From contig CBDEFM010000002.1 in NCBI GenBank assembly GCA_965237415.1, forward strand, positions 3,616,001-3,680,000: DNA of 64,000 nucleotides, written 5' to 3'. The DNA is from Alphaproteobacteria bacterium (lineage in GTDB: Bacteria > Pseudomonadota > Alphaproteobacteria > UBA828). This document shows, piece by piece, positions 1-64,000 of this stretch (positions are counted from its first letter, which is position 1; the number at the start of each line of letters is the position of its first letter). The notes under the pieces were generated by a model. The model worked only from the letters and a program-made list of their open reading frames with translations, ran no database searches and had not been told where the DNA came from. The translations under genes were made by a program, and so were the position numbers.

Positions 1-183
1 GATGGCCCTGTTGGCGAGCGCCACGGTGCCCGGCCCGAAACACTCGCCCCAGCCGGTAATTCCCTCGTCGGTCTCGACCTCGACGATATGGGCCGTGCGC
101 TTGCTGTAGAACTGCTGGGAGTATCCCAGCTCCTCCGGCATGTCGTACTGCAGCACGTGGCTGACAATCCGGGTGATCTTCAT
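1..183 (-). CDS. Mandelate racemase/muconate lactonizing enzyme (enolase superfamily), N-terminus; runs off the window
   Basis: Manual translation from ATG at 183: MKITRIVSHVLQYDMPEELGYSQQFYSKRTAHIVEVETDEGITGWGECFGP, with the typical VEVETDEGITGWGE motif. Confidence 0.85.
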   Translation of the reverse strand, partial: MKITRIVSHVLQYDMPEELGYSQQFYSKRTAHIVEVETDEGITGWGECFGPGTVALANRAI

Positions 184-256
184 CTGCGGGTGCCGCGCCG
201 GGCCGGAGCCGGCTTCAGCCGTGGCTGCTTTCAATTGCCGGGTCATGTCGCGTCCG

Positions 257-1870
257 TCAGTCGAAGAGGTTTGCGATGTTCTTCAGGATGCTGTCGCCGA
301 TATAGAGCGCCAGCGCCTGGATGGTCGAGGTGGGGTTCACCGCGGCGGATGTGACGAAGATGCTGCCGTCCACGATGAAGAGGTTGCGTACGTCGTGGCA
401 GCGCCCCCAGCCATTGACCACCGAGCGCTCCGGATCGTCGCCCATGCGCGCCGTGCCCATCTGGTGCCATCCGGCCCGCCACCAGACCTCCTGGCCCGCG
501 CCTGAGATCTGCCTTGCGCCGGCGGCGAGCAACGCCTCCTCCGCCCGCGCCTCGCCGTGGGCGATCATCTTTCTGGTGTTGTCATCCACCGAATAGGTGA
601 TCTTGGGCGCAGGGATGCCGTCGCTGTCGGTGAGCTCGGGGTCGAGCGTGACCGTGTTGGTCTCGCGCGGCAGGTCTTCGGTGACGACGGTGAGCGCCGC
701 CGAATAGGGATAGACCTCGTCCATCAGGCGCCGGTGCTCGCTGCCCCAGGGGATGGGCTTGTCGATGCCGAAGCCGCCGAGAGTCCATGTCATGGGGGTG
801 ATCCAGCGGCTGGCGTGCAACCCGTAGCCGCGCACGAAGTCGCGCGACGGGTCGCTCTCGTAGAACTCCTGGCTCAGGATGCTGCACGCCATGGGTCCCT
901 TGAAGCCCTCCATCGGCTCGTCGAAGACGCCCGAGACGCCCGTCAAGGGGTGGAACATCAGGTTCTTGCCCACGAGGCCGCTGCGGTTGGCGATGCCGTC
1001 CGGGAAGTGCCTGGATTTCGAGTGCAGCATCAGCCTCGGCGTGCCGATGCCATTGCAGGCAAGAACGACGACTTCTGCCCGCTGGCGCTGCAGGCGGCCC
1101 TCCGGGTCGTGATAGAGCACGCCGCTCGCCATGCCGTGCTCGTCCAGCGTGATCTCGCGCACCCGGCAGTCGGTCCGCAATTCCACGCCCGCGTGCAGCA
1201 GGACCGGCCAGTAGGTTGTATTCACGCTGGCCTTGGCGCCCGTCGCGCAGCCCAGATCGCAGGTTCCCGCGTTGACGCACTTCGCCCGACCGTCGTAGTC
1301 GCGGCTCAGGATCGCAGCATCGGACGGCCACCAGTGCCAGCCCAGACGGTTGAAACCCCGCGCCAGCGTCCGGCCCAGCTTGCCGAGAGGGAGCGGCGGA
1401 AGCGGCGGCTCATAGGGCGGATAGGCCGGGTTTCCGGCGAGGCCGGACGAGCCCATGTTGCGATCGTTCTGCGCGTAGTAGGGCTCCAGCGTCGCGTAGT
1501 CCATCGGCCAGTCGTCGGCCACGCCATCCAGCGAGCGGGCGCGGAAGTCAGAGGGATGCATGCGCGGCCAGTGCGCCGCGAAGTTGATCGTCGAGCCGCC
1601 GACGGCATTGAAGTTGACCGGCGTGATCGGCGACTCCTCCGCGTTGATCGGATAGTCCTGCGGCAGACCGCGCACATTGGGGTCGCAACTGAACTCGGCG
1701 TAGCGGCTGAGCTCGTAATCCGGATTGCGGCTGGGGTATGCCGCGTCGGTGATCATCGGTCCCTGTTCCAGGCAGAGAATGCGCATGCGCGAGCCCAGCA
1801 GCGACCAGGCGAACGCCGCGCCGGACGCGCCTGCGCCCACGATCAGCACATCGACGGGGTCGTCGCTCAT
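257..1870 (-). CDS. GMC family oxidoreductase (FAD)
   Basis: GAGASG FAD motif, VGGSTINF, C-terminal HQMGTARMG and NPTSTIQALA. Confidence 0.93.
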   Translation of the reverse strand: MSDDPVDVLIVGAGASGAAFAWSLLGSRMRILCLEQGPMITDAAYPSRNPDYELSRYAEFSCDPNVRGLPQDYPINAEESPITPVNFNAVGGSTINFAAHWPRMHPSDFRARSLDGVADDWPMDYATLEPYYAQNDRNMGSSGLAGNPAYPPYEPPLPPLPLGKLGRTLARGFNRLGWHWWPSDAAILSRDYDGRAKCVNAGTCDLGCATGAKASVNTTYWPVLLHAGVELRTDCRVREITLDEHGMASGVLYHDPEGRLQRQRAEVVVLACNGIGTPRLMLHSKSRHFPDGIANRSGLVGKNLMFHPLTGVSGVFDEPMEGFKGPMACSILSQEFYESDPSRDFVRGYGLHASRWITPMTWTLGGFGIDKPIPWGSEHRRLMDEVYPYSAALTVVTEDLPRETNTVTLDPELTDSDGIPAPKITYSVDDNTRKMIAHGEARAEEALLAAGARQISGAGQEVWWRAGWHQMGTARMGDDPERSVVNGWGRCHDVRNLFIVDGSIFVTSAAVNPTSTIQALALYIGDSILKNIANLFD

Positions 1871-1888
1871 ACCGGATTCCTCCCGCGC

Positions 1889-2365
1889 TCAGGACGGGCG
1901 ATAGCAGCGGCCCCGCGCGCGCACCGGGGCCAGCATGTCCGCGAGTTCATCGGGGTCGTCTTCGGGCAGCTCGTAGCCCTCCGGCTGTGTCGGGCGGTCG
2001 GAAAGGCCGAAGTGCGGGCGAACGTCCGCGCGGCTGTAATAGCCCATGTAGGTGTGCCATAGCAGTGCAGTGAACGCGTCGGATGCCTCTCGCTCCAGCG
2101 CCTCGACGACGGCGACGCGCCCGGCGGCATCCAGGTCGTCGAAGCTCGCGCCACGGGCATCGGCGAGGGCCGCGGCGTGCGAGAGGACCTCGCGCAGCGA
2201 GGCCGCGAGTGCCGGATCGGCCGACGCCTTGCTGACCAGGAAGTCGGCGATGCCGAGCGCGCCCGCTGCCGGGATCCGACCGTCCGCGCTCGCAGGCACG
2301 ATCTCGTCGAGCAGGCCGCTCAGCAGGTGGCCCTGGTCCTCGCTCCAGGGGTGAATGTCGGTCAT
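1889..2365 (-). CDS. Gluconate 2-dehydrogenase subunit 3-like protein
   Basis: LLDEIVP...GA...F...GYYS pattern; directly upstream of the GMC gene; RBS GGAGG before ATG 2365. Confidence 0.8.
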   Translation of the reverse strand: MTDIHPWSEDQGHLLSGLLDEIVPASADGRIPAAGALGIADFLVSKASADPALAASLREVLSHAAALADARGASFDDLDAAGRVAVVEALEREASDAFTALLWHTYMGYYSRADVRPHFGLSDRPTQPEGYELPEDDPDELADMLAPVRARGRCYRPS

Positions 2366-2738
2366 GTGCCGCCTCCGCGTGAGAAGTTGACGCCCCGACG
2401 CGAGACCGCGTCCATGGCCGCCGCCGTGGTTCATTGTCGGGCCGCTGTTAACACTGCCGGATGCTTACGCACACGCGACATCCTCACGTGATTCTCGCGA
2501 CATTTCCAGCTGTGGAAAGAGGGCGGCTTCCGGACAGGTCCAGCCGGCGCTACAGACGATTTGGTCGTCGCTCAAGTCACACCGCCAACGGGCGCTTATG
2601 GCTGCCGAAGGGATACTTGTAGCGATCGCTCGATACCGCGACGCCGGGATTGCCATCGAGCTCGATGCAGCCCTTGGAACCGTAGAGCGTGAAACAAATG
2701 TCGACCACGGTCGGGCGACGCTGGCCACGCCGCTCTCC

Positions 2739-2970
2739 CTATCCCTTCAACGAACCGCTCAGCATCCCGCGCACGAGATAGCTCTGGAAGGCGAAGGCGA
2801 CGACCACCGGGGGCACGACCGCGAGCACCGCGGCCGCGAACATCGGCCCGTAGTCGTAGAACCTCAACTGGACGAAGAAGCCGGCGATGATGACCGGAAT
2901 GGTCTGCGCCTTCGGGCTGCCGGTGAGAATGAGGGCGAAGATGAACTCGTTCCAGCTGACCAGGAACCCG
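2739..2970 (-). pseudogene. C-terminal fragment of a carbohydrate ABC permease (MalG-like)
   Basis: WNEFIFALIL...FQSYLVRGMLSGSLKG; N-terminal part missing. Confidence 0.8.
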
Positions 2971-3275
2971 GCATGCACCGGCGCGGATCAGGCCGCGATT
3001 GCCGCGCGCATGACGGCGGCCTGGCGCGATAGCCGCAAGGGGGCGCGCAAGCGGTCAGGCGTGATGCAATCGAGGCTAGCGCCGCCGCCGCCGCCGCCGC
3101 AGGGCCTCGAAGGGCGCCAAGTCCGTGTCAGGTCGCCCAATAGATCGATTTGTCCCCGAATATCCCGCTATATCTCGGAATCACGATAGCGGGAGGTCGT
3201 TACGGGAAGAGGTGAGAGTCGTCCGAGAGGCCCAGGACTTGCCGTCGTCGCGTGGCCGCGTTATGAGGCCGGGCG

Positions 3276-3563
3276 ATGGAGGTGCGTATCTACAGGCCGA
3301 CGAAAACGGCAACCCAGTCAGGCCACGCGAAGACCAGCCGCTGGGTGCTCGAGCACGCGCCGCGCGGCCACCGTGCGGTGGACAGTCTGATGGGCTGGAC
3401 CGGTTCCGACGACACCACGCAGCAGATCGAGCTGAGCTTCGCCACCAAGCAGCAGGCGATCGCCTACGCCAAGCGCCGGGGCTTCGCCTACGTGGTGGAC
3501 GAGCCCCAGGCACACACCGTCAAGCCCAAGTCCTACGCCGACAACTTCATCCGCAAGACCTGA
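3276..3563 (+). CDS. ETC complex I subunit conserved region protein (NDUFS4-like)
   Basis: RIYRPTKTATQSG...LMGWTGSDD...F.TKQQAIAYA...KSYADNF, a typical alphaproteobacterial family. Confidence 0.9.
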   Translation: MEVRIYRPTKTATQSGHAKTSRWVLEHAPRGHRAVDSLMGWTGSDDTTQQIELSFATKQQAIAYAKRRGFAYVVDEPQAHTVKPKSYADNFIRKT

Positions 3564-3665
3564 GCCGGGGCGCTCCGCGCCTGCGGTGCCCGGCCTCTCC
3601 CTGTCCGGCTTGGAGCGAGAAGACGAGCCACATGATGTGTCTCGTGTCCTGCTCACATCGCGTCT

Positions 3666-3860
3666 CTACCAGTGCTCCCTGCCTCGGGGGGCGCCCGTGT
3701 CTCGCTCGCGATGCAGATTGTCATCGGTGACACGGTTCAACAGGTCGGCGAGTTTGTAAGGTCTCTCTCCCGTCACAACCCGATCGCTGTGCGACGCCAT
3801 CTCGTTAGCGGAACTCTCAGTGATGCCTGACTTCTCGGGGATGTCCTTCGGAATGCGCAC
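3666..3860 (-). pseudogene. Degenerate MazE/AbrB-type antitoxin remnant
   Basis: C-terminus YKLADLLNRVTDDNLHRERDTGAPRGREHW resembles the MazE C-terminus; N-terminus (xRIPK) degenerate; no mazF follows. Confidence 0.5.
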
Positions 3861-3893
3861 GGCCAGCTACCTTCCCATCGCCGCAATTGCCCC

Positions 3894-4811
3894 TCAGCCG
3901 GCGAAGCGGGGCTCCGGAATGCCTCTTATGCCGAGCCCGGTGACCGCGAACAGGCCGCCGGCGAGGAACTGCGGCTTGGCCTCCACCGTGAACATGTCGT
4001 GGACCGCCGGGTGCTGCACGCGGGCCATGGAGGTGACGTAGAGCACGTCGAGATTGTCGCCGCCGAACATCACGCTGGTGACGTTCTTCACCGGCATGCC
4101 GATGCGGCGCTCCACCGAGCCGTCCGGCGCGTAGCGCACCAGCTCGCCGCCGATCACCTGGGCGTTCCAGAGGCAACCTTCCTCGTCCACAGTGGAGCCG
4201 TCGGCAACGCCCGCGTCGTCCTTGGTCGAGGCGAACACCCGCTTGTTGGAGAGGCTGCCCGTCTCGATATCGTAGTCGTAGGCCCAGAACTCTTCCTGGA
4301 AGCTGTCGGCAAGGTAGAAGGTCTTGTCGTCGGGGCTCCAGCAGGGGCCGTTGGTGCAGATGATGCCGCCATCCGCCTTGGTGACGCTGAGGTCGGGGTC
4401 GAGCCGCCAGAGGCCGCAGATGGTGAGCTCCTCCTTGTCGTCCATCCCGCCCGCGAAGAAGCGCCCGCGTCGGTCGCACTTGCCGTCGTTGAGCCGGGTG
4501 CGCGGCTGCTCAGGATCGACCTTGGAGATCAGCTCCATCTCCGCCTTGTCGTAGTCGAAGAAGTAGAAGCCGTCGTCGAGCGCCATCACCGCGCCCCCGC
4601 CGGCACGGAGCGCCATCGCGCCGACATCGTGCTCGCCGACGGTCCAGTTCTCGACCTTGCCGCTGCGTGGGTCCATGCGCCAGAGCTCGGGCTTGCCGAC
4701 CCGGCGGCCGGTGCCGTCCACCCAGTAGAGTCGGCCTTCGTCTACGTCCCACACCGGGCCTTCGCCCAGATGGTTCTCGCAGTCGAGGATGCACTCGATT
4801 TTGATGCTCAT
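3894..4811 (-). CDS. SMP-30/gluconolactonase/LRE family protein
   Basis: LGEGPVWD, RLNDGKCD, NGPCWSPD, DGSTVD motifs; start MSIKIEC at 4811. Confidence 0.92.
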   Translation of the reverse strand: MSIKIECILDCENHLGEGPVWDVDEGRLYWVDGTGRRVGKPELWRMDPRSGKVENWTVGEHDVGAMALRAGGGAVMALDDGFYFFDYDKAEMELISKVDPEQPRTRLNDGKCDRRGRFFAGGMDDKEELTICGLWRLDPDLSVTKADGGIICTNGPCWSPDDKTFYLADSFQEEFWAYDYDIETGSLSNKRVFASTKDDAGVADGSTVDEEGCLWNAQVIGGELVRYAPDGSVERRIGMPVKNVTSVMFGGDNLDVLYVTSMARVQHPAVHDMFTVEAKPQFLAGGLFAVTGLGIRGIPEPRFAG

Positions 4812-4921
4812 GCGCGTCGCCCCTTCGTTTGCCCGATGGTGGCGGCCGCCGGCGGAGCGTGCAAGACCGCACACATTGTCACCAGGCGGCACGGCGGCTA
4901 AGAGAGGGCGGGGAGGGCTCC

Positions 4922-5608
4922 ATGACCGCTCACGACATCGATCTCGCGGCGCTCGGCCGCTACGACACGCCGACCATCTGCAACGCGCTGCTGGCCGTGG
5001 CGCCCGAGGCGGCGCGGCGCTCGACCAAGGCGATGCTCCACTGTGCGCGCCCCGATCTGCCGCCGATGGTGGGCTTCGCCCGCACAACGCTCTACCGCAC
5101 GATGGAGCCCGGCAGCCTCGATGCCGAGGGCGAGAAGGCGCAGGACCTCGCCTGGTTCGACTATGTGGCCGCCGGCCCTGAGCCCCGCATCGTCGTGGTG
5201 CAGGACGGCGATACGCCCCATGCCGCGACCAACGCGCTCTTCGGCGAGGTCATGAGCTTCATGCACAGCGCGCTCGGCTGCGTCGGCCTCATCACCAACG
5301 GCGCCGTCCGCGATGTCGCCGGCATGGTGGAGGGCTTCCAGGCGCTCTACGGCGGCCTCGCGCCCAACCGCGCCGACTTCCACCGGGCCGATTTCGACTG
5401 CGAGGTGAACGTCGCCGGGCTCTACGCGCGCACCGATATCCTCATCCATGCCGACGTCAACGGCGCCGTCGTCGTGCCGCCGGAGCATGTGCCCGCGATC
5501 CTGGAGGCGGCGGCCGCGATTGCCAAGAAGGAGCAGGCGATCATCGATTTCTGCCGCGACCCCACTATCACGGTCGAGAGCTTCAAGCGCTTCTGGAGCC
5601 AGGGCTGA
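4922..5608 (+). CDS. RraA/HMG aldolase family protein
   Basis: DTPTICNAL, FGEVM...GCVGLITNGAVRD, IHADVNG; RBS GGGAGGG. Confidence 0.85.
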   Translation: MTAHDIDLAALGRYDTPTICNALLAVAPEAARRSTKAMLHCARPDLPPMVGFARTTLYRTMEPGSLDAEGEKAQDLAWFDYVAAGPEPRIVVVQDGDTPHAATNALFGEVMSFMHSALGCVGLITNGAVRDVAGMVEGFQALYGGLAPNRADFHRADFDCEVNVAGLYARTDILIHADVNGAVVVPPEHVPAILEAAAAIAKKEQAIIDFCRDPTITVESFKRFWSQG

Positions 5609-5614
5609 GCGCCG

Positions 5615-6346
5615 ATGCGAATCCTTCTCCTGCAGAATCACGACAACTCCGGGCCCGGATACCTGGACGAGCCGGCGGTGCGGCGCGGCGTCAGCTTCGA
5701 GGCCTGCATGCCGCACCTGAATGCCGACGACCGGCTGCCCGCCGACGACTCAGGCTACGACGGCTTCCTCCTCATGGGCGGCGCGATGCATGCGGGCCAC
5801 GTGGAGGAGCATCCGTGGCTCGAGGACGCGGCGGCGCTGGTGCGATGCTTCACCGAGGCGGAGAAACCGGTCCTCGGGATTTGCCTGGGCTCGCAGATCA
5901 TCGCGCGCGCCTTCGGCGGGCGCTGCTACGACATGCCGGTGCCCGAGGTGGGCTTCGTGCCGATCGCGCTGACGGCGGCGGCGGCGAGCGATCCGCTGCT
6001 CGGCCAGTCCTTCGACAACCCGCTCCACCTCGCCCAGTTCCACAGCCAGACTTTCGACATTCCCGAAGGCGCAACGCGACTGATGGTGGGCGAGGAAGTG
6101 CCGAACCAGGCCTTCCGGATTGGGGCCGCGACCTACTCCTTCCAGCCCCACTTCGAGGTGACGCCGGAGATGATGACCACCTGGGTCTCGATCTCGGACG
6201 AGATCGTACCCACCCATTTTCCGACGCTGCCCGAGGCGCTGCCGCACCTGCTACAGCTCCACCACTATGCCTCGCACGATTTCTGCTACCGCGTGGGCGA
6301 CGCCTGGCTCGCCCTCGTCGCCGCGCGGGCGAGGCGCAACGGGTAG
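5615..6346 (+). CDS. Class I glutamine amidotransferase-like protein
   Basis: GICLGSQ nucleophile elbow and QPHFE His-Glu motif. Confidence 0.9.
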   Translation: MRILLLQNHDNSGPGYLDEPAVRRGVSFEACMPHLNADDRLPADDSGYDGFLLMGGAMHAGHVEEHPWLEDAAALVRCFTEAEKPVLGICLGSQIIARAFGGRCYDMPVPEVGFVPIALTAAAASDPLLGQSFDNPLHLAQFHSQTFDIPEGATRLMVGEEVPNQAFRIGAATYSFQPHFEVTPEMMTTWVSISDEIVPTHFPTLPEALPHLLQLHHYASHDFCYRVGDAWLALVAARARRNG

Positions 6347-6460
6347 GTGGATGACGTGGTGATCCCTAAGGTGTGGGTCTGCGCGCCGATTCCGCGCTGA
6401 TCGGCATCGAGCCGAGACGCCGACTCATAAGCTTAGAAGACGAGTGTGGCGCGAGTTACG

Positions 6461-6748
6461 CTACGCAGCAGCAATTCGTTCGATCTGTATTGTCTGCTCG
6501 AGGTGGCGGGACCGCGCGAGGTCGAAGGCCAGTTGCATGCCAAGCCACGTCTCGGGAGTCGAGCCGAAGGCCTTCGATAGACGATAGGCCATCTCGATGG
6601 AGACGGACGCCTTTTCGTTCACCAGGTTTGAAAGCGTCTGGCGCCCGATGCCGAGCCGCTTTGCGCCTTCGGTAACAGTCAGTCCCAATGGCTTCAGGCA
6701 GTCTTCGCGAACGATGGCGCCAGGATGCACGGGATTGTTCATAGCCAT
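6461..6748 (-). CDS. higA: HigA-family addiction module antitoxin (orphan)
   Basis: MNNPVHPGAIVREDCL...RLSKAFGSTPETWLGMQLAFDL. Confidence 0.88.
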   Translation of the reverse strand: MAMNNPVHPGAIVREDCLKPLGLTVTEGAKRLGIGRQTLSNLVNEKASVSIEMAYRLSKAFGSTPETWLGMQLAFDLARSRHLEQTIQIERIAAA

Positions 6749-6851
6749 CGCGAGATCTCTGGTGAGTGGGTCGGCTTGGCCGGTATGGTAGCAGAGAGGT
6801 GACGGCAGTACGCAGGGGTTATACACGCGTGGATAGCTCCACTTATTCGTA

Positions 6852-7496
6852 TTACTCCGCTGTCTCAATCACACCTTTGTCCTCCAGATATTTCCATAAT
6901 TTTGGATTCATGGTTAGTGAACCGTTGGTGATACCGAAGTCCGTTGCAACGTCGACAAGACGGGTTGCAGCTGCGTACGTCTGGGCTGCTTGCACAGCGA
7001 TGAACTCTTCAGAAGCGCGCCAATGATGCAAGGATGACCTTCGGGCCTCCCGAATGAAGCAAAAGTCTCTCACGGAATCTTCCCCAATAAGGTCTGCCTT
7101 CCACAACATTGTCACCCGCCTTTTTTGATCGATTTTCTTGTTAAAGGTTTCGAGTTTCGTGTAGGCGGGGTTGTCCATTATGTAGATTAGAATAGCCAAC
7201 TTTTCTGCAACTATTCCGCTAAGGGCGATCGATCCTATGTAGTTTCCAAGGATGTAATTCGTCTTGGATTGGCGGAGAGGATCAAATAAGCTCTTCCTTA
7301 TTTCTGACTCTTCAATAGAGATAAATAGGCCTTGATCAATTTCACTAAGTTCGAGATATCTCTTTTTGCACGCCGAAATGTCAGAGAGCGCGTCGAGAGA
7401 ACAGAGAGATCTCAGTAGAAGCATTGGCCCAGGCTCTTCGGACGATTCCGAGGAGGGGAACCCAGGTTCCCACTCCGGTATCATCAACGGCTTCAA
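6852..7496 (-). CDS. Low-GC hypothetical protein, possibly HEPN/DUF4145-like
   Basis: AT-rich ORF; GIVAEKL helix and RRSSLH (Rx4H) near the C-terminus. Confidence 0.55.
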   Translation of the reverse strand: MKPLMIPEWEPGFPSSESSEEPGPMLLLRSLCSLDALSDISACKKRYLELSEIDQGLFISIEESEIRKSLFDPLRQSKTNYILGNYIGSIALSGIVAEKLAILIYIMDNPAYTKLETFNKKIDQKRRVTMLWKADLIGEDSVRDFCFIREARRSSLHHWRASEEFIAVQAAQTYAAATRLVDVATDFGITNGSLTMNPKLWKYLEDKGVIETAE

Positions 7497-7612
7497 AAAA
7501 AAGCGTAATATGCTTCTTACTCATCTTGGATGGTTTCGGCAGGCCGACTGTGGAGTGAATGTACGATTAAACGTAAGTTACTGTTTGAATTCAGATTATT
7601 AGGAAGTGGAGG

Positions 7613-7629
7613 TGGTGACCCCTACGGGA
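7613..7629 (-). other. Putative att core: 3' end of a tRNA-Glu-like gene
   Basis: Minus strand reads TCCCGTAGGGGTCACCA (T-stem 3' side, acceptor stem, CCA) with no rest of the tRNA; next to repeated TTGTCCAAC motifs. Confidence 0.55.
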
Positions 7630-7725
7630 GTAGGGGTTGCCAATGAAAACAACGGCTTAGTTTGTCCAACTCCCTCAAAGGGGGGCATTGATTCCGTTGG
7701 GGTATTTTCCCCGTTGTCCAACCCC

Positions 7726-8914
7726 CTAGTCACCCGAATCTAAAGTTCGTGGCATAAGTTTTGATCGACGCGGAGGCAGAAGCGTTTGACGGCGGCGAGG
7801 ATGTCGTCGGCCGATTTGGTCCACCTGAAGGGCTTGGGGTCTTGGTTGTGCTTTTCGATGAAGGCCCGGATATCGGCTTCGAGCTGGCGGGTGGAGGTGT
7901 GCACGCCGCGCTGCAACTGCTTTCGCGTCAACTCGGCGAACCAGCGTTCGACCTGATTGATCCAGGACGCCGACGTCGGCGTGAAGTGGACATGCCAGTG
8001 CGCTCGCCGCGCCAGCCAAGCCTTGACCGCCGCGGTCTTGTGAGTGGCGTAATTGTCCATGACGATGTGGACGTCCAGCCCCTCGGGGACCGAGCGGTCG
8101 ATCTCTTTCAGGAAGTCGAGAAACTCCCTGGCCCGGTGGCGCCTGTAGCACTTGCCGATGACGCGGCCCGTGGCGACATCGAGGGCTGCGAACAGCGAGG
8201 TGGTGCCGTGACGCTTGTAATCGTGCGTGCGCCGCTCAGGCATGCCCGGCAACATCGGCAGGACCGGCTGTGTACGGTCGAGCGCCTGGATCTGGCTCTT
8301 CTCGTCGACGCAGAGCACCAGCGCGCGGTCCGGCGGCGAGAGATAGAGCCCAACGATGTCGCGGACCTTGTCCACGAAGTGCGGATCGCCCGACAGCTTG
8401 AAGGTCTCCGAGCGGTGCGGCTGCAAGCCGAAGGCGCCCCGGATGCGCCAGATCGTCGTGTGCGAAAGGCCGCTTTCCCTGGCCATCGAGCGCAACGACC
8501 AATGGGTGGCGTCCGCCGGCGTCGCGCTGAGCGTCCGCTCGACAACCTTGGCCACCTGATCGTCCGTGAGCGTTCGCGGCCGTCCCGGCCGAGGCTCATC
8601 CGACAGCCCCTCGATGCGCTCCTTCAGGAAGCGGCGGCGCCACTTGCCGACCGTGTGCTCGTGCACGCCGATCTCGGCGGCCACCGCCTTGTTGGTCAGG
8701 CCGTCTGCGCAGCGCAGGATCATGCGGCAGCGATCGGAGATCGAGCGCGCGACCCGGCGCCGTCGAGCCTGACGCTCAAGATACGACCGCTCTTCATCGC
8801 TCAGAACCAAGACCGCCATCGGCCGGCCAGTACCACGCGCCATCGCAATGACCTCCACAGCCACACCACGATGAACAGCCTACACTGAGCCTTACTTCAG
8901 TGCCAGATGACTAG
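7726..8914 (-). mobile_element. IS630-family element, copy 1
   Basis: CTAG at both ends, imperfect IRs CTAGTCA(T/C)C..., encloses the transposase. Confidence 0.93.
7740..8864 (-). CDS. IS630 transposase
   Basis: [32 protein letters not shown] (DDE). Confidence 0.95.
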
Positions 8915-8952
8915 AGGGGTAGCTGGCAGCGCTTCGGGCGTGAGGTTGCGCT

Positions 8953-9933
8953 ATGGGCGCGCGCAAGCCGCGTGTCCTGCCAGGGCAGGGACAACTGCCG
9001 TTGGACTTCGCCCCGCCCCCCGTGCGAGCGCATGGTCTGCGGGCAGCACACCCTCGCCCGCTGGTGTCGATGGGCAAGGGCGCCGATCACTATTCCAGCT
9101 TCCGCACGTCACCGGCGAAGGCGTGGCGCTTCCCTGAGGTCGAGTACGGGAACGCAGGATCATCTATCGCAGCGCTCGTGCTCGACTGCGACAAGCCGGC
9201 CCGGCTGAGGCGTGGCCTTCCTGATCTGCCCCCGCCGAACTGGACGGTGTGGCGACGGGGGAATCATCACGCGCATGTGTGCTGGACATTGGACACGCCG
9301 GTGCATCGTTACCCCGCCGCCCGTGTCGAGCCGCTGCGCTACCTTGCCGACATCGCCGACTACTACTCGCACGCCGTCGGCGCCGATCCCGGCTATGCGG
9401 GCGTGCTCGCCCACAACCCCGCTTTGATCGACCGCTCGCCCTACCAGACTACCTGGGGGCGCGAAGACCCGTACACGCTCGACCAGCTGGCATCCGTCAT
9501 CCCGTTCAACTGGGAGCCGCCGACCGTCCGGCAGACAGGCGTGGGGCGGAACTGCGACTTGTTCGAAGCCGGGATGCGATGGGCTGGCCGGCGGGCCAAT
9601 GCTCACCAAGACGTGCTCCCGGCACTCATCGTGGTCAATCAGGAGTTCGACCACCCGTTGCCCTTCTCTGAGGTACAGGCCACGGCGCGCTCCATTGAGA
9701 AGTACCGCAGGCGGTGGGCTGCCCGTGGTTGGCACTGCCCGAGGTGGCTGTCGAGGCAGGCGGCGCGTGGGCGCAAGGGTGGACGGCCGCGCCTGTATGA
9801 GCCGGGCCGCGAGCCGTGGATGCTGGCAGGCATGAGCCGGGCGACTTGGTATCGGCGGCGCGAACGTGAGACAAAAGCCAACACAGATAAGAGGGGGGGC
9901 TGGGGGCCACCCTTGCCCTTGCCAGTGAGGTGA
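8953..9933 (+). CDS. ColE2-type plasmid replication initiator (Replicase + PriCT-1 + HTH)
   Basis: LVLDCD, NHHAH..W.L..PV, D.GYAG...HNP, GRNCDLFE, PLPFSEVQATARSI, EPW...GMSRATWYRR. Confidence 0.85.
   Translation: MGARKPRVLPGQGQLPLDFAPPPVRAHGLRAAHPRPLVSMGKGADHYSSFRTSPAKAWRFPEVEYGNAGSSIAALVLDCDKPARLRRGLPDLPPPNWTVWRRGNHHAHVCWTLDTPVHRYPAARVEPLRYLADIADYYSHAVGADPGYAGVLAHNPALIDRSPYQTTWGREDPYTLDQLASVIPFNWEPPTVRQTGVGRNCDLFEAGMRWAGRRANAHQDVLPALIVVNQEFDHPLPFSEVQATARSIEKYRRRWAARGWHCPRWLSRQAARGRKGGRPRLYEPGREPWMLAGMSRATWYRRRERETKANTDKRGGWGPPLPLPVR
9866..9895 (+). promoter_or_regulatory. Putative ColE2-like replication origin
   Basis: GTGAGACAAAAGCCAACACAGATAAGAGGG resembles the ColE2 ori pattern TGAGAC...AAGCC...CAGATAA and lies at the 3' end of rep. 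Confidence 0.55.
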
Positions 9934-9964
9934 GACGACATGAATTCGAGACTGACGGACGACA

Positions 9965-10100
9965 TCACCCTCGACCTTCAGCGTCTTCACGAAGCTCTCC
10001 ATCATCGCGCTGTCGTAGGGGTTCCCGCGTCGCGCCATCGAGCCGACCAGGCCGTGTTCGCTGAGCAGGGCACGGTAGGCTTGGGCGGCGTACTGCGAAC
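9965..10100 (-). pseudogene. IS3-family transposase fragment
   Basis: GSQYAAQAYRALL...SMARRGNPYDSAMMESFVKTLKVE. Confidence 0.8.
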
Positions 10101-10120
10101 CTCTGACGCTCTCATGTTTG

Positions 10121-10432
10121 TCAAGCACTCGATGGGGCCGTGAGGACGCGGTAGATCTCGCGGGCCACGTAACGCTTCAGGCAGCGCATGATCTCGCGTT
10201 TGGACAGCCCCTCCAGGGTCCTGCGAGCGACATAGGCTCGGGTTCGTTGGTCGATGCGCATTCGGCACACGACGACTATGTGCAGGGCGGAGTTAGCTTG
10301 GCGGTTGTCATCGCGGTTGAGACGGTGGCGCTGAGCCTTCCCACTCGATGCGGGGATCGGGCAGACGCCGCACATCATGACGAAGCTCGCCTCGGAGCGG
10401 AGCCGATCCGGGTTATCCCCAACGGCGACCAT
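10121..10432 (-). pseudogene. IS110-family transposase C-terminal fragment
   Basis: CGVCPIPASSGKAQRHRLNR..NRQANSALH...CLKRYVAREIY. Confidence 0.85.
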
Positions 10433-10552
10433 GATTGCGCCCGCGTTCTCGGTGCCTACACCTTCGAGCTCGAGCAGATTGGGGGCGAGCTCCTCGACCG
10501 GGGTCCCGTTGCCCCCCCCCGCATGGGGCCGTTCACCTCAGACTACCCGGAT

Positions 10553-11995
10553 TTACGCAACCAGCGCCGGCCAACGGTCGCGCCAGGGGCGGGCGGCCTC
10601 GAAGGCGCCCGCTGCCCGCAGCACCATCGGGTCATCCAGGTGGCGGCCCACGATCTGCAGTCCCACCGGCAGCCCGTCCGCGGTCCAGCCGGCGGGCACG
10701 CTGGCGGCCGGCTGGCCCGTCATGTTGAGCGGGAAGGTGAAGGCGAGCCAGGCGAAGGGCGGCACTAGGCGCCCCCCGATGATCTCCGGTCCCTGCGTGT
10801 AGAGCCCGAAGGGCGGACACGCCAGCGTCGGCGTCAGCAGGAGGTCGTAGCCCCGCATGAAGCGCCACATCCTGTTGACCAGCGCCTTGCGCCCGATCAC
10901 GGCATTCGTCAGGTCCTCCGCCGTCCACGGTCGGGTGATGAAGTCCACCAGATGGGGCGTCATCTCTGCGCCATGCTCCGCCACCAGCCGCCGCATCCCG
11001 GCGAGGTCAGTTTCCGCCGCCACCAGGCCCCAGAAGGTGAGGTAGGGATCGTCCCAGCCGGGGTCAGCCTCCTCCACGGTGCAGCCGAGGTCGCTCTCGA
11101 ACACCTTCACCGCCTCGCCCACGACGCGGCGCACCTCGGGATCGACGGCGGCATAGCCCCAATCGGCGCTGTAGGCCACGCGGCATCCCTTGAGATCGCC
11201 GCCGGCACTCGCCAGCCAGTCGAAGTCGGCGGCGGGCAGCGAGTGGCGGTCGCGATCGTCGGGGCCGGCCATGACCGAAAGCATGAGCGCGGAGTCCGCC
11301 ACCGTCCGCGTCATCGGGCCGATATGCTCGATCCCCTCCCAGCTCGAGACCCCGGGATAGCGCTCGTCCCGGCTGCCGGGATAGAGCGGCACCCGCCCCA
11401 TCGACGCCTTGACGCCCACCAGCCCGCAGAAGGACGCAGGAATGCGCACCGAGCCGCCACCGTCGCTGCCGACCGCGAGCGGCCCCATCCCCGCCGCCAC
11501 CGACGCGCCCGAGCCCGCGCTGGAGCCGCCGGGGGTGCGCTCCAGGTTCCACGGGTTGCGGGTCGCCTCGAACACGGCATTGTGGCTCGCGCCGCTGTAG
11601 CCGAACTCCGGCACGTTGGTCTTGCCGAGGATGAGCGCGCCTGCGTCCCTCAGGCGCTCGACCACCACGTCGTCCTCTTCGGCCATAAAGTCCCTGTAGG
11701 CGACGGAGCCGGAAACCGTGGGCAGGTCCTTGGTGCAGACGAGGTCCTTGATGGCGACGGGGACGCCCGCGAGCGGGCCCGGGTCCTCGCCAGCCTGGAT
11801 GCGGGCGTCCACCTTGCGGGCGGCGGCGCGTGCATAGTCGGGCGCCGGCGTGCAAAAGGCGTGCACATGGGGCTCCACCACTTCCATGTGGGCGATGACC
11901 GCGTCCGCGACCTCGAGGGCCGAGAGCTCCCTGGCCCTCACCTGCGCTGCGAGCGTCACGGCGTCCATCCGGCAGATCTCGTTCGCTTTCGTCAT
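10553..11995 (-). CDS. Amidase signature family enzyme
   Basis: IKDL, GGSSAGS, GSDGGGSVRIPAS (Ser-cisSer-Lys triad). Confidence 0.95.
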   Translation of the reverse strand: MTKANEICRMDAVTLAAQVRARELSALEVADAVIAHMEVVEPHVHAFCTPAPDYARAAARKVDARIQAGEDPGPLAGVPVAIKDLVCTKDLPTVSGSVAYRDFMAEEDDVVVERLRDAGALILGKTNVPEFGYSGASHNAVFEATRNPWNLERTPGGSSAGSGASVAAGMGPLAVGSDGGGSVRIPASFCGLVGVKASMGRVPLYPGSRDERYPGVSSWEGIEHIGPMTRTVADSALMLSVMAGPDDRDRHSLPAADFDWLASAGGDLKGCRVAYSADWGYAAVDPEVRRVVGEAVKVFESDLGCTVEEADPGWDDPYLTFWGLVAAETDLAGMRRLVAEHGAEMTPHLVDFITRPWTAEDLTNAVIGRKALVNRMWRFMRGYDLLLTPTLACPPFGLYTQGPEIIGGRLVPPFAWLAFTFPLNMTGQPAASVPAGWTADGLPVGLQIVGRHLDDPMVLRAAGAFEAARPWRDRWPALVA

Positions 11996-12005
11996 GTGTC
12001 CTCCT

Positions 12006-13031
12006 TCACCGCAGCTTGCGTGCGAGCGGCCAGGGAACTTCCCGACCGGCCGTTATTCCTTGAGGGCGGAACAGCAGGATCATCAACATCAAGAATGAAA
12101 GCCCCACCTCGCGCAAGCCGCGCGGCGCGGCCAGATGCATCGCACCGACGTCGAAGCCGGACTCGATCTGGCGCAGCACTTCGCCGAGCACACTCACCAC
12201 GACGGTTCCCGTCACCGCGCCGGCCAGGCTGTTCATGCCGCCGATCACCAGCATGGCGAGCGTAATGAAGGTGACGTCCAGATAGAACGAGCTCGACGAC
12301 AGCACGCCGATGAAATGCGCATGCAACACCCCGCCGAAGCCTACGATGAAGGCGCTGAAGACGAAGGCGATCAGCCGCTCCCGCCGCACATTGATGCCGG
12401 CAGCAAGCGCCGCCACCTCGTTTTCGCGCGAAGCGCGCAGACGCACGCCATGGCGTGATTCCTGATAGGCGTAGGCCAACCCGAGCGCGAGAAGCGCATA
12501 GATCAGCGCGATCCATATGTCGGTATAGACCGGCAGCCCGATCAGGGCGCTGGCACCCCCGGTCACCTCCTTCCAGTTGGAGATGACCACATAGACGATC
12601 GCAAGCCAGGCGAAGGTTCCCATCGCCGCCGAGATGCCCGAGAGACGCATCAGTGGCAGGCCGATGACGAACGCGAAGATGGAGGACAGGATCGCCGCAA
12701 TCACGGCCGCCGGGATCGTCGGGAGCTGCAGAGCCGTCATGAAGGGCGGCAAATCGAGAACGACTTTCTTCATGGTGGGCGGGATGGTCAGCAGGGCGGA
12801 CCCGTAGGCGCCGATGGACATGAAGCTCACATGCCCGAAGGAGAGGATCCCGGAGTTCCCGACGAAGATGTAGATGCCGATCACGACGATCAGCCGGATG
12901 AACGCCTCGGTCGCCGTGCGCTGCAGCGGCATCGAGCCGAGCGAGAGTAGCGCGGCCAGAACGACGAGGACGAGTGCGAGGGAGAGAAGGGGCCAGATCG
13001 GCCGGAGTGCTCGTTCCACCCTGCCCGCCAT
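12006..13031 (-). CDS. Branched-chain amino acid ABC permease (LivM-like)
   Basis: Hydrophobic; GNSGILSFGH, LRASRENEVAA, FRPQGI. Confidence 0.9.
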   Translation of the reverse strand: MAGRVERALRPIWPLLSLALVLVVLAALLSLGSMPLQRTATEAFIRLIVVIGIYIFVGNSGILSFGHVSFMSIGAYGSALLTIPPTMKKVVLDLPPFMTALQLPTIPAAVIAAILSSIFAFVIGLPLMRLSGISAAMGTFAWLAIVYVVISNWKEVTGGASALIGLPVYTDIWIALIYALLALGLAYAYQESRHGVRLRASRENEVAALAAGINVRRERLIAFVFSAFIVGFGGVLHAHFIGVLSSSSFYLDVTFITLAMLVIGGMNSLAGAVTGTVVVSVLGEVLRQIESGFDVGAMHLAAPRGLREVGLSFLMLMILLFRPQGITAGREVPWPLARKLR

Positions 13032-13034
13032 TGT

Positions 13035-13919
13035 CTAGATGCGCTCCCTTGCGCTGCGGCCGCGCAGGAGGCCCTGGGGACGAGCCAGGAGGAATCCGAT
13101 CAACACGGCGAAGACGAAGGCATCGCGATAGGGCCTGAACTCCACCGGGAGGACCGCCTGCAACGACACCGTGAGAACGCCGACGACGAGACCACCGACG
13201 GCAGCCCCCACCAGGTTGCCCATGCCGCCTATCACGGTCGCGACAAAGGCGACCAGAACCAGGCTCACGCCCATTCTCGGCGTGAGCGTTCCCGTCTGTG
13301 TGACGTAGAGCAACGAAACGATCCCGGCGAGCACCGCGCTGAGGATGAACGCGATTGCGATAACAGCGTTCGCCCGCACGCCGACGAGGCGCGCCATGCC
13401 GAAGTCTTCGGCGGCCGCGCGCATCTGCATTCCCATGCTGCTACGCCGGAAGAAGAGAACCAGTGCGACCAGCAAGACGACGGTGATGGCGATCGTCACC
13501 ACCTGAAGCTTCGGGATGCGCAATCCCTCAACCACGAAGTACTCGCTCAGATCGCTGAGAAAGGTGACGCTCTTGGGCCGGGCACCGAAGATCAGAAGAA
13601 CGAGATGCTGGAGGAAATAGGCAAGCGCGAAGGACGCGATGAGAAGCGTGGCGGGATTGGCGCGTCGAAGCGGTCGAAACGCCACCCGCTCCATCACGAT
13701 CGCCACGGCAATGACGAGAACGATGGCGACCAGCGCCATCACCGCCTCGTGCTGCCCGAACGTGAAGAACAGCGCGTAGGCCCCGAGCATGATCAACTCG
13801 CCATGGGCGAAGTTGATCAGGCGCATGATGCCGAAGATCAGACCTATACCCAGCGCCGTAAGGGAATAGAGAGCCCCGAGACTGATAGCGTCGACGATAT
13901 TTTGGAGGACGAAGGTCAT
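13035..13919 (-). CDS. Branched-chain amino acid ABC permease (LivH-like)
   Basis: GLIFGIMRLINFAHGE, RPQGL. Confidence 0.92.
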   Translation of the reverse strand: MTFVLQNIVDAISLGALYSLTALGIGLIFGIMRLINFAHGELIMLGAYALFFTFGQHEAVMALVAIVLVIAVAIVMERVAFRPLRRANPATLLIASFALAYFLQHLVLLIFGARPKSVTFLSDLSEYFVVEGLRIPKLQVVTIAITVVLLVALVLFFRRSSMGMQMRAAAEDFGMARLVGVRANAVIAIAFILSAVLAGIVSLLYVTQTGTLTPRMGVSLVLVAFVATVIGGMGNLVGAAVGGLVVGVLTVSLQAVLPVEFRPYRDAFVFAVLIGFLLARPQGLLRGRSARERI

Positions 13920-14635
13920 GTGTCGCGCGTCTTGTAGCCGAAATAGGCGTCCTCGAAGCCGGCCTCCGAGCGCAACTCCTCGGCCCTCCCCGCCATCACG
14001 ATCGCACCCGACGCCAGCACATAGGTGCGGTCCGCAGCTTCGAGCGCCCGCGTCGCACTCTGCTCCACGATGAGAACGGTCACGCCGTCGGCGCGCAGAT
14101 CGGCGACCGCACGGTAGACCTCGTTGACGACGAGGGGCGCCAGCCCGAGCGAGGGCTCGTCGATCAGCAGCAGGCGCGGGCGCGCCAGCAGGGCACGGCC
14201 GATCGCCAGCATCTGCTGCTCGCCGCCGGACAGCTTGCCGGCCGGCTGCCGCAGGCGCTCGCGCAACGCGGGAAACATGGTCAAAACGCGGTCCACGTCG
14301 CCGTCGATGGCACCGCGATCGCGCCGGGCGACCGCGCCTATCCGGATGTTCTCGGCCACCGTGAGGCCGGCAAAGATGTGCCGACCCTCGGGAACCAGCG
14401 AGATCCCGAGACGCACGAGGTCTTCGGGCGCGGAGCCAGCGATCGTCCGGCCCTCGAATTCGATTGTTCCGGAGGCGGGAGCGACGACACCGGCAATGGC
14501 GTTGAGAAGCGACGACTTGCCCGCGCCGTTCGGCCCGATGACGGATACGATCTCGCGTTCTTCAATACGGAGCGTAACGCCAGCCAACGCCGAGATGTTG
14601 CCGTAGGTGACCCGCAGATCCTCAGTCGCCAGCAC
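13916..14635 (-). CDS. ABC ATP-binding protein (LivF-like)
   Basis: GPNGAGKS, LSGGEQQM, DEPSLGLAP. Confidence 0.93.
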   Translation of the reverse strand: MLATEDLRVTYGNISALAGVTLRIEEREIVSVIGPNGAGKSSLLNAIAGVVAPASGTIEFEGRTIAGSAPEDLVRLGISLVPEGRHIFAGLTVAENIRIGAVARRDRGAIDGDVDRVLTMFPALRERLRQPAGKLSGGEQQMLAIGRALLARPRLLLIDEPSLGLAPLVVNEVYRAVADLRADGVTVLIVEQSATRALEAADRTYVLASGAIVMAGRAEELRSEAGFEDAYFGYKTRDT

Positions 14636-14638
14636 GGC

Positions 14639-15385
14639 TTACGCGAAGTCCTCGCCGAGATAGGCTCTCCTGACCGCGGCGTTCGCCCGGATGTCGGAGG
14701 GCGCGCCCTCGGCGATCGAGCGGCCCTGATCGAGCACATGGATACGGTCGCACAAGCCCATGATGACCGCCATGTTGTGCTCGATCAGCAGCACACCGCA
14801 GTCGAGCCGACGGCGAATATCGCGGATGACCTCCCGCAGCTCCTCGCATTCCCGATCGTTGAGCCCGGCGGCCGGCTCGTCGAGCAGCAGGAAGCGCGGG
14901 CGCATGGCAAGCGCGCGTGCGATGCCGACGCGCCGTTCCTCGCCAAAGGGCAAAGCATCGGCCCGCGCCTCCGCCTGGGTCTCGAGATCGAGCCAGCGCA
15001 GCACCTCATCCGCGCGTTCACGCGCCCGCCGCCGACCGAGGCCCATGCCAAGCGCGCCTGCTTCGACGTTCTGAAACACGCTCAGACCGCCGAAGAGGCG
15101 GACGCCCTGGAAGGTCCGCGCCACCCCGTCGCGCGCCAGCTGGAAGGGCGCGCGCCCGGTCACGTCGTGCCCGGAGAGCCACACGCTGCCCTGGTCCGGT
15201 CTCTGAAACCCGGTCAGGACATTGACCAGAGTGGTCTTGCCGGCGCCATTCGGCCCGATCAGGCCGAGGATCTCATTCTGGCCCACATGCAGGCTCGCGC
15301 CGCTGATCGCGCGCACGCCCTCGAACCGCACATGAACGTCGCGTGCTTCCAGCTTCCCGCCTTCCGCGGCTGGCGCGCCCCGCAT
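14639..15385 (-). CDS. ABC ATP-binding protein (LivG-like)
   Basis: GPNGAGKTT, LLLDEPAAG, IEHNM, AYLG. Confidence 0.93.
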   Translation of the reverse strand: MRGAPAAEGGKLEARDVHVRFEGVRAISGASLHVGQNEILGLIGPNGAGKTTLVNVLTGFQRPDQGSVWLSGHDVTGRAPFQLARDGVARTFQGVRLFGGLSVFQNVEAGALGMGLGRRRARERADEVLRWLDLETQAEARADALPFGEERRVGIARALAMRPRFLLLDEPAAGLNDRECEELREVIRDIRRRLDCGVLLIEHNMAVIMGLCDRIHVLDQGRSIAEGAPSDIRANAAVRRAYLGEDFA

Positions 15386-15415
15386 TCTCTCCTGCCGGAC
15401 GACTTCTTGCCGGCG

Positions 15416-16609
15416 TCAGTACACGATCGAGGCGGCCTTGGTCGGCCGGAACACCCCGATGGCGCTGTGCTTGCCATTCTGCACCTGCATGATCGTCATC
15501 GGCCGGGTCACGCTCATGTGCAGCTCGGGCGTATAGGTGGTGGCGCCGACCAGGGAGGGCTCGTCGCTGAAGCTCTCGAGCACCTCGCGCACGGCATCAC
15601 CATCCAGCGTCCCGGCCCGCTCGACGGCATTGGCCCACGTCTCGATGGCTGCATAGCCGGTATACATCTGCCCGGTCGCAGGTGGCCCGCCATGCATCTC
15701 GATGAACTTTGCAAGAACCTCGTTGATTTCAGGGCGAGGATCGTCGCCGAAGATCGAGCCGTAGATCGCGTAGTAGAGGCCGCTCAGGTCCGGCACCGCA
15801 TCGAGCCAGTAGATGCCGCCCATGGCCTCGCCGCTCAGCAGCGGGATGTTCACGCCCGCTGCACGCAGCTGCTTGAGGGCAGACGCTCCGCCGGGGGGAT
15901 ATGAACAGTACATGATCGTATCCGGCTGAGTATCGAGCGCCTTGAGCCGCGTGATCTGGGTCGCAATCGACGGATCGTTGTTCTGGAACGTGTCCTCGCC
16001 CAGAAACGCCTCCTCACCCGCGATCTCGATCCAGCGCTCCTTGAAGGAGCGGCACAGGGAAACGTCGAATTCCACGGTCGGATCAACCAGCATGTAGGCG
16101 GAGCGATAGCCTTGATCGTTGTACCCCCATTCCGCCATCAGGGCGCCCTGCCCCGGCGTCCCGATCGACATGGTGAAGGCGTATGGCCCGATGCCCTGGA
16201 CGCCGAACTTGGGATCCGCGGCACAACTCGAGAAGGCGATGATGCCGCGCGCGTTCGCGACCGACGCGGCGGCGCCGCCGAAGTCGTAGTCACAGGTCAC
16301 GAGCACCATCTGCGCGCCTTGATCGATCACCTCGAGCCCGGCGTTGGCACCGTGAGCGATGTCTGACTTGGTGTCCGCGAAGACCATCTCGAGCTGTCGG
16401 CCGAGCACGCCGCCTCGCTCGTTGATGACCTTGACCGCAAGCTGCGCCGCCTTCTGCGGTCCGTCATCATAGGGCGCGATGAAACCGCTCAACGCAACAG
16501 CGGCACCAATGACGATCGGCTCCTCATCCGCGGCTGCATGCTGACCAAGGCCCAGAGACGCCGCCGCAATCAACCCAAGTACGACCCGCGGGACACGAAT
16601 TATCGTCAT
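15416..16609 (-). CDS. Branched-chain amino acid-type ABC substrate-binding protein
   Basis: Signal peptide, INERGGVLGRQL, operon context. Confidence 0.9.
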   Translation of the reverse strand: MTIIRVPRVVLGLIAAASLGLGQHAAADEEPIVIGAAVALSGFIAPYDDGPQKAAQLAVKVINERGGVLGRQLEMVFADTKSDIAHGANAGLEVIDQGAQMVLVTCDYDFGGAAASVANARGIIAFSSCAADPKFGVQGIGPYAFTMSIGTPGQGALMAEWGYNDQGYRSAYMLVDPTVEFDVSLCRSFKERWIEIAGEEAFLGEDTFQNNDPSIATQITRLKALDTQPDTIMYCSYPPGGASALKQLRAAGVNIPLLSGEAMGGIYWLDAVPDLSGLYYAIYGSIFGDDPRPEINEVLAKFIEMHGGPPATGQMYTGYAAIETWANAVERAGTLDGDAVREVLESFSDEPSLVGATTYTPELHMSVTRPMTIMQVQNGKHSAIGVFRPTKAASIVY

Positions 16610-16759
16610 GTGACAAGCCTCCCCCTTATTCCTTGTCGCAGCAAAGTATTAAGAAACTGCTGCTGTCTTTGCCCCGCAAGCATGCATATCGATCGCCGAG
16701 GTTGTCAACGGCGTGTCCTGGTTCAGGAGATGCGAGACGGCGGGGCATCGTTGGCTGCG

Positions 16760-16842
16760 AGCTGCTCAACGCCCTGGACGGGTTCACCTGCGAGAGCCTG
16801 GCGATCCGAGTGCGGCGGAAACTCTCCTCGGCCGGCGTTTTG
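16760..16842 (+). pseudogene. Small IS3-family integrase-core remnant
   Basis: LLNALDGFTCESLAIRVRRKLSSAGVL. Confidence 0.55.
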
Positions 16843-16877
16843 ACACACACCCTGAGCCCGCATTTCTCGCGCCGTGT

Positions 16878-17174
16878 TCAGCCCTGATCGTACCCGCCGC
16901 CGCGCTCGCCAGCCCCCACCGGCAGGCGCGCGGTCGCGGCGACGAGCCTTTCGGTATAGCCGTGCCGGGGTGCATCCAGCACCCGCTCGGTCGCACCGAC
17001 CTCCACGATGGCGCCCTGCTCCATCACCGCCACCTTGTCGGTCGCGAAGCGGACGACGTCGAGATCGTGGGTGATGAAGAGGCACGAAAATCCATCGCGC
17101 TCCTGCAGGTCGAGCAGAAGGTTCAGGATCTGGGCCTGCACCGAGACGTCAAGCGACGAGGACGGCTCGTCCAA
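16878..17174 (-). pseudogene. Peptide ABC ATPase C-terminal fragment
   Basis: DEPSSSLDVSVQAQILNLL...ITHDL...PRHGYTERL; no Walker A. Confidence 0.8.
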
Positions 17175-17312
17175 GATTATGGACCGCTTAATCGAACACC
17201 GACATGGCCGGCTTGGACCGGCCGACAGCGAGTGTCACCTGCTCCGGGCGCCGGCGAAGCGAGGGCGCAAGGGCAAGGCTCCGGTGAGCGGCGAGAGGGC
17301 CGTGAACGCCGC

Positions 17313-17933
17313 TCAGGCCGATGCCGATGGGGGCAATCCCCTGACCACGCCCGCCTGGACGACGTCGGGATCGAAGGCCTTCCGCGCGAAGACCTCATGC
17401 ACCTCGGCCTCGAAGCTCGTCAGCGGGTCCGTCGGATAGTCGGGGTCGAAGCTCGCCTGATCCCAGCGCTCGCAGAAGTCGACGCAGGACCGGAAATACG
17501 GGCTATCGGCATATATCTGGCGCAGCTCGGGCTCCCATCCGTAATGATGTGCGTAGTAGACCATCTGGAAGATGCCGTGATGCCGGACCGTCCAGACGAC
17601 CTCCTCGCGCATATACGGACGCAAGATCTCGGCGGCCACCTTGTCGTGGTTCTGTGGCGCCAGCCCATCGCCAATGTCGTGCAAGAGCGCCGCAACCACC
17701 CAGTCGATATCTGCGCAATGCCGACGCGCCCGGGTCGCCGTTTGCAGCCCGTGCTGCAGGCAGGTGATCTTGTAGCCCGACAGCGTGTCCTTGTCCCGGC
17801 TCGCCAGCTCGCGCAACAGCCGGTCGGCCGTGCCCTGGCGATAGATCTCCTCGCAGCGCGCGAGGAACTCGTAGTCCGCCCGCGTGCCGTCCTTCATCTG
17901 CGTGAAGTCGACCGTCTCCATCGTCTCAGGCAT
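17313..17933 (-). CDS. HD-domain metalloprotein (PhnZ/TmpB-like subgroup)
   Basis: HGLQTATRA, ALLHDIGD, NH, HH, WD ligands; overlaps the PhyH stop. Confidence 0.8.
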   Translation of the reverse strand: MPETMETVDFTQMKDGTRADYEFLARCEEIYRQGTADRLLRELASRDKDTLSGYKITCLQHGLQTATRARRHCADIDWVVAALLHDIGDGLAPQNHDKVAAEILRPYMREEVVWTVRHHGIFQMVYYAHHYGWEPELRQIYADSPYFRSCVDFCERWDQASFDPDYPTDPLTSFEAEVHEVFARKAFDPDVVQAGVVRGLPPSASA

Positions 17934-18801
17934 GGGCGGCCCTTTCGATCCCGCTGTAAAGGGTATTGTCGCCGTCGATCCCGTCGCCCAGCACCTTGGA
18001 CTTTGCGGCCATCACTTCCTCATAAAGGGCCAGGTGCGCCGGCGTAAAGCTGCCGGGCGGCGGCACCACGTTGATGCGGTTGCCTACCCGGTCGGCGCCC
18101 CGCATCAGCATGGCGAAGTCGCGGCGCGGTCCCATCGAGGGCGTGTCGGGCCGGATGAAGCGCATCGCCAGGCCGAGCCGCCGGTCGTCCGAGCTGTTCG
18201 GCCCCGAGGCGTGGAAGAGCCGCCCGTGATGGAGCGATATTTGCCCGGGTGCGAGCGCCGCCACCACGGCTTCCGCCTCGTTCACCTCGACGGCGATCTG
18301 CTGGCCGCGGCTGAGGAGGTTGTCGGCGGCGAAGGTATCCTCGTGGGGCACGATCTGCCCTTTGTGCGAGCCCGACACGAACTTCATGGCACCCGAGGTC
18401 GCGGTCGCCGGCGACAGCGCCACCCAGGCGGTCACCTCGTGGTCGGTGCCGTCCATGCCCCAATAGGTCAGATCCTGGTGCCAGCTCACGAAATTCGGCG
18501 TTCTCGCTTCCTTGATGAAGTATTCGCACGACCACATCAGGATGTCGGGGCCCAGGATGCTCTCGACCTTGTCCAGTATGCGCGGGTCGTGCGCGATACG
18601 AAGCGGCACGTCCGTGCTCAGATAGCTTGAGGTGCGCAGATACTGCCCGACAGGCCGGGGCAGGACCTGGGTACAGTTCCGTTCGATTCCTTCCAGCGCG
18701 GCGCGGTGTGCGGCGGCTTCGTCAGCATCGAAGATGTCGATCGGGCAGAGATAGCCGTCGCGGCGATAGGCCTCACAGTCCTGGGTGCCTAATCCCGCCA
18801 T
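17926..18801 (-). CDS. Phytanoyl-CoA dioxygenase (PhyH) family Fe/2OG dioxygenase
   Basis: WHQD (HxD), LFHASGPN...RR motif. Confidence 0.9.
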   Translation of the reverse strand: MAGLGTQDCEAYRRDGYLCPIDIFDADEAAAHRAALEGIERNCTQVLPRPVGQYLRTSSYLSTDVPLRIAHDPRILDKVESILGPDILMWSCEYFIKEARTPNFVSWHQDLTYWGMDGTDHEVTAWVALSPATATSGAMKFVSGSHKGQIVPHEDTFAADNLLSRGQQIAVEVNEAEAVVAALAPGQISLHHGRLFHASGPNSSDDRRLGLAMRFIRPDTPSMGPRRDFAMLMRGADRVGNRINVVPPPGSFTPAHLALYEEVMAAKSKVLGDGIDGDNTLYSGIERAAHA

Positions 18802-18900
18802 CGTGTCCTCCGTTATGGCCCGTGCATCTCACGCGAATCGGGAGGCAAACGGAACATCGATCTCTTACCCGTCAGATAGAGCCAGACTTGATTTTCGACC

Positions 18901-19170
18901 ATGGCACGGCGCATCCCGTCCCTCAACTGGCTGCGGGTCTTCGAGGCCGCCGCCCGTGCGGGTCCTTCGCCGGGGCGGCCGAGACGCTCAACATGTCGCC
19001 CCCTGCGGTGGGCCAGCAGATTCGGGCGCTCGAGGATCACCTGGGTCGCGCGCTCTTCGAGCGCGGGCCGCAAAGCGTCATGCTGACCGAAGCCGGCCGC
19101 GCCTATCTGTCCGCCGGAGCTCAGACGCTGCATGGGATCGAAAGCACCACGGCCGATCTCTTCGGCGAGC
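18901..19170 (+). pseudogene. GcvA-like LysR regulator, frameshifted (~18962) and truncated
   Basis: MARRIPSLNWLRVFEAAAR, then in another frame SFAGAAETLNMSPPAVGQQIRALE. Confidence 0.85.
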
Positions 19171-19299
19171 CGGGGACGCTCGCCCCTGGTGGAGACCTGG
19201 CTGATGCTCGCGTCGGGCCGGCTCGCGCCCCGCTTGCCGAAACGTAGACACCAATTGACGGCGCCGCTATCGCGACACCTTCCGGCCCGGTCTCCGCGT

Positions 19300-19500
19300 C
19301 GCCTGGGGCCGCCGCAAGCCGTAGACCATCCTCCAGGCCGAACACGCCGGCGGCCTGCGCTGTCGCCATCTCGCCTGCGACGTGCCCGGCCACAACGCTG
19401 GGCCGGATGGCTTCCTCCGCAGGCCGCAACTCTCGGGGATGCGGGCGCTGCGCCGACGGTCCCAGCGAGCCTGCTTTCGCGGACTCCGATCACTCTATAG
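19300..19500 (-). pseudogene. Degenerate PKS acyltransferase-domain remnant
   Basis: RPSVVAGH-VAGEMATAQAAGVFGLEDGLRLAA resembles the GHSxGE..AA..AGVFSLEDGLRL region. Confidence 0.6.
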
Positions 19501-19654
19501 CTCAAGTTCCAGCTCGGGCCCCTCGCGGACTTTCGCCCGCTCCCGCTTCCCTTCTCGCGGATCTTCCGCGTCACCTGGATGGCGCGGCCGCCATAGGCCG
19601 GCAGCTGGATGGTGTGACCGTCCGAAGTGAAGGTCGTGAAGCGCGGCCGGTCTC

Positions 19655-19930
19655 GGGGACGTTCTCGAACCGCGCTGTCAGTGGCTCCCGGTCGTCATCC
19701 ATGATCGTGCCGGTCGCCTCAGAGTCTGTGAGTTCCACTTCCGCTGGATTGCTGAGCGTGAGCGTGAAGGTCTCGTCGCCGTCGAACGTCTCATCCTCAA
19801 GCAGCGGAATGCTGATCGTCTTGACGGTCTCTCCGGGATTGAAAGTGAGAGTCCCGCTGCCAGACGTGTAATCCTCTCCTGCCGTCGCCGTGCCGTCCGA
19901 GACGGCCCAGTCCACCTTCACTGACCCATT
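19655..19930 (-). pseudogene. Calx-beta domain fragment of a large surface protein
   Basis: VDWAVSDGTATAGEDY..SGTLTF.PGET.KTISIPLLEDE...DETFTLTLSNP...ATGTIMDDD. Confidence 0.8.
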
Positions 19931-20411
19931 CCTCCGCACCAGGACGATGTCCGCCCGGGCGATGGCGCAGAACCGCCGAACCCGGTGTTCGGCCTCCACG
20001 AATCCGAGGTTGGGCTCGGTCCTGAACGCTGCCGCTTTGCCCGGAGCGGGGCCCGATTATCGACCGTTTCGGCCGATCGGAGGGCCTGGGCCCTGCGTGT
20101 TTCGAAATCGGCACGACCGCCTGCCGGGGCGCGACGGGCTTGGCCCCACGCATCATGCCCCGCATCGGAGGGCATCACGAAGGCCTGAGTCAGGTTTCGC
20201 GAGACCTCCGCGCCGAGCAGCAGCCAGTCGCCGTCCGACGCGACTGTTAACGGCGGAGGAATAATGCTCCACGCGGAGCGACCGGACGGTCCGGTCGCGG
20301 CGGCGCAAAAATGCGCCAACCATGGTCCTTTGTCGCTTGCGACGAGGGGCGGGTGCGGCGCGACGATCAAGATGAGACTTCTCATCCAGATCGTCGCGCT
20401 ATAGGCGGGGG

Positions 20412-21914
20412 ATGTACGGCGTGGAGCTCTATGCGGCGGTTCGACTGGCGGTTGTCGACGAGGGTTTGAGCCATCACGAGGCGGGCCGTCGGTTCGGCAT
20501 CGACCGTCGCACGGTGAAGAAGATGCTGAGCTATTCGGCGCCGCCGGGCTACCGCCGGACGAAGCCGGTCAGGCGGCCCAAGCTGGACGGGTTCACCGGC
20601 ATCGTCGACGCGATCCTGGAGGCGGACACGGATCCGGATGTGCCGCGCAAGCAGCGCCACACGGCGCACCGGATCTTCGAGCGGCTGCGGGACGAGTACG
20701 GGTTCACCGGCGGCTATACCATCGTGAAGGACTATGTGCGTTCCCGGCGGCAATCGACGCGCGAGGCCTTCGTTCCACTGCATCACCCGCCGGGCCATGC
20801 CCAGGTCGACTTCGGCGAGGCGGTGGTGGAGCTGCGGGGGCAGCGGGAGAAGGTCGCCTTCTTCTGCCTGATCCTGCCCCATTCCAACGTCTGGTTCGTC
20901 AAGGCCTATCCCCGGGAGACGACCGAGGCCTTCCTCGACGGCCATGTCAGCGCCTTCGCCTTCCTCGGCGGGGTTCCGCGCTCGATCCTCTACGACAACA
21001 CCACCCTTGCGGTGGCGCGGATCCTGGGGGACGGCACGCGCCGCAGGACGCAGGCGTTCTCACATCTTCAGTCGCACTACCTGTTCCGCGACCGCTTCGG
21101 CCGGCCCGGCAAGGGCAACGACAAGGGCAAGGTCGAGGCCCTGGTGAAGACGGCACGGCGCCGGTTCATGGTGCCGATCCCGAAGGTGCATGACCTGTCG
21201 GTCCTGAACGAGCGGCTGATGGCGCGCTGCCTGGAGCGGCTCGACGCGCTGGAGGAAGGCGACCGGGCGGCGGCGTTGCTCGCCGATCTCGACGCCCTGC
21301 GCGATCTGCCCGCCGTCCCCTTCGAGGCCTGCGAGCATGTGCCGGGCCAGGTCTCGTCCACGGCCCTGGTGCGCTACCGGCTGGTGGACTACTCGGCGCC
21401 GGCGGTGCACGCCCACAAGAAGGTGACGGTCAAGGGCTATGTCGACCGGGTCGAGATCGCGCTCGGCGCCGGGATCGTCGCCCGCCATCGGCGCTCCTAT
21501 GTCCGCGGCGACGTCGTCTACGACCCGCTGCACTATCTGTCGCTGCTGGAGAGGAAGCCGGGCGCCCTGGACCAGGCGGCGCCGCTGCGGGGGTGGAAGC
21601 TCGATCCGGCCTTCGACACGCTGCGCCGCCTCCTCGAAGCCCGCTTCGGCCCGCGCGGCAAGCGCGAATACATCCAGACCCTGCGCCTGCTGGAGGACTT
21701 TCCGGAGCGCCAGGTGACGGCCGCGGTGCAGGACGCGGTGAAGCGGCGCGTGATCGGCTTCGATGCCGTCAAGCACCTGCTGCTGGCGTGCATCGAGAAG
21801 CGGCCGGCCCGTCTCGACCTGGCGCGCTACCCGCACCTACCCCAGCCCTTCGTCGCTGCCACCCGGGCCGCCGATTACGCCACCCTGCTGGCCGGAGGGG
21901 CCGGCCATGGCTGA
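20412..21914 (+). CDS. istA: IS21 transposase IstA
   Basis: QVDFG, LYDN, KGKVE (DDE); KQRHTAHRIFERL. Confidence 0.93.
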   Translation: MYGVELYAAVRLAVVDEGLSHHEAGRRFGIDRRTVKKMLSYSAPPGYRRTKPVRRPKLDGFTGIVDAILEADTDPDVPRKQRHTAHRIFERLRDEYGFTGGYTIVKDYVRSRRQSTREAFVPLHHPPGHAQVDFGEAVVELRGQREKVAFFCLILPHSNVWFVKAYPRETTEAFLDGHVSAFAFLGGVPRSILYDNTTLAVARILGDGTRRRTQAFSHLQSHYLFRDRFGRPGKGNDKGKVEALVKTARRRFMVPIPKVHDLSVLNERLMARCLERLDALEEGDRAAALLADLDALRDLPAVPFEACEHVPGQVSSTALVRYRLVDYSAPAVHAHKKVTVKGYVDRVEIALGAGIVARHRRSYVRGDVVYDPLHYLSLLERKPGALDQAAPLRGWKLDPAFDTLRRLLEARFGPRGKREYIQTLRLLEDFPERQVTAAVQDAVKRRVIGFDAVKHLLLACIEKRPARLDLARYPHLPQPFVAATRAADYATLLAGGAGHG

Positions 21915-22238
21915 AGCGCCCCGCATCCTGCTCGAGCATCACCTGAAGAAGCTGAAGCTGCCGACCTTTCTGCGCGAGTACGAGAAACTGGCGCGCCAGT
22001 GCGCGGCCGAGGGGCTGGATCATGTGCGGTTCCTGGCCCGGCTGGTGGAGCTGGAGATGATCGACCGCGAGCGCCGCCTGGTCGAGCGCCGCATCAGGCA
22101 GGCCAGGTTCCCCGTCGTCAAACAACTCGAGAGCTTCGACTTCAAGGCGATCCCCAGTCTCAACAAGATGCTGGTGCTGGATCTCGCGCGCGGCGATTAC
22201 ATCGACCGCCGCGAGAACGCGATCCTGCTCGGGCCCTC
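21907..22238 (+). pseudogene. istB: IstB N-terminal half, interrupted at Walker A
   Basis: LKKLKLPTF...FDFKAIPSL...ENAILLGPS. Confidence 0.9.
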
Positions 22239-22270
22239 GAGTCCGAGTGCATAATGCACACCTCGCTACG

Positions 22271-24330
22271 TTATTGAAAATCCAGCTGTTCCTGGTTCGG
22301 ATCGGCTGTTAGCGGGCGCGATTGGCGCAGGTCAGTGCCGTACAGGGCGTCTATCAGCGCCTCCGGGATGGCCCATGGCCCTCCCTTGCACACCTGCGTG
22401 GCGTCGATTGTGCCGCCCGCAATCAACCGCAGCACCGTCATCTTGCTGATGCCGAGCCGTGCGGCGGCATCGGTCAGCGTCAGCTCGCCCCGCTCCGCCA
22501 TCTCGCCTGATCGGAAGACGGCAACGCCACGGCTATTGCGGAAGGTGCGCACCCGCGCTTCCGTCCACGAGTTGCCTCGCCCGGTCTTCTTGCCGAGGCG
22601 GTTGAGCGTGGCCGCGATCGCGCCGTCCGGCAGCTGCCTCGCCAGTCCGCGAACCAGGTCGACCACCTCGGCGCTCGCCGCCCAGCGATGCTGTCCCCTA
22701 CGGTTGCGCGGCACGCTCAGACGCGTGTGGTCGCCGCCACGCCAGTGGAGAAGAAGGTCAACGCAGCCATCGGCCAGCGTGACGACGATCTCCTCCAGAA
22801 CCGCGCGCAGGATGGCCTTGCGCGTCTCGGCGGTGGCATCGGGGCGCGACCACGCCGTCGAGAGATCATCGCCCAGCGCCATCAAGCGCTGTTTCTCCGC
22901 GCATGACGGTGCCTCCGGACGGGCGGCCGCAGTGGCGGCGAGCCGCTCCTCCTGCCGGCGCACCTCCGCCAGCCGGTCGTTCCACCGTCGCTCCAGCTCG
23001 GCCGCGACAAGGCGGTTAGCTGGATCGACGGCATCGTATTGGCGCTGTGCCAGATCGGCCTCGTAGCGCGCCTGCGTCAGCGCCAGCTCCGCCTGCCGTC
23101 GGATCTCGGCGTTGTCGCTCTCACGGGTCTCGATGGCGGCCAGCGCCGCTTCGACGCCGAGCGGAGATAGCAGTCGCAGCACTGCATCGCCGACCGCAGT
23201 ATCCACGCGCAAGCCGCCGAAGGCGATGCACGGCCTGGTGCCGTGGTTGACATGCGCGCCTTGGCAGCCGTAACGGACGCAGTACCCCTTGGTGCCGCTG
23301 TAGTGGACGTGCACACGCCGGCCGCAGTGTCCGCAGCGCAGCAGGCCCGCGAGCAGCGCATCGCCGCGGCGCACGGCGCCCCTTGCCATCAAGCCCCGCA
23401 GTTGGCGTTGTCGGCGATCAGACGCTGGTTCCTCTCGTACTCGTCCCAGGAAACGTAGCCTTCGTGGTGATCGCGGATCAACACGTCCCAGTCCGCGCGA
23501 TCGCGGCGAAAGCCGCGCGTGACGCGCTTGCGTCCGTTCTCGACGGTCACGCGGCTCTCCGTCCGGCCAAACGCGTACGCGCCGGCGTAGACGGGGTTGG
23601 TCATCAGCTTGTGGACGGTGCCGTAGACCGGCGGCTTCCAGACAATATGGCGCTCCTTGCCAACGATCCTGACGGCCGGCAGCAGCACTTCCTCCTGCCG
23701 CAGCCAGAGGTGGACCTGGCGGATGCTCCGGAACTCCGCGAACTTGCGGAACACGAGATCGATTGCCTCACGCACGCGCCGGTCGGGATCCTTGGCGATC
23801 CGGTCGCATCGGACCTTCACGTAGCCCACCGCGACGCTGAGGAATAGCTCGCCACGGGACGCCTTCAGGCGCAGCGCCTCGAGCGAGCGCTGGCGCAGCG
23901 TCGAGAGCTCCATCTCCGACAGCGTCCCCTTCATACCCAGCAATAGACGGTCGTTCGGCAGGCGAGGATCATACAAGCCGTCCTCGTCGCCCAGCAGGCA
24001 GCCCACAAGCGCGCAGAACTCCAGCAGCGTGTGCCAGTCGCGGCCGTTTCGAGCGAGCCTCGAAGCCTCCAGCGACAGCACGATGCCGACGCGCCCTTCG
24101 CAGATCGCCAGCAGCAGCCGATCGAAGCCCGGCCGCGACGTTCCGCCTCCAGAGCGGCCGAGATCCTCGTCGATAATCACGGGCTCGTCCCAGCCCAGAC
24201 CGCGAGCCCGATCCGCAAGGCCGTACTGACGACGGCGGCTCTCGTGGTTGTGCCGCAGCTGGTCCGGCGTCGACTGCCGAATGTAGACGACCGCCTCGCG
24301 CGCCAGATGGTCAGGCGCGATCTTGTTCAT
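22271..24330 (-). pseudogene. Large serine recombinase, split by a 1-nt frameshift at ~23395 (ORFs 23389-24330 and 22271-23392)
   Basis: YIRQST catalytic Ser, SRLARN, NPVYAG, CGHCG zinc ribbon, coiled coil, C-terminal HTH. Confidence 0.88.
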
Positions 24331-24496
24331 CGCCCGCCTCCTTCTCCGTGGCCGTCCCGTCCGCCATGTCCTCCGTCGGGTTCGCTGCCGCTTCGAGCAG
24401 CAGCGCCGCCAGTATCGGGATTACCGCCCCTCGCATCGCCGGCGTGAGTGCCGGACCCGGCTCCAGTAGTTCCAACAGCTCTCCCTGTCTTCCCAT
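24311..24496 (-). CDS. Small hypothetical protein of the LSR element
   Basis: GGGAGG RBS; overlaps the LSR start; overlaps the neighbouring ORF in another frame. Confidence 0.4.
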   Translation of the reverse strand: MGRQGELLELLEPGPALTPAMRGAVIPILAALLLEAAANPTEDMADGTATEKEAGDEQDRA

Positions 24497-24799
24497 GTCG
24501 CCCTCCCAAATCCATGCGGGAGGGCGATGGTAGAACAGCGTCGATGACCGAACGGAGGTCGCGCAGGGCGTCCAGCGCGATCCGCGGCTGATCCGTCACC
24601 GTCATCGCCGCCGCGTCTGGAAAGCACATCCAGGTCGGTATCTGCGCCAGCGTGCCATCCGGCTGGCGGACGACGTAGATCATGGTCCCCTTGAAGCGGT
24701 GGCGCCGAACCACTTCCACGCGCTGGCCCGTGCGGGGGTGGAAGGGGTAGTGGATCTTCGTCGGACCGCCCTGGTATCGGGCAGTGTGTGGCTGTTCCG
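24327..24799 (-). CDS. LSR-associated accessory ORF (Y4bD/DUF5372-like) whose 5' end is cut by the att junction
   Basis: Frame open to the element end: ..HTARYQGGPTKIHYPFHPRTGQRVEVVRR..PDGT..IPTWM; stop overlaps the LSR ATG (ATGA). Confidence 0.6.
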
Positions 24800-24801
24800 T
24801 C

Positions 24802-25234
24802 AGGCGTCGGCAAGACGCATGTCGCGCTCGCCCTCGGGCTTGCCGCCTGCCAGAAGGGCCTCTCCGTGCGCTTCACCACCGCCTCTCACCTGGTCCACGA
24901 GATGATCGAGGCGCGCGACGAGAAGAGGCTCCTCCGCCTCCAGGACCAGCTCGCCAGGGTCAATCTCCTGATCGTCGACGAGCTCGGCTACGTGCCCCTC
25001 TCGCAGACCGGAAGCGAACTGCTGTTCGACGTCTTCAGCCGGCGCTACGAAAACGGCGCCACAATCGTGACCTCAAACCTGCCCTTCCAGGAATGGACAA
25101 CGGTCTTCGCCAGCGAACGCCTCACCGGCGCGCTGCTCGACCGCATCACCCACCATGTCCATATCCTGGAGATGAACGCAGACAGCTACCGGCTCAAGCA
25201 GAGCCGGTCACGACGCCGGCTGCCGTCCGAATAA
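24802..25234 (+). pseudogene. istB: IstB C-terminal half
   Basis: GVGKTH, LLIVDELGY, TSNLPF.EW, LLDRITHH, SYRL. Confidence 0.9.
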
Positions 25235-25264
25235 CCCCGCTTGACCGCGTGGGCCCACAGGCCC

Positions 25265-26716
25265 TATATGGACGCCTCCCGGTGGCAAGGGCCGATTCGG
25301 TGCTCCGGGAGAACCAGGTTGCAGTTCTATATCCGGCCTGTTCGTGCAGGCTGGTGCCTGCTGGCCCTGATGGAATCAGCCGATCCGCGCCTCATTCTCC
25401 CACTGGGCTTCTTGCCCTTGGGCCTGTTCAGGCTTGGCGGATCGCGGTCTGACCTGTTCGCCATCACACTTCGTCGTACCTTGCGCAACCTCTTGGCGTG
25501 ACACCTCCTCCTGGTGGTAGGTGATCTCCGTGCCAGTCTTCCCTAACCGGGCTGACTGACGAAGTTCGGCCGGTAAGTTCGGTCGTGGGCCAGCAAGGCC
25601 CAGATCGTGCGTGCGGTCTTGTTGGCCAGTGCGACGGCGGCCACGTTCGCCGGCCGCCGCTCGGCCAGGCATGAGGCCCATTCCGGCGGCGATTTGCTCG
25701 TGGTGAGTACGGAGCGGGCGCCGTGGATCAGCAGGGTACGCAGGTAGGTGTCCCCACGCTTGGAGATGCCCCCACGCTTGGAGATGCCGAGCATGCGTAC
25801 CCGCCCGCCGGTGCCGCTGTGGCGCGGCACCAGACCGAGCCAGGCGGCAAACTCCCGGCCGGACCGGAATGCGGCGGGATCGCCCATCATGGCCACCGCG
25901 GCGGTCGCCGTCAGCACCCCGACGCCGGGGATCGCCGCAATCCGCCGGCTTGCGACATTGTCCCGATGCCAAAGCTTGAGCCGTCGCTCGATCTCGCCGA
26001 TCTCCTCATCCAGGCGGCTCACGCGTGCCCACTGCTCCCGCAAGGCCTCCACCACCATCGCCGGCAGACGCTCCGAGACCCGAGCGAGGGCCTCGGCCAT
26101 GCCTCGACGCAGACCGGCCCGGCCCTTCGGCATGACCTCGCCATATTCGGTCAGAAGGCCTCGCAGGCAGTTGATCTGCGCGGTGCGGAACTTCACCAAC
26201 TGCTGGCGCATGCGGTGCAGCGCCAGGATCGCCTGCTGCTCCTCGGTCTTGATCGCAACCGTCTTGATGCCGGGTTGTTGCACCGCCGTCCAGATCGCGC
26301 GTGCGTCGTGCGCATCGTTCTTGTTACCGCCCACGAAGGGCCGAACCATCTTCGCTGACAGCAGCCGTACCTCGTGGCCGAGCTCGCGCAGCCGCCGTCC
26401 CCAGTGCTGCGAACCGCCGCACGCCTCCAGCGCGACAAGGCACGGCGCGCGGTTGGCGAAGTGTTCGAGGAACTTCGTCCGTGTCAGCCGTAAATCCACG
26501 ATCTCGCCCGTTTCCATGTCGACCCAATACAGTTGAAACACCCGCTTCGCCGTATCCACGCCCACGACCGTTCTGCTAATCTTCATCCGGACCCTCCGGT
26601 TTGCCTGGGAAGACACCGAATCTTCCCCCTTGGCACTTAGATGCCGTCGGCCCGTGAGGGTCCACCTCAACCCTCCCGACCGCCGGCATCAGGGGTGGGA
26701 GGCGTCCATTCCATTC
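25265..26716 (-). mobile_element. IS1111-group (IS110 family) element inside IS21; ends approximate
   Basis: Subterminal IR ATGGACGCCTCCC (25268-25280) / GGGAGGCGTCCAT (26697-26709); long 3' non-coding region. Confidence 0.85.
25543..26586 (-). CDS. IS110/IS1111 transposase (DEDD)
   Basis: GVDTAK, LEACG, KNDAHDA, GLVPRHSGTGG; has an in-frame GISKRG duplication. Confidence 0.93.
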   Translation of the reverse strand: MKISRTVVGVDTAKRVFQLYWVDMETGEIVDLRLTRTKFLEHFANRAPCLVALEACGGSQHWGRRLRELGHEVRLLSAKMVRPFVGGNKNDAHDARAIWTAVQQPGIKTVAIKTEEQQAILALHRMRQQLVKFRTAQINCLRGLLTEYGEVMPKGRAGLRRGMAEALARVSERLPAMVVEALREQWARVSRLDEEIGEIERRLKLWHRDNVASRRIAAIPGVGVLTATAAVAMMGDPAAFRSGREFAAWLGLVPRHSGTGGRVRMLGISKRGGISKRGDTYLRTLLIHGARSVLTTSKSPPEWASCLAERRPANVAAVALANKTARTIWALLAHDRTYRPNFVSQPG

Positions 26717-27214
26717 TCCCACGCGCGGGCCGCAGCCAGCCGCGCGGAGGGCGCGTCGCCCCGCGCGCGGGTCCCTCCCATGGACTACGCGGACAAGCTC
26801 ACGCCGAAGCCCGTGGTACATTTTTACGCCGCCGCGCCGGTACATAATCCCGCCGCCGTTGACAGTCTGGATCGACGCTCTGCGGCAAACCCATGTTTCG
26901 ATTGACGCCCTGGACAGACAGCGAACCCTGTACGGCAATTGGGTTCTCTGCTAGTGTCGCCATGAAAATGGCAACGACCATTTTCCGGGAATTGATCCCG
27001 AGTGGGCCATCGTCGCGAGCGTCACGAAGCATCGGCTCTTGACCATGGTAGGCAGAGCGGCGGGTAGCACGGTCGCCGCGTCGCAGTAGTTCGATAGGCC
27101 GGCCGCGCGAACCCCGCCGACGGGGTTGGACGTCACGCGCAAGCTGGCGCAGGCGTCGCCGCGACACGTTCCGCACAAGAGGCGGAACGGCGCGTCGCAA
27201 CAGGGGAGGCAACA

Positions 27215-28807
27215 ATGACATACGACATTGGCGTGCAATCAATCATGCAGCGCATTCACACGCGACGGCAATTTCTCCAGCGGAGCCTCGGCGCCGGTGC
27301 CGCGCTCGGCGCCTCATCGCTGATCCTGCCACGGATCGTCGAGGCAAGAACCGAGGGGAACACCCTCGTGGTCGCCCACGTCGAAGAGGTCGGAACCCTC
27401 GATCCCAAGGTTTGGGGCGGGTTCGCCGCGATCTACGTGCAGACCCAGATATACGACACGCTGATGCGCCAGGACCCGGTGACCGGTGTATTGCATCCGA
27501 GCCTGGCCGTGTCCTGGGAGAATCCCGATCCTCTGACCTATCGCTACACGCTTCGCGAGGGGGCGAAGTTCCATAACGGCGCGCCCGTCACTGCGGAGGA
27601 TGTCGCCTTTACCTTCAATCGCATCGCGGATCCGAACGAGGGGGCGTGGGAACTCTACATGTTCGTCAATGTGGACGAGGCCGTCGCCCTCGACGATCTG
27701 ACGATCGAGGTGCGGATGAAGCGGCCCGACCACCAGTTCCAGTTCATTGGCTATTTCGAAGGCGGCAACATCTGCAACAAGGCGCATGTCCAGGAACTGG
27801 GAGGCGGGATCGGCACCAACCCAGTCGGCGCTGGCCCCTACAAGTTCGTAGATCGCGACCCGAGCCGCGTCGTTCTCGAAGCATTCGAGGACTATTACGA
27901 AGGCAAGCCGCCGATCGAGCGGATCGAGTTCCGCAACATCAAGGACGCGACCACCATCGTCGCCGGGCTGCGGAGCGGCGATATTCATCTGTCCTACGAC
28001 GTGCCGCGCGACCAGGCCGTGATACTTGAGCGGTCGGACGACGTGGCCATCCAGACCGCGCCCGGCTGGGAGCACACGCTGCTCCACATGGCCAACCAGA
28101 AGGCGCCCTTCAGCGACGTCAAGGTGCGACAAGCGATCCGCTATGCGATTGATCCGGGCGCAGCGCTCGCGGCCTTCAGCCAGAAGTACATCGAACCGGC
28201 CTACGGAGCCTTCATTCCTCCCAACGTCCCGTTCAGCGCGCACGACGAGACCGAGGGCACCTACACCCCCGACATCGAGAAGGCCAAGGCGTTGATGGCC
28301 GAGAGCTCGGTGCCGGACGGCTTCGCTGCGAACATAGCAGTGAACCCCGGTGTCCGCTACGAGGCACTGGCCCTCGCGATCCAGCAGCAGGTCAAGCCGC
28401 TCGGCATCGACATCACCATCCAGCGGCTGCCAGCACCCGACACGATCGCGCTGGCCTACTCGCACGACTTCGACATGATTCTGATGTACTGGATATCCGA
28501 TTACACGGACATCTCGAGCTTCCTGCTGCAATGGTACGGCCCCAACGGCGGCAAATTCGGGCCCAACTTCACCGAGCACGCCAACGAGGCCTACGACAAG
28601 CAGTTCGAGACCTCGCTCTATACCACCGACGACAGCGAACGAGAGGCCGCATTCAAGGAATGCCAACGGATTCTCACGCAGGAGCAGCCGTCTCTCGCCC
28701 TGGCGTTCCCGCAGACGGTGCGCTTCCAGTCGGCGCGGCTTACGGGAGCACCGACGGCCCCGGTGTATGTGTACGACCGATACGCCGACATTGCCTTCAG
28801 CGAGTGA
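27215..28807 (+). CDS. Peptide/nickel ABC substrate-binding protein (family 5), Tat signal
   Basis: TRRQFL twin-arginine motif; LREGAKFHNG.PVTAEDV.FT; GAGPYKF. Confidence 0.92.
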   Translation: MTYDIGVQSIMQRIHTRRQFLQRSLGAGAALGASSLILPRIVEARTEGNTLVVAHVEEVGTLDPKVWGGFAAIYVQTQIYDTLMRQDPVTGVLHPSLAVSWENPDPLTYRYTLREGAKFHNGAPVTAEDVAFTFNRIADPNEGAWELYMFVNVDEAVALDDLTIEVRMKRPDHQFQFIGYFEGGNICNKAHVQELGGGIGTNPVGAGPYKFVDRDPSRVVLEAFEDYYEGKPPIERIEFRNIKDATTIVAGLRSGDIHLSYDVPRDQAVILERSDDVAIQTAPGWEHTLLHMANQKAPFSDVKVRQAIRYAIDPGAALAAFSQKYIEPAYGAFIPPNVPFSAHDETEGTYTPDIEKAKALMAESSVPDGFAANIAVNPGVRYEALALAIQQQVKPLGIDITIQRLPAPDTIALAYSHDFDMILMYWISDYTDISSFLLQWYGPNGGKFGPNFTEHANEAYDKQFETSLYTTDDSEREAAFKECQRILTQEQPSLALAFPQTVRFQSARLTGAPTAPVYVYDRYADIAFSE

Positions 28808-28960
28808 GCGATCCGAGGCACGGGCAACATATGCTGTAATGCTGTCCGCTAGCCCGCACAGGGTGGAGTCGCGAGTAGCCGATGGCCCCTGGCCAGCAGG
28901 CGGGCGTCCGAGACAGGGCGCCCCCCTCCGGCCCGACCGTCACAGGAGCGGGTATCGGCG

Positions 28961-29887
28961 GTGATCGCCCAGCGGCTTATCGCGTTCATCCCGATCGTGA
29001 TTGCCGTTTCGATCCTGATTTTCCTCGCGCTCAGGGTCGTGCCGGGCGATCCGGTGACAGTGCTGACCGCAGGCAGCCCGGTACCCGCCGAGGTCAAGGA
29101 GCAGTTGCGCCGTGAGTTCAACCTCGATAAGCCGCTGACTGTCCAGTACTGGAACTGGGCCAAGAACGCGGTTCAGGGCGATTTCGGTATCTCCCTGAAA
29201 ACCCGGGAGCCGGTGACCGAGCTTCTCAGCGAGACGCTGCCAATCACGCTGACGATTCTCATCGGCGGTTTGATCCTGTCGATGCTCATTTCAATGCCGC
29301 TCGGCGTCATTGCCGCGCTCAAGCAGGGACGCCTCACCGATCAACTCATCATCGGCGGCACACTTGTCACCTTGTCGGTGCCCGTGTTCACGGCAGGCAT
29401 CCTCGCAATCATCGTGTTCTCCTTTTGGCTCGGCTGGTTGCCGCCCTTCGGCCGCGGTGAGGGCTTCGGCTGGGATCGTATCTCTCACCTGATCATGCCT
29501 TGGTGCGTCCTTGGATTCGCCATGACGGCCGCGCAGACCAACACGTTGCGAGCCGGCATGATCGACGTGCTCAATCGCGAATACATCCTCGCCGCCGAGG
29601 CCCGCGGCCTAAAGCCCATCGCCGTCATACGTCACGGCCTGCGCACGGCGATGGTCCCGGTGGTGAACATCCTGGGCGTGCAGTTCGGCTATATGATCGT
29701 CGGCACGGTCCTGGTCGATTTCGTGTTCGGCATGGGCGGCATCGGCCAGCTCCTGGTGGCTGCCGTCAATCAGCGGGACTATCCGGTCGTCCAGGCGATC
29801 CTCGTGTGCATTGCGGTCGCCTTCACGGCGACGACACTCCTGGTCGACATCGTGGCCTCGCGGCTCGATCCCCGCTACGCTGACTGA
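28961..29887 (+). CDS. Peptide ABC permease (DppB-like)
   Basis: PGDPV, GDFGIS, RDYPVVQ, LDPR. Confidence 0.92.
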   Translation: MIAQRLIAFIPIVIAVSILIFLALRVVPGDPVTVLTAGSPVPAEVKEQLRREFNLDKPLTVQYWNWAKNAVQGDFGISLKTREPVTELLSETLPITLTILIGGLILSMLISMPLGVIAALKQGRLTDQLIIGGTLVTLSVPVFTAGILAIIVFSFWLGWLPPFGRGEGFGWDRISHLIMPWCVLGFAMTAAQTNTLRAGMIDVLNREYILAAEARGLKPIAVIRHGLRTAMVPVVNILGVQFGYMIVGTVLVDFVFGMGGIGQLLVAAVNQRDYPVVQAILVCIAVAFTATTLLVDIVASRLDPRYAD

Positions 29888-29901
29888 CCCGTAGGGCCGG
29901 C

Positions 29902-30738
29902 ATGCAAACCGCAACCGTTCTCTCGGCTCTCCGGCGCGATCCCGCCCTCGCGATATCCGCGGGGCTCGTGTTGCTGTTCGTCATCATTGCGGTGTTCGGC
30001 CCCTGGATCGCGCCTCAGGACCCCAACCAGATCAATCCCGGGTTCAATTATCTGCCGCCCTCGGGCGATTACTGGTTCGGCACCGACCGGAGCGGTCGGG
30101 ACCTGTTCAGCCGGCTCATCGTCGGCACCCGCATGGCGCTTCTGGGCGCGTTTGCCGTCGTCGTGATCGACGTCGGACTGGGCACGGTGTACGGCCTCAT
30201 AGCCGGCTACATCGGCGGCCGGGTCGACAACATCATGATGCGCGCCGGCGACGTCCTGTTGAGCTTTCCGGCACTCATCATGGGCGTGCTCTTCGTCGCC
30301 GTTTTCGGCCCCGGGCTCATCCCGGTGGTGGTCGGGCTCGCACTCGTCTACATGCCGACGGCGGCAAGGGTGGTGCGCTCGCAGGCGCGCATCCAGACGA
30401 AGGAGCAATATGTCGAAGCGGGCCGGCTGCTCGGCTACTCGACGCTGCGCATCGCGTTGCGGCACGTTCTGCCGAACTGCCTGTCCCAAATCATCGTGCA
30501 GGCGAGCATCGTTCTGGCGTACGCAGTCGTGGATCTTGCCGCGCTCAGCTTCCTCGGGCTCGGCGTGCAGCCGCCCACACCCGACTGGGGCAACATGCTG
30601 GCTGAGGCGCAGAAGAGCATGCTGCTGGCGCCCTGGCTGGCGATCTTCCCCGCACTCGCGATCATTATCCTCGTGCTCGCGTGGAACGTGTTCGGCGCGC
30701 GCCTGCGCTACCACCTCGATCCCACGGAGCGCCGGTGA
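29902..30738 (+). CDS. Peptide ABC permease (DppC-like)
   Basis: FGTDRSGRDLFSR, HVLPN, LSFLGLG.QPPTPDWG. Confidence 0.92.
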   Translation: MQTATVLSALRRDPALAISAGLVLLFVIIAVFGPWIAPQDPNQINPGFNYLPPSGDYWFGTDRSGRDLFSRLIVGTRMALLGAFAVVVIDVGLGTVYGLIAGYIGGRVDNIMMRAGDVLLSFPALIMGVLFVAVFGPGLIPVVVGLALVYMPTAARVVRSQARIQTKEQYVEAGRLLGYSTLRIALRHVLPNCLSQIIVQASIVLAYAVVDLAALSFLGLGVQPPTPDWGNMLAEAQKSMLLAPWLAIFPALAIIILVLAWNVFGARLRYHLDPTERR

Positions 30739-31745
30739 GCGACCCACTGCTCAGCGTCGAAGGCCTCACCACGGTCTTCCGGGTTCGTGGCCGGGAATTC
30801 GCGGCGTTGAACGACGTGAGCCTGACCTGCCAGGCCGGCGAGCGGCTCGGGGTGGTCGGCGAGAGCGGCAGCGGCAAGTCGGTCCTGGCGCTGTCGTTGC
30901 TCAATATCATCCGTGCGCCGGGGCGCATCACCGCGGGGCGCATCCTATTCGACGGCCAGGATGTCCTTGGCCTGCCGCGCCGCGAGCTCAGGCGCGTCCG
31001 CGGCGGCGGCATGTCGCTCATCTTCCAGGACGCCGCCGCCTCGCTGACGCCCGTCTATCCGGTGGGCATCCAGCTCGGCGAGGTGATTCGCACGCATCTC
31101 TCGGTCACGAAGGCCGAGGCGGCGAGACAAAGCGTGCGGCTTCTCGGGCAGGTGGGCATTCCGGAGCCCGAGCGCCGGCTGCGGGCGTTCCCGAACGAGC
31201 TGTCTGGGGGCATGAAGCAACGCGTTGCCATCGCGCTCGCGTTGGCCAGCGAGCCCACGCTGCTCATTGCGGACGATCCCACGTCTGCTGTCGACGTCAC
31301 GATCCAGGCCCAGATCCTTGAGCTGCTGCGTCATCTCGTCGACGAACGTAAGCTCGCCCTGATTTACATCTCGCACGATTTCCGCGTCGTCTCGACGATC
31401 TGTGAACGCCTTCTCATCCTCTACGCCGGCGGCATCGTGGAGCAGGGAGACGCAAAATCGGTTTTCACCGCCCCTCGGCACCCCTATACGGACGCTCTAC
31501 TGGCGTGTTCTCCTTCGGTCGAAGAGTATCGTTTTCCCTTCGCGACACTGCCGGGCAATCCACCCAATCCCAGGGATGAGCCGATTACCGGCTGCCAATT
31601 CCATCCGCGTTGTCCTCGTGCGCAGGATGCATGCTCGCGCGAGTCCCCGCCGGATGAGAGCTTCTCACCGGAACACCACTATCGCTGCTGGAGCCCACTC
31701 GGCACGCGGGAGAGCGCATCGTCACCGGTGATGCCGGTCCGATGA
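30735..31745 (+). CDS. Peptide ABC ATPase (DppD-like)
   Basis: GESGSGKS, LSGGMKQR, Walker B reads IADDPT; C-terminal Cys cluster. Confidence 0.9.
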   Translation: MSDPLLSVEGLTTVFRVRGREFAALNDVSLTCQAGERLGVVGESGSGKSVLALSLLNIIRAPGRITAGRILFDGQDVLGLPRRELRRVRGGGMSLIFQDAAASLTPVYPVGIQLGEVIRTHLSVTKAEAARQSVRLLGQVGIPEPERRLRAFPNELSGGMKQRVAIALALASEPTLLIADDPTSAVDVTIQAQILELLRHLVDERKLALIYISHDFRVVSTICERLLILYAGGIVEQGDAKSVFTAPRHPYTDALLACSPSVEEYRFPFATLPGNPPNPRDEPITGCQFHPRCPRAQDACSRESPPDESFSPEHHYRCWSPLGTRESASSPVMPVR

Positions 31746-32785
31746 GCAGCCCCGACATTCACGTACGCATCGAGGATCTGCGGATGCTGTTCCCGGTGAA
31801 GCGTGGGCTCCGGGACACAGTCCTCGGCGTCAAGCAATGGGTGCATGCCGTCGACGGTGTGAGCCTGAATCTCCACCGGGGGGAATGCCTCGCACTCGTC
31901 GGGGAAAGCGGATCGGGCAAGACGACCCTCGCTAACTGCATCGCCGGCTCGCTCGTGCCCGTGGCTGGAGAAATCTGGCTCGATGACGTCATGATTGCGC
32001 GCGCGGGCGCCCTCACCGGACCGAGCGCACGGGAGCGCGCGAAGCTGGTACAGGTGATCTTCCAGGATCCGACCTCCGCGCTCAATCGACGGCTACGGGT
32101 TGGCGGCGTCCTGGCGGAGCCGTTTCTCGTGCACAGGATCTGCGACAAGGTCGAAGCAAAGGCGCGGGTCGATGCGCTCCTCGCGCGCGTCGGCCTGCCA
32201 CCAGAAACAACTGAGCACTATTCCCACGAGCTCAATGCAAGCCAACGACAGCGGGTGGTGATCGCCCGTGCGCTGGCGCTGGAGCCCAAGGTTCTGATTG
32301 CCGACGAGCCCATCGCGAAGCTCGATGTCTCGATGCAGGGCCAGATTCTGAACCTCATCGATCAGCTGAGACGGGAGCTCGACCTCAGCGTCATCTTCAT
32401 AACGCACGACCTGAGCGTGGTGCGGCAGATCGCTACCCGTGTTGCCGTGCTCTATCTAGGTCAGCTCATGGAGCTTCAGGAGACGGAGTCCTTCTTCAAA
32501 TCCGAAGGGCATCCATACAGCCAAGCGCTGCTCAGGTCGACACCGCGGCTTCGGGTCGGTGCCGGGGACAGCGCGCTCCACACCATCAAGGGTGAGATCC
32601 CGAGTCCGATCGACGTGCCGCCCGGCTGCCCGTTCCTCAGCCGATGCTCGGAGGGCGACGACGATTGCGGGCTGTCCCGGCCGCCTCTTCTGCCGGGCTC
32701 GACGGGCGGGCTTATTGCGTGCTTCAAGCGTGACACGGCCGAGGCCGCCGCAACCGGTGGAACCGCAACAGGAGTTAAACGCTGA
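31742..32785 (+). CDS. Peptide ABC ATPase (DppF-like)
   Basis: GESGSGKT, signature reads LNASQRQR, IADEP. Confidence 0.9.
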   Translation: MSSPDIHVRIEDLRMLFPVKRGLRDTVLGVKQWVHAVDGVSLNLHRGECLALVGESGSGKTTLANCIAGSLVPVAGEIWLDDVMIARAGALTGPSARERAKLVQVIFQDPTSALNRRLRVGGVLAEPFLVHRICDKVEAKARVDALLARVGLPPETTEHYSHELNASQRQRVVIARALALEPKVLIADEPIAKLDVSMQGQILNLIDQLRRELDLSVIFITHDLSVVRQIATRVAVLYLGQLMELQETESFFKSEGHPYSQALLRSTPRLRVGAGDSALHTIKGEIPSPIDVPPGCPFLSRCSEGDDDCGLSRPPLLPGSTGGLIACFKRDTAEAAATGGTATGVKR

Positions 32786-32818
32786 TCCCGACCCGATTGG
32801 ACGATGTCGGACGGATTG

Positions 32819-33377
32819 CTACCAGTCCGGTTCCTCTTCTCGTTGCGGGTGGACGGCGCCGACGAGGCGGCCCGCCCAGTTGCGCAGCGGCTTCTCCAGC
32901 ATGTCAGCCAGTGCCTCCCGGTCGCGGTCGTCGAGAACACCGAGACGGTTGAGCATGGCCGCAACGGCGGCATCGGCGGTGCGGGTCGCGCCGTCGCGCA
33001 CCTTGAGCGCTAGACCGAAGCCCTGCTCGTAGAGCGCGGCGAAGAACACCCCCTCGGCGCCGAACTTGACCAGCACCCGCGTGCCCGCCGTCCCGACGAT
33101 GCGCGTGCACGCGCGGCCGTCGCCGGCGACCATGAAGGGATGCGCGGCCACTGCGCGCCTCACCCGCGCGATCGCCGCCTGGCGCTCCCCGGCGAGGCCG
33201 GAAGGGTCTGCGATGTGCGCGGCGGCCCGCGCGAGGGCGGAAAGCGGCAGGCCGATGGTCGGGATGCTGCAGCCGTCCGTCGCCCACGGCGCTTGTTCGA
33301 GGTCGTGGCCGGAGAGCGCCGCGATGGCGGCCGTCACCCGTTGCTGCACCGGATGGTCGCGCGCGATGTAGCCCCGC
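32819..33377 (-). pseudogene. L-asparaginase II (rhizobial AnsA-type) 3' fragment
   Basis: HPVQQ, DGCSIPT, K.GAEGVF, LKVRDGA.R; 5' half missing. Confidence 0.8.
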
Positions 33378-33788
33378 GTAGCCCCGCGTCGGCTCGCCTA
33401 GCGCCCGCGCCGTCACCAGGAAAGACGGTGTGCACCTATGCACCTATCAATTCTGATTTTCGGTACACTGAGGCTGACGTAGGGTTGCAGGTTCCTCCTG
33501 TAACAGGGTTACAATACAAAGCTTAGGGTTGCTGTCAAGGACGGATAGGGTCGATTTGAACGACACAGAGTGCGACAGAGTTTCACTGAGGAGTTGCACT
33601 CAGGGATCAGGTCTGAAAGCTGGAATGGAACATCTATACAATCCTGATGATGGGGTGAGTGAGTTCTGTACGTAACCTATAAGTGATACGGGTCATATGG
33701 CGATGAGAAATTTCTTGGGACTATGCATGACCTTGTCTTCCATATGGAGATCTGCTGTGTCGCAGCTGGCGCAGGCTAATTCGGACGG

Positions 33789-34160
33789 ATGGCGACCATG
33801 AGGGAGGATGCCAGCGGGCGGCGCCAGCGTGCCGTGATGGCGACCGATGCGGAGTGGGAACGGATCGGCCGGGCGGCTGCGGAGAGCGGCATGGATCTGT
33901 CGCGCTTCGTAATCCATCGCGCGCTGGACCGGGACCCTCTGCCGCCGGAGGTCCTGCGCCGGGCGGTGCGCGAGATGCTGGTGCTGGCCAGGCTGGAGGA
34001 GAGGCGGCTGTGCGGGGCCGGCGCCGGAAAGATTTGGGAGGACGCCTGCGACGCGGTGGACGAATGGATCGACCGGGAGGGCATGCTGGAGGGGCTGACC
34101 GATCCCGGCGCGGCGAACCGCTGGAAGGCGGTGGAACCGGCCGGGGAGGACGAGCCGTGA
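33789..34160 (+). CDS. Small RHH/MobC-like protein
   Basis: ATDAEWERIGRAAAESGMDLSRFV ribbon-helix-helix-like pattern. Confidence 0.5.
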   Translation: MATMREDASGRRQRAVMATDAEWERIGRAAAESGMDLSRFVIHRALDRDPLPPEVLRRAVREMLVLARLEERRLCGAGAGKIWEDACDAVDEWIDREGMLEGLTDPGAANRWKAVEPAGEDEP

Positions 34161-34162
34161 CG

Positions 34163-34273
34163 GAGGAGGCGGGGCGGTCGGGCAGGCGGCAGCGGAGCCT
34201 GCACTGCAAGCCGGCAGAGGAGGCGGGGCGGTCCGGCAGGCGGCAGCGGAGCCTGCACTGCAAGCCGGCAGAG
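34163..34273 (+). repeat. 54-bp tandem duplication (2 copies, 1 mismatch) at the start of a truncated MobC-like ORF (GTG 34157)
   Basis: Encodes EEAGRSGRRQRSLHCKPA twice, then EQAMIRERAAA. Confidence 0.85.
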
Positions 34274-34314
34274 CAGGCGATGATCCGGGAGCGTGCTGCG
34301 GCGGGGCCGCCCAC

Positions 34315-35178
34315 GTGCATCCCTTCTACCTGCCGGGGCACGAAGGGCTCATCAACCGCCTGCAAGAGCTGCGGCAACACCCTGCCGTCGAGGAACTTCC
34401 CGAACGAGAACGCAACCAGATCGACTCCATCCTCGAACAAAACACGCGCCAGACCACAGCCATCTCGCACGTCGACAACCATCTCGCCGAGGTCCAACGC
34501 TGCCGCAACCACCTCGCGGAGCTCCAGGATCTGGCGTACACGTACAAACTCAAGCTTGAGAAGGTGCACTCCTACGACGAATGGCACGACACCGCAGAGC
34601 GCCTCCTCGCGGCCGGCAAGGCCATCGCCGTTGACCGGAAAACCTACGGCCCCTGCCTCAACCACACTCCCCATGCGTGGAAGGACGTCCATGCCAGCAT
34701 CCGCGAGCTCGCCAGCGCCCTCGGCCACGACATCACCTCCCTCCATCACCGGCAGCCCGAGCTTTACCTCGAGCCCATCACCCGGCCCGTACCCGACTCA
34801 CAGCAGGCCAAGGACGCCGACGCGAGCTACCGCCGCCTCCGCGACGAATGGCACAAGCACGTCGCCCTCGCAGAATCGACGCAAACCCACCCCTACCACC
34901 TCAAGGGCCACGCCGAGCTCATCGACGCCACGCGCGAACTCCGCAACCTGCCCGATCTCGCCACAAACGCTCAGCAGGCCCTCGATACCCTGCTCCACGA
35001 CTACACCCCACTCCAACAGGTCCGACAGCACATCCACGCCTACCTCGACAAAGCTGAGCACGCCTTGGAGGAGTACCAGCGCTTCAAGGACACCGTGCAA
35101 GAGCTCAGTCCACTGGACGTCCGCCTTGAGGACATCGAGGGCTATGGCGCGAATGGAAGGACCGCGCCCTGCGCCTGA
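34315..35178 (+). pseudogene. Fragment of a helical repeat protein, possibly a relaxase C-terminal region
   Basis: Internal repeat HPFYLPGHEGLINRLQEL / HPYHLKGHAELIDATREL; C/A-skewed strand; both ends look truncated. Confidence 0.45.
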
Positions 35179-35863
35179 CCGACACCACATGCCGGCCGGT
35201 GCGCGAGCGCAGATGGTCGATGAGGTCGTCCAGCGACGGTGCCTCCGATCCCGGCCCCAGGTCAGCGACGCAGTCGACCCATGGCCAGTCGGCCAGCGCC
35301 TCCGCCGTCGCCCCGCCGGACAGCAGAGGATGCCCGCGGTGCGCGACGGTGCCCATGGTAAGTGCTGGCAGCTCTTCGCGCCGCAGAGAGTCCGGCAGGC
35401 ATGCCCCGGCGTCGAGACCGCCGCAGTGCAGGTCGCTCTCCCCGGCCTCCAGCAGGCGCAGCCCTTCGCCCCGGCCGGCGCTGCGCAGCCGCAGCTCGAT
35501 CCCGGGAAATCCCTCCCGGAAGCGCCCGACGGCGTCCGCCACGACGCCTTGCATCCAGAGCGCATCGGCGGTCGCCCGGATGTGCCCGTTGCGGCCCGCG
35601 AGCGCGCCGCCGATCCGGTCCTCCGCCTCCTCGTAGGCGCGCAGCAGGCGCCGGGCCTCTTCGGCAGCCGCGGCGCCGAGCGCCGTCAGCCGCACGCCGG
35701 TCGGCAGGCGTTCGAACAGCGGCGCGCCGAACCGGCTCTCAAGCGCGGCGATCGCGCGGGTCAGCGCCGGCTGGCCGATCGCCAGACGGTCGGCCGCGGC
35801 CACGACTTTCCCCGCCTCCACCACCGCCAGGAACTTCTCGATCTCGCTCCGACGCCTGAACAT
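35170..35863 (-). pseudogene. LysR-family regulator, C-terminally truncated
   Basis: AAADRLAIGQPALTRAIAALESRFGAPLFER. Confidence 0.8.
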
Positions 35864-36536
35864 GCCGACGCCTTCGCACGGCCCGGCCGCCGGATCGAAT
35901 ACGGATTATCAATGAAGAAAGCCGCGACCATAGCCTGAAACCGAAACTGGCAGCCCTGGAACCCGGTCCCGACGCACCCCGCCGGGCCTGGCGGGAGCGC
36001 GCTCCCCACCGAAACCGGCACGTACAGGGTCAGTGGGTTTGGTCGCTTCGTTTGGTGACTTCCGGCATCGAAAACTCCGATTCCGTCTACCGGTCGGGGC
36101 ACCGTATGGGTCTCCAACAGGATGCAAACCCGCGTGTACCATTGGCGGTCGCCGACCTGTCGACGAGAACCTGACGCCATCGCAGTTGGGACCATTCCAA
36201 CGACAAGCGCACCCATGTCATCCATTCCCTTGATGACGGTAGATCATCACAGGCAAGGAGCCGAGTCTTCGTCGCCGCCTCGAAATCCACCATCCCGGAC
36301 GCGCTCGGCGCGAAAACCCCCAATTGCAACCTTGTACATGCAGATTGTGGGTCTGAAGGTTCGAGCACGGTAAGCACGTTCACCTCCCGTCCGCCGACCG
36401 ATCGTCATCCCACGGCGAGACAGGTCACTTCGTCTCGTTTCAGAAATTGGCTACACGAATACTCTTGTGAATATTTTGAGGTAGATTTTGTAAATCGGCT
36501 GCGATACAGTCCCTCCAGCATCATGGAGACTGCCTC

Positions 36537-37139
36537 ATGCCGGTTCCGCGGAGAGATATAGTCCAACCGATCATCGAGAAGCACCGCCAACCAATTTTGG
36601 CCGCCGTTCTGGGCGCCTGGGACGATTGGCTCAAGAGCCCGCACCCCGGGGTCTGGCGCTGCAAGCGCAGCCGAGCGAACTTCGTGTGGGAACAAATCAT
36701 TGAGCGGGCCCACCTCGAATTCGACGATGCACCCGCTGTTCACATCATCGAGGGTCATGAGACGTTCAAGTTCCTGGTCGAACACCAGGTCCTCTTTCGG
36801 TTCAAGAAGGGCGACGAGTCTGGGCTGAGTGCCAACGTGCCAACCCAACTCGCTCTCGCGTTCCACGATCACAATCAAGACATGCTGCACTTGCCTGAGG
36901 TCCACCGCGTCGATGTCGTGTACCAGCTCAATCAGCTGGAAACAGGAATCGTCGACGTGATCCTCGTCGCGCGCGACGAGGACGTTGTGGTCTGGTCGTA
37001 CAGCCTGCTCAACACCGACGCAAAGGTCGTGCCGCTGCCCACGCCTGCGCCCAGCGACAAGCCCTCGACGCTTCCCACGCGGCGCTTGGTCCGCCCGCGC
37101 GAGGTCTCCCAAGGACAAAACCGAGATAGGCGGGACTGA
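36537..37139 (+). CDS. Hypothetical protein paired with an HTH-ImmA/IrrE peptidase (possible RosmerTA-like toxin)
   Basis: Good RBS; RFKKGD..GLSANVPTQ motif; stop 2 bp before the next gene. Confidence 0.7.
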   Translation: MPVPRRDIVQPIIEKHRQPILAAVLGAWDDWLKSPHPGVWRCKRSRANFVWEQIIERAHLEFDDAPAVHIIEGHETFKFLVEHQVLFRFKKGDESGLSANVPTQLALAFHDHNQDMLHLPEVHRVDVVYQLNQLETGIVDVILVARDEDVVVWSYSLLNTDAKVVPLPTPAPSDKPSTLPTRRLVRPREVSQGQNRDRRD

Positions 37140-37141
37140 CC

Positions 37142-38221
37142 GTGCCCGGCACGTTCAATTCCGACCTGCTGCGGATAGCCCGACACGCACGGGGATGGAG
37201 TCAGACCGAGCTCTCAAAACAGTCCGGAATCTCCCAGGCGAACCTATCAAAGCTGGAGAACGGGCTGATCGGTCCCACCGATGATGTTCTTCATAGCGTA
37301 GCCAACGCTCTGCACTTTCCGCGGTCGCTATTTTTCGAGCCAGACAAGATGCTGGGGCTGCCGATCAGCGTCCACCCGATGTACCGCAAGAAGGCGAGCG
37401 TGGGCCACCGCGGCCTTGAACGTCTTGAAGCCGAACTCAACATTCGTCTGCTCCATATCCGGCGACTGCTAGAATCCACCGAGTTCGAGCCCGAGCTACG
37501 GCTGCCAGACATGGATATCGACGAGTTCGGTGGCGACCCGGAGCGCATAGCGGAACTTGTACGTCGAACGTGGCTCGTCCCGACCGGGCCCATGAAGGAC
37601 CTCGTGGGGTGGGTTGAAAGGGCCGGATGTGTGGTAATGCCGTGCAACTTCGCAGCCCTTGCAGTCGACGGGGTGACCATAAGCTCTCCAAGCCTGCCGC
37701 CATGCATTTTCCTGAACCGGAACCAACCCGCCGATCGCCAAAGATTCAGCCTCGGCCATGAACTCGGCCATATCGTTATGCACCGAGTGCCGTCTCCCAA
37801 GATGGAAGATGAAGCCAACGCCTTCGCTTCCGCATTGCTGATGCCGGCGAGAGATGTGCGTCCATATCTATCGGGGCGCCTAACGATCCAGAAGCTAGCT
37901 GCTCTAAAGCCGGTCTGGCACGTCTCAATGCAGGCACTCCTCTATCGCGCAAAGGCCGTGGGGGCCATCACCGCAAATCAAAGCCAGTACCTCTGGAGGC
38001 AGATCAGCGCCCTCGGCTACAGGCGCAATGAGCCCCCTGAGTTGGACTTCCCGGCCGAGGAACCCACCGTGCTACCGGAGATGATTCGTGTGCACCTCGA
38101 GGAGCTAGGCTACGAGATCGAGGATCTGTGCTCAGTGCTGCACGTATTTGAGGATGACCTACGCAACATACATCCGTTGCCCGGTAACCCTGTCGGACCA
38201 AACCTTCGTGTGGTCAAGTGA
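37142..38221 (+). CDS. XRE-HTH + ImmA/IrrE (M78) zinc metallopeptidase
   Basis: N-terminal HTH (ARGWSQTELS...LSKLENG); RFSLGHELGH (HExxH); EDEANAFASALLMP. Confidence 0.92.
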   Translation: MPGTFNSDLLRIARHARGWSQTELSKQSGISQANLSKLENGLIGPTDDVLHSVANALHFPRSLFFEPDKMLGLPISVHPMYRKKASVGHRGLERLEAELNIRLLHIRRLLESTEFEPELRLPDMDIDEFGGDPERIAELVRRTWLVPTGPMKDLVGWVERAGCVVMPCNFAALAVDGVTISSPSLPPCIFLNRNQPADRQRFSLGHELGHIVMHRVPSPKMEDEANAFASALLMPARDVRPYLSGRLTIQKLAALKPVWHVSMQALLYRAKAVGAITANQSQYLWRQISALGYRRNEPPELDFPAEEPTVLPEMIRVHLEELGYEIEDLCSVLHVFEDDLRNIHPLPGNPVGPNLRVVK

Positions 38222-38280
38222 CAATCAGTTGCGCCACAGCCAACTCAACGCTTCTGTCAAACAATCTGAGATTAGGTCCC

Positions 38281-39276
38281 ATGACCAGTAGCAGCCAAGG
38301 TCTTCTACCTCTGGTCGAAGCCCTACTCGCGGCGTCGCGCTCACGGACCTCCTGGAACGAGCGGTTCGAGCACTGGGAAAAGCCGGCCAGCGAGACCGAG
38401 GAGTCACAGATCAAGCGCTCGGCCGCAATGGTTCAGCGCGCACTCGATAACAACTCTTGGCTCGTGAGGGAAGGCGTGCAGGTAAGACCTCAAGGTAGCT
38501 ACCACAACAACACCAATGTCCGTCAGGACAGCGACATGGACCTGTGCGCCTGGCACGCTGGCATTCGCGTGTTGACGGAGGACGGCCTCACAACTGGCGA
38601 GGTGTACCGCACGCTGGGCTACAGCTCCACCACTGGTCGTATGATTCCTGACATAGCCGCAGACCTCCGGCGAGCGGTTGGTCACGCATTGGGCGCCGCT
38701 TTTGGCGACGCCCATGTGCATGGGGGCAACAAGGCGTTCCGGGTATCGGCCGTACCCGGCAGCCGAGCCGACGCTGACGTTGTACCTGCGGTCCACCTCG
38801 ACTACGTGTTCAAACGTGGATCAGGACTCTTCTATTCCCTCGATCGAGTAGAGGGAGTGATCATCTATGCGCAAGACGGCACGCAGGTCCTGAACTTCCC
38901 GCAGCAACACCATCAGAACGGCAAGGCAAAAAGGGAGCGAACCAAGCACCGCTTTAAGAAGGTGGTTCGTACTGCCAAACGGCTCCGGGACGAACTCGTA
39001 ACATTGAGGCAACTGCAACCGGGTCAAGTGCCCTCGTTCTTGATCGAGTGTCTTGTCTATGGCGTCGTGGACTCGACCTTCCTCTTTGACGAGGACCGTT
39101 ACGACAGGTTGCGTCGCGTGCTGTGTCGCGTTGGCGAACAGCTCTTGAACCCATTCTGGACGGCAACTGCACGCGAGACCAATGAGGTCAAACTGCTATT
39201 CCACGAAAGCCAGCCATGGTCTACCGCCGGCGCGCAGGCGTTCGTGACGGCAGCACTGCGCCGATTAGAGAGTTGA
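38281..39276 (+). CDS. cGAS/DncV-like nucleotidyltransferase (CD-NTase), CdnE-like
   Basis: QGSYHNNTNVRQDSDMD, DADVVPA, NFPQQHHQNG..K, FKKVVR..KRLR, PSFLIECLVY; alternative GTG start at 38218. Confidence 0.88.
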   Translation: MTSSSQGLLPLVEALLAASRSRTSWNERFEHWEKPASETEESQIKRSAAMVQRALDNNSWLVREGVQVRPQGSYHNNTNVRQDSDMDLCAWHAGIRVLTEDGLTTGEVYRTLGYSSTTGRMIPDIAADLRRAVGHALGAAFGDAHVHGGNKAFRVSAVPGSRADADVVPAVHLDYVFKRGSGLFYSLDRVEGVIIYAQDGTQVLNFPQQHHQNGKAKRERTKHRFKKVVRTAKRLRDELVTLRQLQPGQVPSFLIECLVYGVVDSTFLFDEDRYDRLRRVLCRVGEQLLNPFWTATARETNEVKLLFHESQPWSTAGAQAFVTAALRRLES

Positions 39277-39279
39277 TCA

Positions 39280-39894
39280 ATGTGGTCCCTTCTGCCGCGC
39301 CGTCTACAGCTGCTCAGCATCGTTATCCCAACAATCGTGATTGTCTTGGCCACGGAGGCGGCAATAGAGATTGCTGGCGGCGAGAAAACGAACCCCCTAA
39401 AGCACGCGTCTCTCGTGGCTTTCGTAATCGGTGCCATGTTGGCGCCCTTGGCGAATTTCCTATGGCGTTACATTTGGCGCTGGATCCCAGCAATTGAGGG
39501 CGCCATCTTTCCTGATCTCAATGGAACTTGGGAAGGTAGCATTTTCACAACCTGGACCGACCCTAAGACCGGAGAGAGTCCGTCTCCGATTCCAGCGACT
39601 GTATGGATGAAACAGTCGCTGTTCTCGACGAAACTCCGTCTTCGGACAGGCGAGTCACACTCCTACTCGACAAGATGCCACCTTGAGGCTGACCGCAATG
39701 CAGGAGTTTACAGGTTTTGGTATTCGTATGACAATCGACCTAAAGCGGAATTCAGTCATCGCAGTGCAAGACACGAAGGAATTGCGTGGCTAGAGTTGAA
39801 CATTGATGAGGACCGAGATCGACTGGTCGGACAGTACTTCACGGATCGGAGAACAACCGGCGATGTTAATTTACGCCGAGCGGTAACGCACTAA
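39280..39894 (+). CDS. CBASS 2TM + beta-barrel effector (Cap15-like)
   Basis: Two N-terminal hydrophobic helices, then PDLNGTWEG, T.ES.S.S, YSYDNRP, H.G, G.YFTDR.TTG. Confidence 0.85.
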   Translation: MWSLLPRRLQLLSIVIPTIVIVLATEAAIEIAGGEKTNPLKHASLVAFVIGAMLAPLANFLWRYIWRWIPAIEGAIFPDLNGTWEGSIFTTWTDPKTGESPSPIPATVWMKQSLFSTKLRLRTGESHSYSTRCHLEADRNAGVYRFWYSYDNRPKAEFSHRSARHEGIAWLELNIDEDRDRLVGQYFTDRRTTGDVNLRRAVTH

Positions 39895-40379
39895 GAAATG
39901 CGCGAATTAGTTGGGCCTTGGCGTCAAGACTACCAAGCTTTCCTAACTGCATATCGATGAGAAACAAGGCGCCTACATTAAGATCTGAGGAAGTTGATCG
40001 GTAACCATTCCGCGTGAGCCGCCTGTTCGGATGGGGATCGCTTGGGAGGTCCGACCAAACAGGACACAGAAGGGTCGACATCGCGCACGCCGCCCAATGC
40101 TATCGACTTCGAGGTGTTGAAAGCCTTTGCCGTCACCACGGACCGTGCTCGTCCGGGCGGCCGCCAAGTTTGCCTTGGCGACCGGTCCGTTGAGCTTCTC
40201 CCTCTGATCCCGGCCATTGGCGATGGGAGTTTTCCTGCGGACACCGGAGACGGAAGAGCTCGCGATGAGGCGGCAACGGAGCTGATTGTTGCGTAAGCGA
40301 TTTGAGCGCCCCACCCCTTCCAGATAGGCATGGGATCTGAGATTCACTGCTGCGACGTGAGCAGGAGGTGAATTTCTCA

Positions 40380-40845
40380 ATGGTGCCTTCAACTGAGATT
40401 CTCAGTAACGTTGAAGTGCTGGAGATGTCTGGAGGTCGGCGTCGCTGGCCGGATGCGGTGAAGGCACGGATCGTTGCCGAGACGCTGGAAGTCGGCGCGA
40501 CGGTTGCGGGCGTAGCACGGAGATAGGGTCTGAATGCCAACCAACTGTCGGGCTGGCGTCGCCTGGCCCGGGATGGCCGGTTGGTGCTGCCGGCCGCCGA
40601 TGGGGATGTGGAGTTTGCGCCGCTGGTGGTCCGGGCAGAGAGGTCCCGTCGCCCCGGGCCGAGCGGTGAGCGCCTGGAAGTGGTTCTGGGCAAGGTGGCG
40701 GTCCGGCTCGACGCCGCGACGCCGGCGTGTCGGATCGCGGAGATCGTCTCTGCGCTGAATGCGTCGGCATGATCTTCCCGTCGAACCGGGTGCGTATCGT
40801 GGTTGCGACCCGGCAGGTGGACTTCCGCAAGGGCCATGACGGTCT
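40380..40845 (+). pseudogene. IS66 remnant: tnpA with internal stop, plus the first codons of tnpB
   Basis: RRRWPDAVKARIVAETL...VAR*GLNANQL..WRR; MIFPSNRVRIVVATRQVDFRKGHDGL; GTAAGCG end at ~40293. Confidence 0.8.
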
Positions 40846-40859
40846 ACCGGAAACCCTGC

Positions 40860-41584
40860 GCCGACATCGAGACCCTGCGCTACCCGGGAGCCTCTGGCTG
40901 GCCGAGGGCGGTCGTTTCCACGCCAAGCCGCGGCGCGAAATATCGACTCCGGCCAATGTCCTGCCGCGCTGGCGGGCCGGCATCGAGGCCGAAGTCGACA
41001 ACGCGGTGATCCGGGATGCGCTGTGGTTCGCGATGTACACCGGTCTGCTGCGCGAAGAGGTGCTGACCCTGAATTGGGAACATGTCGACACGGGGGCACA
41101 CACTTTCAGGGTCCGGCATACCAGAGGTACTGTCTCCTCCGAGCTCCCGGTCACAACCCAACTGGCCGCAATCCTCGACAGTCGACGTGCGGAAAGCGGA
41201 CATCCCGAGTCTGCTCAGCATGGCTGGGTATTTCCATCGCCGACCAGCGCGTCCGGCCATCTCAAGGAAATCAAACACCTGTACGGGCGGATTTCCGAAG
41301 CCGGCGGCGCGAAGTTCTGGTTCCAGGGGATGCGGAATTGCTACCTTGCCGTGGCGGAGGTGGACCTGCTGCTGCCGTCCTCGTTGACCAGCCGGCTTCT
41401 CAACCGTGCGCCGGTCGGCGGGATCGCCGCTGGCTATCCCGAAGACTGGACCACGGAACAGCTAAAGGCACCTGCGCAGCTAATTGCTGATCGTGTCGAA
41501 GAATTAACTATGACACACAGTCAATCGCCGAATTTTTGGTTGGTGTACATCAACAGTCAGCATCAACAAAAACATTGCGGTTGA
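40860..41584 (+). pseudogene. Tyrosine recombinase catalytic-domain remnant
   Basis: YTGLLREE (catalytic Arg lost), WVFPS, FQGMRN, LLNRA...GY. Confidence 0.75.
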
Positions 41585-41593
41585 TCTCTCGTG

Positions 41594-42505
41594 TCAAGCT
41601 AGTCCAAATGAACTTGCGACGTGTTCATTCAAAGGTACAGTCGGATCTATACACTTGCAGATGAAGTAAGCATAAGCGATAAGGTATACTATGAGTTCGT
41701 CCCACACGTCATAATAGACATCTAAAGGAACTTCAGGTGGAGCCGCCCGCCTTTCGCCAAGCCAAACAATGTGTGCACCTGCATTTTCGAAAAAATGTTC
41801 TTCGATGAATTTTTTTAATTTAGCTTTCGGTTTACCGTTATTCCACAATCCGCATTGCTTCAGTATATCTTCGGCAAATTCCTCCAAATTTTCAACTACA
41901 CCACGATTGTGCACAATTCGATGACGAAGCTTCTCGACCAATTCAATCGCAACACGAAGATGGACCTCGTATATGTTGTTTTCTTCCACCGACTTTAGAT
42001 CAGGACATAATTCACGTATTCGGGTGAGTATCTCTCTATGTTTGAGCCTGTACTTTCTCCTTACGGCATTTAGATACCAGTCAAAGTGCTTGTCGTCCAG
42101 CTCTGAGAGTTTGACGCGGCCAAAATCTTCAAGATTCCAAGCATTCCGATTCGTTCTTCCTATATGTGCGTATATCCTCTCCAGGAAATCTTCAAATTCT
42201 TCATATGCCTCGACCAGCAACCATCCATACTGCCTATTTTTCTGTTGAAAGACTCTATCACGCTGACGCGTCGCATCGGACTTGATAAAGCCGTACCTCA
42301 CTAACTCTCCTGTCTTCAAGTCCTGAAAATGCGTCGACTGCATAGAATAGAATTGCAGAATATCGCTCTCAGTCGCCGCATTCCGCTCAATGAACTCGGA
42401 AAGCCGTTCTAGTTCGTCTTTTGTTACATCTTTAACTATATTTCTATAGATTTGTATCCCAACGAGGCGGCCTTGAAGAAGGTCAAGTATCTCGGATATT
42501 TCCAT
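41594..42505 (-). CDS. Low-GC hypothetical protein with HEPN-like motifs
   Basis: LVEAYEEFEDFL helix and LRHRIVHNRG (RHx3H). Confidence 0.65.
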   Translation of the reverse strand: MEISEILDLLQGRLVGIQIYRNIVKDVTKDELERLSEFIERNAATESDILQFYSMQSTHFQDLKTGELVRYGFIKSDATRQRDRVFQQKNRQYGWLLVEAYEEFEDFLERIYAHIGRTNRNAWNLEDFGRVKLSELDDKHFDWYLNAVRRKYRLKHREILTRIRELCPDLKSVEENNIYEVHLRVAIELVEKLRHRIVHNRGVVENLEEFAEDILKQCGLWNNGKPKAKLKKFIEEHFFENAGAHIVWLGERRAAPPEVPLDVYYDVWDELIVYLIAYAYFICKCIDPTVPLNEHVASSFGLA

Positions 42506-42742
42506 CGTCGGCGCCCTCGCTGTCTCCGATGATCAATCTGACGTCGAGAACAGACGCAAACATCCATTACCGATTAATCCTAGTGCGTCCAGACAAAATC
42601 GCTGGCGCCGCTCGTGATCCTTATTTTTAGCGAGGCGCCACATGGCAATTCAACAATCCATTCTCCGCCCTGAGCGTTATGGGCAATCGCTGTCCATTAG
42701 CCAATACGCTCAACGATCAATCCACCCTATCCGCTCTACGCA

Positions 42743-42935
42743 CTACAGGATATCCCCCGCAATGCTGCCGGCGACCCGCTCCGCCGCCTCGTGGAGAGAG
42801 TCGCGCGCCAGATGGGCGTCGCGCGCCGTCGTTTCGATGTCGCTGTGGCCGAGCAGCTTGCCGATCAACGGCAGGGTCTCGCCGAGCGCCAGCGCACGGG
42901 AAGCGAAGGTGTGTCGGAGATCGTGCAGCCAAACG
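42743..42935 (-). pseudogene. Phage integrase C-terminal fragment
   Basis: LHDLRHTFAS...IGKLLGHSDIETTARDAHL (catalytic Tyr replaced by Asp). Confidence 0.85.
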
Positions 42936-43010
42936 TGCTCAAGCGAGCCCTGGCGCGGGCGGTCTGCTAAACATCCTCGGCACGCCCGTCCGCTAGTTGG
43001 CCCTTCCCGG

Positions 43011-44003
43011 ATGATCACGACCCTTCCCTGCATTCTCGTCGCCCACGACCCGCCGCCGGACGCGCGCGCCGCCTACCGGCAAGAGCTCGGCTCCGACTGC
43101 GAACTGCTCTTCCGGTCCGATCTCGCGCCGCCGGAGTGGGACGCCGCGCGGGCGCGGGCGCGGGTGCTGATCGCCCAGAACCCCCGGATCGAGATCACGG
43201 CCGACGATGTCGCAGCGATGACGTCGCTCTGCTTCGTGCAGCTCTTGACCGCAGGCGTCGATCACGTGCCGCTGCATCTCTTCCCGCGCGATCTGGCAAT
43301 TGCCTCGAACGCGGGCGCCTACGCCGGCCCAATGGCGGAGTTTGTGCTGGCAATGACGCTGGCTGCCGCCAAGCGCCTGCCCGTTGAGCACAGGGAGATG
43401 CGCGAGGGGCGGTTCAACCAGTTCGTCGCCAACAAGACGCTCGAGGGAGCGGCTTGCGCGATTCTCGGCTTCGGCGGCGTCGGGCGCGCTGCGGCCCGGC
43501 TGTTCCGGGCGCTGGGCGCCGAGATCCACGCCATGAACCGGAGCGGCGAGACCGACGAGGAGGTGGCGTTCATCGGCACCCTGGCGGTGCTGGAAGATGT
43601 GCTCCGCCGCGCCGATATCGTCGTCATCTCGCTGTCCCTGACCGAGACGACAGCGGGACTGATCGGCGCTCGCGAGCTCGGCTGGATGAAGGACGATGCG
43701 ATCCTGGTTAATGTCGCGCGCGGCGAAATCGTCGACCAGAACGCGCTCTACCGCCATCTGGTCGACAAGGAGCGGTTCTTCGCTTGCCTGGAATCGTGGT
43801 GGATTGAACCGGTGCGGCACGGTCAGTTCCGCATCGCCCACCCGTTTCTGGACTTGCCCAACGTGATCGCCGCGCCGCACAATTCCGCGAGCGTGCCCGG
43901 CGCGCAGGTCCAAGCGGTGCACCAGGGCGCACGCAACGTGCGCCGATGGCTGGACGGCGAGGTGCCCCGAAACCTGTTGGGTGCGGACGAGCGCGGCACC
44001 TGA
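43011..44003 (+). CDS. D-isomer specific 2-hydroxyacid dehydrogenase
   Basis: AGVDH, GFGGVG, LVNVARGEIVD, APHN. Confidence 0.9.
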   Translation: MITTLPCILVAHDPPPDARAAYRQELGSDCELLFRSDLAPPEWDAARARARVLIAQNPRIEITADDVAAMTSLCFVQLLTAGVDHVPLHLFPRDLAIASNAGAYAGPMAEFVLAMTLAAAKRLPVEHREMREGRFNQFVANKTLEGAACAILGFGGVGRAAARLFRALGAEIHAMNRSGETDEEVAFIGTLAVLEDVLRRADIVVISLSLTETTAGLIGARELGWMKDDAILVNVARGEIVDQNALYRHLVDKERFFACLESWWIEPVRHGQFRIAHPFLDLPNVIAAPHNSASVPGAQVQAVHQGARNVRRWLDGEVPRNLLGADERGT

Positions 44004-44208
44004 AAAGCCAGGCAGCAGTTCGGCTCTCAAACGCGGGTCGTTGCTGCGCGTGTAAGGCAGGCGCCGCCGCCGATTTGTACGCCGGACATGCCGGTCAGGA
44101 AACGAACGCGGTGCCGTTCACGTCCGCGTGCGCTGGTTCTTGATTCTTGATGATTCCCAATAAATTCCCAACTGTCGATGCCAGGCGGGAGCCTGCAGTG
44201 TTGTTAAG

Positions 44209-45591
44209 CGATGGAGTGGACGCCCCCTTCCGGCGGCATGGCAATGTGCCATGTTGGCGGTGTCGTCAACGCCAAGAGAGGAAAGGGGCATCCATGGAAC
44301 GGGTTAGCATGATCGGGATCGATCTGGCAAAGAACAGCTTTCAAGCTCACGGTGCGCGGGCGGACGGTTCGGTTGCGTTCCGCAGGAAGCTGAGTCGGGC
44401 GAAGATTTTGGATTTTATGGCCTCACAGCCGCGCTGCACGGTAGTGATGGAGGCGTGTGCCAGCGCCCATTACTGGGGCCGGGAGATCGGCGGTCTAGGC
44501 CATGCGGTGCGACTGATCCCTCCGGTTTATGTCAAAGCCTACGTCAAGCGGCAAAAGAACGACGCGGCCGACGCCGAGGCGATATGCGAGGCGGCATCGC
44601 GGCCGACCATGAGTTTCGTGGCGGTGAAGACGAAGGAGCAGCAGGCGCGGGGCATGCTGTTCCGGACACGCGATCTTCTGGTGCGCCAGCGCACACAGAC
44701 GATCAACGCGCTGCGCGGCCATCTGGCGGAGTTCGGCGTTGTTGCGCCCAAGGGGCCGGTCCATATCGATCGCCTGGCGTCGGCGCTTGAGGATCAGGTC
44801 TCGGACCTGCCGGAGGCGGTCTGCGCGCTGGGTGGCCTTCTGTTTGAGCAGATTGAAGGTCTCAATGGGAAGATCGGAGACTTGGAGCGGGAGACCCATA
44901 CGGCTGCGCGGCAGGATGAGGACGTGCAACGGCTTATGACCGTGCCAGGGATCGGGCCGATCACCGCGATGGCGATCCAAGCCTTCGCGCCGCCGATGGA
45001 GAGCTTCCAGCGGGGTCGCGACTTCTCTGCCTGGCTGGGCCTCGTACCGCGCCAGCACACGACCGGCGGCAAGCCGAGATTGGGCAAGATATCGAAGATG
45101 GGTCAGCGCGATCTTCGGCGGCTGCTGATCACGGGCGCCATGGCGGTTGTGCGCTGGTCGGTCCGGCGTGGCAGGACAGACGATCCGTGGCTCGCCAGGA
45201 TGCTGGCGTGCAAGCCGCGGATGCTTGTCGCAGTGGCGCTGGCCAACCGGATGGCGCGTATCGTCTGGGCGCTGATGACGAAGAAGGAGATCTACCGGGC
45301 TCCCGCGCTCGAAGCCGCCTGAGAGGGTGGCAAAGCGCGGGTAGCCGTCGGGGATGCGGGCAGGTCGGAGGACAGGCAAGGGCAAACGGTCGACGAGACG
45401 GGATCGGGAAACCCAGCTTTGCGCGGAGAGCTTTCGAGCTCGCATAAGCGATTTGGACCCGGTCCGCGCATCTCCATGAGGGCCCGCGGCGTGTGACGTG
45501 CCGCATCGAGAGGCCGGACACACGACAGAACCTGACCGAATGTGCCGAGCCGACCAAAGAAACCGCTTGCGTCTACGGGGGCGTCCACACA
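44209..45591 (+). mobile_element. IS1111-group (IS110 family) element; ends approximate
   Basis: Subterminal IR GTGGACGCCCCC (44216-44227) / GGGGGCGTCCAC (45577-45588). Confidence 0.85.
44294..45322 (+). CDS. IS110/IS1111 transposase
   Basis: GIDLAK, MEAC, KNDAADA, GLVPRQHTTGG. Confidence 0.93.
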   Translation: MERVSMIGIDLAKNSFQAHGARADGSVAFRRKLSRAKILDFMASQPRCTVVMEACASAHYWGREIGGLGHAVRLIPPVYVKAYVKRQKNDAADAEAICEAASRPTMSFVAVKTKEQQARGMLFRTRDLLVRQRTQTINALRGHLAEFGVVAPKGPVHIDRLASALEDQVSDLPEAVCALGGLLFEQIEGLNGKIGDLERETHTAARQDEDVQRLMTVPGIGPITAMAIQAFAPPMESFQRGRDFSAWLGLVPRQHTTGGKPRLGKISKMGQRDLRRLLITGAMAVVRWSVRRGRTDDPWLARMLACKPRMLVAVALANRMARIVWALMTKKEIYRAPALEAA

Positions 45592-45898
45592 CGCGCCTTG
45601 TTGACCCCCCGCAATGCAGCAAGATCAATGAATTACTGCGCCGATCGGCGCCGAACCTACGCGCCGAGCAACACGCGGGTGCCGTCTCGGGTCCGGTGCG
45701 TCTTCCATAGTCTGCACTGCTGCTATGTAGACTCTGCGATGTCCGGCACAATATAGCACACTAACCAGCATTCAATACACATGGGCATAGTATCCTTCCC
45801 TCTCCATAACGCAGCTTGGCTCAACCAGAAAGCATATGGTCCCCGCAAATGTCCCATCCACCCAGAGACCGTCCCTTTGCATAGTATGGCATCGCAAT

Positions 45899-47087
45899 CT
45901 AGTCACCTGGCACTGAAGTAAGGCTCAGTGTAGGCTGTTCATCGTGGTGTGGCTGTGGAGGTCATTGCGATGGCGCGTGGTACTGGCCGGCCGATGGCGG
46001 TCTTGGTTCTGAGCGATGAAGAGCGGTCGTATCTTGAGCGTCAGGCTCGACGGCGCCGGGTCGCGCGCTCGATCTCCGATCGCTGCCGCATGATCCTGCG
46101 CTGCGCAGACGGCCTGACCAACAAGGCGGTGGCAGCCGAGATCGGCGTGCACGAGCACACGGTCGGCAAGTGGCGCCGCCGCTTCCTGAAGGAGCGCATC
46201 GAGGGGCTGTCGGATGAGCCTCGGCCGGGACGGCCGCGAACGCTCACGGACGATCAGGTGGCCAAGGTTGTCGAGCGGACGCTCAGCGCGACGCCGGCGG
46301 ACGCCACCCATTGGTCGTTGCGCTCGATGGCCAGGGAAAGCGGCCTTTCGCACACGACGATCTGGCGCATCCGGGGCGCCTTCGGCTTGCAGCCGCACCG
46401 CTCGGAGACCTTCAAGCTGTCGGGCGATCCGCACTTCGTGGACAAGGTCCGCGACATCGTTGGGCTCTATCTCTCGCCGCCGGACCGCGCGCTGGTGCTC
46501 TGCGTCGACGAGAAGAGCCAGATCCAGGCGCTCGACCGTACACAGCCGGTCCTGCCGATGCTGCCGGGCATGCCTGAGCGGCGCACACACGACTACAAGC
46601 GTCACGGCACCACCTCGCTGTTCGCAGCCCTCGATGTCGCCACGGGCCGGGTCATCGGCAAGTGCTACAGGCGCCACCGGGCCAGGGAGTTTCTCGACTT
46701 CCTGAAAGAGATCGACCGCTCGGTCCCCGAGGGGCTGGACGTCCACATCGTCATGGACAATTACGCCACTCACAAGACCGCGGCGGTCAAGGCTTGGCTG
46801 GCGCGGCGAGCGCACTGGCATGTCCACTTCACGCCGACGTCGGCGTCCTGGATCAATCAGGTCGAACGCTGGTTCGCCGAGTTGACGCGAAAGCAGTTGC
46901 AGCGCGGCGTGCACACCTCCACCCGCCAGCTCGAAGCCGATATCCGGGCCTTCATCGAAAAGCACAACGAAGACCCCAAGCCCTTCAGGTGGACCAAATC
47001 GGCCGACGACATCCTCGCCGCCGTCAAACGCTTCTGCCTCCGCGTCGATCAAAACTTATGCCACGAACTTTAGATTCAGGTGACTAG
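45899..47087 (+). mobile_element. IS630-family element, copy 2 (inverted relative to copy 1)
   Basis: Near-identical to 7726-8914; CTAG ends. Confidence 0.93.
45949..47073 (+). CDS. IS630 transposase
   Basis: Differs from copy 1 at one visible residue (NQD vs NED). Confidence 0.95.
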
Positions 47088-47101
47088 TTCCCCAAATGCA
47101 A

Positions 47102-47234
47102 CTAGTCATCTGGCACTGAAGTTGAGATCATTATAGATTAGCAGTGCTGCCACACTAAGTCGCTCTATTGTCGAAGAATTTAGTCGTTCAACATAGTTAG
47201 CTTTATGTGGCGAACTTCAGATTCAGGTGACTAG
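47102..47234 (+). mobile_element. 133-bp MITE with IS630-type ends
   Basis: CTAGTCATCTGGCACTGAAGT ... CGAACTTCAGATTCAGGTGACTAG match the IS630 ends; AT-rich non-coding core. Confidence 0.85.
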
Positions 47235-47429
47235 GGAACCCGAGATCGCTCGCAACCGCTCATGGTCACGAACCGAACACGCCCCTTGCATCAACCCCTA
47301 ACTCATTGTAATATAGGCAAGTGATCGAGAGAAAGATGACCCTATCGAAAATCCTATGCAACGTTCGTCCCAAGCACCTGCCTACCGCACCTACCTACCA
47401 CACCACCTCTCGGGACACCAACTCTGCGG

Positions 47430-48543
47430 GCCAGGGCTGGCGCAACGGCGTGCGCATGGGTCGTCTGAAGACGGCGGAAGGGCTGGTGGACTATGCGGCG
47501 CCGCAGATCGCCGGCCGCGAGGAGACGTTCCGCCCCGAGATCCGCAACAACCTGAAGGGCCGCACCCAGGCACTGGAGGACCTGGCGGTGGAGCTTCTGG
47601 CGCGCGGCCTCTCTGTGCGCGACATCGAGGACGCGTTCCGGGACGAGAGCGGTCGGCTGTTGCTGTCGCGGACGGCGGTCTCGGAGATCGGCGAGCGGCT
47701 GTGGGCGGACTACCAGGAGTTCGCCGGCCGCGATCTGTCGGAGTACGACATCGCCTACCTGTTCGTGGACGGCATCGCCGAGCGCATCCGCCCTGGCCAG
47801 AGGCGCGAGCCGGTGCTGGCGGCCTGGGGCTTCACGGCGACCGCGCCAAGGCGCTGCTGCACCTGATGGCCGGCTCCAAGGAGGACGCGGAGACGGTGAG
47901 CGCCTTTCAGGACATGCGTGGGCGCGGACTCGGCGATCCGCTGCTGGTGGTCTCGGACGGTGCGGCGGGCATCATCAAGGCGATCGAGATCTGCTTCCCG
48001 CGATCGGTGCGTCAGCGCTGCCTCGCCCATCGTATGCGGAACCTGGCTGCCAAGGTGCCGGAGGACCTTTGGCCCGAGTTCAAGGCACGCGTCAGCGCCG
48101 CCTACCAGGCTCCCTCCCGCGCCATCGCCCGCGACCTGGCCACCGGCGTGGTTGCCGACTACCAGAGCGAACTGCCGAGCGCGAGCGCCTGCTTCGAGGA
48201 CGACTTCGAGGCCTGCATCGCGCACCTGCGCATGCCGATCACCCACCGCCGCGCGATCCGGACGACGAAACTCCTTGAGCGTCTGTTCGTCGAGGAGCGC
48301 CGGCGGCTCAAGACCATCCCCAACGCCTTCGGCGAGAAGGCCGTGCTCAAGCTCATGTTCGGCGCCATGATCCGCGCCGCCGAGCGCTGGCGGGCCATCA
48401 GGGTCTGCGAGCTCGAGCGCCGTCAGATGCGCGCCGTCAGAGAGGAGCTCGACCACGAATACGAGGCCCAGAACGGCCTCGGCACAAAGGCCTCAGCGCC
48501 CGCACACCAGGATAAAATATCCAGCACATCTTGGACTTGACCC
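47430..48543 (+). pseudogene. IS256-family transposase, 5'-truncated and frameshifted
   Basis: WRNG, GLSVRDIE, YLFVDG, VSDG, QRCLAHRMRN, IRTTKLLERL. Confidence 0.85.
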
Positions 48544-48768
48544 TGGTCGGCGCTCATCCCGCCATACTCCTTGCGCCATCTGCAATACGTGACCTCGCTG
48601 ATCCCCAACTGTCGGATCGCGTCCGCCATCGACATGCCCTGGCCGTGCAGGACCTCCGCCTGCCGCAGCATGCTGACGATCTCCTCCGGCTTGTAACGCT
48701 TCCTTGCCATCGTTGGTCCTCCTCATTCCCAAACCTAAGGATGGACCAATCCGATGGGGGAGGATCAG
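48544..48768 (-). pseudogene. IS3-family left end and orfA fragment, cut by IS256
   Basis: MARKRYKPEEIVSMLRQAEVL...TYCRWRKEYGGM; TGATCCTCCCCC end. Confidence 0.8.
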
Positions 48769-48877
48769 ACCCCAATCGATGCAGACTCGTCCGCCGCCCC
48801 AAACGCCTTGATATTTTGGTACGTCTGGTTTGATTGTCCGGAGCGAAGAGGACAAGACACAGGGGTCCAATCGTCAG

Positions 48878-49876
48878 TCAGGTCAACCCCTGCTCTTTCC
48901 GTCCGCGCACGAGTTGTGAGGCGGACACGGCCAGAATCAGCGCGGCACCGTTGAACAAATTCTGCACGAAAGTATCGACGCCAAGGAAGTTGAGACCGGT
49001 GATGCCGGTCACCAGGAAAAACACCGCGATAATCGAGCCCGGCGGGTTGAACCGACCCGGAACGATGCTCGTCGCGCCGAGGAACGCGGCGGCAAAGGCC
49101 GGGAGCAGAAAGGTGAGGCCCGACAGCGGGTCGGCGCCGCCCGTCGTGCCGATGTTAATGATGCCGGCGAGCGTGGCGATGATACTGGAAGCCACGAGGG
49201 CCACGGCGCGGACGCGCACCACGCTGATACCGGACAGGCGGGCGACCTCGCGTCCGCGGCCAACGAACAGGAGGCGCCGGCCGATGGGCGTGAACTCGAA
49301 GACGTACCAAATGATCACGCCCAGAGCCATCGCGTAGTAGAAGGCCAAAGGAATATCGAAGAGGCGATTGACGATGACCCAGTCAATCAGGCCGGGCGAC
49401 ACGCCGCTCAGCGTCTGCGAGCTACTGATCCACAGGATGAGACCCTGGATGACCGACGCCGTGCCGAGGGTCACGATCAAGGAGTGTATTCGGAAGTAGA
49501 TAATAAAGAACGCATTGATGAGGCCGACGATCAGCCCCATGGCCAGGCACGCCAGAACCGCCTGCCATAGCGGCAGGCCCATCTTGGCATTCAGAACGGC
49601 GAGGATCATCGCCGAGAAGGTCAGTACGGCGGCGACCGAAACGTCGAAGTCACCCGCCGTGAGCGGGATTATCAGGCCCAAGGTCAGCACGACCAGCACG
49701 GCCTGGGAGCCGAAAATAATGGAGGAGAAGGTAGGCCACTGGAGAAAGGATGGCGGGGCCGCAACGGCGAAAATGACGATCAACGCGATCCAGGCCAGGA
49801 TCAGCGCGTACCTTTCCAGCACGACAAGCCAATCAATTCTCTTCTCCTTTGCAGATACCTCGGTCCCTTCAGCCAT
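48878..49876 (-). CDS. Sugar ABC permease (RbsC-like)
   Basis: GDFDVSV, IVTLG, GRRLLFVG...ARLSGI, AAFLGATS. Confidence 0.9.
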   Translation of the reverse strand: MAEGTEVSAKEKRIDWLVVLERYALILAWIALIVIFAVAAPPSFLQWPTFSSIIFGSQAVLVVLTLGLIIPLTAGDFDVSVAAVLTFSAMILAVLNAKMGLPLWQAVLACLAMGLIVGLINAFFIIYFRIHSLIVTLGTASVIQGLILWISSSQTLSGVSPGLIDWVIVNRLFDIPLAFYYAMALGVIIWYVFEFTPIGRRLLFVGRGREVARLSGISVVRVRAVALVASSIIATLAGIINIGTTGGADPLSGLTFLLPAFAAAFLGATSIVPGRFNPPGSIIAVFFLVTGITGLNFLGVDTFVQNLFNGAALILAVSASQLVRGRKEQGLT

Positions 49877-51500
49877 GTACCTGCTCCGTTGAGTGCACGG
49901 CTGTGCCGGCCTCTCCCTGATTGCCCGATGCCAGACTGAGAACGGTCTGTTCGGCGATGCGGTCCTTGGTGACATCGCTGCCGACCAGCTCTCGGACGAC
50001 CCGACCGCGCGCAAAGATCAGAACGCGGTCGCAGATCGCCGCGAGTTGCCCGTAGTCGGTACTGGCGCAGATGACCGCCGCACCCTGCTCCGCCACATCG
50101 CGGATCGCACCAAAGACCTGCTGCCGGGCGCCGACGTCCACGCCCTGGGTCGGCTCGTCCAGCAGCATGAGAAACGGGCTCGTCTGCATCCATTTGGCGA
50201 GCAGAACCTTTTGCTGATTGCCGCCGGAAAGAGACTCGAGTTCCCTCTCCGGCACGTTGGGTCGCACGTCGAATTCCCTGCCCAGCTCGGACGCCCTGCG
50301 CCGCATCGCACGGCGCTTCAGGCCGGTCAGGCTTTGGAACGAGGACAGGACAGGAAGGGTGATGTTGTCGATGAGTGTCAGGTCGGCGACGCCCGCCGCC
50401 CCCAAGCGGTCGCCGGGAAGCAGCGCAATACCTCCCTCGATCGCCCGCTGCGGCGACATGTCACGCAGTTGGTATGTCTTGTCGTGCAGATTGAGCGTGC
50501 CCGAACCGGCCCGCGAAGCGCCGAACAGCAGGTAGAGCACCTCGTCGAAACCGGAGCCGATCAAACCGGTCAGGCCCAGCACCTCGCCGCGGTGCAGCTC
50601 CACGGAGAGATCGACAACGGTGCCGCCGGTCAGACCGTTCACGGCCACATCGACTTCCGCTCCGCGCAGGTCGTGCGCTTCGGCGTGGAACGCCTCGATA
50701 CGGCGCCCGATGATCAACTCCACGAAATCGGTGTGCAAAGCCTTTGCGGTTTCGAGGGTTCCGGCAACACGGCCATCGCGCAGAACGGTGGCGCGGTCGG
50801 TGATCTCGAGCACCTCATCGACGTCGTGCGAAACGAAAACGACGCTTGCACCTTCGTCGACGATGCCACGCACCAGTTCGAAGAGCTGGCTGACGCCTGC
50901 TTTGGGCAGAAACGGCGTGGGCTCGTCGAGAAAGAGGATGCCTGGTGTATGGTGCGCTGCGCGTTCGCCGCGAATGTCGTCGAAGGCGCGAACGATGGCG
51001 AGAAGCGCGCGCTCCACCTGCGGGAGATCTTCTACCTTGACCGACGGATCCAGGTTGAGGCCGAAGCGCGCGAAGACATCTCTGGCACGTTGCCTTTCGC
51101 GCGCCCAATTGATGTAGGCGCCGGCGCGCATCGCAAGATCGCCGAGCATCAGGTTTTCCAGCACCGTCAGGCTCGGAATGAGGCCGAGATGCTGGTGCAC
51201 GAAGGCGAGCCCCAGTCCGCGGAATTGGCCGGGCGCCAGAGGCAGTTGCACGGAACGCCCGAAGATTTGCAGGGACGCGCCCGGATCCGGGGCATGAAAG
51301 CCCGCCAGAATTTTAATCAGGGTCGACTTGCCGGAGCCGTTCTGGCCCAGGAGCCCATGAACTTCGCGCGGCACGACCGTGAAGGCGACATCGCTGAGCG
51401 CCTTCTCGCCGCCGAATGTCTTCGACGCGTGCTCCGCAAACAGAGCGGGGGCGCTGGTGTCCGGCGCCCCCGTCCCGAGATCGGAGTGACTGCTACTCAA
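49869..51500 (-). CDS. Sugar ABC ATPase (RbsA-like, two NBDs); start uncertain (TTG)
   Basis: GQNGSGKSTL, LSGGNQQK, DEPTQGVDVGA. Confidence 0.9.
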   Translation of the reverse strand: MSSSHSDLGTGAPDTSAPALFAEHASKTFGGEKALSDVAFTVVPREVHGLLGQNGSGKSTLIKILAGFHAPDPGASLQIFGRSVQLPLAPGQFRGLGLAFVHQHLGLIPSLTVLENLMLGDLAMRAGAYINWARERQRARDVFARFGLNLDPSVKVEDLPQVERALLAIVRAFDDIRGERAAHHTPGILFLDEPTPFLPKAGVSQLFELVRGIVDEGASVVFVSHDVDEVLEITDRATVLRDGRVAGTLETAKALHTDFVELIIGRRIEAFHAEAHDLRGAEVDVAVNGLTGGTVVDLSVELHRGEVLGLTGLIGSGFDEVLYLLFGASRAGSGTLNLHDKTYQLRDMSPQRAIEGGIALLPGDRLGAAGVADLTLIDNITLPVLSSFQSLTGLKRRAMRRRASELGREFDVRPNVPERELESLSGGNQQKVLLAKWMQTSPFLMLLDEPTQGVDVGARQQVFGAIRDVAEQGAAVICASTDYGQLAAICDRVLIFARGRVVRELVGSDVTKDRIAEQTVLSLASGNQGEAGTAVHSTEQVHG

Positions 51501-52605
51501 GGCCCCACAGCGTGCGGAAACCGGAAACGTGCACGTCGCCGTAACCGCGGTCGTAGTCCGCCGGGGTGCCGGCATCGTTCGCGTTGCTGCTGTCGAAGAT
51601 ATAGAAGGGTACGTTGAGCTCGGGCGGCTCGGCCAACCCGCACAGCGTACGCATGTGCGAATCGAGAATCCCGCGTGCGATCCAGCCGAGCGACTCGCCC
51701 ACATCCATTTCCACCTCTCCCTGCTGGATCAGGTCGATGACGAAGGGCGTGCCGTTGAACGTCGCGATATTAACCAGGCCCGTCTTGCCGGCTATGCGGA
51801 CGGCCGGTACGACAAACTGCGACATCGAGTCGTAGATCGGGATGAGGTAGTTGACGTCCGGGTTCGCGAGAAGCGCAGCCTGGACGCTTGGCTGAATCTT
51901 GGTCGCCCATTCGGGAACCGGCGCATTGATGTAGGCCACTTCCTGACAGTCCGGGCAATTCGCCTGCAGCGTATCGCGGATACCCTGGACGAAGGGCGCC
52001 GTCGGAACGATCTCGTCAGAACCGATGATGACGACGTTGGCCTTGCCGTCGGTCTGGGTGATGGCCCAATTCGCGAGGATCTGACCGACCCCGTAGAAGC
52101 TCAGCGGCACGGCACCGTCGACACTCTCGTGCGGTGTCTGGGTCAGGTCGTAGAAGTGCGACGTCTTGACGACGATACCGGCGTTCTTCGCGGCATCGAT
52201 CTGCGGCACGATCACACGAGGATCGACGCCGCCGAGCAGGTCGATCAGATCGAAACCTTCGTTGATCGCGAAGTTGATACCCTGCACCCATTGCGAGGGC
52301 TGCGCCTGGTTTTCCCACTCGGTCACGTCGACGCCGGCTTCCTTGCCGGCTTCGATCATTGCCAGGGCGATGTTCTTGGTGAACGGGTTCGCGCTGGAGA
52401 CCGGAACGGTCAGGATGCGCTTGCCGGCCGCACAGGATTTCGCGTCGAACGCCGGTCCCGGGGCTGAGAACACCGGCTTGGCGCGGTGGTCCTGGATCAT
52501 CTGACGCGCGGCATCCAGGTCTTGGGCCTGGGCCCCGCTCAGCAGAGCCGTCGTCGCGACGGCGGCCACGGCAGCGGCCATGGTCTTCGCATACAATCGT
52601 TTCAT
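51493..52605 (-). CDS. Sugar ABC substrate-binding protein
   Basis: Signal peptide (AQA), RBS GGGAGG, operon context. Confidence 0.85.
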   Translation of the reverse strand: MKRLYAKTMAAAVAAVATTALLSGAQAQDLDAARQMIQDHRAKPVFSAPGPAFDAKSCAAGKRILTVPVSSANPFTKNIALAMIEAGKEAGVDVTEWENQAQPSQWVQGINFAINEGFDLIDLLGGVDPRVIVPQIDAAKNAGIVVKTSHFYDLTQTPHESVDGAVPLSFYGVGQILANWAITQTDGKANVVIIGSDEIVPTAPFVQGIRDTLQANCPDCQEVAYINAPVPEWATKIQPSVQAALLANPDVNYLIPIYDSMSQFVVPAVRIAGKTGLVNIATFNGTPFVIDLIQQGEVEMDVGESLGWIARGILDSHMRTLCGLAEPPELNVPFYIFDSSNANDAGTPADYDRGYGDVHVSGFRTLWGLE

Positions 52606-52879
52606 TTGGGTCCTCCCTTGATGCGCCCTTGAAGGGTCGTTCTCGGCCGGCGTCACCGACCGGATTCCGTAGACTATCATTCGCGGGGGACATCAGACTA
52701 CGCTGACCATCAGACTGGCCTAATGACACCGATTCGGAGAAGGCGATGGTGGCCACGTCGGGGCGGACGCATGACCCTCTGCCTGCCAGCAAGAAATATT
52801 TTCTCGGGCCCCCTGCAAGGGCTGGGTGGCATCGCCAAATCGCCTGCGCTGGCACTCTCCATCAGAGAGCGCCAATTCT

Positions 52880-53370
52880 CTAACCCCTTGTCAGAGCCAG
52901 CCGGCCGACATGAGCCGGTCCCTTGGGCGCAATCACGCCGAACTCCGCCAAGTGGCTCCGCGGCGCATTAATCGTCTGCGTGCGCGGGCGCACCAGAAGA
53001 TCGCGCGCGCGGAATAGCATCGCCTGGGCCTGCTGATCCTGCGTCTTCACCGCCACGAAGCGTTTCGTCGGCCGCTGCGCGTCCTCGCAGATTGCTTCCG
53101 CGTCAGCCGCGTCGTTCTTCTGTCGCTTCACGAACGGCTTGACGTAGATCGGCGGGACCAACCTCACATCATAGCCAAGCTCCTGGAGCTCCCGGCCCCA
53201 GTGGTGTGCACTCGCGCACGCCTCCATCGCCACCACACACCGGGGCTGCGAAACCAGAAAGCCTACAAGCTTCTCCCGGCTTAGCTTCTTGCGGAACGCA
53301 ACCGATCCGTCCGTCCGAGACCCGCGCAACTGAAAGCTGCGCTTCGCCAAGTCGATCCCATCAACACTCG
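52880..53370 (-). pseudogene. Truncated IS110/IS1111 transposase (N-terminal part)
   Basis: GIDLAK, MEAC, KNDAADA; related to the 44294 copy. Confidence 0.85.
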
Positions 53371-53372
53371 GG

Positions 53373-54611
53373 TTAGTGAGCCGGCCGTGCCTCAGCGAGG
53401 CTCGGGGTTCCGCGCTTGCGGCCGTTTCCGGCACCCTTCCCCCGCGGGCGACCTCGCGCGGCGCGGAAGGGTGCCGGGGCGGGGTCGTCCCCGATCACGG
53501 TCAGCCGTTGCCGGATCAGACGCTCGATCTGGCCGAGCGACTCCCGCTCGCCCGCATCGCAGAACGAATAGGCGATGCCGTCGGCGCCGGCCCGCGCCGT
53601 GCGCCCGATGCGGTGGACATAGCTTTCCGGAACGTTCGGCAGCTCGTAGTTGATGACGTGGCTGATATCGTCGACGTCGATGCCGCGCGCCGCGATATCG
53701 GTCGCGACCAGGACGCGGGCCTCGCCCCGCCGGAAACGTTCGAGGGCCCGCTGCCGAGCGCCCTGGGACTTGTTGCCGTGCATCGCCTCGGCGGCGACAC
53801 CGCCCTTCTCCAGCTGAGCCGCCACCCGGTTGGCGCGATGCTTGGTGCGGGCGAAGACCAGCACCCGCGAGAGCGCCGGGTCATCCAGGATATCGGCCAG
53901 CAGGCGCCGCTTGCCCTCGGACGAGACGTGGAAGACGCATTGCTGGATCCGCTCCACCGGCGTCGCCTGCGGCGTCACCGCGACCCGGACGGGATCGCGA
54001 AGGAAGTCGCTCGCCAGACGCGCCACATCGCGCGGCATGGTGGCCGAGAACAGCAACGACTGCCGCGCCGCCGGCAGGGCCGCGAGGATGCGGCGCACAT
54101 CGCGAACGAAGCCCATGTCGAGCATGCGGTCCGCCTCGTCGAGGACGAGATGCTCGACCCGGTGGAGGTTGACGCGGCGCTGTCCCATCAGGTCCAGCAG
54201 GCGCCCGGGCGTGGCGACGAGGATGTCGACGCCTCGCACCAGCGCATCGACCTGGGGCCTCTGGCCGACGCCGCCATAGATGACGGCAAGCCGTAGCTGC
54301 AGATGGGTGCCATAGGCGCGGAACTCGTCGGCGATCTGGATCGCCAGTTCCCGCGTCGGCGCGAGGACGAGGGCGCGCGGTGCGCGACCGCGACCGCCGC
54401 TATTCGCGCCGGCGAGCCGGTGCAGGATCGGCAACGCGAAGGCCGCCGTCTTGCCGGTGCCGGTCTGGGCGATGGCGAGAACGTCTCGCCCGGCCATAAC
54501 CTCCGGGATTGCCTGCGCCTGGATCGGCGTCGGTGTTGTGTGTTCGCGCTCGGCCAGCGCGCGTTGCAGGGTCTCGGCCAAGCCGAGTTCGGAAAACAGT
54601 TGCTTGGTCAC
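53373..54611 (-). CDS. rhlE: DEAD-box RNA helicase (RhlE-like)
   Basis: [29 protein letters not shown]. Confidence 0.9.
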
Positions 54612-55020
54612 ATTGATCCTTGACTGCCCGGCGCGGTCCGTATTGTCGGGACGGCTGGTCTCGGGCGCATATGCCAGCCGCGGGAGCGGCCGGAACGGGT
54701 GGAGTTGCTTGTTTCCGGGTCTGAAGCGACGCAAGCTCGTTGCGTCGCGGGCCCGGAAAATGATTTACACGGGCTACATGTGCTCTCGGGCCGGCAATGT
54801 CAATGCCCGCCACCGCCTACGCCAACTTTACGGAGCCGGCACAGGTCCGGAACATGGAACTCGGCCATCTGGTCGACGCCTCGGCCGTGGCGGCCGGATT
54901 GAGGAACAATTCCGCTCCCCGATACGGGAAGGACGTAAGCGTTCGGCGGCCGGGGGATCGAAGGGACGAGGGCGGCATTTGCACTGGTAACGATTCCGGC
55001 CATGCGCTACCGTCGAGCGC

Positions 55021-57411
55021 ATGGCGATTCGCGAGGATTTTGGCGCAGCTCTGACGCTGGTTGATGGCGGCGATGGGACTTGGTCGCCTGTCGAGGCGGC
55101 GCCGGCGCACGCGCGGCGCGATTGGCAGCCCCTATACGAGCAAGAACGTGCGCGGGCGGAGGCGGCCGAAGCGCGCTGTGAGGAGCTGCGCCGGGCGGAG
55201 TTGGCCTCTCGTTCCCGGGCCGGTTCGCTGAAGTCGCAGCTCGACGCCAGCCGGAACAAGCTGAAGGCGGCCGCGGAGGAGATCAGGGAAGTCCGCCGCA
55301 CGGCGAAGAACGCCCTTGCCTTGCAGGCCGAAGTGACGCGCCTGGAGAAGCTCCTTTCGGAAGCCGGCGTCGAATCGAGCAAGCGCAGCACGATCATGTC
55401 CCTGCGCAAGGAGGTCGCTCGGCTGCGTGCGGCCGTGCCGGCGTCGGAGGCCTGTCGGCCGCGCGGGGCTCGGAGGCGATCGCGGAACCCCGAGGAGACG
55501 ATCGCGTCGCTGCGCGAGGAGAACGCCCGGCTGAAGAAGGAGGTGCGTGCGGCGAAGGACCTGGAGGGCAGGGTCAAGTTCCTGGACCGCGAGATCGACA
55601 ATCACCGCTCCTGGCTGCGGGGGTCGCACGACCACATTCAGCGGCTCGAGGCCCGGCATCGCGACGAGATCGATTGGTTGAAGAAGGACATGGCCTGGAT
55701 GCGCGCGGCGTTCGTTGGGGCAGCGGACGATCGCAACCGCACGATCGCGTCGCTGCGCAAGCAACTCGACCGGCGGCGCGCGGCGGCCGTGCGGTTGGTG
55801 GAGGCCCGGGAGCGCACGATCGCCTGGCTGCGCGAGCGGAACGAGCGGCTGCGGGCGGCGACCGTGCGGGCCACGGACATGATCGTGTCGCTGCGCGAGA
55901 AGATCGCTGGGCTGCGCGCCCAGGTGCGGGCTTTGGAGGTCGAGAAGAAGGCGCTGGTGTCCCGCGTCGAGACGCTGGAAGCCCAGCTTGCGAAGCTCCG
56001 CGCGAGCCGGGCCGTGCTGTCGAAGTCGCTGTTCGGGAGAAAGAGCGAGCGGCAGAAGAAACCGCGCTCCGGGCGCAAGCGCGGTCAGCAGCGTGGCGCT
56101 CCCGGCCATGGCCGCACGCAGCGGCCCGGGCTCGAGGAGCGCACTGAAGAGCATAACCCGCCCGAGGATGCGTGCGTCTGTTCCTGTTGCGGGAAGCCCT
56201 ATGCTGCCAACGGCGAGCGTTCCACGACCATCGTCGAGATCGAGGTCAAGGCCCACATGCGCAGAATCGTCCGGCCCCGCTGGCGCCGGAGTTGCGACTG
56301 CCCATCGTCGCCGCTGGAAGTGACGGCACCCCCGGTGCCGCGCCTGTTCGACAACACGCCCTACGGCATCAGCGTGTGGGTGTGCATCTTCTTCGAGCGC
56401 TTTGCCTGCTACCGCCCGCTCAAGCGGGTCGCAGCATGGCTGGCGAATATGGGGCTGCCGATCTCGCCGGGGACGCTGGCCGACAGTGTGAAGCGCTCCG
56501 TGCCGCTGTTCGAGCCCGTGGCCGAGGCGATCCTCGCGCACCAGAACAAGGCGGCGGTGCGCCATGCAGACGAGACCACATGGCGTGTGCAGGCGCTTCG
56601 CGAGAAGGGCCGCTCCAGCCGAGCCTGGCTCTGGACCTCGGTCAGCGCCGACGCGGTCTACTTCCACATCGATCCCTCGCGCTCAGCCGAGGTCGCGAAG
56701 GCCCTGTTCGGCGGCGTCATCGGTGTCGTGTTCCTGGTCTGCGACCGCCTCTCGACCTACAAGAGGCTGGCCCGAGAGCTCGACGGCAAGGTGATCCTCC
56801 AGTGGTGTTGGGCGCACCAGCGCAGATCGTTTATCGACTGTGCCGCCGGCCACGTGCGGCTCACCCGCTGGTGCCAGGGATGGATCGAGCGGATCGCAGC
56901 GATCTACCGGCTGAACGATGCGCGGCTGGAGCATTACGACCCCGCTCTCGAACGCCAGACACCAGAGTTCGACGCGGCGCAGGGCGAGCTGAACAAGGCG
57001 GTCGACGACCTGTTCGCGGACACCGAAGCGGAACTGGCCGGCCTGTCGGCCAAGGCGCTCAGGGCCAAGCCGCTGCGCTCGCTGCTCAACCACCGCGAGG
57101 GGCTGAGCGTCTTCGTCGATCACCCGCAGGTGCCGCCCGATAACAACCGCGCCGAGCTTGCCCTCAGGAGTGCGGTCATAGGACGACAGCTCTCGTTCGG
57201 TTCCGACAGCGAGACCGGCGCCAGGTTCACGGCCATGATGTACTCGGTGGCGGGCACGCTCGCCATGAACGGCATCGATGTTCGGCGCTGGCTCGAGGAA
57301 TGGCTGTCAGCGTGCGCGAAAAATGGCGGAAAACCGCCGGACGACCTGTCGCCCTGGCTGCCATGGTCGATGAGCGAGGGCCGCAGGCGTGCTCTCGCGG
57401 CGCCGGGATGA
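55021..57411 (+). CDS. IS66 transposase with long N-terminal coiled coil
   Basis: FGRKSER, GAPGHGR, CSCCG...CDC, HADET, CDRL..Y, CWAH.RR, DNNRAE.ALR. Confidence 0.92.
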   Translation: MAIREDFGAALTLVDGGDGTWSPVEAAPAHARRDWQPLYEQERARAEAAEARCEELRRAELASRSRAGSLKSQLDASRNKLKAAAEEIREVRRTAKNALALQAEVTRLEKLLSEAGVESSKRSTIMSLRKEVARLRAAVPASEACRPRGARRRSRNPEETIASLREENARLKKEVRAAKDLEGRVKFLDREIDNHRSWLRGSHDHIQRLEARHRDEIDWLKKDMAWMRAAFVGAADDRNRTIASLRKQLDRRRAAAVRLVEARERTIAWLRERNERLRAATVRATDMIVSLREKIAGLRAQVRALEVEKKALVSRVETLEAQLAKLRASRAVLSKSLFGRKSERQKKPRSGRKRGQQRGAPGHGRTQRPGLEERTEEHNPPEDACVCSCCGKPYAANGERSTTIVEIEVKAHMRRIVRPRWRRSCDCPSSPLEVTAPPVPRLFDNTPYGISVWVCIFFERFACYRPLKRVAAWLANMGLPISPGTLADSVKRSVPLFEPVAEAILAHQNKAAVRHADETTWRVQALREKGRSSRAWLWTSVSADAVYFHIDPSRSAEVAKALFGGVIGVVFLVCDRLSTYKRLARELDGKVILQWCWAHQRRSFIDCAAGHVRLTRWCQGWIERIAAIYRLNDARLEHYDPALERQTPEFDAAQGELNKAVDDLFADTEAELAGLSAKALRAKPLRSLLNHREGLSVFVDHPQVPPDNNRAELALRSAVIGRQLSFGSDSETGARFTAMMYSVAGTLAMNGIDVRRWLEEWLSACAKNGGKPPDDLSPWLPWSMSEGRRRALAAPG

Positions 57412-58289
57412 CCGGCGAGATCGAGTGCCGCTATTACGGGCGCGAGTTCACCGCCGAAGAGATGGCGCTTCTGCGCGTCCTGGTGGCCGGTCCCGCGCGG
57501 CTCACCCGCCATGCCCTGTCGAAGGAGTTTTGCCGGCACATCGGCTGGTTCAGGCCCGACGGCGGGCTCAAGGACATGATGGCCAGGGTCACCATGCTGG
57601 CCATGCACAGGGACGGCCTGATCACCCTGCCGCCGCCCAGGTGGCAGCAGGGCCAGCAAAAGCCGATTGTCTTCGGGCCTGACACCGAAACGCCGCTGTT
57701 CCCGGCGCCGACAACCCTCGACGAAGTCCGCCCGCTCGAACTGCGCACCGTCGTGCGCGGCACCCGCGAGGGCAAGCTGTGGAACGAGTTCATCGCCCGC
57801 TACCACTATCTCGGCTACAAGACCCTGGTCGGCGCCCAGATGCGCTACGCCGTCCACGACCGAAACGGCTGGCCGCTCGCCATGCTCGGCTTCAGCACCG
57901 CGGCCTGGAAGCTCGCGCCGCGCGACAGCTTCATCGGATGGACACAACAGAAGCGCGAGAAGAACCTCCCCCTCGTGGTCGACAACCCGAGGTTCCTGAT
58001 CCTGCCCTGGATCAAGATCCCCAATCTCGGCTCGCACATTCTCGCCATCGTCCGCCGCCGCCTGCCCGAGGACTGGACCGAGCGCTACAACACCACCCCC
58101 GTGCTCATCGAGACCTTCGTCCAGACCCCGCGCTTCACCGGCGCTGTCTACAAGGCCTCCGGCTGGATCCGTGTCGGAACCACCCAGGGACGCGGCCGCT
58201 ACGACAGGTACAGCAAACGCGACCAGCCGAAGAAGGACATCTGGCTCCGGCCTCTCCGGAGGGATTGGAAGCGAACCCTCAATCGGTAA
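57408..58289 (+). CDS. DUF4338 / DruA-like protein (passenger gene)
   Basis: RYYGREFT, WNEFIARYHYLG, RDSFIGW, RFLILPW, ETFV...G.VYKASGW..VG.TQGRGR; ATGA coupling to the transposase. Confidence 0.82.
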   Translation: MTGEIECRYYGREFTAEEMALLRVLVAGPARLTRHALSKEFCRHIGWFRPDGGLKDMMARVTMLAMHRDGLITLPPPRWQQGQQKPIVFGPDTETPLFPAPTTLDEVRPLELRTVVRGTREGKLWNEFIARYHYLGYKTLVGAQMRYAVHDRNGWPLAMLGFSTAAWKLAPRDSFIGWTQQKREKNLPLVVDNPRFLILPWIKIPNLGSHILAIVRRRLPEDWTERYNTTPVLIETFVQTPRFTGAVYKASGWIRVGTTQGRGRYDRYSKRDQPKKDIWLRPLRRDWKRTLNR

Positions 58290-58417
58290 AATCCCCCGGC
58301 CGCCGAACGCTTACGGAAGGACACCTCGAACGTAAGCGTTCGGCGGCCGGGGGATCGAAGGGACGAGGGCGGCATTTGCACTGGTAACGATTCCGGCCAT
58401 GCGCTACCGTCGAGCGC

Positions 58418-60808
58418 ATGGCGATTCGCGAGGATTTTGGCGCAGCTCTGACGCTGGTTGATGGCGGCGATGGGACTTGGTCGCCTGTCGAGGCGGCGCC
58501 GGCGCACGCGCGGCGCGATTGGCAGCCCCTATACGAGCAAGAACGTGCGCGGGCGGAGGCGGCCGAAGCGCGCTGTGAGGAGCTGCGCCGGGCGGAGTTG
58601 GCCTCTCGTTCCCGGGCCGGTTCGCTGAAGTCGCAGCTCGACGCCAGCCGGAACAAGCTGAAGGCGGCCGCGGAGGAGATCAGGGAAGTCCGCCGCACGG
58701 CGAAGAACGCCCTTGCCTTGCAGGCCGAAGTGACGCGCCTGGAGAAGCTCCTTTCGGAAGCCGGCGTCGAATCGAGCAAGCGCAGCACGATCATGTCCCT
58801 GCGCAAGGAGGTCGCTCGGCTGCGTGCGGCCGTGCCGGCGTCGGAGGCCTGTCGGCCGCGCGGGGCTCGGAGGCGATCGCGGAACCCCGAGGAGACGATC
58901 GCGTCGCTGCGCGAGGAGAACGCCCGGCTGAAGAAGGAGGTGCGTGCGGCGAAGGACCTGGAGGGCAGGGTCAAGTTCCTGGACCGCGAGATCGACAATC
59001 ACCGCTCCTGGCTGCGGGGGTCGCACGACCACATTCAGCGGCTCGAGGCCCGGCATCGCGACGAGATCGATTGGTTGAAGAAGGACATGGCCTGGATGCG
59101 CGCGGCGTTCGTTGGGGCAGCGGACGATCGCAACCGCACGATCGCGTCGCTGCGCAAGCAACTCGACCGGCGGCGCGCGGCGGCCGTGCGGTTGGTGGAG
59201 GCCCGGGAGCGCACGATCGCCTGGCTGCGCGAGCGGAACGAGCGGCTGCGGGCGGCGACCGTGCGGGCCACGGACATGATCGTGTCGCTGCGCGAGAAGA
59301 TCGCTGGGCTGCGCGCCCAGGTGCGGGCTTTGGAGGTCGAGAAGAAGGCGCTGGTGTCCCGCGTCGAGACGCTGGAAGCCCAGCTTGCGAAGCTCCGCGC
59401 GAGCCGGGCCGTGCTGTCGAAGTCGCTGTTCGGGAGAAAGAGCGAGCGGCAGAAGAAACCGCGCTCCGGGCGCAAGCGCGGTCAGCAGCGTGGCGCTCCC
59501 GGCCATGGCCGCACGCAGCGGCCCGGGCTCGAGGAGCGCACTGAAGAGCATAACCCGCCCGAGGATGCGTGCGTCTGTTCCTGTTGCGGGAAGCCCTATG
59601 CTGCCAACGGCGAGCGTTCCACGACCATCGTCGAGATCGAGGTCAAGGCCCACATGCGCAGAATCGTCCGGCCCCGCTGGCGCCGGAGTTGCGACTGCCC
59701 ATCGTCGCCGCTGGAAGTGACGGCACCCCCGGTGCCGCGCCTGTTCGACAACACGCCCTACGGCATCAGCGTGTGGGTGTGCATCTTCTTCGAGCGCTTT
59801 GCCTGCTACCGCCCGCTCAAGCGGGTCGCAGCATGGCTGGCGAATATGGGGCTGCCGATCTCGCCGGGGACGCTGGCCGACAGTGTGAAGCGCTCCGTGC
59901 CGCTGTTCGAGCCCGTGGCCGAGGCGATCCTCGCGCACCAGAACAAGGCGGCGGTGCGCCATGCAGACGAGACCACATGGCGTGTGCAGGCGCTTCGCGA
60001 GAAGGGCCGCTCCAGCCGAGCCTGGCTCTGGACCTCGGTCAGCGCCGACGCGGTCTACTTCCACATCGATCCCTCGCGCTCAGCCGAGGTCGCGAAGGCC
60101 CTGTTCGGCGGCGTCATCGGTGTCGTGTTCCTGGTCTGCGACCGCCTCTCGACCTACAAGAGGCTGGCCCGAGAGCTCGACGGCAAGGTGATCCTCCAGT
60201 GGTGTTGGGCGCACCAGCGCAGATCGTTTATCGACTGTGCCGCCGGCCACGTGCGGCTCACCCGCTGGTGCCAGGGATGGATCGAGCGGATCGCAGCGAT
60301 CTACCGGCTGAACGATGCGCGGCTGGAGCATTACGACCCCGCTCTCGAACGCCAGACACCAGAGTTCGACGCGGCGCAGGGCGAGCTGAACAAGGCGGTC
60401 GACGACCTGTTCGCGGACACCGAAGCGGAACTGGCCGGCCTGTCGGCCAAGGCGCTCAGGGCCAAGCCGCTGCGCTCGCTGCTCAACCACCGCGAGGGGC
60501 TGAGCGTCTTCGTCGATCACCCGCAGGTGCCGCCCGATAACAACCGCGCCGAGCTTGCCCTCAGGAGTGCGGTCATAGGACGACAGCTCTCGTTCGGTTC
60601 CGACAGCGAGACCGGCGCCAGGTTCACGGCCATGATGTACTCGGTGGCGGGCACGCTCGCCATGAACGGCATCGATGTTCGGCGCTGGCTCGAGGAATGG
60701 CTGTCAGCGTGCGCGAAAAATGGCGGAAAACCGCCGGACGACCTGTCGCCCTGGCTGCCATGGTCGATGAGCGAGGGCCGCAGGCGTGCTCTCGCGGCGC
60801 CGGGATGA
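58418..60808 (+). CDS. IS66 transposase, copy 2
   Basis: Identical protein to 55021-57411. Confidence 0.9.
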   Translation: MAIREDFGAALTLVDGGDGTWSPVEAAPAHARRDWQPLYEQERARAEAAEARCEELRRAELASRSRAGSLKSQLDASRNKLKAAAEEIREVRRTAKNALALQAEVTRLEKLLSEAGVESSKRSTIMSLRKEVARLRAAVPASEACRPRGARRRSRNPEETIASLREENARLKKEVRAAKDLEGRVKFLDREIDNHRSWLRGSHDHIQRLEARHRDEIDWLKKDMAWMRAAFVGAADDRNRTIASLRKQLDRRRAAAVRLVEARERTIAWLRERNERLRAATVRATDMIVSLREKIAGLRAQVRALEVEKKALVSRVETLEAQLAKLRASRAVLSKSLFGRKSERQKKPRSGRKRGQQRGAPGHGRTQRPGLEERTEEHNPPEDACVCSCCGKPYAANGERSTTIVEIEVKAHMRRIVRPRWRRSCDCPSSPLEVTAPPVPRLFDNTPYGISVWVCIFFERFACYRPLKRVAAWLANMGLPISPGTLADSVKRSVPLFEPVAEAILAHQNKAAVRHADETTWRVQALREKGRSSRAWLWTSVSADAVYFHIDPSRSAEVAKALFGGVIGVVFLVCDRLSTYKRLARELDGKVILQWCWAHQRRSFIDCAAGHVRLTRWCQGWIERIAAIYRLNDARLEHYDPALERQTPEFDAAQGELNKAVDDLFADTEAELAGLSAKALRAKPLRSLLNHREGLSVFVDHPQVPPDNNRAELALRSAVIGRQLSFGSDSETGARFTAMMYSVAGTLAMNGIDVRRWLEEWLSACAKNGGKPPDDLSPWLPWSMSEGRRRALAAPG

Positions 60809-61686
60809 CCGGCGAGATCGAGTGCCGCTATTACGGGCGCGAGTTCACCGCCGAAGAGATGGCGCTTCTGCGCGTCCTGGTGGCCGGTCCCGCGCGGCTC
60901 ACCCGCCATGCCCTGTCGAAGGAGTTTTGCCGGCACATCGGCTGGTTCAGGCCCGACGGCGGGCTCAAGGACATGATGGCCAGGGTCACCATGCTGGCCA
61001 TGCACAGGGACGGCCTGATCACCCTGCCGCCGCCCAGGTGGCAGCAGGGCCAGCAAAAGCCGATTGTCTTCGGGCCTGACACCGAAACGCCGCTGTTCCC
61101 GGCGCCGACAACCCTCGACGAAGTCCGCCCGCTCGAACTGCGCACCGTCGTGCGCGGCACCCGCGAGGGCAAGCTGTGGAACGAGTTCATCGCCCGCTAC
61201 CACTATCTCGGCTACAAGACCCTGGTCGGCGCCCAGATGCGCTACGCCGTCCACGACCGAAACGGCTGGCCGCTCGCCATGCTCGGCTTCAGCACCGCGG
61301 CCTGGAAGCTCGCGCCGCGCGACAGCTTCATCGGATGGACACAACAGAAGCGCGAGAAGAACCTCCCCCTCGTGGTCGACAACCCGAGGTTCCTGATCCT
61401 GCCCTGGATCAAGATCCCCAATCTCGGCTCGCACATTCTCGCCATCGTCCGCCGCCGCCTGCCCGAGGACTGGACCGAGCGCTACAACACCACCCCCGTG
61501 CTCATCGAGACCTTCGTCCAGACCCCGCGCTTCACCGGCGCTGTCTACAAGGCCTCCGGCTGGATCCGTGTCGGAACCACCCAGGGACGCGGCCGCTACG
61601 ACAGGTACAGCAAACGCGACCAGCCGAAGAAGGACATCTGGCTCCGGCCTCTCCGGAGGGATTGGAAGCGAACCCTCAATCGGTAA
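60805..61686 (+). CDS. DUF4338 / DruA-like protein, copy 2
   Basis: Identical protein to 57408-58289. Confidence 0.82.
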   Translation: MTGEIECRYYGREFTAEEMALLRVLVAGPARLTRHALSKEFCRHIGWFRPDGGLKDMMARVTMLAMHRDGLITLPPPRWQQGQQKPIVFGPDTETPLFPAPTTLDEVRPLELRTVVRGTREGKLWNEFIARYHYLGYKTLVGAQMRYAVHDRNGWPLAMLGFSTAAWKLAPRDSFIGWTQQKREKNLPLVVDNPRFLILPWIKIPNLGSHILAIVRRRLPEDWTERYNTTPVLIETFVQTPRFTGAVYKASGWIRVGTTQGRGRYDRYSKRDQPKKDIWLRPLRRDWKRTLNR

Positions 61687-61728
61687 AATCCCCCGGCCGC
61701 CGAACGCTTACGGAAGGACACCTCGAAC

Positions 61729-64000
61729 GTAAGCGTTCGGCGGCCGGGGGATCGAAGGGACGAGGGCGGCATTTGCACTGGTAACGATTCCGGCCATGCG
61801 CTACCGTCGAGCGCATGGCGATTCGCGAGGATTTTGGCGCAGCTCTGACGCTGGTTGATGGCGGCGATGGGACTTGGTCGCCTGTCGAGGCGGCGCCGGC
61901 GCACGCGCGGCGCGATTGGCAGCCCCTATACGAGCAAGAACGTGCGCGGGCGGAGGCGGCCGAAGCGCGCTGTGAGGAGCTGCGCCGGGCGGAGTTGGCC
62001 TCTCGTTCCCGGGCCGGTTCGCTGAAGTCGCAGCTCGACGCCAGCCGGAACAAGCTGAAGGCGGCCGCGGAGGAGATCAGGGAAGTCCGCCGCACGGCGA
62101 AGAACGCCCTTGCCTTGCAGGCCGAAGTGACGCGCCTGGAGAAGCTCCTTTCGGAAGCCGGCGTCGAATCGAGCAAGCGCAGCACGATCATGTCCCTGCG
62201 CAAGGAGGTCGCTCGGCTGCGTGCGGCCGTGCCGGCGTCGGAGGCCTGTCGGCCGCGCGGGGCTCGGAGGCGATCGCGGAACCCCGAGGAGACGATCGCG
62301 TCGCTGCGCGAGGAGAACGCCCGGCTGAAGAAGGAGGTGCGTGCGGCGAAGGACCTGGAGGGCAGGGTCAAGTTCCTGGACCGCGAGATCGACAATCACC
62401 GCTCCTGGCTGCGGGGGTCGCACGACCACATTCAGCGGCTCGAGGCCCGGCATCGCGACGAGATCGATTGGTTGAAGAAGGACATGGCCTGGATGCGCGC
62501 GGCGTTCGTTGGGGCAGCGGACGATCGCAACCGCACGATCGCGTCGCTGCGCAAGCAACTCGACCGGCGGCGCGCGGCGGCCGTGCGGTTGGTGGAGGCC
62601 CGGGAGCGCACGATCGCCTGGCTGCGCGAGCGGAACGAGCGGCTGCGGGCGGCGACCGTGCGGGCCACGGACATGATCGTGTCGCTGCGCGAGAAGATCG
62701 CTGGGCTGCGCGCCCAGGTGCGGGCTTTGGAGGTCGAGAAGAAGGCGCTGGTGTCCCGCGTCGAGACGCTGGAAGCCCAGCTTGCGAAGCTCCGCGCGAG
62801 CCGGGCCGTGCTGTCGAAGTCGCTGTTCGGGAGAAAGAGCGAGCGGCAGAAGAAACCGCGCTCCGGGCGCAAGCGCGGTCAGCAGCGTGGCGCTCCCGGC
62901 CATGGCCGCACGCAGCGGCCCGGGCTCGAGGAGCGCACTGAAGAGCATAACCCGCCCGAGGATGCGTGCGTCTGTTCCTGTTGCGGGAAGCCCTATGCTG
63001 CCAACGGCGAGCGTTCCACGACCATCGTCGAGATCGAGGTCAAGGCCCACATGCGCAGAATCGTCCGGCCCCGCTGGCGCCGGAGTTGCGACTGCCCATC
63101 GTCGCCGCTGGAAGTGACGGCACCCCCGGTGCCGCGCCTGTTCGACAACACGCCCTACGGCATCAGCGTGTGGGTGTGCATCTTCTTCGAGCGCTTTGCC
63201 TGCTACCGCCCGCTCAAGCGGGTCGCAGCATGGCTGGCGAATATGGGGCTGCCGATCTCGCCGGGGACGCTGGCCGACAGTGTGAAGCGCTCCGTGCCGC
63301 TGTTCGAGCCCGTGGCCGAGGCGATCCTCGCGCACCAGAACAAGGCGGCGGTGCGCCATGCAGACGAGACCACATGGCGTGTGCAGGCGCTTCGCGAGAA
63401 GGGCCGCTCCAGCCGAGCCTGGCTCTGGACCTCGGTCAGCGCCGACGCGGTCTACTTCCACATCGATCCCTCGCGCTCAGCCGAGGTCGCGAAGGCCCTG
63501 TTCGGCGGCGTCATCGGTGTCGTGTTCCTGGTCTGCGACCGCCTCTCGACCTACAAGAGGCTGGCCCGAGAGCTCGACGGCAAGGTGATCCTCCAGTGGT
63601 GTTGGGCGCACCAGCGCAGATCGTTTATCGACTGTGCCGCCGGCCACGTGCGGCTCACCCGCTGGTGCCAGGGATGGATCGAGCGGATCGCAGCGATCTA
63701 CCGGCTGAACGATGCGCGGCTGGAGCATTACGACCCCGCTCTCGAACGCCAGACACCAGAGTTCGACGCGGCGCAGGGCGAGCTGAACAAGGCGGTCGAC
63801 GACCTGTTCGCGGACACCGAAGCGGAACTGGCCGGCCTGTCGGCCAAGGCGCTCAGGGCCAAGCCGCTGCGCTCGCTGCTCAACCACCGCGAGGGGCTGA
63901 GCGTCTTCGTCGATCACCCGCAGGTGCCGCCCGATAACAACCGCGCCGAGCTTGCCCTCAGGAGTGCGGTCATAGGACGACAGCTCTCGTTCGGTTCCGA
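61729..64000 (+). mobile_element. IS66-family element, copy 3 (runs off the window)
   Basis: IRL at 61729; matches copies 1 and 2. Confidence 0.9.
61815..64000 (+). CDS. IS66 transposase, copy 3 (partial)
   Basis: ATG at +3,397 from copy 2; open to the window end. Confidence 0.88.
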   Translation, partial: MAIREDFGAALTLVDGGDGTWSPVEAAPAHARRDWQPLYEQERARAEAAEARCEELRRAELASRSRAGSLKSQLDASRNKLKAAAEEIREVRRTAKNALALQAEVTRLEKLLSEAGVESSKRSTIMSLRKEVARLRAAVPASEACRPRGARRRSRNPEETIASLREENARLKKEVRAAKDLEGRVKFLDREIDNHRSWLRGSHDHIQRLEARHRDEIDWLKKDMAWMRAAFVGAADDRNRTIASLRKQLDRRRAAAVRLVEARERTIAWLRERNERLRAATVRATDMIVSLREKIAGLRAQVRALEVEKKALVSRVETLEAQLAKLRASRAVLSKSLFGRKSERQKKPRSGRKRGQQRGAPGHGRTQRPGLEERTEEHNPPEDACVCSCCGKPYAANGERSTTIVEIEVKAHMRRIVRPRWRRSCDCPSSPLEVTAPPVPRLFDNTPYGISVWVCIFFERFACYRPLKRVAAWLANMGLPISPGTLADSVKRSVPLFEPVAEAILAHQNKAAVRHADETTWRVQALREKGRSSRAWLWTSVSADAVYFHIDPSRSAEVAKALFGGVIGVVFLVCDRLSTYKRLARELDGKVILQWCWAHQRRSFIDCAAGHVRLTRWCQGWIERIAAIYRLNDARLEHYDPALERQTPEFDAAQGELNKAVDDLFADTEAELAGLSAKALRAKPLRSLLNHREGLSVFVDHPQVPPDNNRAELALRSAVIGRQLSFGS

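Follow-up and report, generated by a model that had tools for sequence, protein, structure and literature searches.

The window, meaning here the whole analysed stretch of 64,000 nucleotides, carries an element of 2565 bp (22237-24801) that interrupts an IS21 istB gene within its Walker-A codons and is bounded by a TC core. This crossover core (GA in gene orientation) lies at 22237-22238 on the side where the gene for a large serine recombinase (LSR) stops, and the same dinucleotide recurs on the DUF5372 side at 24800-24801, where it forms the joint of the empty site. Judged from the ORFs, the 5' part of the interrupted target gene occupies 21907-22236 and the 3' part, starting from Walker A (GVGKTH), occupies 24802-25234 as part of an ORF at 24788-25234, both on the plus strand, with istA located upstream at 20412-21914. 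Rejoining the flanks rebuilds the IstB reading frame by placing the codons for ...LLGPS directly before those for GVGKTH..., and contigs of two public runs, X1 and X3, join position 22236 to 24800 with two ambiguous letters. A 2-bp core at both junctions and a precise empty site, as expected of an LSR integrative element, are thus both found here, and of the 62 related loci for which both ends are available, 46 have the same core at either junction. The genome contains four copies of the istB 5' flank (100, 100, 92 and 87% identical), three of which hold the full element, and the second 100% copy, on contig 1, has an element fragment of 498 bp only.

Genes carried by the element

The element is a minimal integrative element, encoding on its minus strand a DUF5372 ORF, a 61-aa ORF termed orfX and a frameshifted LSR, all in one orientation. 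The LSR gene (22271-24330, minus strand, stop at 22271-22273) has a 1-nt deletion near 23392-23397, and the Pfam domains Resolvase, Recombinase, Zn_ribbon_recom and HTH_17 are distributed across its two halves, with PF00239 (1.6e-22) and PF07508 (3.4e-12) in the N-terminal half and PF13408 (5.9e-9) in the C-terminal half. The resolvase catalytic domain, the recombinase domain and the zinc ribbon that define this class of enzymes are therefore all present, but the recombinase is not intact, as the frameshift is common to all three full copies of the assembly, in which it is real. The frame is uninterrupted in a 91% identical variant (variant D) and in locus L035, and a G inserted behind 23397, which repairs it, is seen at a depth of 18/18 in run X3 and in a minority of run X1 (78.5 of 708). 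Among related loci the LSR ORF is intact in 62 of 78, and candidate culturable carriers of an intact element are Nitrospirillum viridazoti BR 11140 (L059) and Azospirillum sp. TSA2s with its plasmid p1 (L143); the three full copies of this genome, with their LSR broken, would need an intact relative acting in trans.

The DUF5372 ORF (24327-24800, minus strand) lacks a start codon of its own. Its frame, which includes ...HTARYQGGPTKIHYPFHP..., continues from the flank past 24801 without interruption, giving a stop-to-stop ORF of 181 codons at 24327-24872, and the first ATG, GTG or TTG in it is the GTG at 24719, located downstream of the YPFHP motif; the original prediction of a right-end ORF that is open up to the junction yet has no start codon there is borne out by these positions. 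The YPFHP motif corresponds to position 1 of Pfam DUF5372 (PF17342), so that the extension encoded at the junction falls outside the Pfam model. The window ORF passes the cut-off of this model with 26.9 against 25 bits over profile positions 1-43 of 78. The function of the Pfam family is not described, and a full-text literature search returned no mention of DUF5372.

The stop codon of the DUF5372 ORF (TGA, 24327-24329) overlaps the LSR ATG as ATGA, an arrangement that is seen in 64 of 76 loci. The conserved orfX (24311-24496, minus strand) is read in the +1 frame relative to DUF5372 and overlaps the LSR gene by 17 nt at its end; its position, the pattern ...DLFE...LP...LLxEA...DEQDHA and the 17-nt overlap recur in most of 67 distinct loci, and the synonymous share of substitutions is highest in its frame (108/234, versus 70/265 and 80/257 in the others). 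In the RefSeq-annotated copy on an Azospirillum plasmid, orfX (as "hypothetical protein") and the LSR are listed and a DUF5372 CDS is absent. It was also considered whether a selected coupling of the two genes is proven by a DUF5372 frame that stays open as far as the LSR start, and this was rejected because orfX, in the +1 frame and with a high GC3, suppresses stops in that region.

Element arms and the joined ends

On the minus strand, the LSR stop is followed by 6 nt, GAGGTG (22264-22259), 6 nt, ATG (22252-22250), 11 nt and the core (22238-22237), the Shine-Dalgarno (SD)-like GAGGTG and the ATG forming, just as had been read from the sequence originally, a putative outward-pointing translation start within the right att arm (22239-22270). 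The left att arm (24780-24799, minus strand) mirrors it, with 11 nt followed by CAC ACT GCC (codons H-T-A). The ATG is part of an inverted motif, present as CATAATGC in the right arm (outward) and as CATACTGC in the left arm, and both copies lie 11 nt from the 2-bp core. Across 53 distinct sequences the right arm never varies at the A of the ATG or at four further positions, and GCC is invariant in the left arm. A G-rich stretch also adjoins the left-arm motif, so that what looks like an SD may in part serve to bind the recombinase. A scripted join of the ends at the TC core reproduced the predicted in-frame gene, the frame running unbroken from the right-arm ATG into the DUF5372 ORF. An SD followed after 4-8 nt by ATG is unremarkable in itself (3 matches in the window versus 2.1 expected), so that the weight of this signal comes from its position and conservation and not from the motif.

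The conservation of this layout was surveyed in 80 loci found via LSR alignment (LSR 68-94% identical), or 81 with the window. A DUF5372 ORF, detected with a profile built from relatives, lies directly upstream of the LSR in 78 of the 81 loci, and the motif AG[GA]TG.GCA.TATG follows the LSR stop in 70 of 81. Between the element boundary and the YxFHP motif there is no ATG, GTG or TTG in 61 of 76 loci, the window included, and a stop codon in none of the 76. When homologues with both ends were joined in silico, 62 of 62 gave an unbroken frame without a stop, starting with ATG in 58, ATA in three and AAG in one, compared with the one in three or so that the original prediction had given as the chance level. 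It must be taken into account that the 24-nt spacing is fixed by recombinase geometry (11+2+11), so that in-frame joining is no independent evidence; as the loci are all homologous, the 62 joins count as a single evolutionary event that the constraints of the recombinase have maintained. At the level of sequence, in line with the proposal of a gene that integration splits and excision rebuilds, attP lies within an element ORF that integration would partition, both in all 62 loci and in a second family.

Evidence of a different kind is provided by substitution patterns, counted over 19 independent pairs, which replaced an earlier set of 43 non-independent ones. Within the DUF5372 domain there are 217 synonymous and 174 nonsynonymous substitutions in the DUF5372 frame versus 59/337 and 62/337 in the other frames. 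In element codons 7-16, upstream of the Pfam domain, the counts are 19 synonymous and 23 nonsynonymous in the DUF5372 frame compared with 7/35 and 9/35 in the others; no such excess is seen for the six codons that fall within the att arm (5/14). Since the excess in codons 7-16 is confined to the DUF5372 frame, translation appears to begin upstream of them, in a part for which the element itself offers no start. The region upstream of any internal start, whose lack of conservation would have spoken for such a start, is conserved, with substitutions of coding type, and a coding constraint acts on the N-terminal extension.

The same layout is found in a second family. This family, E2, is from the same genome and has an LSR that is only 35% identical and an empty site verified against an uninterrupted Bosea homologue; it carries GGAGGTG, 4 nt and an ATG overlapping the LSR stop, and its ends join in frame. 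The mirrored left-arm triplet of E2 is TTA and not CAT, and arm symmetry therefore cannot account for its ATG. Matches to PF17342 reach 75-82 bits in E1 and E2, both from the genome of the window (75 bits in E2). In L136, of a third lineage, the cores at the geometric positions differ and the boundaries are not fixed.

Structure models and searches for the circular form

The AF2 model of DUF5372 (pLDDT 83) consists of an SH3/KOW-like barrel with helices; the fold alignment contained one spurious row of 20 residues (L141:5070-5130). Fold searches returned generic SH3/KOW/Tudor-like matches only, with a best Foldseek E of 0.023, and from the fold comparison (VIA Z 5.5, rmsd 1.9 over 48 residues) no function follows. 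No sequence or fold relation between DUF5372 and a known recombination directionality factor (RDF) was found. Modelling of DUF5372 together with the LSR gave an ipSAE of 0.67 (0.63-0.73 in three runs) versus 0.02 for the best of three controls. The ipSAE mark is reached by 58 of 80 solved complexes and by 2 of 110 mismatched pairs, counts that apply only roughly here because the complex was modelled from our own alignments. The runs share at least 80% of their contacts, with a partner pLDDT of at least 68, and the modelled interface on the LSR involves residues 332-337, 386-399 and 472-536, with predicted contacts at LSR 505-510 and 529-536 and at DUF5372 65-85, suggesting that DUF5372 may contact the zinc domain of the LSR and its coiled-coil base.

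The circular form was sought as a back-joining joint in four runs (X1, X3 and the RNA runs X17 and X18), using Logan contigs, which drop rare forms, and none was seen. A pattern for attP, consisting of the two end motifs 24 N apart and covering part of the motif variants, matched 0 of 114 loci and no viral contigs, and its seven matches in metagenome contigs were all chance matches without LSR or DUF5372 context. RNA contigs cover parts of the element, one of them spanning the flank, DUF5372 and the LSR start, although such contigs cannot show transcription, strand or ends. With a simple consensus, no sigma-70-like promoter was detected in 22000-25000, and a terminator scan returned nothing. 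Across the in-silico junction the best promoter match, with the same kind of consensus, was 8/12 and lay wholly within one end; by this consensus, joining of the ends does not bring together promoter hexamers, or supply a promoter, in the manner of Tn4451.

Proposed state-dependent expression of DUF5372 and rival explanations

On the basis of this layout, the DUF5372 gene is probably split by attP and completed only in the circle, and we infer that the junction ATG is then used as its start. In such a scheme attP would lie within the 5' end of the gene, with the SD, the ATG and about four codons placed at the LSR-distal end, and the body of DUF5372 would be left without an initiation signal in the integrated state. 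As the canonical target, read on the strand antisense to Walker A, offers no in-frame start, the protein would not be made when integrated. Excision by the LSR would join the ends and complete the gene, a head-to-tail tandem being equivalent, and ribosomes starting at the junction ATG would read through DUF5372 to the stop that overlaps the LSR start codon. The closed loop of accessory ORF and LSR that had originally been envisaged for the circle missed the third conserved gene, orfX.

The site that DUF5372 is predicted to occupy on the LSR is where RDFs act, and a factor that modifies the recombinase could therefore be produced from the circle but not from the integrated copy. Most coherently, such a factor would presumably favour or lock integration, or at least mark the excised state, and would be switched off by integration itself. 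It is conceivable, if rather doubtful, that these features amount to a self-resetting switch of reversed polarity, in which the integrated element, producing the LSR alone, is able to excise, and DUF5372 made from the circle docks at the coiled-coil base of the LSR and commits it to integration, which destroys the gene again. A role as a canonical RDF, that is, as an excision factor, would fit poorly, because production only after excision is the wrong way round.

Other explanations have to be weighed against a start at the junction. The SD-like sequence and the ATG could be nothing but recombinase-binding sequence of the attP right arm, DUF5372 being made in both states from an internal or non-canonical start near YPFHP (ATC/ATT, GTG/TTG) and the junction frame being a frozen accident. 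This is a real though minor possibility, in keeping with arm motifs that mirror each other at equal distance from the core, with a Pfam model that starts at the motif, with a GTG or TTG 1-4 codons before YxFHP in 15 of 76 loci and a GTG immediately before THPFHP in E1 and E2, and with one subgroup that has GAGGTG 3 nt before an ATC codon. It is at odds with the lack of a canonical start there in the 61 loci mentioned above and with the frame-specific synonymous excess in codons 7-16. Moreover, the mirrored left-arm triplet drifts among families (CAY, CTT, TTA, AAT) whereas the right-arm ATG is kept in all five, and the SD-to-ATG spacing changes by 2 nt between families (6 nt in one, 4-5 nt in others) whereas the distance from ATG to core is constant at 11 nt.

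It has also been considered that the integrated element yields DUF5372 as a fusion begun in flanking target DNA, its expression being set by the insertion site and not by excision. The frame is indeed open into the flank in the window, and gene callers start the homologues P0004 and P0007 in flanking sequence, but the window flank has no in-frame ATG, GTG or TTG, in the canonical Walker-A target the His codon supplies an antisense ATG in the wrong frame, and the start signals of the right arm are conserved although the flanks vary from copy to copy, which makes this account improbable. Least credible of all is the view of the ORF as a pseudogene, decaying or truncated at its 5' end, within a degenerate element: the LSR is frameshifted in all three full copies of the genome and annotation pipelines do not call the ORF, but the latter is present in 78 of 81 loci, adjoins an intact LSR in 62 of 78, is under strong purifying selection over its domain (the 217 synonymous versus 174 nonsynonymous substitutions given above) and yields a confident model.

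Relation to known systems and distribution of the family

Large serine recombinases are leading tools for DNA insertion, and the chief difficulty still to be solved is how to control their direction. To our knowledge, the directionality factors described so far are few, mutually unrelated and hard to find. Their genes are intact when the element is integrated, and their expression triggers excision. Fogg and colleagues are said to have located, in 2018, the site of phiC31 gp3 at the LSR zinc domain and coiled-coil base. DUF5372 resembles phiC31 gp3, Bxb1 gp47, A118 gp44 and GirX in being a small element-encoded protein with a predicted contact at the zinc domain and coiled-coil base, but its gene is incomplete exactly in the integrated state. 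GirX comes, together with GirC, from a non-phage LSR element (PMC5595907).

State-dependent expression from joined element ends is known from IS circle junction promoters, in which expression is created by the joined ends. The tnpX gene of Tn4451/Tn4453 is reported to have a joint promoter in the circular intermediate, Tn4451 also using a large serine recombinase. Joint promoters of circular intermediates have further been described for ICEclc (Pcirc) and ICEKp1 (P3'end) (PMC13023037). In these systems a promoter is assembled or moved, mostly for the recombinase gene, whereas here a translation start would be joined to an ORF. Archaeal viruses and plasmids with SSV-type ("suicidal") tyrosine integrases have attP inside an element gene that is split by integration and rebuilt by excision (PMC7253208). 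The location of attP within an element gene is common to both, but there the tyrosine integrase itself is cut mid-ORF in archaeal hosts, and here a bacterial serine recombinase is left whole by attP and a small accessory gene is split, no more than the SD, the ATG and some four codons being parted from its body. In the literature searched, outside subscription journals, an accessory gene of an LSR element that is split by attP was nowhere described; state-dependent expression is a known kind of control, and what would be new is the joining of a translation start at the attP of an LSR element.

If this reading is true, the layout of the DUF5372 gene would let the element sense from within that it is excised, the few known means by which mobile elements register whether they are in or out would be extended by translational completion of a gene at attP, and a compact, portable switch would be on offer. 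DUF5372 is a widespread protein family encoded next to its LSR, and the model places the family at the directionality-factor site. The elements themselves constitute a widespread and not yet described family, which on the more doubtful reading of a self-resetting switch would be IS-like LSR mini-elements that have DUF5372 as their state sensor and parasitise other mobile elements, namely at IstB Walker-A codons, in IS66 transposase genes and even in another LSR gene; for loci L033 and L032, the putative attB was deduced from an IS66 motif. Among 70 family members, 61 have GxGK[ST] encoded by the flank on its antisense strand. In contigs of one genome per species, 580 of 590 pattern-matching stretches encode LSR relatives, and the element is matched by 217 plasmid records.

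The element inserted in istB

An inserted element of 2565 bp occupies positions 22237-24801 of the window, within istB of an IS21-family element whose istA lies at 20412-21914, and the istB flanks are found on both sides of the insertion (...ENAILLGPS on one side, GVGKTHVALALG... on the other). Both junctions carry a TC dinucleotide, and contigs from two public runs contain the empty site, in which 22236 is joined to 24800 with two ambiguous letters. The minus strand encodes every gene of the element, namely a DUF5372 ORF (24800-24330; PF17342, score 26.9 bits, cut-off 25), a 61-codon ORF designated orfX (24496-24311) and the gene of a large serine recombinase (LSR; 24330-22271), with Resolvase, Recombinase, zinc-ribbon and HTH_17 domains. 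The LSR frame is disrupted by a 1-nt deletion near 23392-23397; this point is read through in a 91% variant of the same genome and in the homologous locus L035, and a form with an extra G behind 23397 is the sole one in public run X3 and a minority one in run X1. Besides element fragments, the genome holds three full copies, 2 SNPs apart and all frameshifted, which share one istB site and whose IS21 copies have upstream flanks 100, 92 and 87% identical.

The 91% variant and three fragments are located at C2:3757516-3759800, C2:66043-66742, C2:3147393-3147898 and C1:22800-23297; the variant has an unbroken frameshift site and a replaced LSR C-terminus, and two of the fragments resemble separated halves of one copy. 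Just past the IS21 remnant lies a 375-aa ORF (25543-26670, minus strand), which we take to be IS110-family transposase-like from its N-terminal motif.

A start codon and an ORF body at opposite ends

The original prediction held that the ORF at the right end is open up to the junction and lacks a start there, and this is what was found: the DUF5372 frame stays open over the right junction and its first ATG/GTG/TTG is GTG 24719, which falls after the YPFHP motif at position 1 of the Pfam model, the best-conserved part of DUF5372 (Y18, H21, P22 and G25 at least 90% conserved in an alignment of 67 rows). The expected translation signal is likewise present at the other end, where the LSR stop is followed 3' by 6 nt, GAGGTG, 6 nt, ATG, 11 nt and the core (the 2-bp crossover dinucleotide); the SD-ATG motif alone is unremarkable in the window (3 matches versus 2.1 expected). 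When the ends were joined by script, an unbroken frame ran from the right-arm ATG (the arm on the LSR-stop side, 22239-22270) into the DUF5372 ORF, as had been proposed. The observation that the start lies at one end and the DUF5372 body at the other is real, and we lean towards the proposed interpretation, that the gene is completed only on excision.

While the element is integrated, a long antisense ORF through istB starts from the right-arm ATG (21769-22252, minus strand, about 160 codons; stop-to-stop frame 21769..22308), probably a by-product of GC-rich DNA. The same ATG lies within a perfect 6-1-6 palindrome at 22246-22258 (GTGCAT T ATGCAC), which is not conserved among relatives.

An LSR-based search of one-genome-per-species contigs, which cannot see DUF5372 or start codons, gave 590 pattern matches, 580 of them LSR relatives; the best 80 of these 580 (LSR 68-94% identical) were surveyed together with the window (81 loci). 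A DUF5372 ORF stands directly 5' of the LSR in 78/81, the exceptions being L070 (with just 114 nt upstream), L085 and L095, and its N-terminus could be placed in 76, L042 and L079 being left out because the YxFHP motif is absent. No stop occurs between boundary and motif in any of these 76 loci; the stretch has no ATG/GTG/TTG in 61, and a GTG or TTG stands 1-4 codons ahead of the motif in 15. The pattern AG[GA]TG.GCA.TATG follows the LSR stop in 70/81 loci. Joining homologous elements in silico, the check attached to the original prediction, gave an in-frame, stop-free fusion in all 62 loci having both ends (53 distinct junctions), with ATG as first codon in 58, ATA in three and AAG in one. 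The core varies by subgroup (GT 19, GG 14, GA 5, TC 5, CT 2, GC 1) and is the same at both junctions in 46/62 loci.

In 16/62 loci, among L035-L114, unlike dinucleotides occupy the two geometric core positions (e.g. GG/GT, CT/CA), which may reflect insertions at non-cognate cores or later mutation. Several loci, such as L099 and L055, are whole assembly contigs of 2.56-2.63 kb with both ends at or 1-2 bases from the element boundaries, as if short-read assemblers had collapsed repeats present in several copies; these contigs showed no terminal overlap indicating a circle. Nor was a circle junction found in metagenome or viral scans or in contigs of four public runs, contigs being a form of data that drops rare forms, and a simple sigma-70-like consensus gave no promoter in 22000-25000 or at the in-silico junction. 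Neither a transcript start nor a peptide turned up.

Arm geometry and independent evidence for translation

The arms mirror each other, with 11 nt and then CATA.TGC outward from the core on both, and the right-arm ATG is complementary to the CAT in the left arm (the DUF5372 side, 24780-24799), the His codon of H-T-A. Because of this mirror symmetry, recombinase geometry fixes how far the ATG lies from the His codon (11+2+11 = 24 nt) and, all loci being homologous, frame conservation thus amounts to one event, not 62. One line of evidence outside this geometry is a second family of the genome, E1 (C2:2281800-2287800) and E2 (C2:3087000-3093000). Its LSR is 35% identical to that of the window's family, its DUF5372, a canonical one, scores 75-82 bits, an HTH gene (165 aa, HTH_32/HTH_28) lies between the two, and its end reads GGAGGTG, 4 nt and an ATG overlapping the LSR stop. 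The empty site of E2 was verified (flanks ...ALADW and WIEQEAK..., versus ...DVSWWLDKEA... in an uninterrupted Bosea homologue); its ends have 5 nt in common and fuse in frame, the ATG and the arm triplet being once more 24 nt apart. The left-arm triplet is TTA in E2 and CTT or AAT in other lineages, so the left triplet drifts and the right-arm ATG is kept (5/5 lineages examined). E2 interrupts a PAPS-sulfotransferase-like gene adjoining a ParB-like gene, and the E1 LSR is itself interrupted.

Evidence independent of this geometry also comes from 19 phylogenetically independent pairs (76-98% identical). Element codons 7-16, between arm motif and Pfam domain, have 19 synonymous and 23 nonsynonymous changes in the DUF5372 frame and 7/35 and 9/35 in the other two; the Pfam domain has 217/174 versus 59/337 and 62/337. 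From this synonymous excess it follows that codons 7-16 are translated in the DUF5372 frame, although the element has no start 5' of them. The six codons within the arm give no synonymous signal (5/14), in line with a constraint that DNA binding would impose on them. Nor does the canonical target offer a start in this frame, since the ATG antisense to its Walker-A His codon falls in a different one. The SD-to-ATG gap is 6 nt in the window's family and 4-5 nt elsewhere, and ATG-to-core is always 11 nt, a combination more in keeping with a translation signal than with an invariant contact between protein and DNA. For a copy on an Azospirillum plasmid, the NCBI feature table (which omits pseudogenes) gives orfX and the LSR and no DUF5372 CDS, as would be expected for a startless ORF.

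orfX, which shares its DNA with the DUF5372 tail and is read in the +1 frame, is a genuine gene: its position and its ...DLFE...LP...LLxEA...DEQDHA pattern are kept across the family, it reaches 17 nt into the LSR gene in the majority of 67 distinct loci, and the synonymous share peaks in its own frame. It could itself be the directionality factor. The DUF5372 frame continues through this region without amino-acid constraint, and its open tail is not taken as a sign of selection, since the high GC3 of orfX disfavours stops there. The DUF5372 stop overlaps the LSR start in 64/76 loci (ATGA in 52, TGATG or TAATG in 12), so that ribosomes translating DUF5372 would finish on the codon where the LSR starts. 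The E2 LSR stop in turn overlaps the junction ATG; thus the genes would make a closed loop in the circle, in agreement with the loop originally envisaged.

Possible role, precedents and targets

In the AF2 model (pLDDT 83, residues 11-90 confident), DUF5372 forms a small barrel, SH3/KOW-like, with helices after it, and has only generic fold matches (VIA Z 5.5, rmsd 1.9 over 48 residues; best Foldseek E 0.023). When the L035 LSR was modelled with its own DUF5372, ipSAE was 0.67 (0.63-0.73 in three runs), and the best-scoring control of three reached 0.02; that ipSAE level of 0.67 is attained by 58/80 solved complexes and 2/110 mismatched pairs, counts that are only rough because own alignments were used. 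At least 80% of contacts agree among runs, partner pLDDT is at least 68, and the interface involves the LSR zinc ribbon (332-337) and both coiled-coil bases (386-399 and 472-536). The model supports predicted binding of DUF5372 to the LSR and cannot give the direction of its effect. The predicted interface falls in the zinc-domain/coiled-coil region where phiC31 gp3 reportedly acts (Fogg et al. 2018). For a factor made solely after excision, favouring integration or marking the state would be a more fitting role than that of a classical excision factor.

In Tn4451, a promoter is reportedly created or repositioned at the joint. The same is described for several ICEs (PMC13023037). In SSV-type integrases, attP sits within the integrase ORF itself, which integration splits (PMC7253208), and GirX exemplifies recombination directionality factors (RDFs), small partner proteins of LSRs (PMC5595907). 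The layout of this element combines SSV-type gene splitting, Tn4451/ICE joint expression and a small putative LSR partner, and it is proposed as a further variant of how mobile elements tie expression to their state; a literature search of sources outside subscription journals found no description of an attP-split accessory gene in LSR elements, and a full-text search no paper on DUF5372.

Left flanks of 60 nt or more were available for 70 loci, and in 61 of these GxGK[ST] (Walker-A codons) is encoded antisense; five loci presumably lie in an IS66 transposase gene, and L114 is inserted inside another LSR gene. The family therefore lands mostly in genes of other mobile elements. Seen from its left flanks (24802-24830 in the window, and those of L035-L114), it consists of elements parasitising other mobile elements, and relatives occur in 217 plasmid records, chiefly of rhizobia.
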